From the NCBI GenBank assembly GCA_907165135.1, contig OU015569.1:496001-560000 (forward strand): a stretch of DNA of 64,000 nt, in the 5' to 3' direction. Shown one piece after another: positions 1-64,000 of this stretch. Below the pieces are notes generated by a model. That model did no database searches and was not told the DNA's origin. It saw only the letters and a list, made by a program, of their open reading frames with translations. A program made the translations under genes and the position numbers. The stretch comes from Oikopleura dioica (taxonomy: Eukaryota > Animalia > Chordata). Position 1 is the first letter of the stretch; the number at the start of each line of letters is the position of its first letter.

Positions 1-260
1 CCTGTCTATAAAACCTGAGTCAGGGTTATGAGACATCTTTAAAAAGCCGCATAGCGGCTTTTATAAAAACTAAGCCGCGCAGCTGGCTTCGCCAATTTCA
101 ATTTATTTTTTAATTCTAATACTAATAAAATTAAGAATTTAAAAAATAGATTAAAATTGTAATTTTGGCGAAGCGGCTTCGCGGCTCCGTTTTTATAATA
201 GCCGCTATGCGGCTTTTATTAAAGATGTTTCATAACCCTGACTCAGGTTTTCTAGACAGG
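1..260. mobile_element. MITE copy (long form with several GCCGC hairpins)
   Basis: CCTGTCTATAAAACCTGAGTCAGGG ... CCCTGACTCAGGTTTTCTAGACAGG inverted arms. Confidence 0.85.
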
Positions 261-320
261 TTTTCGAGCTTGTTAATTTTTAGAAACCGTTTTTATTTTT
301 ATGTTTTTCATGAATTATAG

Positions 321-1700
321 CTATTTTTCTTGTTTGATTTTTTTCTTGAAATCAAGGAAGAAAACACTCTTTTTTTGCGAGGAAGAAACTTTATTGCTTG
401 TTTCGTAAAATAAAAGTAAAATAGCGTTTTTTTGTGAAATAAAATAAGCTTTACTGAGTTTGAAATAAAAGTTGATTATCGTTTTAAGGCAGTTGATTTC
501 TCTCTTTTTCTCATTTTCTTCGGCTATTATCAAACGCGGTGGTCCTTGAAGTAGTGTCCGTGCAAACCTCGAGCCGCGGCTTTTTGGGTTTCGTTTTCTG
601 GAACTGTCACTGGGTCGAACGTATTTGGCAACTCTTTCAGCCACGAATTCACCTGAAAGATCATTCAAAATAATGCTAAGAGGGTCAGGAACAACGGAGA
701 TGGTCTGGGCCCAGGAAGCTGCGTTGAAAACCTGAGTCAGGGTCTGTAAACGAAGCGTCTTTGACAGAATTATTAGGCTTTGTTATAATTAAAGCCGCTA
801 CGCGGCTTTTCATTGGAGATTTTCCAGACCCTGACTCAGGTTTTCCACACAGGTTGCCGAGTCTTTGGGATGGTTTGTGGGGGTTCCTGAGGGGCTGGGC
901 TCGGCAACCTGTTTAGAAAACCTGAGTCAGAGTCACAGGAGCTGAAATGAAAAGCCGCAGAGCTAATATTCGCGGCTTTTCATTTCAGCTCTTGTGACCC
1001 TGACTCAGGTTTTCTACACAGGGTGCTGACCCCAGCTGGAGGGGGGAGTTTTGCTAGCCCGTGATTCGGTGGGAGCCCCCCCCCCCTCGTCTAGGAACCC
1101 TCCCTCGTTTTAGCCCTTTTGAGATAAATACTCTTCCTTGATTTCCTATTTTTTTGAACTCACTTTTTCGAGCGAGCGGCGGATAATTTTCTCATTTTCT
1201 GTCAAAGTAGCTTCTTCTTTGCAAAGCAATTTCGAGTTTCGCACTAGAAACGTTTCTTCTCTCAATTTTCAGGCCTTCCAAGCTCACCTTTTATCAGTTC
1301 GTTGCGGCGGTCTTCGACCGTGTCGGTCGAAAGCGAGCTTCTCATTGAGCTTTGAGTACACGAAGGACACTGCACCAGCTGAAAAACGGATGAAAAAGAG
1401 GAAAAAGAGGCGTTTTGCTCTTTTAGCGAAAAATCACGCGTCGAAGAGCTTTTTCAGGAGCATTTTCGAGGAGTCTTCTTCTTACCGAGGAGTTTACCCA
1501 AGTTTCAACATTTTCGTCGGTCACACTATCCGACAAAGGCCACTGGGAAGAATGATGAAGGGGAGGAGGAGGCGCTGCTCCTCCTCCTCGATGCGGGAGA
1601 CTCGTTCTGGACGGCGTCGAGGCTGACCACTGCGGATGATAGGTGGTTGATTGGCTGCGTTGAGTTAGTTTTTGGAATTTTGACTCCTGAAAGGTGCGTT
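321..1700 (-). CDS. Exons of an uncharacterised protein (approximate bounds)
   Basis: Phase-compatible exon chain ...DENVETWVNSSVRRRLLENAPEKALRR / LVQCPSCTQSS...RRNELIK / VRNSKLLCKEEATL...RRSLEK joined by GT-AG introns; no family recognised. Confidence 0.35.
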
Positions 1701-2794
1701 TTTGCGGTTTGGGCTAAGCAACCTGTGCACAAATCGTGAGTCAGGGTTCTGAAAAAGCTGCGGCTTTTAAGAAACAAAGCCGCGCTGCGGCTTCGCAAGA
1801 ATTTAATAAAACATGTAAATTATTTAGGTTATTTGGCGAATCCGCTTTGCGGCTTCGTTTTCAAAAAGCCGCTTTGCGGCTTTTTATTTAAGATGTTTCA
1901 GGCCCTGACTCAGGGTTATGGCACAGGCTGCCCAACTGAGCTTGACCATTCTAGCGCAAGGAGGTCAAAAATCTTATTCGTTAAAAAATTGGAAAAGCCG
2001 CTTGCGGCTTTTTCCGATAAAAAACAAGAAGCTTCGAGACACTCTATTAGTTTTTACGAATAATTTTAAAGCCGCTCGCGGCTTTTTCAATTCCTCTTTT
2101 CGAAATAAAAGAAGATAGTTTTGAATTCATTGGAGCTAACTTTGCCTTGATCTGAACCATGCGTTTCTGGAAGTAGGGCTGTTTTGCGGCTCGTGTTCTT
2201 AGACATAGGATCAAGGAGAGGAAATAGAAGTTAGCGAGGGGGCTAAAGCTGGCTTAGAAGGCCTGAGATCCGTTCCTGTAAATGACTGGAGTGGCGGCAG
2301 CGACTTTCGCCCTTTCGACTTGCCAAGCTTTATTGATCGATTAAAAAATAACGAAACGGCGCGGATTAGGCCCGCGGCCAAATTTACTCCCGCTTCCGGG
2401 GCGAAATTTCTCAGAAACCATCTGCCCCGCCCGCCCGGCGATTTATTGCCCATTAATTCCAAACCAACCCAAAACTCAAATCAATCTTCGAAAAAATTGT
2501 TAATCAGCCAAGGCGAAATCATTTCAAAATTATTTTTTTGAAAAAGCCTTAAATAAAAAGCCGCATGGCGGCTTTTCCATAAAAGAAGCCGCGAATATTA
2601 CCATTTTAATCTATTTTCGCATTCTGCCGAAGCCGCTTTGCGGCTTTGTTTTTCAAAAAAGCCGCTACGCTGCTTTTCATTTAAGCATTTTGGACCGAAA
2701 ATACTCAAACGGTTAATTTTATTATGAGAGATACTTTTGACTCGGCTTGGCGAAAACCTGTGAAGGAACCTGAGTCAGTTTCTGAAAAGCTTAA

Positions 2795-2854
2795 GGGTGT
2801 CCCCAACGATCGAGGCCGTTTTGGAATGTTTTGTTAAAATCGTTGGGGACACCC
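2795..2854. mobile_element. 60-bp TTAA-flanked mini-MITE (Kolobok-like) nested in the centre of a CTGGG-family MITE
   Basis: TTAA|GGGTGTCCCCAACGAT...ATCGTTGGGGACACCC|TTAA; a second 60-bp copy lies at 20676-20735. Confidence 0.75.
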
Positions 2855-5049
2855 TTAAACTTTTCATAACCTGACTCAGGTTCCTTCACAGGTTTTCGCC
2901 AAGCCGAGTCAAAATATCTCTCATAATAAAAATTAACCCTTTGAGTATTTTTGGTCCAAAATGCCCGCAAAAATTTTTTCTTTTACGAAAAAATAAGCAT
3001 TTTAATCGTTTCCTTTAGTCTTCTTAGCCAGCTGCCAGAGCTGCTGTTTTGCGATTCCGACTGTACTTTTCTGATTTTCTCTCTGTGTCCGAAGCTTAAC
3101 TCTTTGAGTCTCTGGAGCGCTTCCATCTTCTTTATCTTCTCGAAAATGAATAAAAAACGGATGGAAATTGAAAAGGGATGAAAAATAAAAAAGTTGCGCG
3201 GCGAGGACAATCCCCGATGGCGCTCCAAATCGACCCAAAAGAGAAAAATTAGAAAAAATGGCGACCAACCAGCTTCGAATCTGATTTTTATCGGCCGCTG
3301 ATTTTCAGAAGCTGATTTCTAAATTTCCCGAATCATTAAATTCACGCTTTATTTTGGCGATTCAATTCAAAGCAGCGGTTTTAAAATTTCAAAATGCAGT
3401 GAATTACTGTATTTTGAAATTTAATCAGCCCTTATTTGGATTTTATCTTTTTCATCATTTTCTTACTTAACTGTCAATTACAGTCTTGATAACAGACTCT
3501 GTAATGTTTCTTTATCTCTGCCCAAACCTGTGTAGAAATCCTGAGTCAGGGTCTGAATGAGCTTATCAGGAAAATTAGCCATTTGATAAATTCTGGCGAA
3601 GCCGCGAGTCTTTGCGGCTTCGCTCTTAAAAGCCGCTACGCGGCTTTTCATTTAAGCTTTTTCAGAACCCTGACTCAGGTTTCCGAGCCAAGCCCCCAAC
3701 TGACGCCATTTTATGCTCATTTTTATGCTATTTATTCGTCAATTTGGCATTCTAGAGAGCCAAAATCTGTAGATTGAAAGTAGGCCTTGAATGAGAGTAA
3801 AACCGCCGGAAGTGGGTCGTCTAATTCCCAAAAAAGGCAATTTACAGTCTTCGATTATTGGAGCGTGACTTCACGGGGCGTCCATTTCAATAGTCCCACA
3901 CTGGGAGGACTACATTCAAGTCAGCCTATTTACTAACTTGTCTGCACTTCAGTCTTCTTACAGGGCGCTGCAACCTGTTCGGAAACCGGAGCCAGGTCCT
4001 GACTGAAAATTCGCGGCTTCGTGTAAAAAAAGCCGCGGATTTTCATTTCAGATCGTAGAACACCCTGACTCAGGTCAGGTTATGTTGGGAAACCTGTGTA
4101 GGAGCCTGAGTTAGGGTCTGGAAGATCTAAAATCATTCAATTTGAGATCATTTAGACCCTGACTCAGGATTTTTACTCAGGTTGTCGAGCTCAGAAAACC
4201 TGAATCAGGGTCTGAAAATCCCTAATGAAAAGCCGCTACGCGGCTTTTTATTTAAGATCTTCCAGACCCTTACTCAGGTTTTTACACAGGCTCTCGAGGT
4301 CAGATTTATGGCGTGGGGTTCCCTTAATTATTCTTGCAACAAAATGAATGTCTAATTGTGAAATTCTGGCTGGAAAGCAGAACAATGAAAATATATTGGT
4401 CGATTATTGCGAAGGCGCTAATCCAGAGTGCTGAGCACATGCGCTGGCTCAACTCTTGTGACGCTGGATTTTGGAGAAACCACAAAAGTCGCGAAAAGTC
4501 GCCTGCGCTGCCAACGGTTCCAGATTCACCAGCACTATCTTTTTCGTAAAGAGAGACGAAGTTGATTTAAAAGCAAAATAAGGAAGTTCAAGAAAGCACA
4601 AAGAAGAAGGAGAATTTATGATGAATACGAATTCCAATAATTCCGGTAATTTTTAAAAATTGAAGACATAGAAGATTTGTGTGGGAAGCCTTGTGTGGGA
4701 AGCCTGTGTGGAAAACCTGAGTCAGGTTTTGAAAGACCTTTAATGAATAGCCGCTCAGCGGCTTTGCTAGTATTTGAAAATTGTTGAATATTAAACCTGA
4801 CTCAGGTTGTCGAGCCCTGTGTAAAAACCTGAGTCCTGGAAGAGCTTAAATCTCGAACACAAAGTATTTTTAAATTCAGCGGCTTCTTTTTTAAGTAAGC
4901 CGCTGCGCGGCTTTTGGTTATAGCTCTCTCGGGACCCTGACTCAGGTTTTTACACAGGTCGCCCACGAAGGATTGCAGAAAAATGACTTATTTTTTAGAA
5001 ATATTTCAAATATGATTTCAAATAATTTTCTTACTGAATATTTTAAAAT

Positions 5050-5790
5050 TAATTCAGACAGTACTGCAAACACTGAATCTCTTCTGGCGGACGCACAGGC
5101 GCAGCTGGCTGCAATTTCGTCGAAGCTGTCTACCAGACTCGCTGGCTCGCGCGCAGTAGTGGATCGGCTGAAAGATGAATTTTCCGGTAAAACCATCAAA
5201 ATTTTTTCACGCGCCAATCATTTTTAGAAATCGACCTCAAGCGCGAAGATGACGTTTATATGGAGGAGATGAAGGATTACGATTATACCTGCAGAATTAA
5301 GGAAGCGATCAAACTATCAGTCAATTCTTGGAAACGCTTTATTTTCTGAGCTCGGCAACCTGTGTAGAAAACCTGAGTCAGGGTCTGAAAGGTCTCAAAT
5401 GAAAAGCCGCACTGCGGCTTTTTCACAAACGAAGCCGCTTTGCGGCTTTGAATTTTAAAAGCCGCTATGCGGCTTTTCATTTGAGACCTTTCAGACCCTG
5501 ACTCAGGTTTTCTACACAGGTTGCCGAGTGAGACTTGAATGATTGATCCCTGGTTGAGCCACTAGAATTACCAGAAATAGACCTCTGTAAGTAGCTGCTA
5601 ATCTCTCTCCTTCTTTTGATCATGTAAATTCAGCGATATTGGACGAGCCGGGCCCTTACGACAAGCCCAAGCGAAAGAGCACCTTCAACCCCGAACTGGC
5701 TGACAGCCTCAATCCAAACAAGGCGGCCGAAGTCGAGCAAGAAATGGGCAGGGCCAAGGATGGACTCAAGAAAGTTGGATCGCCCGATTT
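5050..5790 (+). CDS. Exons of an uncharacterised protein (approximate bounds)
   Basis: Coding-like segments NTESLLADAQAQLAAISSKLSTRLAGSRAVVDRLKDEFS / EIDLKREDDVYMEEMKDYDY / DEPGPYDKPKRKSTFNPELADSLNPNKAAEVEQEMG. Confidence 0.35.
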
Positions 5791-6307
5791 GAAAAAGGAA
5801 ACGGGCTTTTTGATTTCAAGTCAAAGCTGTTCTCGGCTCGGCAACCTGTGTAGATATCCTGAGTCAGGATCTGAAAGAGCGGAGATGAAAAGCCGCACTG
5901 CGGCTTCTTTAATAACGAAGCCGCAAAGCGGCTTTGCTAGAATCTCAAATTAGATAAAAAAGCCGCTACGCGGCTTTTCATTGATTCCGGACCCTGGCTC
6001 AGGATTTCTACACAGGTTTTTGAGTCTTGAGGCTTAAAACATCACTTTTACGATGAGTAGTGAGAAAGCCACTGAAAGAAATTCGCGGAGAGCAATTCTA
6101 GTGCGCCTGCTTTTGCGATGCCAGTTTTGCGAAAAACCAGCCGAAAACTCAACTAGACTTTTTGATATTCTGTTTACCCTATTTCTTTGTAAGAAAGCTT
6201 TCGCCATTTTCAAATTCAAATTCAAATTCGAAATTTCAAATAAATATTCAAAAATTTTATCCAACAAAATTGACAACAACAACGACTTGTTTTGAAAATT
6301 TGAATTT

Positions 6308-7510
6308 TTATTTTTTCATCTTTTTGTGAAAATTAAAAGATTCGATTTTGCAGATTTGGAAATACTTTTTCACCAAAAATTTTTCAAGCGCAGTGTCGAA
6401 AAAAGTAGCGATTCTTTGGAGCGGGAAAGTGAGGATTTCATGTTCGTATCCGGCCTTTGTGTAGAACTGACGAGCTGCGGTTTGGGGGCTGGAAGCGTCG
6501 AACATCACGTGGGAGACTTTTTCCCTTCGCGCGAGTTTTTCCAAGTGCTCTGAAATCAGGTTATTTTTTCATGCTCGGCTCGGCAAAACTTGAGTCAGGG
6601 TCTGAAAGATCTCTGAAGAAAAGCCGCATAGGTCTCCTAGACCCTGACTCAGGTTTTCTCACTTTCCTTGCTTACCTAGAAGAGCTCTGGCGATACCTTT
6701 CTTCCTGTGATTTGGGCACACGCTCATCGAAAACATAATCCAAGTTTTTCCGCCCAAAACTTCGCCCTTCAAAATACCTCTTTTTCCTGATAAAAAAGAG
6801 CCTCACCTTGAAGGTTTCTTCCTTTTCGGACTCGACATAAACAATCGTCCCAATCACATTATCCGGTTCTTCTTCAGTCGTCGCGACGAGAAACCTCTTC
6901 CCGTGATTTTCTCAATGTCGAGCATGTCTTCTCGCCATTTGACGTAGCTGTGGCCGACGTATTTGGAGAAGCCCTTGAGACAGGCGAACCAGAAAAGACA
7001 GACGAAGATGAGGATATTATTGCCTTCTTCTGGAGTTTTGAAGAAACCGAGGAAGAATAAGAGCAGCTGGAGGAGGAAGGGAAACATGATGAGTTCTGTG
7101 CAGCGGACGGACCATTCGAACTGAACAATTAGTAATTGTCAATTACTGTCATATTCTTTATATGGGGTCCCGATTATAATAGGAAAATGGGGCCCTGATT
7201 TAACGGGGGCTCGGCAACCTGAGTCAGGGTCAGAAAAATCGGCTTCGCAAAAATACAAAAATAGACTGAAGAATTAATTTAGCGATGCGGCTTTGCGGCT
7301 TCGATTTAAAAAAAGCCGCGGCTTTTCATTAAAGATTTCTGAGACCCTGACTCAGGTTTTCCTCACAGGTTGCCGAGCCCCGGTTAAACCAGGGCCCCAT
7401 TTTATTCCGAAACTTACGAGTCCCTGACTCCAGTCCACTGCCATCCCATATTTCCATGTTTTATAAGCGCTTTCCTGGTCTTTCTTTTCGAATTCTCTGA
7501 TAACAAGCAT
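6308..7510 (-). CDS. NAT8/camello-like GNAT N-acetyltransferase (4 exons; one frameshift at T4 run 6907-6910)
   Basis: MLVIREFEKKDQES N-terminus, hydrophobic segment, DMLDIE, acetyl-CoA motif SVCPNHRKKGIARALL, and C-terminal QTAARQFYTKAGY; GT-AG introns. Confidence 0.8.
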
Positions 7511-8013
7511 CTTTAAATTCTGCAAGTTTCCAGCTGCAAAATTGAACGGTCAATGTTTCCTGTCAAATATTTGAAATAAAAAAACGGAACAGAAAATCGT
7601 ACTTATGCTGGGTTTACGACACTCCCTCATAAAATTTGGCAATCTGATCAATCTAAATCGACCATGAAGCCCATGATGATGTTCTTTTTTGATCTGTGAT
7701 CATTCAGGCATTTTACTGGACTTTTGATTTCTTAGCAGATTCTCAGTGGAAAGGAGTTGTTCTCCAGAAGTAATTTGCGGTTAACTACGGTTACCTAGAT
7801 TACAGAAAATCCAGTTGAGGCTGCCTCTTTCAGGCAAAATACTGTCCTTCGTTAAAATTAACTTGCTGCAGCAAAACGCAAAAAGAAAAGACTATAGATA
7901 AGTTAAGACTATGAAGACTAAGACTAAGACTAAGTTAGACTAAGATAGTTGTTTAGGAAGGGAGTCTAATTTATGTTTCTTTGTCATTTTGGTTACAAAA
8001 GCTCAATTCTTAT

Positions 8014-8366
8014 CCCCTTTTTATACGAAAAATATCAACCGAGGGCGCTCTTTTCGGCGAAAAAGGGGTGAAATCTCAGTTGGATATTTGCAAAACGCTC
8101 GTTTTTTTATGACTTCTGAAGATCTTATGATACCCTAGCTCCGAGCAAACAGTGAAGTAGGCCTGCTAAATACTCCTATCCTACTTTTACTCTTATCAGA
8201 TTTGCTCTTACAAAACTTACCCGCAATTATTGGACCACTTGGCATGTTCAATCCAGACGTCGTCGTCGGCTTCCCAAGAATGCAGCGTCGTGCTGCAGTG
8301 AAAACACTTTGTCGCGTCGTTTCTGTAAACTGGATTTTCTTGATTTGCTCCTGGCAGTTGATGGGT
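8014..8366 (-). pseudogene. Orphan duplicate of the IAP BIR2 exon (5'-truncated) plus downstream intron
   Basis: Aligns to 12413-12762 and encodes THQLPGANQENPVYRNDATKCFHCSTTLHSWEADDDVWIEHAKWSNNCG followed by GTAAG. Confidence 0.75.
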
Positions 8367-8371
8367 CCGCT

Positions 8372-8508
8372 TCGCAACACAATCACTATTATCTATATTA
8401 TATTCTCTTATAATATAGATATATATCTATATAGAATATTATATTATTATCAATATAATATAATATATTACATTCTAAATTATATAGATAATAGTGATTG
8501 TTTTGCGT
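8372..8508. repeat. AT-rich hairpin element abutting the orphan BIR exon
   Basis: CGCAACACAATCACTATTATCTATA ... TATAGATAATAGTGATTGTTTTGCG inverted arms around TA-rich sequence. Confidence 0.6.
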
Positions 8509-8892
8509 CTATTTATTTTAGCTCTTCAGAACCTCGCTCAGGTTTTTTACACAGGTTGCCGAGCCTGTGATTAGGATTAGAGTTTAGCTGTTAGACAAGA
8601 AATGAAAGGATATTTTTGACTAAAAATTGTTGTTTTTTGGTAAGAGCAATTTCCTCTCCCGTTCATTTTTTGTTTAATTTTTATTATAAAATTTGTGACA
8701 TGAATAATGGAAAATGAATTATCGAGAAAATGAAACATTAGTTTATATATAGGCTTCGTCAGTGGAATCCGAAAACGACTATTGAATGAAGGTTTGCCTC
8801 TGATTTTCCTGAATGATTTTTATCACAAATGATTGTTGACTGTAATAATAAAATGAATCGCAAGAAGAGGTATCGGCATCCTCCAAAGTTAA

Positions 8893-9553
8893 GGAGGGGG
8901 TCGACGAGAAAATTTTTTTCGCTTTTTCAAAATTTTGGTTATATTTTTGGATTCCTTAATAAAAAAGGAACATTTTTGTTCTCTAGCTCTTTGGGCATTG
9001 ACTAACTTTTTTTAACAAAATCTTCGATTTTGTGTCTGAAATTCGAGATTTTACAAAATTTTAAAGTTGGTTATTTCACCCAAAAACAATCTTAATCCGA
9101 TTTTTATTCACTAGATATTGTTTTTGAATGGTTTTCTTATCATTATCAGTAAAAAATTTCGAGTCTCGGCGCTTTTGGTAAAATTCTCCGTGAAAAATGA
9201 GCAAAAATGACGATTTTTAGGAAAATCGCATATTTTTAGTAAACAGAAAAATTTTTTTATATAAAAGCAGCCCGTTTTATATTGTCGCCGCTGTATTTTT
9301 GAGGGTTTCAACTTACTATTTATTTAATTAGACGAAGAAAAAAAAAATCCCGTTTTCGAGATTTTTTGGTTACGAGTAACCCCCACTTTGACCCAATTTT
9401 TTGAAAATTTTTTCGAAAAAATTTTTTTTCTAGTTTTCGCCACTGTATTTTTCAAACACTTTTCTTTCCACCTGAAAAGTCAGAATTCGCCTATCTAAGC
9501 AGGTTTTTCCGGATTTTTGGTTACAGAAATCCCGATTCTCGTCGACCTCCCCC
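8893..9553. mobile_element. TTAA-flanked non-autonomous element (Kolobok-like, RR termini)
   Basis: TTAA|GGAGGGGGTCGACGAGAA ... TTCTCGTCGACCTCCCCC|TTAA. Confidence 0.7.
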
Positions 9554-10163
9554 TTAACTCCCTGCAATAAAAGACAAAAAGAAAAGACTGTCTTTTCTCT
9601 CATCAAAAAGAGTCAGAACCAGTCGTTGTTGATTTCAGTTCCTGTGTTTGAATAAATTTATTTACAGCGGTCAAAAAGTTGAAAAGAAGAAGAATGTCAA
9701 AAGAGTGAATTTGAGCAAAATAAAAAAGTTGGCGCAGCCAACACAAGTGTTGTGTCTTTGTAATATCATGTCATGAATATCATTATTTTCATTTTTTATT
9801 TTGAGTTTTGGGCTCTCCGGGCTTTTAGAAAAATGAACTCTTATTTACAAATTTATAAATTCTGGGAATTTTCATTCAAAATTGTCTGATTAGCTCTCGG
9901 CAACTTGTGTAAAAAACCTGAGTCAGGGTTAAGCTGAAAAAGCCTAAATGCAGCGGCTTTTTTAGACCCTGACTCAGGTTTTTTACACAGATTGTCGAGA
10001 ATCCAAATCTCTGTTTTCAGAATAAAAAACAGCTACTTTTTTTACCGGAGTGAGTCTTTTTTTTTTCTTTTATTAGTAAGTTATTTAAAAAAAAAACCGG
10101 ATTGAGCATTTGGCCTTATTTTTTTTATCAGAGGGAGCTTGAAGAAGATTTTTTAACACGGAT

Positions 10164-13100
10164 TTAGGAGATGAACGCGTCGAGACGATACTTGACTTCT
10201 GCTCGACAAACGGGGCATCTATCTTCGGGCAGCTTCTTAGCACACTCCGGACAGCACTAGAAAAGGCTTAAGGGGAGGAAGGGAAGAGAGGGCTTACCGA
10301 TATGTGGTGGCAAGGCAGGAACATCACGGAGGAACGGGCGTTCATGCAAACTTGATTTATTTTCAACAATTTTCGCGATTGAAATCAGCAAGGAGAGGGG
10401 TTACACTTAGGGCTTTCTAGTGTTTACTTTGTCAAGGGAAAACACAAAACGCCAATAAGGTTGTCTTTTGGAGAGGAAATTGATGAATCATACAATTTAT
10501 AGAAAATAAAATTGAAAAAAAAACTTTTTTAAATGAAGACTGAAGTGAAATCATCCATAAACTGGCCATAAATTTTTAAAGTATTATTACTGTTGAATAA
10601 ATGAATAAATTATAAAGCTTGTTGAATGGTTTTAATCAATTGGAGACCTGGAATCTATCATTTTATCCCGACAATATTCGCAGGCAATTCTTGAAAACTG
10701 TCCTTTGCACTCGAGAATCTGCAGGAGCTGTTGATATCCAGTCGTGTAGTTTGCCGGAGTCGCGGGCGGAAGAGGATCCGAAGGCCGCTCCAAATTTGCG
10801 GTGATGATTTCTGCTTGAATAGTTTCTTCGCTCTGGCGAAACTGGCGCGGAGACGGCACCATTTGGTGGAATCTTGAATCATCATCCAGTAATCTGCTTC
10901 GAAGGATGAGAAATGTTACATAACCCCACGCATGATCACGATTATTAAAAAAAAGGATGGACGAAAAGGAGGTTTTCTAGTAGAGGGAAAATCGGGAGAC
11001 GCTCGGTTAGAATACCAATTGGTATTCAAATACCAATTTTTGGTATTCAAATACCAATTTTGGTATTCAAATACCAATTTTGGTATTCAAATACCAAATT
11101 CGCCAAAGAATACTAATTTCGCCCGCCAAAAAATTTGAGTGTGCGCTCCGCGCCTGTTTTTTAGGAAGCTCTAGAGGTGATTTACATGTTTTTCAGGGAA
11201 AAAAATTGTTTCCGCTAGAAAAAATTGGTATTCAAATACCAATTTTTGGTATTCAAATACCAAAAATTTTTGGTATTCTAACCGAGCGCCCCCGGGAAAA
11301 TCCCTTCGAACAGGGATTTGATCTCTTACTGTAACTTACGGTACTTGGCCCTGCAACCTGTGTAGAATAGTATTCTAAGAATACCTGAGTCAGGGTCTGT
11401 TAAACCCCGACTCAGGTTTTCTACACAGGCTGCCGAGCCTAGGTACTGAGTCAGGGTGAAGAGTTTTGATGAAAAGCCGCATAGGTCACCTGACTCAGGT
11501 TTTTCACACAGGGCCTGTGTCACAGGTTGATGAGCAAAGTTACAGTAAGTAAGATCAATATCCTTCACTTTCACTTTTTGTTAGTTTGATGCCCAATGAT
11601 GCTACTTTTTTCACCGATGAAGAGAATAAGAAAGAGATGAAATTCGCCAAGTTAAGAAAGAGTTACTGTAATGGTTACTGTTAAAAGGAATGTTAAAATT
11701 GTTAAAATTCATGAATTCAAGATCGAATTATGCATATCATTCATTTTCACGGCACTATGTTTTTAGTCAAGCAATCGAGCAAGTCGCAACTGACTAAAAA
11801 CGAAAGAAAAGACCACCAAAAAGGGTACGTACCGAACGGGCAAAAACTGATCACTTATTCGCATTTCTCGCCCGGTTCTGAACTGCTCTTCGCGCCAGAT
11901 GTCAGCCGTTGCTGGGCGCGTGACTGGTGGGTTGTGCAAGTGCACGAATTCCAGGCCTTTTGAGGCGATCAGGAAGCTAGAAACGGTTGTTTAGGAAGGG
12001 AGTCTTTCACTTTGAAAAAGTTTCCAAAATCTTATTTCCTGAAATCAAAGGAGACATTGAAGGGTTATTTTGATGGAAGATTTATTAAAACTGATAAAGA
12101 AGGAGATATGAATTTAAAGTTTGCTGTAAAAGTTTCATTTTATTTTTCTCGACATTTTTTGTTTTAAATTTAGACTCCGTGGCCTACTCTAATGATTATG
12201 ATAACATTTTTAGGTTCAGTTTCATTTTATGATTTTGAGCAGCATACGAATTTTTAATCATTGAAATTTCTATAGCGATGAACGATCCAAATGATTTTCA
12301 TTTTCTAACTTTTTTTTTCTTGATAGGTTAAATATTCATCGTTGCTTTACATTTCCAAACCACGGTAAAATAAGGTTCATTTTATTCTTTTTATGATAAC
12401 TGAATCAAATCTCCCTTTTTATACGAAAAATATCAACCGAGGGCGCTCCTTTCGCTGAAAATGCGGTCAAATCTCAGTAGGAAATGAAAAAACGCTCGTT
12501 TTTATGACTTCTGAAGATCTTACGATACCCTAGCTCCGAGCAAACAGTAAAGTAGGCCTGCTCAATACTCCTATCCTACTTTTCATCTTATCTTATTTGA
12601 TCTAACTCAAACTTACCCGCAATTATTAGACCACTTGGCATGTTCAATCCAGACGTCGTCGTCGGCTTCCCAGGAATGTAGCGTCGTGCTGCAGTGAAAA
12701 CACTTTGTCGCGTCGTTTCTGTAAACTGGATTTTCTTGATTCGCTCCTGGCAGTTGATGGGTTCGCATTTCTCGCCCGCCGACAAAGTGGAACCCCGCGC
12801 TCGCTAAAGATTTGTCAAATTTATTCACTTTCAACTAGTTCCTGGATTCTGAAAAGTCGAGAAGCTGCTTTCGGCTTCGAGCTAACAGAAGAAAAATAGC
12901 CGCGCAAAGCGCGGCCATAATACTAGTTTCTCGAAGCCTGGGCTGAGCAACCTGTTCAGAAACCTGAGTCAGGGTCCTGTAAAGGCTCGAATTAAAGCTC
13001 TTTAAGCACCCTGACTCAGGGTTTACACAGGTTGCTCAGCTTGAGCTGAAGGCTTCAATTTTGTAGCCGCGCCTTGTGCGGCTTTTTTATTAATAAGCTC

Positions 13101-13782
13101 GAAGCCAGCGGCTTTTCGGGTTTTACGGAAGAATAGATCGAGTAGACTTACCAAGCTCTTCGGCAGTGGGCGTCGAATGCGTTTCATTCCAATTCGCTTC
13201 TTCAAAACTTGCGAGTCTGGTTTCGTACGCGTGCCAATCTGGATTATGCGACTCCTGCAGCAAGGGAATGAGAAAGGGGCAGCGCGGGTAGTGTCGGTGA
13301 TGCTCGTCGAGGGGAATGTCGGACGCTTCCCAGCGCTGCAATCTGCCTTTGCAGTAGTCGCAGCGGACTGTGTCGGAGACTTCTTCGTCGTTGCTGGCGA
13401 TTTCGGGCGAGTAGAAGCGGAAACCAGCCAGGGCGAGCTGATCGGGTGAAACTAAACAAAAATAAGTGACTGAAAAGTGACCTGAATACAGGAGCTCTTT
13501 CGACTTACTGGGACAAGATTGAGGAAAGCCGTTGCTGAAGGAATTGAGTCTTTCGTAAAACTTCTCGTCCCTTCTTGGATAGTTCATGAGCACCATCGCG
13601 TCGGGCGAAATGCGCAGCGCCATGGAAATGACACTTTCTCGCGGCGTCGTTTCTGCCGTGACGACTTGGTGTTCCGTCGGATCCATCGAGTTGGGAATCA
13701 CTTCTTCCGTCGTCTGGCCGGTCACGCCCGTTTGCGTCTCCGCGACCGACATTTCGTCGAAAATGTCGCCGATTCGGTCCAT
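10164..13782 (-). CDS. Inhibitor of apoptosis protein (2 BIR + C-terminal RING)
   Basis: BIR1 CDYCKGRLQRWEASDIPLDEHHRHYPRCPF; BIR2 CFHCSTTLHSWEADDDVWIEHAKWSNNCGF; RING ECKVCMNARSSVMFLPCHHISCCPECAKKLPEDRCPVCR...FIS*. One GA-AG intron at 10351-10702. Confidence 0.92.
11000..11288. repeat. Inverted-repeat element with tandem arrays of the near-palindrome TTGGTATTCAAATACCAA
   Basis: CGCTCGGTTAGAATACC ... GGTATTCTAACCGAGCG ends; about 4 units at 11019-11098 and 2-3 units at 11225-11280. Confidence 0.75.
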
Positions 13783-13995
13783 TCTCGATTTTCTGAAAAG
13801 AATGAGGTTTCTTTTTGAAAAATTTTTGAAGAAATTTGGCAGTTTAAAATTGGAGAAAAACGGCAAAAACGGACTGTTTTTCAGATCGACGAATAAATAT
13901 TTGAAATCGAGATTCACGTGACAGTAGAAACTGATTACTGTAGCTCCGTCGCCGACGTTTCTTTCCATACAGTAACGAAAATGGCTCTCTGTAGC

Positions 13996-16130
13996 TCAAT
14001 TTCTGTAATAATTCAATCCAATGATGAAAAACTCTTCTGATTCTGTCCTCGACGATTTCGGCTTGAACTAATAGCGGATTTGATTAAAAATTTTTGATAA
14101 AAATTAAAAATAGAAACTGATTTTTCTTTCTTTTTTGTTCTTTGAAAATCCGTTTTCTCGTGGACGTGCTGGAAGTGCTGCTTCATCTTCAAGACTAGCT
14201 TTTGAGAAAGGGCTTTTGTTACAAAAGCGCCTCCCGGACTAAGCAGCAGCGGCAGGACGTCTTCGATTATTCGCTGCGAAAGTTGCGAGGAGGAATAAAT
14301 CGTCTGCTTCGGGTCTTGACTCGCTCCAGGATGCGCATCTAAATGCAAAATTGAATGCATTAATCAGCTTTCCCGAAAATTGAGAAACAAGATAAAGGTT
14401 TGAGCTTTCCTTTAGGGGAAGAAAATAAGGGTGTCACAACGCTAGCTTCAGATGAAAAGCTCGATGTCAAAGCTCGAGTTAAAGCTTTTGACATCGAACT
14501 TTTCCTCAAAAATTAGTGCTGTGACACCCTTATTTTCTTTCTCCAAAGGAAAGCACAACTCTTTATTCTAGTTCCTATGTAGGCTTATGGGTTCGCCAAC
14601 TTGTGTAGAAACCTGAATCAGGATTCGGGAGAGCTTTTCCTCAAATCTCTTCTTAATCTTGACTCAGGTTTCTACACAGATTACTGAGCCGAGATCTAGC
14701 CAAATAAAAATATCATTGGCGAATTTACAAAATTGAAAAGTAGCAAAAATTACTATTTTTTCTGGTTATTTTGAAGTCTCTTGAATTCGACAAAACTGGA
14801 ATGAAGATTGGAAAGCCGAGGTATTCGAATAAATAGTTTTCGATACGATCAGGCTCACGGAAAATTAGGAGAGTCTCAAGAGATCATCCTCTCAAAGAAC
14901 GATCAGATGTTTTTTCAAGCGCAAACAGTTCATTTTTCTTTACCGGAGACAATGAGTTGAAAGTGAGTTCGTTCGTTTTGGATTTGCTGGAGAGTTCGTT
15001 TTTCGAAAATGTCGCCAATTATCTGTTTCGCCCCGCTGATCTCGCGAAACGGGCGCAAATCGCAGCTCACACAGGAGCCAGCGCGTTTTACATCCTTTTC
15101 TTCGTCTTTTTCTTTCGAAGAACTAAGAAAGGACATCGAGTAGATCTCGTCCAGCAAACTTTCTTCATTTTCCAAAACTTTTTGCTTTTGAAGCGTTTCG
15201 TTTTCTGAATCAGCAAAAGAATTTGAACCAAGTTTTAATTCTTCAACGATGACTTGGCTCCAACCGCCAGGGCTTTTTTACAGTTGCGAAATTGAAAGTA
15301 CTCATTATTTTGGCCAATAATTTATTTAGTAAAATAATTCAGTAATGGCAATATAAATATTATTCTAGAGGCAAATATTGTAGTTTTTCATTTTATTCCT
15401 GTTGTAGATCTTAACTTGAAGATTTTCGCTCTTTTTATTTCAAATTTAGTGGTCGTTCTAGCTGAGCATCGATATTCAGAAAATTCATTTTATTTTTTGT
15501 GATGATCGAATCAAGCTTCCCCTTTTTAAACTTTCGAAATCGTCGGAGGCGCCCTATTTTCGGCAAAAAAAAACGAGTTAACAGCGACCTACTTTCATGC
15601 AAACAAAAATCCGGGCTGTGCAAATATTCCTAGTTTCAGATTGGACCCTTTACTGCATTTCAACCTGTGTACAAAACCTGACTCAGGGTTCTTCAGGGAG
15701 TTATATGGTAATTTTGGCGAAGCCGCTTCGAAGACCCTGACTCAGGTTCGGACACAGGTGGGCAAGCCGAGCTACTGTATTTCTACCTTTTCCATGGTCT
15801 TAATCAAATTTAGGGAGTTTTGTAACTGTTTTCCTGGCTCCAATATCAAGAACATCGATTCCTGGCGAAATGATCCCAAACTCGTTTTGAATTTCGACCA
15901 GTTTAAACGCCGATCGACATCTGTAATTCTGAATCTTGGCCATTTTGGCGTAGGGATCGCGCGACTGCTGCATCAAGTAGTAAGAACTGCCTTCGACTCT
16001 CTCCGGCGCGCTTTCAAACATTGCTCCTTTGATCACGGCTCCGCGCTTTTTCTTCGAGTTCTTTCCTTGCGGACGGCTTCGGCGGGCTTGGACGTCATGG
16101 TTGATTCTCTTAGGGGCTTTGGCTTTCTAA
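13996..16130 (-). CDS. MRM2: Mitochondrial rRNA methyltransferase 2 (FtsJ/RrmJ family); 5' end unresolved
   Basis: RDPYAKMAKIQNYRCRSAFKLVEIQ, VLDIGASPGGWSQV, VSDAHPG, PGGAFVTK, KPKSSRTESEEF (K-D-K-E tetrad). GA-AG introns at 15273-15833 and 14068-14159. Confidence 0.88.
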
Positions 16131-16393
16131 CTTGGCTCGGTAACCTGAGCAGAAAACCTGAGTCAGGGTCTGAGAAAGCTTATATATAAAAGCCGCGTAG
16201 CGGCTTTTTCTAAAAGAAGCCGCGCAGCGGCTTCGCTAAAACCACCTTTTCAATCTACTTTTTACAATCTGATTGGTTCAGAAATAGAATAAAGGTTTCT
16301 GATTGGCCAACTTCTAAAATAGATTTAGGTGGAGATTTCAGCGAAGCCGCTTTGCGGCTTTTTTAAAAGCCGCTACGCTAGAGCTCTCTTTAA

Positions 16394-17143
16394 GGATATA
16401 GCCGTTCTCAAGGCACTTTCGTAGCGCCGAAATAGGGCGATAAAATTTTTTCATTTCAAGACAGGTCCTACCTAAAATTATGTGTAGAATTCAATTCTGA
16501 TGTTTTTTAAAATTTTTTCAAAGAAAACTTCTCTCTGGAGCGATTTGAAATCTTACGATCACTTTTTCTCGAAATTTTTCAATTAAATCGCTAAAACTAA
16601 ACCGTGTATTATTATAAATAACTGCTAATCTATCTTCCTAGGGCCTCAAAATTTCAAAATACAAGAAAATTTTCATTCTAGCGTCTTCTTCTTTTTGGCT
16701 TTTCTTTTTCATAAATGCTGCGTTCAGGGCGCTCGACCAATCAGAGCGCTCTTTCACATGGGCGCCTCACCGCGCGATGGAGGAGGGCGCCCAGCGCAGC
16801 AAACCAGAGCGCTGTCTGACGCTTCGGCTTACTCAAGTAAGCCTCATAAAAATGGCTCTCGAATCATAAATAATTGGAATCTATTAAAATTTAGGCCCTA
16901 CGAATGTAGAGAAAGGTCCAAATTTTTAATTTATCAAAAACTCGACCGATTTAATGGAAAATTCTCGAGAAAAAGTGATCGTAAGCTTTAAAATTGCTCT
17001 AGAGAGAAATTTTTCCATTAAAAAATTAAAAAGAACACTAGAATCGGGTAAATAAGGCAATTTTAGGTAGGGTTCCTTTTGAAATGAAAAATTTTATCGT
17101 CCCCTTTTGGCGTTACGAAAGTGCCTTGAGAACGGCTATATCC
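16394..17143. mobile_element. TTAA-flanked long-TIR foldback element (Kolobok-like)
   Basis: TTAA|GGATATAGCCGTTCTCAAGGCACTTTCGTA ... TACGAAAGTGCCTTGAGAACGGCTATATCC|TTAA; GC-rich centre with a CCAAT box. Confidence 0.8.
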
Positions 17144-19088
17144 TTAAACCTCTAGATATACCCTGACACAGGTTTTTACACAGGCTCTGAAAAGCAAGAA
17201 AAAGACCCTTTCCTGCTGGGCAGCGCCTTGGTAGCCCGGTTTATGACTGTAAAAACGAACGATGCTTTTACTTATCCGATTCATTCTCTAAAAAAGGGGA
17301 TGATGGTTTTGGCAGATGAGGAGAATATTATATTCTTCTGGGTTATTCTCTCCGTCTTGAGGAAATGAAGGAAAAAAGGAAAAGAAGAAAAGGAGAATTC
17401 CCAGGGGCGAGGGCGCGCGGCCAATCAAGATTCTCCTTTTTGGAAATCCATCTTGATCACAGTTAATTCTAATTTGACTCGAAGTACAGTAAGAAGATAT
17501 TGCTGCTAATTAGAATTTTTAATGAATATTTATATTTCATATATATTTCAGTAGAGCATTTTTCTTTCAAATTACTGTTTCATAATTACAGTAGCATTCA
17601 TAAGTTCCAAAATCTCCTCTAGAATTGGTTTCAGAAACCGCAATTACGGCTTTTCCAGGGAGATTTTGGAAAGTACGAATGCTACTGTAATAGTAGTTTG
17701 AAATAGAAAATGTGCTACTCTCGACAACCTGTGTAGAAAACCTGAGTCAGGGGCTGAAAGGTCTTTCAGTAGCCCTTCAGGTTGCCGAGCCCAGAGTATA
17801 TTTGATCTAGGCTCGGCAACCTGTGCAGAAACCTGAGTCAGGGTTCAGAAGGACGGCTCAATTCTTAAATTCAGCCTTTTTCAAGACCCTGACTCAGGTT
17901 TTCTACAAAGGTTGCCGAGCTCATTTTCAAGCTGATTTGAGCATCATCAATTCTGACGATGCTCATTGTTTGAGTAAGCAGGCTTCATCGGCAAGCGGAA
18001 AACTTTGGCCCTAGCAACTCATTGTCAGTATTTGTCATTCTGGCGGTGAGTAGGCCTGGCTCAATAAAAGCGCGCTGCCGGGGCGGCTTGGCTTCAGTTT
18101 GAAATCCAAAGCAGGGTCGCGCAGCCTGTTTCAAACTCCAGTAGCGGTACTTCGAGAAAAACCCTTTAGAGCTGTCGATGTGCACGAGGATAGAATCTTT
18201 CCGACTGACCGATACTTCGTTTCGAGCGCCTCTTTCACGGGGCGTTCAAAAACTTTTCAAACTTGCGCGAAGGAGAGATTCCCGAGTCCCAAGTCGTGAG
18301 CCACGCCCTATTCCGCAAGCCGCAGTCACTCGATTTCTAGTGCCAGGCGGGGCGGCTCACGGCGACCCGAGTTTTCTTAACTCAGGGGTTCGCAAAGACT
18401 TCATCCCTTAGAGATTGTCTTACTGTAAGTCCTTCTGAGGCAAGGGGACAATTCTGGGGATGAAGGATAAAATAGCGAACACCAGAGTTTCAATCGACGA
18501 ATATGTACGAGAATTTAAAACAAAGACATTTCTTCAAATGGATATTATTTATTGAGTAATTTATTAATATATCATATATTATATATGTAAGTAAGTAGAA
18601 GCTTCTATCAATCTAGAGGGAGGGGGAGAAAGAGTTTCATTTTATTTTTATAAAAGATAAAAATCGAATATATTCCGCATCCAAGCACTTTGAAAGTTCC
18701 TGAAAACGTAAGAAAAGTCGCATTTTAAAAGTTATTTGAAATGGGTAGTTCAAACTTTGACGCTTTTTATAATTCGAAAAATTTGCGATGGCGCTATTTT
18801 TTGCTAAAAACTGGAGCACAAAATATTTTCATAACCTATTTTCATGCAAACAAGGATCTGGGCTGTCCAAATTTTCCTACCATCGTCCCGGTAGCTTCTT
18901 TATTTGACAAGCAAGGTAACCAATTCAGAATCCCAATCTACTAATCTGTCCGTTTCGCCGCGAATGACACTGAACTGATGACCTTGAAGAAAATTGGCAT
19001 CAACGAGGATGATCCCCTTTTTGACGAGATTGGTCTATTTAGAGGTCGTAGCCTTTCTACTGAATATTTTCTTCATTCCTCTTTCAAA

Positions 19089-22000
19089 ATGCTTCTTTTC
19101 TACTTTTTCTTTTTCCTTTTGGAATTCGCTGAAGGAAAAAACGAAGAATACGAAATTTTCAACCATGTCTTTGAAAATTACAACCCAGAGGTTCGTCCTT
19201 CCGACTGGACTCGGCAACCTGTGCAGAAAACCTGAGTCAGGGTCTGAGAGAAATGCTACGCGGCTTTTCATTTTAGTTTTTTCAGACCCTGACTCAGGCT
19301 TTCTACACAGGTTGCCGAGCCCAACCTACCGATGGAGATGGAGTCATAAAGGTAGTTTCTTGATGAATTTCGGGATGAACTTTTTTGTTGAAAAAAGGTG
19401 GAAATTGCACTGACAATGCAGCAAATGATAAATTTGGACGAGAAGCGCGAGACAGTAACGATTTCCGCCTTCCCAGAGGTAGAACAGTACTGTAAAAATC
19501 CGGTAAAAGAGCTTCAGTACACTTGGGTGGATCAGCGGCTAAAGTGGGAGCCGAAAAGTTCAACGAGCAGCACCTGGGCTCGGCAACCTGTGTCGAAAAC
19601 CTGAGTCAGGTTCTGAAAGAGCTAAAATGATTTTCAGAACCTGACTCAGGTTTTCTACACAGGTTGCCGAGCCCAGAGCAGCACACAATCAACATGCCAG
19701 TCGAGAAGATTTGGCAGCCCTCGATCATTCTCTACAGCAATACTGATGGCATTTACGACCCTACTGTCCCAGTCATGGCCCCTGTAAAAAGGAAAATGTT
19801 CGAGAGGAAAGAAAAACAGTAATTTCGCTCCAAAGCGAACAGAAAAAATAGCTCAGGCCGAGTTCACTGGATGCCGCCTGGAATCTTTCGCACAAAAGTT
19901 CGGAAAAAGCTTTTCAAAAATTCTAGTAATAAAATTCTAGTGCAAAATCGACGTGTCTCTCTTCCCCTTTGACTGGCAAAATTGCTCGATGGCATTTCGA
20001 ACTTACAATTACGACAAAAACGAGGTCCAGCTCGCGGCAAGAGACACTCAAGAAACGGATGCTTTTTCTTGAATCTTTTCGAAAATTGCTTTGAAAGCAA
20101 GAAAAAGTGATAATCGATCAATTCTACTACCAGAGCAATGGAGAGTGGGATCTCATCTTTTGATTTCTGGTTGAAAAAGTCGCGTTTCTTGAAAAATTTC
20201 TCATAAAAATCGTCAACCGGAAAAAGTCCCGCGAAAAGCACTTCAGACGAGCAAATGGAAGAAGTCACATTCTTCTTTATTTTCCGGCGAAAAAGTCTAT
20301 TTTACGTAAAAAGTCAGGAAGAAACCTGACTGAACAATTTGTTTTCAGATCATCACTTTCGTCGTCCCGTGCATTTTGATTACTCTTTTGTCAGTTGGAA
20401 CTTTTATAATTCCCCCAGCTTCGAATCAAAATCCACTTGGCGATTAGCTCCTTGGGCTCGGCAACCTGTGTCAAAACCTGACTCAGGGCCCCAAAAGAGC
20501 TTCGATAAAAAGCTGTGTAGGACCCTGACTCAGGTTTCTGCACAGGTTGTCAAGCCCAGGATAAGCGTCTTTATGGGACTCACCGGTTAGCTTCTCACCG
20601 GCCATCAGCTGGGCTCAGCAACTGTGTAGAAAACCTGAGTCAGTTTTTGAAGAGTTTTGAAACATAACCAATTAAGGGTGTCCCCAACGATTTATCCAAA
20701 ACATTGTTTACTTTGAGTTAACGTTGGGGACACCCTTAATTCGTTATGTTTCGAAGCTGTTCAAAACCTAACTCAGGTTTTCTACACAGGTTGCTGAGCC
20801 CAGGCCATCAGTATTTTTAACCCCTATTCTAGTGTATCTGTCGATGCTCGCTCGACTCACGCCTGAAACGGACTCGCTGCCCCTGCTTTCCCGCTTCTTG
20901 ATGGTTTCTCTGATGAGCGTCTCTCTCTCGATTCTCGCTTCCGTGCTGGTGATTTGGATTCACGAGCGTTGTTTATTACTTATTTCAATTTTGAATTCCA
21001 CGCTGTGAGAATTCGGACTGTGATAAACTTACTTAAATAGTATAATGGGAATAGAAATTGTGATGTTCCCGAGTCACTCAGGCGCATCATCTTTCAGCCC
21101 TGCTCCAAGCTCTTATTTTCTAAATTGTTCGCCATTGAGAGGAAAGGATAAATCCTTGCTGCGCCTTTTTTAATTCTCATTCTAAGAACTCTCGAGGAAC
21201 AACTCTTCTCGACCTTGCAAAGGAAGAAAAACTGCTCGCAAAGAATCTTGAAAGGAGAAACACGCACTCGCGAAAACGACTTCGGCCAAAGTGGTTTCAT
21301 GGGCTTTTATTTTTCAACTCGATTTTGGGCTCGGCGACCTGTGTAGAAACCTGAGTCAGGGTTCTGAGGAGCTTGAATACCGCGATTCTCGCTTCTGACT
21401 GAATGTTTTTCGGCTGGGCTCGGCAACCTGAGAAGAAAACCTGAGTCAGGGTCTGAAAGAACTGAAATGACCCTGACTCAGGTTTTCTACTCAGGTTGCA
21501 GAGTCCAGTTTTTCGGTCATACTTCAGCAAAAGGGGAGATGCAATTGGCGGCTAAAAGCAGAATAAGACGAAAAAGCCGCTCTTCCCGCGGCTAAATTTC
21601 CATTTATTCGAAGCCGCAACTATTGCAATTCTTTCAGCAGTAGTTTTACTGAAATAAGACCGAAAAACAGTCAGTCGAAACTAAGAATCGCGGTGAGATT
21701 CAAGCTCTTTCAGGACCCTGACTCAGGTTTCGACACAAGTCGCCGAGCCCTGTTACGATTCCAATGCAAGAAGCCGCCGAGGAGATTTACTCCACCGACA
21801 AGTTTCTCGAAAAGAAGCAGCAACAAAAGGCGCTGAAAGATCGTTGGATGCTGCTGGCGATGATTGTTGACCGGTAAAGATAAATCGGAGGTCTCTTTCG
21901 CGAGTTTTCAGAATTTTACTGATTCTGTACATGATTTACATCGTTTCCCTCGGAATCTGGTTCGTCAACGAAGTCTTTTACTGCCGCACTCTTCCGTCAA

Positions 22001-22123
22001 GCGCGTTTCCACTCGAAAATGACCCTGGATACAGTAATCTCAACTGTTGTTCCTGCTTATTTTCTTTTCTTAGATTTTACGAAGCAATGGGACAGAAGAT
22101 GCGATCAACAATCAGCAATTTAA
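19089..22123 (+). CDS. Cys-loop ligand-gated ion channel subunit (nAChR/5-HT3-like, non-alpha); MITE-interrupted exons and A-run frameshifts
   Basis: Signal peptide [43 protein letters not shown], Cys-loop [16 protein letters not shown]1 [13 protein letters not shown]2 [17 protein letters not shown]3, and M4 after [10 protein letters not shown]. No vicinal cysteines seen. Confidence 0.88.
19205..19324. mobile_element. MITE copy inside coding sequence of the ion channel gene
   Basis: TSD CCTTCCGA (19197-19204) / CCTACCGA (19325-19332). Confidence 0.8.
19574..19676. mobile_element. MITE copy inside coding sequence of the ion channel gene
   Basis: Perfect TSD AGCAGCAC (19566-19573 / 19677-19684); termini CTGGGCTCGG...CCGAGCCCAG. 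Confidence 0.9.
20450..20559. mobile_element. MITE copy within the M2-helix coding sequence
   Basis: Degenerate TSD GATTAGCT (20442) / GATAAGCG (20560); ends in CCCAG. Confidence 0.75.
20609..20803. mobile_element. Intronic MITE copy carrying the nested 60-bp TTAA mini-element
   Basis: Perfect TSD GCCATCAG (20601-20608 / 20804-20811). Confidence 0.9.
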
Positions 22124-22586
22124 AAATAGAATCTGATAATAAAATCATTAAAAAACGACTCTTGTTTGTTTCTGTGAATCAAAATGAGCTCAGCAACCTG
22201 TGTAGAAAACCTGAGTCAGGGTCGAAAGAAACGGCTTCGCAAAATTATTATTTCAATCAATTTTCTAACCCTGAGTCAGGTTTTCTACACAGGTTGCCGA
22301 GGCCAGAGTATATTTGATCAAAGCTCGGCAACTTGTGCAGAAACCTGAGTCAGGGTTCAGAAAGACGGCTCAATTCTTAAATTCAACCTTTTTCAGGACC
22401 CTGACTCAGGTTTTCTACACAGATTGCGGAGCCCGAGTTTTATTAAAAGTGTTTTGTTTCAGTTTCAAAAATAGTTGATACAGGTAGTCAAAGTGATACA
22501 GGTTCAGTGATGAATTTATAAAAATAGGGTTGAATTGGCAAAAAGCAAAATTGACGAGTTGAGGGCTGAGAGAGAGTCGAAGGAGC

Positions 22587-23082
22587 TTACTTCTCCGATT
22601 TCCATATGTGAATGCCGTACACGCCCTGGTAGTACATCATGAGAACGGTGCCTTTTTTGAGAGCTCCAATTTACTGAACTACTATCAAATTTTTTCTGCT
22701 TTGGAACTCTTTGGAACTCTTTCCTTTGACGGCTTGAAACTCGCTGTGGAATGCTTTTCCAATCACAATATTCCACCCAACGCCGAACTTCTTATTTAAC
22801 ACTTCAAACGTTTCTTTTCAGAAAAAATTGGTTATTCTCCTAATTTCGACAGTTTTTTACCTTTAGCGGCGAGTCCGAAAGGGTGCTTTTCCAAAAGTCC
22901 GACGACGAGTTCTTGAATTTCCGTGCTCATTTCTTCATTCATGTCCGATTCTGGCAAGACCAGCGGAAATCTTCACCAAATAAGTTATCTTTCAAAATAG
23001 CTTTTTCAAAAATTGCTTACTGATGTGCCTTGGCATGTTCGACGTCGATGTCTCGGCGCTCGCCTTCTTCTTCTTTGTTCAT
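22587..23082 (-). CDS. DNAL4: Dynein axonemal light chain 4 homolog
   Basis: Spliced RFPLVLPESDMNEEMSTEIQELVVGLLEKH...KKFGVGWNIVIGKAFHSEFQAVKGTVLMMYYQGVYGIHIWKSEK* matches the DNAL4 pattern FPLV-x-SDMPEEM...KKFG-x-WHVVIG...VWK. GA-AG intron at 22652-22723. Confidence 0.85.
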
Positions 23083-23336
23083 TTTTCCGTCTTTTTCAAA
23101 TAAAGAATTTTTTAATAAATTTCATCCCAAAATATCGCGTTCTAGAGAGACGCCTTTTTCGCGAATTTGTCATTTCCTGTAGACAGGTGAAATCAAGGAG
23201 GAAAACCAAAACCTCAACAACACACTTTAAAAAATAAACTGCAAATTAACGTAAAAACATCAAATTTCGCTTATCTTCCTTTCAAAATAGGAAAATAAGG
23301 GACTCGCTTTTTCAAAAAGGAAAAGAGGTTCCCAAA

Positions 23337-24942
23337 ATGGGAATTTTGGATCTCTGCGTGGGTCAAAAATCGAACCAAGCGGTCGTCTGGGAAGGCCAGA
23401 AACCGTTCTGGTGAATCGATTGTTTTTAACCGAAAACAACAAGCAGGATATCCCGGATTTGGGCATCCTGTGAAGAAAACCTGAGTCAGGTCTTGTAAGA
23501 TCAAAAATGAAAAGCCGCGAAATATAAGAAATAGATTATGTTAATTTTGGCGAAGCCGCTTTGCAGCTTCGTTTTTAATAAAGCCGCTATGCGGCTTTTC
23601 ATTTTTGATCTCTCCAAAACCTGACTCAGGCTTTCTACACATGCTGTCAAGCCTAGATCCTAGATATGATAATTTGGAAAGGTTTTTTAATGCATTCAAA
23701 ATTGGCGAATTGAGTCCAGCAAATAAGCAAACAGGCAAAATAACTAAACCGGTCCGAACGACCTAGTTTTAGTTTGAAAATTTCCAAAATTACTATTTTG
23801 GGAACACACAAAGCCGCGAAAATACGGCGCCGCGTGTCCAGTAGGGCGGAACTGACGAGTGACCTGCTGCGTCGGTCAGTGCCATCTGTCGAGCAGGGAG
23901 GTTCTTGGCGGGTGCTTTCCAGTCACGGGTGAGCGCCGCTAATTCCGCCAGATTTGCAGATCGGGGCGAGAGAGAAAAATACGGCGCTCAGAAACGGGAA
24001 AATGCCTGTAGAGAACGGACGACTGGAAATTGGCGATTACGAGCTGCTCTGGATGAAGACGATCGAAATGCTCAGCGTTCTCAACGACGAGATACGGTAT
24101 TTAGCTCAGTCGTCTCCATTTTTATTCAAAGAAAAACACAACCTGTGTAGAAAACCTGAGTCAGGGTCTGAAAAAGCTTAAATGAAAAGCCGCGCAGCGG
24201 CTTTTCAAAAACGAAGCCGCAAAGCGGCTTCGCCTGGATATTTAATGATAGATTTGAATAGTAAGCTCTTTGAGACCCTGACTCAGGTTTTCACACAGGC
24301 CTTAAAATACGAGTACTTGTGTAAAAGAGATTTATAGTCTGGTCCGGCGACTGTACAACCGGCCTGTGACGGGGAGAAGAGCAAAGACCAAGTTCCCGAA
24401 AGAGATTCGCGTCTACCTGCGCCAGTACTACTCCAAAGAGATCAAAACCGAAGTCGTCGTCGACAGAATTCGCAACAGATTAGGAAACGCTTGAAATTGA
24501 TTTCGATTTTCAAAATTATGATTTTTGATTTTCAAAAGAAGATGCTTTGAATTTCAAATTTTTTCAAGCGTAGTTAGAGCACCAATCGTTGGGCTGGAAA
24601 GCGTGCCGTTTGAATTTGACGAAGACGTTCACGCCGATCGGGCTGGAGCTGACGGACCGGGTGTATTGGAGCATTCGCGAGTTGGGAATGATCGAGCGGC
24701 GACGATCCTACGCGATCGTCAAGTGGGAGCTCTGGAAGTACAGACAGCGCATGGCCGTCCTCTTTCCCGATGTGCTGTTCCGCAACCGCGTCATCTACAA
24801 AATCCTCGGTAGCTTTTCATGTCTCTTCGTTCTCTCTTATTTCGTTCTAGACAACTTGGTCGCGGCCTGGCAGAAACCATCTTGTCCCTGGCACCCCGTT
24901 CTTTTCGACAAGGGTAGGAACTGCGCTTTGCAGCCTGTGTAG
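23337..24942 (+). CDS. Uncharacterised multi-exon protein, head-to-head with DNAL4 (3' end uncertain)
   Basis: Phase-compatible exons MGILDLCVGQ... / ...GDYELLWMKTIEMLSVLNDEIR / LVRRLYNRP...IRNRL / EHQSLGWKACRL...RNRVIYKIL with C-ending codon bias; one A-run frameshift needed; family not recognised. Confidence 0.55.
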
Positions 24943-25519
24943 AAATCCTGAGCCAGGAACCCTGACTCTGGGTCCCGGATTATTTTAAAAGAAAAGCCGC
25001 GTAGCTTATTATTCCATACTGGCGAAGCCGTCATGCGGCTTCGTTTCTTAAAAGCCGCTATGCGGCTTTTCATTTTAAATCATCCAAGACCCTGAGTCAG
25101 GGTCCCTGAGTCAGGATTTTCTATCCAGGCTGCCGAGATCAGGGCAGAAAGCTTTTCAATTTCTGAAATCATGGAAGAGAGAACCTTCAATTTATAATTT
25201 CAAAATTTCAGCGAATCGAGAGACAGTGGACTCGGATGTGGATTCCGAAGACACTTTCGTACCTGACACTTCCGACGAATTCCGAGATATGTGAATCATC
25301 AATCCAATTCCACACAACTTCTGCGTTTCAAATGCTGCCCCACTTCTTCGCTGCTCTATTTATGCTCCAAAGATAAATCTAATTATTTCTGTGAATACCT
25401 ACTAAATTCGCCTTTTCCGACCCTTTTTCGCCAAATAAATCCTTATTCGACAACTTTTTTACCAAAAATAAAGTTAATTTTGCACGAGACGCGTAAAATT
25501 GCCGCTTGGAAATGTTGCG

Positions 25520-25634
25520 TGACGTCAGGAGGCTTCTGACGTCGCATGTACGCTGTGACGTCACTTGTTGGCGGCGGCGGTGGTGCCGATTTTGGAGCTA
25601 CTCTTTCTAAACGTCACTGTTTATGCTGACGTCA
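25520..25634. promoter_or_regulatory. Cluster of CRE (ATF/CREB) palindromes
   Basis: TGACGTCA at 25520, 25556 and 25627; TGACGTCG at 25537; CpG-rich context. Confidence 0.5.
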
Positions 25635-27819
25635 CACGCGCTCCAAATTTCTGCTATCCGCGAAGGCGCCTTTTTTACGTAAAAAAACACGTCAGAGTTG
25701 GCGTTTTTATCTAATTCGAAGCAATTCTAGTGTCTAAGATCATCGAATTCAAACAAAAAGTGCATCTACCGGAGCAGATGATAAATGGTAAACAAGCGAA
25801 ATATTCTCTTCCGCGTTCCAAAGAGGGAAAAACGCTTATTGTGATTATTGTTGACGTACAAGAAACTCGGGATATTCACGTGATTCCTGACATTTCCGCC
25901 TTCTCAGTTTTCGGATTAAAAGTTTAACCGTTTTTACGCCGTGAACTTTTGAGCAGTAAACGTCAGTCTCGGTGATTTGGCGACTTGGAAATTTTAAATT
26001 CTGAATTGACTGGGCTCGGCAACCTGTGTAGAAAACCTGAGTCAGGGTTCTGAAAGAGCTTCGAGGCATTCTATCGATGTTCTTTCAGAACCCTGACTCA
26101 GGCTTTACACAGGTTGCCGAGCTTTAATCAAATATACTCTGGGCTCGGCAGCCTGTGTTGAAAACCTGAGTCAGGGTCTGAAAGATCTGTTGGAAAACTA
26201 CCTTTCCAAATTTCAATTTGCAAATCCTGACTCAGGTTTTCCACACAGGTCGCCGAAAAGATGATGATTAGGCAGCTTTTCCAGGATTTCAAGTTTCTAG
26301 CTTTCCAGCTGCGAAAAAACGAAAAAATGCCCATAAATCACATTTCCGTTTTCGCTCTCGCAGATCGGCAAATAATCGAAAAGGTCAAGTGGTCGTGAAC
26401 GCGCGGCTCCTTGATGAGGTCACTTTACTGTCACAGGCACATGTTTATTCTACATTCTAATTTATTTCCACCGCGTAAAGCATTAATTCTCCACCTGCCA
26501 AGGTCTAAAATTCGCAAAAGTTCGATTTTTTCTGCCCGCGGGTGGCTCCAAAAATGACTACGGTTTTACTACTTCGTTTTCATCCCTTCCTCGCCGCTTA
26601 AAAAACGCATGACTAGTACTCTACTTTTAAGAAGCTAGGCTTTTTTCAATTCTTTCTCAAAAATAAGATATTGACACCCTTAACATTTTTCGTCAAAATG
26701 AACAGCCGCGTAGCGGCTTTTACGAACGAAGCCGCTCCGCGGCTTCGCCAACATCTTCACTTCTTATCAGTGAACCTCTAACCCTAAGCCTGACTCAGGT
26801 TTTTAAACAGGTTGCCGAGTAGTCAGTAATATTCGAGACGCTAATTTATCAAAAATCGCTGCCTGCTCCGTCAGCTGAATTTGTAGACACTCGAGGAAAA
26901 AGAAAAGAGAGAGCTTGATTTGATGTCTGTCTAATGAAAAGAACAGGCCTCTCTATAAAAGATCAATCTTTAGAAGCAGCTTCAAGGTGCTTCCTTTGAT
27001 CGATGGCAATTTCGTTTCACTCGCTGGGGAAAGACAAAAGACCAGTTTCACGATGCTCTCTCTCTTATTTTTTGTTGAGCTTGACTGAGTTGAGATATTC
27101 TCGATTACTCTTATTGTCTCAGCAGTTTTTCTTTTTGAAAGAAGAAATATGGTAATCAGAAGATTTTCGAAATTGGAAACCTGAGTCAGGTTCCTGAAAA
27201 TGATTTCATGAATAGCTTGGGTCGGCAACCTGTTTGAAAACCTGAGTCAGGGTCCTGAAAGACATTACGAAGCGGCTAATTGGAACTCGAAGCCGCACAG
27301 CAACCTGTGTTGAACCCTGAGTCAGGTTCTAAAGAGTTAAATCGTGGCTACGAGGCTCTTTAGAACCTGACTCAGGTCTTCAACACAGGTTTCTGAGCGG
27401 TTTTGTATTCGAAAAAGCCGCTTCGTGAGGTCTTTCAGGACCCTGACTCCGGTTTTCCACACAGGTCGTCGACCCTACCTATTCATAAAATCAATTTCAG
27501 GACCCTGACTCAGGCTTTTAAACAGCTTTATCTTCACTCAAAAACCTCTCTTCCATCAAAATTCTGCAAGTTGCTCAGTGATGCATTTTTGTATCTTAAA
27601 AATTTAAGAGTCGAGAAAATTAATTTTATATTTTTTTATTTTCATTATCAGTGTTTGAGTTTTACAAAATTTGGCTTTGCCAGAAGTAGATTTTTCAAAA
27701 AGTAGGATATCAGTATTTAAATAGTAAAACAGTTGAAAACTTGCTAAAAAGTCTAAAAAGAAAGAGAGGATTTTCAGTCGACAGGGTCAAAAATAGTTGA
27801 TAATTCTAGGTTTTTTTCT

Positions 27820-28590
27820 TCAAAGTTGACAAAACTCGGCGTTGAAGAGTTCGGAAGCGTTCGCGTCTGAAGCTGGAAAGGCGAAGCTGCCGTGGAGGAG
27901 CGGGGTCAGCGCCAAGCCGCCGTTTGGAGTCATCAAGAACGCGGAAAGAGGGCCAGAGTGGTAGTGCCCTGCTGGCTCTTGCTTGACGATTTGGATGGGC
28001 GCGAGCATCGCCGCTTTTTCGTTGCTGGAAGTGGTGGTGGGCACTTTGACTTCTTCGAGCTCGACGGACTCTTCTGGCGAGGCGTAGCCGCTCTCGGTGT
28101 TATTGGAGGTTTGAGTGTTGGAAAGAAGAGGCGAATTGGCCTGTTCCTTCTTGAGGGCCTGTTGGCTCTGGTTGGAGCCGCCGTGATTCATCGCCAAGTT
28201 GAAGCGGATCTTTTCCAACTGCTCCTTGAGCTGCTGGTTCTCTCGCTTGAGCGCTTCCATTTCGCTCTTGGTCTGGCTCAGCTCGCCTTCGAGATCTTCG
28301 ACTTTTCGAAGTCGTCGGTCGCGGCAGCGCGCAGCAGCGAGTCGGTTGCGCTCGCGCCGTCGGTTTCGTCGTTCCAGGGCGATTTGGTCGAGCGCCTCGT
28401 CGGGGACTTCTGGGTTCCGGCCGGGCCGTCTTCTCGAGGAGCTACCGCTCTTGGAAGGCGCGCTCTCGGGGTAGGGGGAGTAGCGGGGGTTCGAGTTGTC
28501 CGAGTAGACGGAAAAGGTGTCCTCGTTGATGGGAAAGTCGACGATTTGGCTGGCAGGCTCCATTTGGTAGATGATCTGTTGTTCGCTCAT
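27820..28590 (-). CDS. FOS: Fos-family bZIP transcription factor, intronless, 256 aa
   Basis: ERRNRRRERNRLAAARCRDRRLRKVEDLEGELSQTKSEMEALKRENQQLKEQLEKIRFNLAMNH has the Fos basic region, leucine heptads and terminal L-x-x-x-H. Confidence 0.85.
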   Translation of the reverse strand: MSEQQIIYQMEPASQIVDFPINEDTFSVYSDNSNPRYSPYPESAPSKSGSSSRRRPGRNPEVPDEALDQIALERRNRRRERNRLAAARCRDRRLRKVEDLEGELSQTKSEMEALKRENQQLKEQLEKIRFNLAMNHGGSNQSQQALKKEQANSPLLSNTQTSNNTESGYASPEESVELEEVKVPTTTSSNEKAAMLAPIQIVKQEPAGHYHSGPLSAFLMTPNGGLALTPLLHGSFAFPASDANASELFNAEFCQL

Positions 28591-28697
28591 TTTTTCGATA
28601 TTTCTCGGAAGGTTGAAAAAAGGGAAAGTTTTTTCTGTGTTTTTTTCTTTTTCCTTGTCTGATGATTCGGATTCTGGTTCTCGACGGGGGCCCTCGC

Positions 28698-28737
28698 TTT
28701 ATATAGCCTCGCGCGCTAGCGCCACTTCCATATTTGG
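28698..28737 (-). promoter_or_regulatory. Fos core promoter: TATA box plus ETS-overlapping CArG box (SRE)
   Basis: TATATAAA (28698-28705); CArG CCATATTTGG (28728-28737) fits CC(A/T)6GG; GGAAGT ETS core at 28724-28729. Confidence 0.75.
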
Positions 28738-29564
28738 CGATAGCGCTTCAGCCAGGCCAGATTCTCAATCCCGCGCTCTTCCGCCCCGCGCCGAGCCTCC
28801 TCGTTAAAACCAAATTCTCCTTTTTTTCTAGCAGTTTACTTTTACATTCGAAATCGCCATTTTTTATCACTTTCTCGACTCATCGCGCTATTCTTCATTC
28901 ATAAAATATATTTATTGCTAAGTTTAGTAGACTAATTTTAACGAAATACGATTTTATCTTGCTTAAAGAGCTTCGAAAAAAAGCCGCGAAGCGGCTATTT
29001 TTTCTGAGTTTTACGAGGATAATTTTGGCGAAGCCGCTTCGCGGCTTCGTTTTTAAAATAACCGCTACGCGGCTTTTCGTTTAAAATTATTCAGCACCCT
29101 GACTCAGGTCTGCCTGTGCAGAAATTCTGAGCCAGGGTCCTAGAAGATGTCAAATGAAAAGCCGCGTAGCGGCTTTTTAGAAAACGAAGCCGCAAAGCGG
29201 CTAGAATTAATGAAGAGGCTGGAATGATAATTTGGCGAAGCCGCTACGCGGCTTCGTTTTCAAAAGCCGCTACGCGGCTTTTCATTTGACATCTTCCAGG
29301 ACCCTGACTCAGGATTTCAACACAGGTTGCTGAGCATTGAACTTTTGACCGTCGCATTCCCAGACGGTTCTAGTGATTCTGAGTCGCTAGAAGTGAGACT
29401 AGATAATTCCCAGAGGAGAAATAAACAAATAAATTGACGTCTGAGCCAACATCCGTCAGAATGAATACAGATAAAGAGATCGAGAGAATGATCAAGAGCG
29501 CAAATATTAATCCAGCGCGGCGTGTAATAGAACGCGTGCGGCAAGAAGTAGAATGAGTAGCGTC

Positions 29565-29642
29565 TGACTCATCGTGTGTCAATCGCTGAGCCTTGCCGCG
29601 GATGATCCGCGCGGGGCAGAAAAAGAGTGATCCGTGACGTCA
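29565..29642. promoter_or_regulatory. Non-MITE AP-1 site and CRE about 1 kb upstream of Fos
   Basis: TGACTCA at 29565-29571; TGACGTCA at 29635-29642. Confidence 0.45.
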
Positions 29643-30642
29643 CTGAATGTACAACGTCACTAGCGCGGACTTCACATTTTGCAACTTTTGAAGAGCTACT
29701 CTTGCAGGGCGCTGCGGAGGCACGCTAGAAACGAGGAGGAGAATCTAGCCAATTTTCGAATTTGGCTCAAGCTTGAAGCTTCATCCCTCGCCAATTATGT
29801 AACCACTTCTTTTGAATTTGAGCCATTTTCTCAAATTTTGTTTTTGAAAAATCAAATTAATCAGCATTTTTTTGATAGAAAAATTGATATCTTAGAAAAT
29901 AAATGAAAAGAAAAAATTTTCAACAAGCTCATAATCTGTGTAGAAACCTGAGTCAGGGAAACGGCTCTTTCTGAAAGATCTCAAATTTTTGCGGCTTTTT
30001 TCAAAAAACGCGGCTTTTTATCGAAGATTTTTCATAAAAAGATCCCGATTTTGACCCTGACTCAGGTTTCCACACCTGGGCTCGGCAACCTGTGTAGAAA
30101 GCCTGAGTCAGGGTCTGAAAGATCATTAATGAAAAGCTGCAAAGCCGCTTCCTTTTAAATCATTAAAGATCTTTCAGACCCTGACTCAGGTTTTCTACCC
30201 AGGTTGCCGAGCCCAGCTCTAGACAAAAGAAGTAATAAATCCATTTTAGTAATTTTTTATGAGAAAAACAACTTGATAGTTTTATCATTTTATTCTAATC
30301 GCTGAGAAAGAAATGACGAGACCCTTGAGTGGACTTCCTTTGCCGTGAAAAGTTCTACTTTTGCTACTTTCTGGTGCACGGCTCTCAATTATAGATAATT
30401 ACCGTCAATCAAGCCGGTGTTCGGTTGCCCCGCTTTTTTAGCTGAGCGGCCAGATTCTCAAACGCGATAATAAAAAAGTGATAAAAAAGCGATAACCACA
30501 GATACAAGTGTCCAGACTGGACTAGGCAATTTCTCATTTCTGAGTGACTATTTTCGCTTACAAAATTTCAATTACTGATGAAGCTGAGTCAGGGTTTTTA
30601 GAGAGCTAGAATGAAAAGCCTCGTAGCGGCTTTTGGGAGACA

Positions 30643-31061
30643 CTGAATTGTGCCGCCCTGCGCCGCCCTGTGCCGCCCAGCCTCACCGGGTTTGAAGATA
30701 TTTGGTCTTTCAAAGGCCATAATTTAAGCTTTTTATGTCAACTTAGTTATTCTCACTTATTTATATTGTCAAACAGTTAAAATAAGTAAAACCTATAATT
30801 TAGGGTGCCAGTAGCGTAGTTCTCAATCAAATTCAGATGTTGCATAAAATCACTAATATATTGAGCACGCGACGGGCCAAAGGCCCTTACGCGTGCATTT
30901 TCTGGTAGAGAACTCATTGGGTTGGCGGGGCCCAACTCTCGCTCTTGTTCAGAACTCTTTCCTAGGTCATGGTTTGGTCGAATGAGAGTCGATTGGTTCC
31001 AGGCCGGGCGACGCTGGGCGGCGCAGGGCGGCGCAAGGCGGCGCATGGCGGCACAATTCAG
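30643..31061. mobile_element. MITE with GC-rich 10-bp subterminal repeats, nested in a CTGGG-family MITE
   Basis: CTGAATTGTGCCGCCCTGCGCCGCCCTG ... GGCGGCGCATGGCGGCACAATTCAG; CA/TA flanks. Confidence 0.7.
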
Positions 31062-32636
31062 TACCCCCGCTTTTTAATAATGAAGCCGCAAAGCGGCTTC
31101 TCTAGTAAAATATATACATCGAGCTTTTTACTTAGGCGAAGCCGCTCTGCGGCTACGTTTAAAAAAACCGCTACGCGGCTTTTCATTTTAGCTCTCTCTA
31201 AAAACCCTGACTCAGGGTAGGAATTTTGGCTTCGCCAAAGAAACAAACTCAATGTATTTATTAAACCAGCAAAGCCGCTTTGCGGCTTCATTATTAAAAA
31301 TAGCTGCTACGCGGCTTTTCATTTCGGCTCTTCAGCACCTGGCTCAGGTTTTCTTCACAGCTTGCTGAGCCCAGATAGCGTGAGTTGAGCTGAACTGACC
31401 CTCAATTCTTGAAACTCAATTCAAACAGACTGACTGAGTCTCAAAAACAGTGATTATTTCAATGTCTGCTGCAAAGAATAAATAAGGAAAACGCGCAGGT
31501 CGTGACGATTTATTTGCTTTTCGTAAATCATGGAGTGGCTGTATTTAACTCGAGCAAATATGGATTTCGAAAAAATGGAAACTATTCACTTTTTACGAAT
31601 CAGACACTGCTCAAGAAAAAAAACATATTATTTTCGCGTGAGAATTTTCGATCACGTGAAATATTAAAGGAACTTTCAATCTTGGATTTGCGTAAATTCT
31701 TGAGAATCTGAGTCGGGTTCTGAAAAGCTGAAATGAAAAGCCGCGTAGCGGCTTTTTAATAATGAAGCTGCGAAGCTTTCGCGGCTTTTCATTAAAGATT
31801 TTTCAGACCCTGACTCAGGTTTTCCACACAGGTTGCCGAGCCCAGGCATTGAGTTGGGTACTTTGGCAAATCTTGCCACTCATAAGGAGATAATTATCGA
31901 GCGTATATTTTTAGCTCTAGAAGCTGAATAATAGCGAGGAAAAGAGCATCCGGTCATAAATCTAACGCCAAGTGACAACTAAAGTATCGCCAGATCGCGC
32001 TAGTCAGGAGCTACTCATCCTCCAATAGAGTAGCGTTTTTGAATGAGTATCAAGAAATAGCCTGTCAGTATGTCTCTAGAACAGGCCCGGCGGAGCAGGT
32101 TGTTGTTCAGTTGACGCTCACTTCTTCACTTTTCGAAGTCGGAAAGTCCGCGCCGCATAGCTTTCAGGTAAATCAGTTTATTAATTAATTATTAAGTAAT
32201 GTACTTTAATAATAAACACTTAAATAAATAAAACTTTTAGAAGCCTCAGATCATCAGGCCATCAGCCTGGTGAGATCTGCTCGAGAATCTGCTTCAAAAC
32301 CGGAGTTTGTCGAAGCAAGAATTCCACAAGGTCGTGGATGAAAACATGACTGCTAAAAACCAAGCAGACGACCACCTTGCCTAGTAAAGGCTTGTCTCTT
32401 TAACTGTAACCTGAATAAAATCAATTTCCGTAAATTCTATCGACAAAAGATGCTCACGGCTTTGAATGGCCGGAATTTCAGGCCGGGTTTCAGCCGTGAT
32501 CATCTCTCTCTCATTTTGTATTCTTGATTTTCGGCAGGCGATTGTAAACCGATTTTACTAGATATACATGTGTGTTCAAAGATTTCCCGCGTATTTCGGA
32601 CTGAATATGAGGCTTTAACTCGCCGTCTCCCTCGAC

Positions 32637-32829
32637 CTGGACGTGGCGCAGGTGTCGGTCACGGGGCGGAGAGGTCTCGAGTTCGAGTCCCACTGGCAGC
32701 TCCTTTGCCGGGAAATTATAATAATTGCGAATAGAAGGAACAGGAAGAACCGTGGGAGGCATTAAACATGAAAAAATAATGCTTTGTCAACATTTCTTCT
32801 TTTGTAAACCGATTTTAGTAGATATGCAT
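32637..32829 (+). mobile_element. Putative tRNA-derived SINE head (pol III A and B boxes)
   Basis: A box TGGCGCAGGTG (32644) and B box GTTCGAGTCC (32681); spacing is 8 nt shorter than in a tRNA and no intact cloverleaf forms. Confidence 0.45.
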
Positions 32830-33345
32830 ATATAGCAATGACTACAGCCTGTAGTCTACATGTTGCAGGGCTCCAACTTTTGGAACCTACAGACCTGACG
32901 TGGTGGAAGACGCCGTCGGTCGTCGGTGGTGTTGGACATGCCTGGATTCCGAAATTATTTGCAGAAAGGTGAGCTTTTATTTCAACCAAAGAGGCAAAAA
33001 TATTGTCTTTTAGGCAATGAGCTTTGGGAAGACGACGATCTTCTTCCATGATTTCAAATTTTGAAAATGGCTAAAAATTGACTTTGGTCAAAAAATAATT
33101 CAACAAAACAAGTTCAGTCGGAGCTCAGCAACCTGTGTAGAAAGCCTGAGTCAGGGTCTGAAAAATCTTTAATGAAAAGCCGCGTGCGGCTTTTCTAAAA
33201 CCGAAGCCGCAAAGCTTATCTACTTTTAAATTCTGGCGAAGCTTTTCATAAAAGATCTTTCAGACCCTGACTCAGGTTTTCTACACAGGTCGTCGCGTTC
33301 AGATTTGAGTAAAAATTTAACTCTGCTACCTTCTTTATCTCAAAA

Positions 33346-35391
<2,046 letters not shown>

Positions 35392-35910
35392 TCGAATTCG
35401 ATTTTCGCGAGTCTGTTTATATTATATCCTGAAAGGGTAAAATCCCTGGGCCAGACTTAACCGCAAAGGGCGTCCAGACAAATGCACTGTTCAATGTCAA
35501 CGGGGAACCGTCGAATTCGTCCAGCAAGGAAGCAAACTCAGCCCCAAAATGGCCAAAATGGAAGGAATCATGTGCCTCAAAAAAGGAGGATACGGATTCA
35601 GGTAAAATTCAATTCAATTTTCGCGATTTTTCTTCATGAATTTCCAGCAAGCGAAACAACGGAATCGGCAGCTTTTCGTGCACTTCCGACGGGAACAACC
35701 GTGGTGCTATTGAAGAGGCCGCTGATCAAGCAGAAGTTCAGAACAGTCCAGTTTCTGCGCAGCCGGAAAAGTCTTTTGAAAGCGAGGACTACGACTACCA
35801 CCAGAACTACGTCGCTGATGAAGCTAAAGGACCGCGTTGAAACTCACTTATTCAATCACCTTTTCCTTCAGTATTGATTAAAAGACAGTGATTTGTAAAC
35901 GCAAAAACAG

Positions 35911-36706
35911 TAGTTGGCGGGGGCGACATGGACCACGATTTCTTCTTCGGCGACGGAGCTCTTCAAAACGACCCCAACAAGCCAATGGTCACAGGTTTGC
36001 AAATCTGTTTTCAAGATGGACACGTTCAATTTCAGACCTTGTGAATTTCGAGATCTCGATCGGCGGCGAAGCTGTGGGCGACGTCTCTCTCGGCCTCTTC
36101 GGCTTCGTAGCGCCCAAAACTGCCAAGAACTTCGCCGAACTGGCCAAGAGACCAGTTGGAGAAGGATACCTCGACTCGATCTTTCACCGCGTCATCGCCG
36201 GTTTCATGGCTCAAGGTAAATCACAGTCTTGTCTTCTCGATATTAAAAAAGGGCGGTGATTTAGGAGGTGATTTTACGCTTGGAAATGGCAGAGGCGGCC
36301 ACAGCATCTACGGTGCCCAGTTCGACGACGAGCCCTTCACGATCAGGAAAGCGTCGCCTCTTCTTCCTTTTGAAAGCGAAAAAGAGGCGACGGAAATTCA
36401 GTCACAAATCACGGGGAATGCTCTCGATGGCGAACGCGGGCCCGGACACTAATGGAAGCCAGTTTTTCATCACTTTCACGGTAAAAAAGCGGGAAAGCTG
36501 CGATTCTCGAGCGGAAAATTCAGGGCACCCCGTTCCTCGACGGCAAACACGTCGTCTTCGGCAAACTAGTGAAAGGCCACGAAGTTCTGGACCAAATAGA
36601 AGCGGCCGAGACCGACGCGAAAAACAACCGACCCTTCCGCGACATCAGAATCACCAAGTCCCAACACCAGAAACTTCTCAATCCCTTCCCAGTTGCACTC
36701 GAATAA
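35911..36706 (+). CDS. Cyclophilin-type peptidyl-prolyl isomerase domain (PPIB/PPIC-like)
   Basis: VAPKTAKNFAEL, IFHRVIAGFMAQGGDFT-x-GNGRGGHSIYG, GMLSMANAGPDTNGSQFFIT, LDGKHVVFGK; GA-AG intron at 36347-36401. Confidence 0.93.
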
Positions 36707-36817
36707 ATCAAAAGAAAAACACATGTTGAAATTTTGAAACAAATAAATAAGTTTTATTCTGGAATTGAAGTCAATTTTGTCACTTGCAAAAGCAGAAAAG
36801 GTTGGTTTTCCCACAAG

Positions 36818-37307
36818 TCAGTAGTTGACCAGCCAGAGCGGAGCGGGAAGGCGGTGGATAGATTCTTCGGTGAAGGGAAGGCCGCACTTTTCAACAGTTA
36901 ATAACCGAAATAGTAGTTGAAAAATAAGCTAGAGATTTGAACGGTTAACTGAAGGCACTCGGTGAATCGGAGAGTGTCGATGCATTTGATGCAGAATGTG
37001 TGGTAGCACTTGCCGACGAAAGCTGGTCGATGCTTCTCGGTGTCGTACTCTTGGCCACAGATCTTGCAGTAGTGCCCATCGTGGTTCTCGTGCTTTCGCT
37101 TCTTTCCACGCCTTTCGGGAGCGTCTAAGAAGCCCTAAGCCTTGAAAAATGGAAAGACTAATTACCGAGGTCGGTCTCGACGAGGCTGAGTTGAGCTTCA
37201 ACATCTTCTGAAGCAGCGATTTCGCGACTCTGCGGAATTCCGAAGAAAAACTTCTTGATGAAGAACCAAACTGCGGAAATCGTCTGCGAAAGTGACTTTA
37301 CTAACAT
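36818..37307 (-). CDS. Small RING-finger protein with a hydrophobic N-terminus
   Basis: CKICGQEYDTEKHRPAFVGKCYHTFCIKCIDTLRFTECLQCG RING pattern; last splice junction ambiguous. Confidence 0.7.
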
Positions 37308-37614
37308 GATGATAATCGAAGTGCGAGCTACTGTAACACGAGGTAAACAAAAGGATGAGCATGGGAGCGCTTCTAGAAACGACCTGACTTTCGACTACTG
37401 AAATCAAGGAGGAAAATTTGGTCCTGCGCGTTTTTCACTGCCAGAATGAAGAAAAGAAAAGACCATGAAAAAGGGGTTTTAAAAAACCGCCATTTTCGCA
37501 ATTTTTTTTGAGTATCTAATATCCATTTATTCATTTGATAGTTTCAGTTTAACTTTTACCCGTGGAAACAGAAGACATGTAAAAAAATAACGCGAAGGAA
37601 AGAAGAAAAAGTAG

Positions 37615-38506
37615 CTATTGAATAGAACAGTCTCGAGAGGAAGAAGAAGAAGAGTCATTGCGCGAAGAAGTGGCTTGCTGCTGGCTGCGTCTTTGTCTCT
37701 GAGTTTCATAACGCTGAAAAGGAAGAGTTTTTTAACGCTTGGATGGGTTCTGAAAGGATGGCTTGGTGGTGCGGAAGAACTGGGAGATCTTAGTCTGGGA
37801 GGAACTGGTGGGTTTCTTTCGGGAGGAGTTTGGGCGGGGACGAGTTTTTCGGTACTTGTAAGCGCTGCGCGATCGCCTTGTCCAGCGCTTCTTGCTGAGC
37901 GCGCCGGGCTTCTTCTAGCTTTGTCGTGCTTCCTGGCTGCTCCTGCATCGAAAGCTGAACAATAAATTAAAAAAACGGATGATAAGTACATCATCGAACC
38001 TTGATTGCCTTTTCCATCGCTTCTTGGTCGGATAAGCCGTTGTTCTTGTTGTGGAGGCAGTCGTGGTCTTTGGGAAAGCGATGTTTGAGACAGACGGATC
38101 GCTTGCAGAGTTCGCAAAATACTGGAATGAGCTCCTTAGTCTTGCATTTCTTCGCGCAGCAGCGACCTTCTTTCTTCTTCGCTCTCTTTTTCGCCGCTGC
38201 TTCTGAGTCGCAATTGCTAAAAAATCAAACAATCTATAAAAAATGAACAGTTTCTTACCGATCAATGTGGTCGTTGACGAGTTGGTCCAGCGGCTTGTTT
38301 TGAGTTCCAATCGGAACGGGTTTGTTGCAGAGCGGGCAGGTCGGCACTTGTCTGTCCACGATGCCGGCTTTGGAGCAGTTGTGGATGTCGAGGCCGAAGT
38401 GCTCCGAGCAAAAGGACTCCGAGCAGCCGCGACACTTCATCGGCAGGAAATCGAGGCGGTTGCACTCGGCGAAGTGGCAATGCGTGCCCAAGTGGGGAAG
38501 TTCCAT
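37615..38506 (-). CDS. ZFAND2: AN1-type zinc finger protein 2 (AIRAP/AIRAPL-like) with UIM-like segments and C-terminal CaaX
   Basis: MELPHLGTHCHFAECNRLDFLPMKC..., second AN1 CELCKRSVCLKHRFPKDHDC, SDQEAMEKAIKLSM, ends RDCSIQ*. Confidence 0.88.
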
Positions 38507-38810
38507 TTTCTGAAGGAAAAAATCAAGGAAGAGGAATTTCAATTTGAAATTAGCGCTTTAATTTCGATAAAATAAAGAAAGAGAGGTGCTGGCAGAAATT
38601 GAAGAACTCGGAGACGAAAAATGGAGCAACAAAAAATGGAACATTCATTTTTTTGAAATTCAAGACGCAGCTGAAGAAGATCCGGTTTAAACTTAAACTG
38701 CTGAAATGTGTGTTTTGCAGAGCTGGGAATTTCAACGATGAGATTTGAGAAACGAGAAAAGAGACGAAAAAGGGATAATAAAATAATCGACGATTGGGAG
38801 TTGGATGGCT

Positions 38811-41006
38811 TCATTTTTGCTTGGAAGCTTGGACGGCGTCGAGCTCGGCCAAGTTGCGCGCGGCGTAGATCAGCTGGACGGCTGCGATTCCGCTCTTGAC
38901 GACGGCGATGGGGAGCGAGACGTAGACCAGGATTGGTACAAGGCCGTGGAAGTCCGTGAAGGCCCAGAAGTAGAGGGAGCTGAAAGATTTTTTGGAGCAA
39001 TTAAAATTGATGCCTCGTTGCAGCGATATCTTTCCATTTACGACCACTTTTTCTATAAAGGTCGATTTCTTTCCCCCTCTTCATGAAAACAAAAATAGAG
39101 AAAAAAGTTCAAATTTTCGTTGCTTATGGGGAAGTTTCTCCTTGTTGTCAACATATTGCTGAAACATGAAAACGATGAATATTAAATAACTGAAATGAAC
39201 GCAAAAGTCGAGAATTTCCAGGAATATCGCGCGACTTCAAATCTAAATAAACTGTTCTTCTGTATACAGATTATAACTGAAATGAAAGCAAAAGCTGTGT
39301 CTCGATGTAGTGGTACGAAATTGCGTACGTAAAATATTAATAAACTGTTCTTCTGTATCCGATATTTCTTTCGTGAACGAATTCTAATGTATCAACATGA
39401 GCAATCACCTGTAAAAAAGCTCGTTTCCAGCGCACATGAAAAAGAGAACGATTCGGTTGGTGTAGTAAATTCGCAGAATCGGGTTTGAATCGGGACCAAA
39501 GGCCTTGTGCGACGCCCGGCCGAGTTCTTGAACAGTGTGCATGTGCAGCCAGTGCGCCCAAATATCCAGCCCCATCGACAGTTGAAAGCTGCAACGCAAA
39601 GGTTGAAAGGGTGGTGGGGAATGAGGGTACTTACAGAATGCAGTACTTGGGGTAAAGAACGGAAAGGGCCATCAAGAGCATCGAAGTGGCAACCCGATCG
39701 GTGAGCATGTCCAGGATAGCGCCAAATTTCGAACACTGGTTGAGAATCCGAGCTGCGTGCCCATCGAAAGCGTCCAGCAGCGCACTTAACAATTTTAAGG
39801 GACCTGGGCGAGCAGCGCTGAGCGAAACTTCACCCGCTCGCCGTTTCTGTTAGAAATAAGATTTTTGAAATTTCTTTTTGTAAATTATATGTCCAAATCT
39901 TCAGCTTTCTGTTCCGATTCTAAGTTTTCTCTATCATTCTTGGTTGATGAGCTAGCGAGAAAGAGAAGCCCAACTTCAAAAGGCATCAAGTCTTGCAAAC
40001 TTTATTTTTCTTCATGAAACTAGCACCATTGAAAAGCGCGTTAAATTCTGAACAGATCCCACCCAATCAGCTTAAGTAAATCGGTACTCATTGGCGTGTA
40101 AGGCCAGATAAAGAAAACTACTTAGCGCGCGCAGCTGGTCGCGGCACGGCTGGACGCTCCGATTTAGCTATTTTGGGCTTCCTGGACATGATTCCCGCTG
40201 GGCGGGCGCTAAGTTATCTTGTTTATCTGACCTTACACGCCAATGAGTACCGATTTACTTTAGCTGATTGGGTGGGATCTGTTCAGAATTTAACGCGCTT
40301 TTCAATGGTGCTAGTTTCATGAAGAAAAATAAAGTTTGCAAGACTTGATGCCTTTTGAAGTTGGCCTTCTCTTTTCTCGCTAGCTCATCAACTAAGAATG
40401 ATAGAGAAAACTTAGAATCGGAACAGAAAGCTGAAGATTGGGAGATATAATTTTCAAAAAGAAACTTCAGAAAATCTTATTTCTAACAAGAACGGCGAGC
40501 GCGTGAAGTTTGGCTCAGCGCTGCTCGCCCAGGTCCCTTAAGCAACACTTCAATTTCTGACTAATTGTGACGCAACTAGACTTTCTTTGAATTAGCCAAA
40601 CTCAAATTCAAACAGGCAAAAGTGCGTCACGCAAATACTAAAAATGAAATGGAGCCATAAAAGCCTATTCGTCACGAGTGTAAATAAAGACTTTCTCCCC
40701 TTAGAATCCCTAGAATTCTGATTCTTTAGCGGCTTAAGTTTTCTCTTACTCGAAGCCGCAAAAATATCGCCGCTTTTCAATTTTCAGCAGTAATTTTAGT
40801 TTAGAAAGAATCAGAATTCTAGGGATTCTTTGGGATCTTTATTTAAAATCGAAAATAAGTAATGTAAAATAATACCTAGTCATGTAGAGCCCAGCAGTCG
40901 TCCATGGATCGTGGAGCATGAAGAAGAGCGATGCGAGGAGCAAAACGACCCGAGCGTAACCGATCAAGTTCGGAACATAGAGTAGAACTTGGCCCGTTGT
41001 CACCAT
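38811..41006 (-). CDS. CDIPT: Phosphatidylinositol synthase (CDP-diacylglycerol-inositol 3-phosphatidyltransferase)
   Basis: LYVPNLIGYARV, SALLDAFDGHAARILNQCSKFGAILDMLTDR (CDP-alcohol motif), NPILRIYYTNR...CAGNELFY, C-terminal AARNLAELDA. Confidence 0.93.
39799..40537. mobile_element. TTAA-flanked foldback element (Kolobok-like) with about 320-bp TIRs in CDIPT intron 1
   Basis: TTAA|GGGACCTGGGCGAGCAGCGCTGAGC ... GCTCAGCGCTGCTCGCCCAGGTCCC|TTAA; near-perfect long arms. Confidence 0.88.
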
Positions 41007-41349
41007 TTTCGACTTTCTGAAGTTAGAAATTGTTCAATCGCAAATCGGAAATAGCTGTTGTTCGTTTCGTTATTATTAGTAGTAGTGTTTTAAAAATCAT
41101 CAAAAGCGGGTTCATGCTACAGCCCTTTGCAATATGGAACCCCGGAGCCTGCGCGTGTTAGCAAGAAAATAAAAAAGAGAAACAATAATTTTTGAGGCAT
41201 GCTAAAATGACAATAATAAAAGAGTCTGAGTAAGTAGTAGAAAATGGCTTGGAATTCAAACAGGGCGCAATTTTAAGTAGGAGGACTATTTTTTTTCTTT
41301 GAGATAGGTACTGCCGTTTAGTGGTTGCTGTAGTAAGGTAGACGGTCCA

Positions 41350-41620
41350 CAAGTTAACGGGGAAACTACTTCTGGGAGGTGTCCATTTTAACGGATTTAT
41401 ATTCTCCAAGAGGGCCCCCTATTTACTGGATTTTCTAGCCCCAGGCTTGTTATGTAACAACATTTCAGAAAATCCGTTAATAAGGGGATCATAACGGATT
41501 TTCTGAAATGTTGCTAAATAACTAGCCTGGGGCTAGAAAATCCGTCAAATAGGGGACCTACTTGAATAGAATAGATTCCGTTAAAATGGCGACGTTCCAG
41601 AAATATTTTCACGTTAAAAT
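41350..41620. repeat. Imperfect palindromic (foldback) element
   Basis: CCCCTATTT...GGATTTTCTAGCCCCAGGCT...CATTTCAGAAAATCCGTTA mirrored by TAACGGATTTTCTGAAATG...AGCCTGGGGCTAGAAAATCC...AAATAGGGG. Confidence 0.65.
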
Positions 41621-42319
41621 GGTGAACATTTATTTTAGTCTTATCATGTTTTTTCTGAGTAGTTTTTTCTCTATTTTTTTCTTAATTTTTGGAATGGAAT
41701 AATTTTTTGTTCGATAACCGCCGCAATGGTTCGCTCAATCACTCAATGGGCGCAGCGCCAGCGGGTGGTCCAACCAACTAGAACGTTCCAGAAAAAGGAA
41801 GGAGCGGATTTTTTAAGGCACAGAGCTGGAAACTTCTAGCAAGAGTCGTAAATCGTAATTGAGGAATAAAATCGTTGAACTTGAGACTTCAAAAGTTAAA
41901 TTTTTAACTGCTCTTCGGAATTTTTCGTGGGTCGTAGAAATTATTGATGCTGCTTGATAGTGAGGAGTTAGTAAGGCTCGATAGTTTTTAATAAAAAATG
42001 TGGCTTCCAGTTTTTAAAGCGAATTTTTTTAAAAGTAGAAATTCAAAATTTCAACTTGAATTTCAAATAAAGCGAATTTCGAATGAAAAAAATGGACTTT
42101 GGCCGGTTTGGATTTTCGTCCAATTTTTTAATGAAAAAGTGGGAAAAAGAGCGAAATCAGGAAGATCGGCGGTGTACAGACAAATCATGGAAAAGTTTAT
42201 TTTTTGCCACTTTCTTGAGAGGGAAGTAGAATTAGAATGAATATTTTTTCGTTTCTTTCTTTTTTTCGTTTTTGGAGATTTGGTGAGATTCGTTCGGAGC
42301 GGCAGTGAAAGGAGGGAAG

Positions 42320-45300
42320 CTAGTTGCGCTCTTTCTTGAGCGCTTTGTTCTTGTTTTGGCTTTGCTGCATTTCGACGGCGTTTTTGCGCTGGATGAAGGC
42401 GCTCATTTCGTCTTCCAGCGCCTGGCGTCGCTCTTCCAGCCGCCGCTTGTCGTCCGTGTGTCGTTTTCGAAGAGTCTCGAACTTCTCGTGCAGCTGCTGC
42501 TCCGCCTCCTTCAGCTCGTTTTCCTTTTCTTTCACTCGCGCCACGAATGTCTGTTCGTGAAAATCAACAATTAAAAAAAGGACTTGTTTCGAAGATCTAC
42601 CTGTCTCATTTCGTCTTCTTTGTCTTGCATGTTGCGCTGGTGTTCGACTCGCTTGTTTTCGTAGACTTCTTGGAGCAGGGCTGCCCAATCGAATCGGAAT
42701 CCGATCGGAAATCCGATCCGATCGGAATCGGATCGGTAATCGGTCGGATCGGATGAGGAGATTTTAGTCATGTCCGATCGGGAAAATCGGTTCCGATCGG
42801 TAAAATCGGATCGGAATTTCCGATCGGAAAATTCGGATCCCCGTCGGATAGAACCACTAAAAAGCTACCAAAAATGGCGCCAGGGACTAAATTCACATAG
42901 GCCAAGGACTTAATTCACATAGGCCAGGGACTTAATTCACATAGGCCAAGGACTTAATTCACATAGGCCAGGGACTTAATTCACATAGGCCAGGGACTTT
43001 ATTCACATAGGCTTTTTGTAGACTTATTTTTCTTTATTCTGCTCCAAATTGGTGGAGGTGTGAGTCGAGATATTTCAATTCTCTCTTTTGCACCAAGTTG
43101 GGGAGGGTCTGTAGGGTGTTAAATAAGCTTTTGGTGTCAACACCATAACTGGCGGTGGAGTAATCAGCTCCTCAAAAATACACTAAAATCTTAGGAAAAA
43201 ATCTTGATGACGTCATTTATCCACCACCAACACTGGTGTTTGCGCCAAACATGTCAAGAATGTTTGATATTGATGTAAGGAACACCCCTTAGTGATGAAA
43301 TTGCAGATCTATAGGCTGTAAGCACTTTTCAATTTTATTATGTCCCCACGACCAGTCGGAAATTCCGGATTCAGGACGTCATTGCTCCACCACTAGTGAT
43401 GTTGAAGGCACCAAAAGCTTATTTAACACTACATGACACAAAAGAGAGAACTAAAAATTTTTGAATTTAACGCATGAACGCACGAAATTTTTTCCTGCTG
43501 AACGCATATTGCGCAGATTTCTGCGCAGCACCTTTAGAGCGCTCTAGCGACGATTGTGGTCGAGTTTTGAGAAAACCAAAGTTATCAAAATAAAGCTCAG
43601 ACGCTTGCAAACAAGCTCATAATAATTTAAAATCTTAACCCTAACCCGAACCTCACTAAAAATAGTGATTTCTAGAGTTCCCCGAAAATGAGCCAGTTTT
43701 GTGCATTTTTTTTTCTATTTCATTGATCTCAAATACAAATGTACAAAATAGATATTCTTGATAAAGTTTATGTTTGATTCGATGCATAAATGCGATAAAA
43801 CGTCTAAAAATATTTTTATCGAGGGATAAATTAGTGCAGAACTGTTGAAATGCTAACAAAAGATTTTTCGAGAATATCGGAAATTTTCGTTCTGAAGCCA
43901 AATTTTTATCCTGAAGTTAAAATTTTTTTTCGATGCCAGATTCGGATTCCTCATCGAAAAAGAGCTCCTAAAGTGGGGGTCCATTTAAAATTTTGGTCAA
44001 GTAAAATATGAGATATCGAGCTTTAAAGGGGCTCTGCGCAGAAATCTGCGCAATATGCGTTCAAGCGTTAAGGTAGTCAAAAGTGCTCCACCATTTTGCA
44101 GCAGTATAAAAACCTGTTTCTACTGTCGCCATGAACACTATTGAAAAAATTGCCACTTTTTGAAAATTGAAAATCTTCCTTGATTTTTCCGATCGGAAAA
44201 TTTTCCGATCGGACATGTTTTTCCGATCGGAATTGGAAAATCCGATCGGAATCGGTAATCGGATCGGAAATCGGTCGGATCGGATGAGGTTCGGATCGGA
44301 TCGGAATCGGATCGCCGAGACCAAGATTTCTTGTCCGATTGGGCAGCCCTGCTTGGAGGTTGAAATTGTTCGACTGAGCATCGTCGTTGAAGCCCATTTC
44401 TCGCAGTTTGTTGCGTCTGTGCAGCTAAAAACAAATGTCAATTTACTGACTGTAAGAGGATCAAGAGGACATTCAGGGACATTTAAAGACATCTGGCGAC
44501 ATTCACAGACATCTAGAAGAATCTCGAGACATCCTAAGACATCTTTAGACATCAATAGACGTCAATAGACATGATCTCTACTCTAGGAACATCCGTAAAC
44601 ATCTATAGACATCAATAGACATGGATAGGCATCCAGAGTTATCTAAAGACATCTTTGAGGATGTTTAAACATTCATAGAAGTCTGTGGACATCTGTAGAT
44701 ATCTAAGTTGCCATTGAGACATCGCCCGAGAACCCGGGGCGATCAATAGCGATCTCTTTTTGGAAAAGGTTTCGGAGGTCTAAGTTTTTCTTTAGCTACC
44801 TCGTAGTGCTTAGTGTGAGTAGTAGAGCGAAGATCTTCCAAGTTCGTTCTCAAGATCATTTCTCGGAGGTGCACGAAGTCGCAGTGGGCGTCGTTTTCAA
44901 CCTAAAAATCGAAGATGAAAGGAATAAGACCCAGAAAAGAGGGACTCACCTGCACTGTGCCCCAAGGATACTGTCTTGCGCGGACCATTCTGTTTCCGAC
45001 TTTGATTTCGTCCATAGATCCAACCACGGCGAAGGGCAAGAGACTGTTCATTTTCGCGTTTAGCGCAGAAACTGACTGGTCGTCTAGAATTCATTTTAGC
45101 CCGGCTTGATAGCAAGGAAGAGATAAAAACGCTCAACAATCAACGATAAAGGAATAAATAAGATAATAATAAAACATCAAACGTTTAATCTTTTGCGACT
45201 AAAAGTTGTGCCCCGAACACTGAAAACATTCAAGTTTTACGCTGTGTCTTTTTGCTTTGCGGCGTGATTCTTTGCCGTCTGTTATTTTGTCAAGGAAACT

Positions 45301-47307
45301 CGCCAAAGAGTCGTTGACAGGCTCCTCTACTAGTTGGTTAGTCAAGAAAATCTCAAGTTCTGTGCTACAGGCCTTCCAGAAGATTGACGACTGAAAAACA
45401 AGACATGACCTGGGCTTGAGCCTGAAGGAACCTGTGTGGAAACCTGAGTCAGGTTCTCGAAAGAACTATAATGAAAATAGATTGAATCGGTGAAACCTGA
45501 CTCAGGTTTCCTACACAGGTCAGGATCCTGAAAGAACTTCAATAAGAAGCTGATTTTTAGCTGTTAGATCTTTCATAATCCTGACTCAGGTTTCTACACA
45601 GGTTTTAGGGCCAAGGAGATGACCTAATATAGTCGACAGTGTTGTGGAAAGTCTGTGGTAATAATAATAAATGGGTGCTGGTGCGCAACTGGTCGACAAG
45701 ACACTGAAACAGGCAGTAGAAAACTACAGTTACAGTACTACTGTACAACAGTTGCTGGTGACATGCAGATAACTGATTTCAAAGATTCCGTAAATGAACA
45801 TACCAATAAACATCCAGTGCCCTGGATTACGCTCTTCTGCAATTCAAAAATTAATAATTTCCAGTTTTTAATTAATCGAAATTTTTAAACCCAGCTAGCG
45901 TTGAATCGTTTCGAACTGACGCTGAGCTGAGTTAATCAAAATAATAAAATTGATAAAGTAAATTTCTGTCTGGCGGCATAAATGGTCGCATACCTGTGGG
46001 GAACTGATAAGTCTGGATTCCCGCGCTCAGCAACTCAGACATGATCTTGAACTTGAATTGTTGGAGCTCTTCTTTTGAGATGGTGTCCGACTTGGCGATG
46101 ACGGGGATGATGTTTACTGAAATACAGTTGGTTATTTTTATGTACAGTAATTTATACATCTAGGGACATTTAGAGCTATCTTTAGACATCTGTAACATTT
46201 TAAGAAGTCATAAGACATCCAGGTACATCAAGTGACATTTCGACACATTACTAGACATCTTAAGACATCTGTAAACATTTGTAAGCCTCAATAGACATCT
46301 AGGTACACGGAATAATGAAAAGTCGATCAAGTGATTCAAAACTAACTCGCGCTAGGAGTACCTTTTTCGACGAGTTCTTTCATTGTGACAAGATCGAGCG
46401 ATTTGAGCGAGTGACCAGTAGGAGCGATAAAGTAGAGACAGGCGTGGATTCGACTTGGAAAAAAGGGTTGAAAAAGAAGAGCCAAGAAAATGGGAGCTAC
46501 CTGTCATTGTAGTCGTGGAGGTTTCGCTTGACCTTGAGCTCTTCCTGGAGGTAGGCCTCGAACTGTTGGTCGATGTAATCAACGATCGGCCTGTAAGAGT
46601 TCTCTTTGTTCACTTGATCGCCAAAACCTACAGTGTCAACGATTGTCAGCTTCAGACGGACGTTTGTTTCCTTTTTCGGTCTCTTTGATCTCTCCCTTTC
46701 ACAAATTAATTGGAGCTCCCCCAACTCGCCTCGTTAGAACAAACTCTTTCTATTCTTAGAAAGAAAGAAGCGTTGAAGACCGTTCCTGAAGCTCGTAAGA
46801 GTTGGCGCGCAGTCGGACGCCGGGAAGATCGTGTGGTCGTGGATCGTCGTCGAAGGAAGTGTTGAACAAAGTATTCATAAGCGTCGATTTACCTAGATTC
46901 AAATTAGTTTTCTGTTGCTTTAGATATTTCTAGACGTTTCTAGACATCGCTAGACAATTCTAGACATTTGTAGACATTTGAAATGTCACATTTCTAGACA
47001 TCCAGAAAGATCTAAAAGCCTTCCTTCGATTGGGTTATTTTCGATCAGCTTTTTGATTGGTCAATCAATTTGAACCAATATGGGGCTGGATGGAAGACAT
47101 CGTTGTCGAAAGAACTCGCTGTAGGGTGGGTGAAGGGAGTTGTATCTTACCGATTCCTGTCTCTCCGATGCAAAGAATATTGAAGCAGAATCCATTGTTG
47201 GTGGCTTTGTTGACGACCTGGTCGGGGAGGGAGTCGAATCCGACGTGGCCATTTGGCGTCGCCTCTCTCAGAGGCCCCTGGTAGCGATCAACGTCAATGT
47301 CTGCCAT
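42320..47307 (-). CDS. Septin, SEPT6/8/10/11 group
   Basis: [82 protein letters not shown]-terminal coiled coil. Confidence 0.95.
42676..44351. mobile_element. 1676-bp non-autonomous hAT-like element forming a septin intron; contains nested repeats
   Basis: 16-bp TIR CAGGGCTGCCCAATCG; TSD CTTGGAG (42669-42675 / 44352-44358); subterminal (ATCGG)n arrays; nested inverted repeats at about 43102-43425 and 43495-44065. Confidence 0.9.
42880..43011 (+). repeat. 22-bp tandem minisatellite, 6 copies
   Basis: Unit CCA(G/A)GGACTTAATTCACATAGG. Confidence 0.9.
44455..47010 (+). repeat. Three blocks of a 10-bp-period (T)AGACATC repeat in three septin introns (about 44455-44725, 46160-46305, 46920-47010)
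   Basis: GACAT/ACAT core recurs every 10 nt with variable flanks, always in the same orientation. Confidence 0.8.
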
Positions 47308-48164
47308 CCCGGAACTCAAAATCTGAAAAGCGCGAAATTGCTTATTGAAAATAAAAAAGAACTCTCTTCGTTGATGCCCGTTTCTCTCAAGTCTGTCAAG
47401 CCAGCGTAGTTTTGGGCACACAATCACTTTTTCACTCAAGCCGAAAAAAGGAGCTCATTCGCGCTGATTGAAAAGGAATGTTTAGCGCGTGCGCGAGTGC
47501 GCCTTTGCTTATCAAGGACTACTCAGCCGCGAACTGCCGCGAAATCCGTAAAAAGCATAAGCTACCCTCTCTGAAGCCACCCTGCGGCAAAACAAACGAA
47601 GACAGTTTTGGCTTTTATCCATATTTTCATTTTACCAATTTCAGAAGTAGTAGTATTTTTTTAAGAAGAGTAGTAAGATCTCTTTAGGGCAAAAGATGAC
47701 TTTCTCTCTCCCTGGCTGGCTCGTTAAAGAACTTAAAAAGGTGAGAAGCATAACAATAATTATATATGAGTTATCTCTACCGGCGGTGTCAAACAAGATG
47801 ATTGCTCCGGGGCTGCAGCTGGGGATCACTTGCTTCCCACACAGCCTATTTTCAAAAAAGAAAGTAAATCTACCCTCAACTCTCCACTTTAAAAAACGGA
47901 TCATCCCTTCATCCAACAAAATTTTCTCACAACAAACTCAAACAACCAAAAATACCCGCAATGGGAGCCATCTAGCTAGCTCTCTCATAATTCAATTTTA
48001 AAAATAAAATCGAAAAAAAAGCAATTCAAAAGCTCCTGGTGAAGGAAGCAATAAAAATGCATGATTCTCCCACTCATTATCGTCTATTGCCAATCGTAAT
48101 CAAGCTAAACTCACTCACAAAGGGATGATTAATTAAAAGCTGTTTTTAACGGAAAAGTTTGAGT

Positions 48165-48470
48165 CTTGAAATTTTATTTTTTTATTAAAAATTATTAATT
48201 GATCAACTACCAATTTGAGTCGATTCAATGAAACAGTCATTATATATGATTCAAATTGGTCATTAATAAATCAATAATTTTAAGTATAAAATAATAATAT
48301 TTTCAAAAGTTAAGTTCGCTTTCTTCGAGTTTTGAAATTATTATTTTAATAATTTAAATTATTGATTTTTTAATTATCAATTTGAATCTTATCTAATGAT
48401 TGTTTCATTAAATTGACTCAAATTAGTAGTTGATCAATTAATAATTTTTTATAAAATAAATAATTGTTTC
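48165..48470. repeat. AT-rich foldback element
   Basis: AAAAATTATTAATTGATCAACTACCAATTTGAGTC ... GACTCAAATTAGTAGTTGATCAATTAATAATTTTT arms. Confidence 0.7.
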
Positions 48471-48999
48471 ATAAATCAAATTTTCCAATTTAAAAAAATC
48501 AACTGGTAGTTAATCATTCTTTTTTTGTGCGAGTGAATTTAGCTTGATCAAAATAGTCAGAATCATTTCAAAAGAAAAGGCTGTTCGGTACCTGCAAGTT
48601 GACGTGACCCATGGCGTCAAGTCGTTCAACGCGCGGGCTCGTCGGACTGGGCCGAGACTTTGGACTATCTCGCGATTTCGGCATTGCAAAAGTGCCAAAG
48701 CAAAAGATATAATTTGGATTCAAGTATCAGAAAGTATGAAAGTGATTATTGCCAGACAGAATGAAGCGATCTGTAGAGGCCAGCCGGGAGCCCTGGGGCA
48801 GGCCGAGTACAACAAAAAAAAAACGCTGCTCAGCTCATTCCAAAGGCTAAATCCCTCCCCCACTCGTCTCAACCTTCTTCTGTTTCTACTCAATCAGAAA
48901 ACCAGGCAAAAAAAAAAAATTTGAATAAATACCTGAACCGGTTGACCAGAAGCCAGTGAGATCCCTACACTGGGATCGTCTGAGTACTCCTGCGCTATC

Positions 49000-49163
49000 T
49001 CGGGTCGGCAACCTGTGTTAAAACCTGAGTCAGGGTTCTGAAAGAGCTTAAATATATAGCCACGAAAATGACAACCTCATAGGTTTCCTTTGAAGCCGCG
49101 GCTATTCATTAAAGCTCTTTCAGAACCCTGACTCAGGTTTCTACACAGGTTGCCGAGCCCAAG
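49000..49163. mobile_element. MITE copy interrupting a putative minus-strand exon
   Basis: TSD GCGCTATC (48992) / TCGCTATC (49164); minus-strand flanks read MSIPSKYYSLGVTEVLSDVQIA | QEYSDDPSVGISLASGQPVQ then GT. Confidence 0.65.
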
Positions 49164-49683
49164 TCGCTATCTGCACATCAGAAAGCACTTCAGTAACTCC
49201 AAGACTGTAATACTTCGAGGGAATGCTCATTCTTTCTTTATCTTTCTCCTCCCAACCCAAAACCCGGTCCAAACAACAAAAAGAAGAGAAACTAGAAACT
49301 TTTCTTTTTTCATGAAATAAGTGAATTTATTTTCTATTGAGCACTGTCGAGCACGAGAACAATAAATAAACCGACCGTGATTATTACTTTTTGGTGAAGC
49401 CCGCATTTTTGTTGAAGCAAAAATCGAAATATGAAATTTTTGAAATGGTAAAATCAGAAAAGTCGCTCTTTGGAAAAAAAAAGAATAAAAATTTTTCAGT
49501 AAGATTTTTTCTCAACACAACAACAGTATTCAATTGTACAGTAATGTAAATGCGATCTTCAAATTCTACAAAATGGAACAAGTGGAAAATTTTTATTTTC
49601 TTCGTTGTTTTCAGGATCGTTTTTCAGGATCAATTTTTTCTTTTTTTATTCTTCATGCCTCCGAGTCTGGATTGTTGTTGTTT

Positions 49684-52127
49684 TCAAGAGGAAGGGATTC
49701 GCCAGCTGTCGCTTTTTTCGCACATTGGCGCCTTTTGCCTTTTTCGCATCTTCCGACTCAGCACCGATTCCGGGTCAGTGTCGCACAAGCCAAAGTCGCA
49801 TTCCGACGCTTCTGACTCTTCTGCTTCCTCTTCTTCGGCTTCTGAAACAAACGTTAACTATTGGCTTCATTTCTGGTTGAAAAGTAACGACCCGCGAAAA
49901 AAGAAATGTCACCCTTCAAGAAAAATACGATTCTTTGAAGAATTAGAATAGTAAAAAATTGATTTACGGGAGAATGTGACCAAGTTGAGTTTGCGATCAG
50001 TCAGCGTCGAAAGCAGCAGGTCTTGGAAAAAGACGCCTTTCTCGTGCGACTCGTCGTTCGAAGAGTCTTCTTCTTCAGATAGATTGTCCAGCAGGAGTGA
50101 AGTGGGGACGGCCTGGCTTTGCTAAAACAAGATGGTTATTTGATTGAGCTACTGATTGAGAAACTGACTTCCCCAACCTGTGTCGAAACCTGAGTCAGGG
50201 CCCAGACTAACGACGCGACTTTTCATCATAGCTCTTTCAGGACCCTGACTCAGGATTTTACACAGGTGCTCTTTTCCATTGATTTGATTCTCCTTCTCGC
50301 TATGGGCCCAGAAACCTGAGTCATGGACCTGAAAGAGCTATTGTGAAAAGCAAGGCCCCTGACTCAGATTTCTACGCAGGTTTCTGAACCCACATGAGAG
50401 AGGGAGAATCAAATCAATGGAAACGAGCACCGAAGCTTCTTCTTTTCAACTTACAACTTTATTATTTTGAGCGTTGAGCGCGTTGCTTGCCTTCGATGGC
50501 GTCGCAGCTCGTTCCGTTCGGTTGCTGGTGTTTCTCCTTGTTATATCCATTATCAAGTTGCGAATGGCCGGGTCGTCGATCATAGGATTCAGTCCTAAAC
50601 AAGCGCTGTTAGCAGCTCGCTCAGAACATAACTGATTCTCCCCTGTTCTGTTATTTTTGAAGAGGAAAGAATCTAGAAAGTGGAAAAGATAAAATGAGTA
50701 GAGTTGGTAATAAATGACGAGTTAAATTGTAAATGATCTTACAAATTTCAAAAAGGCCGAATGCTTGTTCGATCCAATCGGTCTTCAACTGTCTTTTTCG
50801 TCTCTTTACGAATCAGTCAAGACTTACCTGTGAGGTCAATGATCTCGCGATTGCTGACAAGGTCCATGATGGGGATCGCACTGCTCCTTAGATTCCTGTT
50901 CGGCCTGCTTCCGCCTCGCGACGATCGAATAATCGACCTGACGTTTCTCGCAGATCGAAACGGCTTTTCAAGGTTAAAAAAGTTGCCCCTCCTTGATCCT
51001 TCTTTTCGCCAAAGCTTAAACTCTCTGCTCAAACTTTTCAAGCGCGCTCGCTCTAAATTCTCCATAATTTCGCGAAAAAAGCTCTAAACAGATGACGACT
51101 GTGACTCTCTCTCCGCGTGGGATGAAAAAAAACTGGGTGGCGCGCCGCGAAAAACAACCAATTTCGCCGCCCGAACCAGTTTTTTTTTCAAAAATCGAAC
51201 TATTTTTTCCATTTTTAAAAAAGCGAATAATCAGATAATCAAAAATAAGAACCTATGCAAAAAGAAAACCTGACTCAGGGCCCTGAATTTGATGAAATTA
51301 TTCAGAATTCTGACTCAGGTTTCCTACACAGGTTTCCGAGCTCAGACGAATAGGTATTTCCTTAAGAAAAAGTCTCCAATCAAAACTTTGGAATTTTTCC
51401 TCTATGTCTTCAATTTTTAACCTGTTCCTGGACATGGTCGATTTCGAGGTGATTTAACAAATTGTCGGTCATGTGATTTGGTTCGCTTGAAGAAGTAACC
51501 GCGCAGACTGGACAAAGGACGTCTTTCACTTCGCCACGGTGAACTGTTCTGAAGAAAGAAGCTAGAAAAAAGGGGCAAAGAAGCGGGGAACTCACGAAAT
51601 GTGTGAAGCCAGGTCAGAACTCCTGAAGCCGAAATGGCCGCAAAAGGGACAAGTATAACAATCGGGGTCGGAATCCCCTCTGTGGTACAAGTTCGAGTCG
51701 TGGTGCGTCAGTATACTCTGCAATGGGCGGTTTTAAAAACGGGCGCTGGCGTTTCATTTCTACCTGCATGGGGTGGTCGGGCCGGTGGTTGCTTGTCGAC
51801 GCGCTTCGGGAATAACAACGCTCGCACAAGTCATAGTCGTGGCAAATTAAACATTTATACCGGATACCCTGAATTATATTTTATCATTTGATCGTTTAGG
51901 GGTGACAATGGTAGGCGATTTGCTTCTAGGGGGCCCCCAGAAACCTACTCAGCGAGATTTTCTTCTAGAAGGGAGAGGGGGGGGGGGGTTGTTCGATACC
52001 CCCTTTCTCTGGGTTTCGAAGGGACCCCCTTCTAACATCAAATTTTTTAACACGAAATCGGTGAAATACTCACTTCAAAGTTATTTTGAAGACAATTATC
52101 GCAGGAAACAGATTCATGCCTTGACAT
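49684..52127 (-). CDS. KCMF1: E3 ubiquitin ligase KCMF1 (ZZ + Di19/C2H2 zinc fingers)
   Basis: [37 protein letters not shown]...HRPDHPMQ, TCPFCG, LCPVCAVTSSSEPNHMTDNLLNHL, FFQDLLLSTL; last exon inferred. Confidence 0.92.
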
Positions 52128-53537
52128 CCCTGCTCAGAAAAAGGAGCGTTCCGATAATCAAAAGTCTACTTCTGAAATGTTCGAATTCGAAATGGAAAAT
52201 TGAATTTTTGGAAGAGCGATTTTGAAAAAGAGCAGTTAGTTTCGAAAGGACAGAAGTAGATTCAGTAGTTCAGAATTTTTGGAATAAAAATCATAAAAAC
52301 AGAAAGTTGAAATCAAGGATGGAATGCATGACAGAAGAAGAATGAACTGATTTTGATTGAAATTGAGATTTTGATTTTTTCACGATTTTCATGAGACTTT
52401 TTTCGAATTTCTTTTTTACTTTGATAGTTGCACGGATTGAAGATTCTTTAGTTTTTTTTACTTTGAGACAGATAGACTTTTTAAATCATTTTTGGCGGTT
52501 TGGGCGGCTTTTCGGGAGCTTTTTTCAGAGGCAGAGGAGGAGGTTCGTCTAGGGTTCCGCACGATTCGGACAGAGACTTTATATTTACCAAAATTTTTAA
52601 ATTCTACTAAAAATGACTAGTTGAATCCATATCCGATCCTTGTTTCCCCCCAATGCCATTTCTTTGGTTATTTTAAAGCTATTTAAAAATATAAAGTTTA
52701 AAAGGCTTATGCGCTCTGATTGGTCAGCTGCGCAAGCGACTTTTTCTAGACTGAAGATTCTTCCATCTGAACAACACAGTCAGAAATTCGACCAATCAGC
52801 GCACGGGAAATAAAAATGATAATAGTTTTGAAAACTTTAATTGATCAGCACACAAAAAGTTCGCTGAGTTATAATTTCATTTAAAAACGAAAACTATTAT
52901 TTTTTGGTGTTCTTTTTAATGGGAGGGCGGCTGAACGTGTGCGACAGAAATATACCGGAAAAACCGAGATAAATCGGCGAATTTTAAGAGTTATCAGAAT
53001 AAAAGTATCGTCATTTTCTTCGCCATAGTCGAAAACCTCAATCCCACTTAAAACTTCAAAATTTCTTATAGTTAATTTTGGTTTTTGAAATTTGGGTCCT
53101 CCGATCGTGCGGAACCCTAGGTTCGTCGGGCGAGAGAGGTGGGGAATAAATCTGAAGCTTGTTTAAAATGAATTCAATCAAAAAATTCTTAAATGCACCG
53201 CGATTCGGTTTTCTTCTTGACAAATTTTCGCTGGATTCCCGACTTTAACTAAACTAAAATTACTGTTGAAAATCGAGAAGCTATTTGCGGATTCGAGCAA
53301 AAAAGAACCAAAGCCGCAGAAAGCGCGGCTTTTTTTATCTTCTTTTGCTCGGAGCCGCGAAAATGGGGCTGTCTCGATTTTTAGCAGGAATTTTTGTTTG
53401 GTGGCAGTTGGAATTTCAGCGATAAGAAGTCAGGACGAAAACAGAATCGCGGTATTAATTAGTTTATTAATAATTTATTAATTGATTATGAATTAAGACG
53501 TTGTTTGCGACGAACCTTTAGCGTGCTATTCTCAGAT

Positions 53538-56500
53538 TCAGCCCATGATTCGGGTCTGGATCTGGACTGAGATTTGGGTCTTCTTGGGCGCATTGGCGTC
53601 GCCTTTTTGATTATTGGTTAGTTCGCTTTTCGCAAAAGAGAGTACTCACATGCTCACGCAGCTCTACCGTCGAGCTAAAGTTGAAAGTCGGCTTGATGAT
53701 GCGTTCTGGCGATTTTGAGCGGAACGAGTCGGAGGAGATTTGACGGCGGAGTTCTTGAGCCGCTACGATTTAAAATTCGACTTAAGAAAGGTTGAAAGTT
53801 GAGTACTTTTATTGAGCGTTTCGCGGATGTTGTCGGTTTTGTCGACCAGCCACTCGGTCGGCCTCGACTGCCGCCTCGATTTCTTCAAAGAGGCGATTTT
53901 GGAATCCGAACGGGCCACTTTCTTCTTCGGCAGCGTCTTCATCTACAATAAGAATCAGCTAAAAAGCAAAGTAAAGGGTCGATTTACCGGAATCTCGGGC
54001 ATATCCTGATAGGCGCTGCCCGGACGCGAGCCGGAACCAGACGAGTTGTCCTCCACCGAAACGCGGGAAGCATCGACGGTCGACTTTCGACGGAGACGAC
54101 TCTCACGGCGATTGATCGAAGTTGGCAAACGCTGCAGCGAGGAAGATATTGTTCGCCTTTAGAGTGGATCGATCGCGAAACAAAAATAAGACCCCTTTCA
54201 AAGATTTGAGCGTTGAAAACTGAGCTGTGCTCGTGCCAAACAACGCCATTCGAATCATTATTCTGTTTCTTAAAATCCAGTTCCTTCCATATTTCTCTTC
54301 GACGTCGGCCTTCAACTTGTGAAAAATGCTGGTCAAGTCGTCGTGAAGCGGGGCGAGCGTCGGCTGGTAAGTGTCCACTAAGTTGCCATGGAGCACCATC
54401 AATTTCTCGAGAATGGGGATCTGCTCGGCCATCAAGTCTTTCAACCTGTTGATTTGCTTGTATTCGGCGGCTGTGGCGTTCTGCGCGAACGCAGCCGAGA
54501 AGAAGGCCTCTTCGTAGTTGGAGAAGCCGCGCGATACTGCCGGATCGACCGTGCCCTTTAGCGTCTGGGTCAGCTGCTGGAATTGTTCCACGTCTTGGCT
54601 GTACTCCTTCACCATCGCCGTCAGCTCGGCGTTTCGAGAGTCGACGATTGCGATCGCGTTTTCAAGCGGCTTTTTATCGGGATAGCTCTATTCTTATCTA
54701 ATCTTCATTTCGGTCAATCTCAATATAAATAGAAAAGCGTATCCGTTCCGAGAGCGTTTCAGTGTTTGTGTCTTCTACTTCGTACCATCTGAGAATCCCG
54801 GGAAACCGCCCCGCCGTCCTGTAAATTCGCCGCTCGATCCACATCGTCGCGTGTTCGTTGTTGACGAGCCGCGTTCCTTGGTGGAATCGCCGGTCGTACT
54901 TGAAGTTGCTCGTCTCGTTGCACATGTAGTACTGCAGGATTTTCGGAGGCACGGGTTTTTCCTGCGAGCTTTTAGTAATTCATGGTTTTGAGAACTGAAG
55001 CTTACCTTGAATTGGGCGGGGATGTTGCCGACTGGCTTCACTTCGTAAACTTGCAAGTGCTGCTCGATTGACTGCTTGATGTGTGGATCTGGAGGCTTCG
55101 TATTGTTCATCACCTTTGACTTCGGATATCGAGACTGTAAAAAGGCTTTTCAAAAAGAAGGTAAATCATGGAGGCAAACCTGGATGGTGTCGATGAGATC
55201 GTCCCTGAGCTCGAACTCGTTGCCTCTGTAAATAAACATCCTGTTCGAATACTGCTCGGGCCAGCCGTGTCCGAAGTAGCCGACGAAGAAGTAGGGCGAG
55301 GGGATTCGCACAACAGACTTGTCGACGATCTTGCGGCTTAGTCGAGAGCGCATCTCTAGCCGCTCGGCCAGGCTCACATAGTCCAGCTGGTTTTCTTCGT
55401 ATTCCTTCTCGATCTCTTTCGAGCAGCGGATCGCTTCTTCCCACATCTTTCCTTTGTCCAGAAGCTCGATGATTTCCTCGTAGAGCTCTTCTTTTAAATC
55501 TCGCTCTGTGTGGCAATTCTGGTACTTTAAAACCACGGAGGAGCAGTAGTTGCTGAAAATGATGAAATCAAGGATGAAAAACTCAGTTTTGAGTACCTGA
55601 TTGAGAGAGAGCGAGGTTCCCAGGACAATCTATCAGCGTGTTCCAAGAGAACGAACGCTGCTTCCGCGAAATTGTTAGTCTCTTTGTGAATTTTGTAGAG
55701 TTTGTAGAGATAGTCGATGTAGAGGTCGTCCCGGTTGAGCTCATTTCTGTAGAACTTCAAGAGCTTCTCGATGACGATCATGGCGTCGATTTGGTCTTTG
55801 GAGACGTTGGCGCGGAACTCGAGCAGCAGATTCATAAAAATGTTGACTTTTCGGACGAAATCGAGTCCCAAAGCCTGAAGCTTCTGGTTCCGCTGACACC
55901 AAGAGGAGAGGATGTTGACGAAGAGCTCGACGTACTGCTGGTCGCCCAGGCCGTCCGAGAAGTGCTTGTCCAGCGAGGAAATGACCGCGTGCTCGACGAT
56001 TGGGAAGGTAGCATTCTTGCTCGTCGCCACTTCGAAATTGATCATATCGTAGAAAATTGGCAGCGTCTCTTCGCGCAGCGACTTGACCGGAACCAAACTC
56101 ATCCGCAGAAAATTCTGCAGAACGTCTTGAGCTTCGTGCGTGATGAAGTCTTGCTTGTTGCGACCCAAATTGTTCCACATTTCCTTGACCAGCGTGGCCA
56201 CTTGGAGACGCATGTCCCCATAGATCAGCTTCATCTTTAGTCTTTTGATGAAGACTTTCTCCTCAATCTGCAGAATCGGCTGGCTGAGGAAGAAGATCGA
56301 AATGTTGAAGAAGCTCTTCCAGAGTTCAAAGTTGAACTCACTTTTGCTCTGGAAGTACGAATAGAGCGTCAGGGAGGTCATTCTGATGCAGTTGAGGATT
56401 GTCGCGGCGGATTGGATGCTGAGCTGGACCCACTCTTTCGGAATGGAGAAGTCGCACTGCGCCGAGATCTGGATGAACTCGTACAGCTGCATCAAAAACT

Positions 56501-59500
56501 GCTTGAGGTGGAAGTGGTTAGAGCCCTCATTTTCCGTCACCGAGTCGATCAAGTACTGGTAAAGATCCTGCGACAGCCAGTTCAGCACCGTCACGATCGT
56601 TGAAAACAAATGCTGAGTGGACTCTTTCGAAGATTCGTCCAAGCTCCCAGTCTCGACAGATTTGACAAAGCGCTTCATTAGAGGGCGCAGTAGCTGAGCA
56701 AGAATGACTTTCTGCGAGACGGAATTGTTTTCGCAGGCGCAAATGATGTCGCCAATTAACGCCGCCGTAGCAGCTGGTTCGATGTTCAATTCGAGCATTG
56801 AGTTCAATTGAGCCACAAGCTCCTCCAAAATAATCTTCTGGCAATCAGGGAAGTCAGTGAACACCACCGAATTGACCGATAAGTTGAAGAAGACGACGCG
56901 TTTCTCAATGAGCTGCTGCTCGTCGTAGCGGCTTTCTCCGGGAATGAAGCCTATCTGGCGCATTATCGCCACCATTTGCTACGATCGAGGTTATTTTTGA
57001 TTATTTGAAAACGTGCGAAAAGCGAAGCTCAACCAAGTTAACCCCGTGCCTGAGCTAGTAGGTCGGGGGCGATGACGTGCACGAGCTCGTCTAGTGTCGC
57101 GGGCAGATTTTGGAAAACAGCTGCATGCGCGGTCAGACTTTGGCCCTTCTCATTTAGCAACCTCTGGATCGAGCAAAAGAAGCCTTCGACCAGCGACTCG
57201 AAGGAAATGTCGTGCACGAAGTAAGTGGCCGGATCCGAGTCTCCAAGCGTCTTGTACAGCTTTTGCGAGCGTACGATGAACTTGAAGAGGTATTTCAAGC
57301 TACGCACAACCATGTAACGACCCTTCAACTCATTGTCCGCTGATCGGGCTGATCTGGAAAGGGATCTTTTTGCGAAAAAATAAAGATAAAATTGCGAAAT
57401 ATTGGATTTTAAATAAAAGATTTTTACGAAAATTTGGATCCCTAGATCTGGAACGTTCTCTCGTTTCGATTCTTTTGTTGATCAGCTGAAGAAGACGGAC
57501 AGCAGCGAGCGTTTGCGAAAAATGAACGTTGATGTATTCTTCGAGCACTTCCTGGAACTGCTTGAATCGTTCGTTCCCGACGATCTGGATCAAACTCGAC
57601 AAAGTCAAAAGCACATCTTCGTCGAACTTCTTCAAACTTGAGTCGTTCAAAATTCCGAAGAGCGCGTCGAGAATGTCGGTCAAGAAAATCATGATTTCGT
57701 GCTGCTTGCCGCTAACTTTGGAATCGCCGATCGAGTCGTAGCGCCGCAGCGATTCCAAATATTCATCGAGTTTACTCGGATCGCTCTTCCAACGGAGCAG
57801 GCCGATGATTCCGCCATCCTGGGGCAGCTTCGTCGAGTAAAGCGACGTCCGCACGTGGATAAAGTCCTTGGTCGCGTGGATGCCGTCTGAAGACGCCAAG
57901 TCGGAGAGACCATCTTCCGTGTGGCGCGCTTGGAGGGGCAAGAAGTTGGCCGATTTGATCTTTGATGCATCTGCTTTGTAAACGATCAGCTGAGATGAAG
58001 GTTAGGGCTATTCTGTAATTCATGATTCTCACCTTGTAATCATTGTCTTGAATGGTGCCACTTTTGTGCGACTTGAGCGGTAAGAAGGCAAAGGCGAATT
58101 CCTGCTCGCTCTTGTCTTTTGACTGCGTCGTCGAGCGATGCCGAAAGGTGAAGAGGACGTATGCTTTTTGAACTCGTCGACGGGGATGCGCATTTTGACC
58201 CACTCCATCCAGTTGGGAGACTTTTCCATGTAGTAAACGTGGCTGCGGAAGTGGCTGCAGGGGACGGCGAACTCGCCGTGCGCGAACGTCCCCGGGATCA
58301 CGTTGTCCTGGACGCGCACGGACATTTCCACTTGAATGCTGCGCGCTTGCTTGGTCGATTTCTCGAAGTTGCCGCTCCGCAAAAGAATGTAGAAGTCGTT
58401 TCGGTACAAGCCGGGCATGATCACGTCCGGGAAGGTGCGTCGCTCCACGATTTGGCAGCCGACTTGGTTGCCGACCAGTTCGCTGTTCGCTTTCTTGATG
58501 TGCTCTAGGGAGCCGTGCAGAACGCAGAAAGACACGAGCAGTTGGCCAAGCTCCTTGAGATTCGAGTTCTGCGCCATGTTGCTGACCGAGGAGCTCGTTT
58601 CCCGTCCAAAATGGTGGTTCACGCAGCGAATGATGAAGCGATGGAAGGGCTCATCGTTCCCGTAGCGGAAGACTTTCAGACTGACGATGGCGTCGCTTTT
58701 GACCGTCGGACTCAAAATGTCCTTCATCGAAATCGTGCACACGCCGAAGGGGCGTCTGATTCCACCAGTCTTGCCCTCGTTCTTCGACGCTTTCGAGCTC
58801 CCCAAACTCATCTGTTTCTTCTCCGCATCTTTCAGATCCATTTGGCCGACACGGACGATCGTTACGATCAACAGCACATTCGGATCTTCGAGCTCCGAGT
58901 TTGTCAAGTCCATGAAGAGACCCCTGAGCAAGTGGCCCTTGGATAAAATATCCGTGTTGACGTTTATTCGCACTTGGCTCCAGCGAATGAGCAAATTGTC
59001 GGAGATTTGATGGAAGCGGCCGACGGAGTCTGCTTTGGCGACGCAAACGTTGAATTCTGCCTCGTCGCCGAATTTGAAAAGCGCGTTGACGAGTCTGAAG
59101 TATATCTGCCGCTTGACGTTCTGGTCCTTGTTTCCCGCCTTGCGGATGCTCTCCAACGCGTCGTGAAAGTGGCTCGCCTCGGCGATGATGTTCTGCATCT
59201 GTTTCTGGCTCTTCCGCGACTTGGAGTACAACTGGACGGGGTTTGCCTCGCTGGGCAAAATCACGTTCATATTCGGCCCACGAACCGTGTGGTCCGCCCC
59301 GTACGCCTTCAAATGCGCGTTGCCAAAGTCCAAATGCTGTGCAAGTTCCTGGGCAATCTTGGCCGTTGCCGCCTGCGTCAACGAGCCAGAAACAAGCTTC
59401 CTTCGAAGCTCAAGAACGCGATTGATGAGAACCGCGACTTCCTGCTTTTTGAGCTCGACGCTGTCGTACTTTTCGTACTCGTACATCTTCTCCAAGTACT

Positions 59501-59811
59501 TGGACCACTCGGTGACGCTCGAAGCTGCTTCGTCGATGATCTTCAGAGTTCGCTGCGGCTTGAGATGAATGTAGCACTTGGGGAAAATCCCCAGACGGTC
59601 GGGCTCGTCCACCTTGTAGCCGCGGAACCAGTCGCCGGAGATTTCGTTGATGACGACCATGTCCCCAAGCCAAAGCTCAAGCGCTGCCGGGAAACTTTTT
59701 CAAGAGTTAAAAATGATGTCCCTTTGATAACAATAATTTAGGTTTTGAACTCTGTTTCCTTTTGTGGCTGAAGTTTCCCAGCGCGATGCCGACTTGCGGG
59801 GCACTCCCCAT
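53538..59811 (-). CDS. DOCK: Dedicator of cytokinesis, DOCK-A group (DOCK1/2/5-like): SH3, C2/DHR1, DHR2; 3' end approximate
   Basis: SH3 LELWLGDMVVI...WFRGY...GIFPKCYIHLK, IRRPFGV, PGLYRNDFYILL, DHR2 EAAFVLLEHA...LDKGKMWEEAI...YFFVGYFG-x-GWP...GTVDPAVSRGFSNYEEAFF; GA-AG introns at 59695-59758 and 54157-54283. Confidence 0.95.
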
Positions 59812-60241
59812 TTTCGGCCGATTTGGAGATTTTGAAGAGTCCGATTTCGCGAATTTCGATTCTGAAATAACAAAAATGACTTCAGACCAAAAAATCGAGA
59901 AAATGTCTTTCAACGACTGTGGCCTAAACTAGTGCTCTCTGGATGCTTTTCCGTATTGGCGAATTCTGAAAATGACTTTTTCTTTTTGAAATTGAACTCT
60001 TTGGAAACTGAATCACGCTGAATAAGCGTCTTGAACTCGCGTTGCGAAAAAATTAACGAGCTGATGCTGAATTCGAAATCACCAAAAAGCCTCGAATTTT
60101 TGATAACATTTCAATCAGGCAATTTGTTGATCCTTCAAAGTCCTGCATGAATCACCTTTTTTTGCGAAAATATGCATGTTTGTGCTTTCCTGCGAAATTT
60201 GAAAAGAATTGAGTCCATTGGAATGGCTTTCCATAGGGATA

Positions 60242-60427
60242 TGGGTTCGTTGGGGCTTTACGACCAATCAAAAGGGAGTATATTCTGTTTAAGCCAATCA
60301 CGGAGCACCTAACTCAACAGTTGGAAAAATCACGAAGGCTTTTTGAAACTGTTGGAGAAGATGTTCTGGGATTGGCTTAAACGGTAAATACTGCCTTTTG
60401 ATTGGCCGAAAAGCCCAAATGAACCCA
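60242..60427. mobile_element. TA-flanked MITE (Tc1/mariner-type target)
   Basis: TA|TGGGTTC...GGGCTTT-CGACCAATCAAAAGG...TTTAAGCCAATC mirrored at the right end ...GAACCCA|TA. Confidence 0.7.
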
Positions 60428-61502
60428 TATAAACATGGGGACTCGAGCAGGCGTCAAGGCTATTTTTTCTGCTTTTATAAATTAAGTCTAAGATAAACTG
60501 CAAGATACAATGGAAGAATAAGGTCGATGCTTGTATATTTTTTGATATTCAGGAGTTTTGATATTTCAACACGACAATTTTAACAGTTTAGTTGTTTGAT
60601 AAATTACTTTTGACAGGACAGAAGTTAGAAAATAAAAAAAAACCCAATTTATTTTTCGAAAAAAACAGAAGAAAATGCTAAAGAGGGTCAGAGGAAAAAG
60701 TTAAAAAAATACTATTTAGGCGCATTCTGGAAAAAAGTATATTATAAGTTGAGTGTTTATTTATTTTTGAGTTAATTAAATAAGACTTGAAACCTATACT
60801 GACCATTTCAGTACGTTGCTTGAAAAAAAACCGACCCTTAGAAAATCCAACTAGACTTTAGAAATGGTGCTATACTTTTCCCGACCCTTTAAAGTGCCAC
60901 TCCCACCCTTATTTAAAAAAAACTAAGGGTGGCCGTAAAATTAATTTAAATTAAAACCGTTTTTAATTTTTAAGATTAAAATCGTTAACTATTTAGCGTT
61001 GCTTTTGACAAAAAAAAAAATATTTGAGAAAAAAATCTCAAAACGCCAAAAAAGTCGCTTTTTAGAGAAACATTTTTTGAAAAAAATTTCTCTAAATTTC
61101 GCAATTTAGATTAAAAAAAGAAAAGGGAAAAAACCTTTTCTTTTTGAAAATAGGAATAGACAAAACCTTAAGGGCGTCTATTCCATATTATTATTTCTAT
61201 TTAAAATGATAAATAAAAAATATTTAAAGTCATATTTTTATGCTCGGAGTAAAAAACAGTAAAATGAAACAGATTCTGAGCACAAAATATACAAAAAGGA
61301 GGAATATTAAAATTAATATTACTTTTTAGAAGGACTTATATTTTCGATGATATTCGATATTATGTTCGCATAATAGTAATAATGTCTAAATGTTGATATA
61401 TTAATATATTTGGGCAGTGAAAAAAGTTAATAAATAAATAGATTTTAGACAGTTTTAGAGTTACAATACAATGCCCGGAAAAATACTTAGAAAGACATTT
61501 AA

Positions 61503-61667
61503 CCCTCCGGCGCGCGTTTGCCAAAGAAATGGCCACCACGCGCTCAAGGGTTAAATTTCTACTCTCGGACGCGTCTTCTGCCGAAAATACAACCGAGAGT
61601 TAGGTTCAAAGAAATTTAACTCGTGAGCGCGCGATGGCCATTTCTTTGGCAAATGCGCGCCGGAGGG
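61503..61667. mobile_element. piggyBac-like MITE
   Basis: TTAA|CCCTCCGGCGCGCGTTTGCCAAAGAAATGGCCA ... TGGCCATTTCTTTGGCAAATGCGCGCCGGAGGG|ATAA; CCCT...AGGG termini. Confidence 0.75.
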
Positions 61668-62281
61668 ATAAGGTTCTTTATTTGAACTTTTAAAATGAAG
61701 CGGTTAAAAAGTAAGAAACTAGGTCACATTTTGGTTAAATGTTTAGGAGGTTATTTACGGTGTTAAATTTTAATGTTTATGTTTTCTAGGAATGTAAAAA
61801 ATATTTCTCTTTCGGTTTAAAAAAAATAGCCAGAAAAAAGCCAGACAGAAAAAATAATCTTTAATGAACTCGTACAGAAACAAAATGGCGAAAATCAACG
61901 CTGATTGTACTAAAAGCAAAATTCATAACTGTAACTCATACTGTAGCTCAGACAGTAGTAGGCGAACATTGGTAGTAAGAAGAAAGTTTCCCGAAAAAAA
62001 TGGAAAAGAGAGAATCAGAAACAGTCACAAAAAAGGGGGAATTTCGATTTTGAAGAAACTAACTTTTTAAAAATTATTAAAAAAAAATTAAAAATATTCC
62101 AGTTTTTGGAAATTAAATTTAATAAAGCGCCCGTGGTGATGATTTTTTTGTGCGGAATTGAAAAATTTACTCGTGATAATTGAGAATTTGTAAATGATGC
62201 TTAATTTAAAATTAGATAAATAATAAAGAAGTGGTGAATGGTTAAAATGAAGGGAGAAGTGAGCAGACTGTAACTGGCAAG

Positions 62282-63830
62282 CTACATGTTGTACTGGGCG
62301 GCGAGCTTTTCCGAAAGTGGTGCTGGAAACTGGCTCCGGAAGTTCGTCCATTGCACTTCCCCGACCTGAAGTTTTTGGGTGAGGGAAGAACACAGGCTCA
62401 GAAACCTGTGTTGGAAACCTGACTCTTTTCTACACAGATTCATAAGCCCAAAAATTCAAATTTTATAATTATTAATTTTAGCGGTTTTTTATTCTTTCTT
62501 TAAAAAGATGTCTCAGTAACTGGAAATTGGGAAGAGCTAATATTTGAAATATTAGCTCTGATTAGTCGTTTATGATTTCATCAAGAAAAATGTCAAAAAA
62601 GAGTCGCTTCAAAAATTAGACTCTGAATAGGTTTAATTTGGCTTTGGTGAGTCAGAAAGATTACTCTTGGGTAAGTTACTCGTGATGAGACTGGAGTAGG
62701 AATGCGGCGGCGATTTCCAATAATTCGAACAAGAATTTAAAACATGTCTTTTCAAATTCTAGTTTCAAAAATAAGCAAGAAAAATAGACAGTAGCCTTGT
62801 CTGCCGAAGTGACTTACCTGCGCGCGGAACTCGTTCAAAATCTGCGAGAACATCTGTTTTAGATCCTCCTTTGGATTGATCCAGGAGACGATCGCGTCGA
62901 TGAAGTATATTAATTCCTGAAATATACTTTGGTTAAAAATAAATAATCTTCAAAATTACATGAACGGCGGCGGCAGCGTTCTCCCTGATCATGAGGCACA
63001 TTCCCCTGAAAGCGGAGTCTTTTTCCTCGTTGTCGCGAATGTTCCTCAAGCTGGTGCACCAGGTGCGGATGAACTGGCCCAAGAAAGGGGCCACTTCTTT
63101 GTGGCAGTACAGACCTAGCCGGCCCAAAGTGATTCCCGTGTTTTCCAAAAGCGTCTTTGGCGTCGTCACCCGCCGCGAAATGTCGATAAGCGGCGGCAAA
63201 ACCGTCTTTTAGCCATTTTTCATTTTTGAAACGATAAAAAATGCAGTACCTGGATGTGCTGCTTCATCCCTTCGCCGTGGACGATGGCCACTTCGCCGAT
63301 CGCCCAGCAAGCGTTGTTACAAACGGAAATGTAGTCCGGATTTAGGTTTCTTCGAAAATTTCAACAATTTATCGGTGAAAAAAAATGGAAATATTCAAAC
63401 TACCGGTGGTTTTCCTCAAATCTCGAACAGCGCCGCCACTGCGAGTTTCGAGGCTCCTGATTGGCAAAGCTCAAAAATGTCTCCAAATCTGGAGACAGTT
63501 AAGATTAATTATTTTTATAATTATTGAATAATTAATAATATTGTTTAAAACAATTTAAAAGATCGTTGAACGTGTTGAAACATTCCTAGCAAGAATTGGC
63601 AGTAGTTGATTGACGCAGGGCTGGACAAGTTTGAAGCAGGCTTTGGTTAGATCGCCCAGGAGCGCAAACGCTGAAAGAGCGAGTTGAAACAGAAAGAGGC
63701 ATTGTTCGCTTCTCACCTGATTGTCGCACTTCTGGCAGCGGGTCCATCATACACGAGCCCATCAAGTTCAGCAGATTGCTTTGCGCGACCAAGGGCTCTA
63801 GAATGTTCCCCATTCCCTCGGCGAGGCCTT
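62282..63830 (-). CDS. TNPO1: Transportin-1 (karyopherin beta-2), 3' part; upstream exons lie beyond the window
   Basis: [78 protein letters not shown], ends LAAQYNM*. Confidence 0.95.
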
Positions 63831-64000
63831 GGACAAGTTCAAATCAAAGCCGGGTTATTAAGTTGGCTTTAGTTGCAGAATAGGTTAGGGTTAGCGTAAC
63901 ACATCCCATTCTGATGACCAAAGAATGACCAGTTTCTGAATAATTTGCGACAAAAATCGAGAAGCCGCTTGCGGCTTCGAGTAAAAGGAAAAAAATAGCC

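Follow-up and report, generated by a model that had tools for sequence, protein, structure and literature searches.

A receptor-subunit gene and its foldback elements

The window, 64,000 nucleotides of the X-specific region of Oikopleura dioica OKI2018_I69 (Okinawan lineage), contains on its plus strand a Cys-loop receptor subunit gene at 19089-22040, the end being approximate. Its top named matches are vertebrate muscle nicotinic acetylcholine receptor (nAChR) beta-1-like proteins, at ~40% identity, and the Pfam domains Neur_chan_LBD and Neur_chan_memb were found on the corresponding ORFs of relatives; by sequence similarity, the host gene is a muscle-type nAChR subunit. The reading frame is broken at two A-runs on the same strand, at 19554-19557, where the assembly lacks one base of the frame common to the relatives, and at 20428-20431, where it lacks two and the relatives read NQKIHLAIS. 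We provisionally attribute these frameshifts to homopolymer error in the assembly, as both fall at A-runs and the assembly under-calls homopolymers at six other places, seen as fixed +1 or +2 insertions in X1 Illumina contigs elsewhere in the same 3.3 kb.

Within a conserved coding exon lies a foldback miniature inverted-repeat transposable element (MITE) of 103 nt, at 19574-19676, which starts with CTGGGCTCGG and finishes with CCGAGCCCAG. Its arms are ~45 nt long, its ends are CTGGG...CCCAG, with the terminal CAG at 19674-19676, and like the other copies it is assigned to neither strand. The 8-bp target-site duplications, AGCAGCAC at 19566-19573 and again at 19677-19684, match at 8 of 8 positions. 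Judging from this perfect duplication and the near-identical arms, the copy is very young. With its flanks, the transcript folds at -90.5 kcal/mol (z = -15.2). The OKI2018_I69 gene model, XSR.g13383, spans only 19416-20072; being truncated, it lends no support either way, and its GT-AG intron inside the element merely absorbs the assembly frameshift.

Evidence of a large family is apparent. A scan of the window with the 16-nt core of the terminal repeat, allowing up to three mismatches, gave 62 matches where 0.18 were expected by chance, and the depth over the element (summed contigs, one X1 DNA run) was ~90,000 against ~40 on the flanks. The repeat matches and the matching duplications (8/8 at 19574, 20609, 21414, and 49001; 7/8 at 19205 and 33565) support the initial annotation of an abundant hAT-like MITE with 8-bp duplications. 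Its description of the ends, mostly CTGGG/CCCAG with CAGGG/CCCTG variants at ~3961 and ~21752, is borne out by the counts: outside the core, CTG stands at 22 of the 62 ends and at 14 of the 27 best conserved, and CAG at only 3 (3964, 4816, and 21749), every one on a diverged repeat. The 8-bp duplication, the small size, the lack of coding capacity, and the CAGGG...CCCTG variants in the window are those of hAT MITEs. The terminal consensus of hAT elements is YARNG, however, and the family's main end, CTGGG, departs from it with a T at position 2. A switch of this end from CTG to CAG for the sake of a splice acceptor is speculation. The window scan found no match to the family's terminal repeat in a 1.7-kb element at 42669-44358.

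In all, the receptor gene carries four copies in coding exons (19205, 19574, 20450, and 21325) and one in an intron (20609). The copy in coding exon 1, at 19205-19324, has the ends CTGGAC...CCCAA and the duplication CCTTCCGA/CCTACCGA; it is absent in relatives, and its exact removal yields 12 codons collinear with theirs. An old copy at 20450-20559, in the M1-M2 coding exon, has a duplication matching at 6 of 8 positions and recurs in a second X1 haplotype contig. In the coding exon of the M3-M4 loop, an old composite copy at 21325-21752 (ends TTGGG...CCCTG; duplication 5/8) encloses a younger nested one at 21414-21508, with the duplication TTTTTCGG; its flanks are collinear, by eye, with the relatives' WFHG...NSIP.QEAA. 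Divergence, measured over few sites and from a family consensus in which subfamilies may be mixed, is 4-9% for the 19205 copy and ~20% for the 21325 copy and for the arms of the 20450 copy. The fifth copy, at 20609-20803 with the perfect duplication GCCATCAG, occupies a GT-AG intron of the ordinary kind, 20586-20832. Were the copy absent, this intron would measure 44 nt; an intron at the same position is spliced out in a relative's contig (L003).

Empty site and coding constraint

Empty sites in sister lineages were found for the young copy. Seven sister-lineage contigs (82-89% nucleotide identity; partly spliced cDNA or genomic) span the exact empty site at 19574 with a single copy of the duplication (CAGCAGCAC), reading AAT CAG CAG CAC ACG ATC, which is the window minus the element and minus one duplication copy. 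Element and duplication, missing from all seven, are a lineage-specific insertion in a conserved coding exon.

When the copies at 19205, 19574, and 20450 are removed exactly, the ordinary introns taken out, and the two A-runs corrected, 261 codons are obtained with no stop codon and zero indels relative to the relatives' spliced cDNA. The dN/dS of the window against the relatives is 0.016-0.023 (0.012-0.019 among the relatives), and Nd is 21.5-23.5 where the baseline rate predicts ~19, so that any unconstrained period was shorter than ~2% neutral divergence. The amino-acid changes could not be polarised, as the outgroups differ too much at variable sites. An old pseudogene is rejected on the dN/dS and the collinearity, and the copies at 20450, 21325, and 19205 appear, on their divergence, to predate any loss of constraint.

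The presence of exonic copies in a gene under strong purifying selection points to removal at the RNA level, and as some of these copies are old, such removal has probably long been taking place. The four exonic copies would be excised from pre-mRNA as introns, and a functional product at 19574 would call for exact loss of 111 nt (the element and one duplication copy), restoring KFNEQH and, beyond the junction, 10 residues. We consider in-frame removal at the RNA level probable from the sequence comparisons. The reading as a whole, of a young, lineage-specific, hAT-like foldback MITE in an nAChR exon whose exonic copies are removed from pre-mRNA as introns, has in our judgment an even chance of being correct, an estimate made for the whole and not as the product of its component odds. 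The family had been called an active intron generator, and the exonic copies and the purifying selection favor that part of the claim which concerns intron-like removal from RNA; the GC-to-CAG mechanism attached to it, discussed below, fared poorly.

A competing explanation is that the 19574 copy is a fresh disruptive insertion kept in the RNA, leaving a null or weak X allele of a gene that is dispensable, silent, or becoming a pseudogene. Read-through would meet a stop after 19 element-encoded codons, and the youth of the copy, the two frameshifts in the assembly, the truncated gene model, and the failure to find transcripts in three RNA runs and in RNA contig sets would all fit such an allele, as would the crowding of 58 of the 62 repeat ends into the first 34 kb of the window, where selection may accordingly be weak. 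However, dN/dS is 0.02 with no excess on this branch, no stop occurs in the 261 codons despite three older exonic copies, and the frameshifts have the ready explanation given above. The X-specific region is, moreover, haploid in the mature male that was sequenced (PMC8008620), so that no second allele would cover for a null. The silence of the RNA runs, rejected here as a sign of gene silence, says little: over 18900-22200 they gave 0-4 reads and no junction, and these reads are only 90-95% alike and lie on the most conserved exons, so that the runs probably come from another lineage. We therefore regard a null or weak allele as rather unlikely. Unlike the older copies, the one at 19574 has not stood the test of time, and it may be a recent insertion that is null or polymorphic; if it is a null allele, it represents ordinary transposon load on a sex-linked region.

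The RNA contig sets labelled O. dioica contain almost none of the receptor gene's words, and the metatranscriptome run X8 contains 8-9% of them. In the protein word index, the 56-residue junction peptide had no match, a negative that carries no weight, as a relative's 88-residue ORF with long stretches identical to it was likewise unmatched.

Splice borders of the exonic copies

Introns in O. dioica are mostly GT-AG or G*-AG, and Denoeud et al. reportedly placed the species' intron borders in G*-AG classes in 2010. Exact removal at 19574 allows only AG..AG, CA..AG, GA..CA, GC..GA, CT..AC, and their like, none of them G*-AG, and so needs borders outside the classes thus reported. In the receptor gene, the only exact G*-AG solution is the putative intron 20442-20559, which reads GA...AG, with GA from the duplication of the 20450 copy and AG from its terminal CAG. 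Should the young copy be removed at all, its junction is nonetheless likely to be the exact one: the spacing between two Trp residues, 18 in 27 of 27 full-length homologues, is kept at 18 by exact removal, which also has the best profile score (272.5).

The initial annotation had offered a different junction, running from a GC donor at element positions 5-6 (19578-19579) to an acceptor in the terminal CAG, so that 99 nt would be removed, CTGG and the duplication left, and LEQH added. The GC is where it was said to be, and the product is indeed 12 nt longer than that of exact removal. The non-canonical donors described for O. dioica include GC. The +12 arithmetic holds at 19574 and also for a 190-nt family copy at 33565-33754 (duplication CTTTTCAG/CTTCTCAG, 7/8), immediately upstream of a conserved coding segment in a gene for a trypsin-like protease. 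This copy is shared with a wild contig (L009) whose lineage differs by ~13-15% in the surrounding non-coding DNA, and the last 21 nt of the element and the duplication are identical in both, against 10 differences in the rest of the arm, which fits a used 3' end. Downstream of the 33565 copy, the frame assigned to it is indeed the coding frame, but it lacks a preceding ATG, and as the duplication CTTTTCAG itself resembles a splice acceptor, the copy may form the tail of an intron instead of lying within an exon. A 164-nt copy with degenerate ends at 49001-49164 (ACTTGGG...CCGACCCG on the coding strand; duplication CGCTATCT), which breaks up a minus-strand open frame, has no terminal CAG, and the +12 sum there uses an AG made by the duplication.

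Several further observations tell against the GC-to-CAG junction. In-frame G*-AG choices no more than ~12 nt away from exact removal number about ten at each site, so that the arithmetic is not distinctive, and the donor and acceptor of this junction would be base-paired to each other in the stem of the predicted hairpin. Among the older copies, it is impossible at 19205, which has no GC and ends in CAA, and at 21325, which ends in CTG, and it is out of frame at 20450 owing to extra bases at the left end. At 19574 it would give 22 residues between the Trp residues (profile score, 265.8), and the RNA runs hold no supporting read. We thus consider it very improbable.

Ordinary G*-AG splicing at nearby cryptic sites could give a near-exact product instead, for example from the GA at 19565 to the AG at 19677-19678, removing 114 nt at the cost of one residue (KFN-QHT). 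In-frame pairs are present at -3, -6, +6, and +9 nt, the loop at the 21325 copy could accommodate small indels, and the receptor gene has a GA...AG intron at 19792-19851, as the relatives' gene likewise has a GA-AG intron. Such splicing would, however, alter the invariant 18-residue spacing, with a score of 267.5 for the 114-nt removal, and the relatives remove an element exactly without any AG, as set out below. It seems to us an improbable account, if a better one than the GC donor.

The relatives' case concerns a hAT-like element, CAGGGCT...AGCCCTG with a 7-8 bp duplication, in their exon encoding FPFD-WQNC, between the two motifs. Contigs of three lineages contain the element, L001 and L006 among them; it is exactly missing from cDNA contigs of two of the three lineages (L002 and L007), and exact removal allows no GT or AG boundary. 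The relatives thus appear to excise a related element exactly at the cDNA level without GT/AG, as seen in assembled metatranscriptome contigs, in which reverse-transcriptase jumping between duplication copies, or presence/absence polymorphism, could also produce such a pattern. Their receptor gene also has a GA..TT or AA..TG intron, and the four non-canonical introns of the receptor gene fold end to end, unlike most of its GT-AG introns. Together these observations lead us to suggest, tentatively, that O. dioica may excise duplication-flanked foldback transposons exactly whatever the border dinucleotides, the stem that juxtaposes the duplications guiding the cut. The species has been taken to follow G*-AG rules with a single U2AF. 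If exact excision is true, bursts of MITEs would keep supplying it with lineage-specific, hairpin-forming non-canonical introns.

Relation to known intron-generating elements

In the literature searched, we found no description of MITE-derived introns in O. dioica. The closest parallel is another larvacean, Fritillaria borealis, for which two papers (PMC11282704, PMC13326754) summarise genome-wide MITE-derived non-canonical introns (Henriet et al. 2019), with GT/AG below 10%, AG/AC and AG/AT dominant, YAY triplets, and accompanying duplicated U2AF subunits. Both cases have short terminal-inverted-repeat elements with duplications at lineage-specific coding positions, and short direct repeats at the two borders. 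Excision from RNA with ends other than GT/AG, described in F. borealis, is probable at 19574 in O. dioica, where the border pairs would be other ones. If our reading is true, the tolerance of odd borders described in Fritillaria extends beyond that genus, and a single gene presents four ages of intron birth from inserted transposons, ranging from an intact copy, by way of copies with worn ends, to short hairpin introns. It would do so in a laboratory chordate that can be cultured and injected.

A likeness by description, between unrelated organisms, is offered by the nonconventional introns of euglenids, in which inverted-repeat pairing joins the ends, the borders are non-canonical, and duplication-like repeats occur at the junctions; euglenid introns, however, yield circles (PMC11282704).

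Introners, known from Micromonas, Aureococcus, and others (Huff et al. 2016; Gozashti et al. 2022), have one splice site supplied by the element end, while the other arises in the duplication (PMC11282704). The O. dioica family resembles them in being a multi-copy, non-autonomous DNA transposon family that inserts in genes, and differs in that its copies are palindromic, making orientation irrelevant, and in that many lie outside genes. The duplication at 19574 opens with AG, which leaves the introner scheme without a G-type donor there, whereas the intron at 20442-20559, with its GA and terminal CAG, fits the scheme exactly.

The MITE family and the receptor gene

The 103-nt element at 19574-19676 starts with CTGGGCTCGGCAACCTGTG, ends with the reverse complement of its start, and is bordered on left and right by AGCAGCAC. 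Folded as RNA with its flanks, it forms a single near-perfect stem (-90.5 kcal/mol versus -32.6 ± 3.8 for shuffles; z = -15.2). Allowing at most 3 mismatches, the 16-nt core of its terminal repeat matches 62 times in the window, against 0.18 expected; 58 of the 62 fall within 1-34000 (about one element per kb), and 34001-64000 is nearly devoid of the family. The initial annotation described majority ends of CTGGG/CCCAG with CAGGG/CCCTG variants at 3961 and 21752, and this observation is confirmed by end counts, with CTG the terminal trinucleotide at 22 of 62 ends (14 of the 27 best conserved) and CAG at only 3, each on a diverged repeat, and by the perfect duplications of the copies at 19574, 20609, and 21414, which set the family boundary as CTGGG...CCCAG plus an 8-bp duplication. 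Paired MITE ends face each other across an identical 12-nt spacer, atcaaatatact, at 17791/17810, 22303/22322, and 26123/26142, which suggests that two MITEs form a composite and that the composite was duplicated as a unit.

The window is identical to OU015569.1 (GCA_907165135.1) at about 496001-560000, part of the X-specific region in O. dioica OKI2018_I69, whose Nanopore-based assembly comes from one mature male, with sex-specific regions haploid (PMC8008620). The host gene (plus strand, 19089 to about 22040) encodes a Cys-loop receptor subunit that, among named proteins, is closest to vertebrate muscle nAChR beta-1-like proteins (~40% identity). Among its introns are short, ordinary GT-AG ones and one GA-AG intron. 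The gene carries five MITE copies in total, 19574 and four others. Exon 1 has one at 19205-19324, the M1-M2 exon one at 20450-20559, and the M3-M4 loop exon one at 21325-21752, in which a younger copy (21414-21508) is nested; the remaining copy, at 20609-20803, lies within an ordinary GT-AG intron.

Two breaks interrupt the receptor reading frame, at the A-runs 19554-57 and 20428-31. The assembly seems to under-call homopolymers in this stretch: over the same 3.3 kb, Illumina-based contigs from one DNA run, X1, carry six fixed 1-2-base insertions, every one homopolymeric (19017, 19390 [+AA], 19903, 19910, 20173, and 21226). The assembly paper itself estimates an error of 1.3% and names homopolymers as a weakness (PMC8008620). 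Given these data and the location of the breaks in A-runs, we read both frameshifts as putative assembly errors. The public model XSR.g13383 (19416-20072) is a 147-residue fragment of the receptor gene that begins at an internal Met and runs into intron sequence at its end. It has a GT-AG intron within the MITE, reading ...|LPSPEQHT...; we rejected it as splicing evidence, as this intron serves only to compensate for the assembly's one-base frame error.

Empty site and coding constraint

An exon query recovered sister-lineage ORFs, whose contigs, with four more, make up L001-L007, drawn from marine metatranscriptomes and metagenomes and 82-89% identical to the window at the nucleotide level. 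Several, among them L006, which spans neighboring genes, are genomic or unspliced; L001, L002, and L003 are partly and L007 mostly spliced. In all seven, the 19574 site reads uninterrupted AAT CAG CAG CAC ACG ATC, the window sequence without the element and without one duplication copy. The family repeat has no match in about 15 kb of the relatives' sequence, and the MITE burst is thus specific to the window's lineage.

We reconstructed the coding sequence by removing the copies at 19205, 19574, and 20450 with one duplication copy each, taking out the introns, and adding 1 and 2 bases at the two A-runs, respectively. Compared with the relatives' spliced cDNA, it shows zero indels and 14 amino acid differences over 261 codons; the flanks of the fourth exonic copy (21325-21752) are, by eye, collinear too. 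The window differs from the relatives with a dN of 0.034-0.040, a saturated dS of 1.7-2.3, and a dN/dS of 0.016-0.023; the relatives themselves differ from one another with a dN/dS of 0.012-0.019. Observed Nd is 21.5-23.5 versus about 19 expected at the baseline rate, an excess that limits any unconstrained phase to at most ~2% neutral divergence.

The exonic copies differ in distance of their arms from the family consensus (19574, 2-7%; 19205, 4-9%; 20450 and 21325, about 20%) and in duplication match (8/8, 7/8, 6/8, and 5/8 for 19574, 19205, 20450, and 21325), and the 20450 copy is present also in a second haplotype, in run X1. The older exonic copies, whose ages rest on few sites, therefore seem to have been present while the gene was functional. 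As this would require their removal from mRNA, we infer from these sequence comparisons that they are taken out of the transcript.

The proposed GC...CAG splice and possible exact removal

The initial annotation proposed that a GC donor within the element is joined to its terminal CAG, leaving 12 extra nt, at 19574, 33565, and 49000. Joining GC 19578 to the CAG ending at 19676 would take out 99 nt without shifting the frame, but the mechanism is not supported. Frame preservation is weak evidence, since each site examined, by enumeration, offers about ten in-frame G*-AG pairs no more than 12 nt away from exact removal. The ends at 19205 (CTGGAC...CCCAA) and 21325 (...CCCTG) make the rule impossible there; at 20450 it breaks the frame, and at 49001 its AG belongs to the duplication. 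Donor and acceptor pair with each other at the stem base. The product would add four residues to the spacing between the W.D..L.W Trp and the IW.P Trp. This spacing is 18 in 27/27 full-length homologues with an identified motif, and exact removal leaves it at 18. Scored against a profile of 30 homologues, exact removal reaches 272.5, a variant one residue shorter 267.5, and the +12 product 265.8.

Because the base preceding the left duplication equals the element's last base, ten cut positions at 19574 yield an identical mRNA, with borders GA..CA, AG..AG, GC..GA, CA..AG, AG..GC, GC..CA, CA..AG, AC..GC, CC..CA, and CT..AC, none of them G*-AG. An exact GA..AG intron (20442-20559) is available only for the 20450 copy, where the duplication and the element's terminal CAG supply its borders, in agreement with a separate remark of the initial annotation on this place. 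This copy fits the introner scheme, in which element and duplication each contribute one splice site, whereas the 19574 copy does not. The introner idea for the family is plausible and indirectly supported. Oikopleura has previously been listed for intron gain by transposon insertion (PMC3443670, Table 1). Three RNA runs yielded 0-4 reads at the receptor gene, none of them informative on the GC...CAG junction; those on exons are 90-95% alike, lie on the most conserved exons, and most likely represent another O. dioica lineage.

The insertion at 33565-33754 is common to the window and L009, a Tara Oceans metagenome contig (L009:1-631, aligned to 33677-34298). Identity is 85-87% in noncoding sequence (~13-15% diverged) and 98.3% in the adjoining ORF, where the four differences that we inspected manually are all synonymous when read in the frame of the initial annotation, establishing that frame as coding. 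The arm has 10 differences in L009, and the last 21 nt of the element plus the duplication are identical; the copy is therefore old and tolerated, with a constrained 3' end. Its duplication, CTTTTCAG, is itself acceptor-like, no ATG lies upstream of it in the coding frame, and the element may sit at the end of an intron. The copy at 49001-49164 has eroded ends, with flanks that stay open on the minus strand.

Probable noncanonical removal in relatives

A hAT-like element occupies the FPFD|WQNC exon in contigs of three sister lineages (L001:953-1023; the same place in L004 and L005; L006:3385-3465). It starts with CAGGGCT and ends with AGCCCTG or a near-variant; its terminal stem is conserved, its interior is diverged, and its duplication measures 7-8 bp. 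In two of the three lineages it is exactly missing from cDNA contigs: from L002, which matches L001 in everything else, and from L007, whose identity with L006 is 99-100%. Possible borders are TT..AY, TG..NT, GA..TT, AC..TG, CC..GA, or CA..AC, with no GT/AG possible. The contigs were assembled from wild samples of mixed origin, and for this duplication-flanked element polymorphism or reverse-transcriptase jumping could formally also account for the absence, although the Cys-loop signature has to be contiguous for a working protein. A second intron of the relatives, L006:3228-3304, is likewise removed in L007, with borders GA..TT or AA..TG, no AG at its 3' end, and no repeat that could explain the removal; the window intron at its position, 19792-19851, is GA..AG. 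Our literature search found no account of the MITE family or of AG-less removal in O. dioica, and the closest known system is the MITE-derived noncanonical introns of Fritillaria borealis (summarized in PMC11282704 and PMC13326754).

At the FPFD|WQNC place the window has no element but a GT-AG intron 28 nt upstream (19898-19940), which the relatives lack. Besides 19792-19851, noncanonical receptor introns occur at 20052-20106 (GA-AA or AA-AG), 20162-20226 (GA-AA or AT-AG), and 20970-21040 (TG-AG). These four introns, two of which are missing from the relatives, may be decayed foldback elements. The ends of each are paired in the fold (z from -1.9 to -4.4). Of the four GT-AG introns tested, three lack such pairing, and the fourth (20306-20348) has an internal hairpin that resembles the MITE core.
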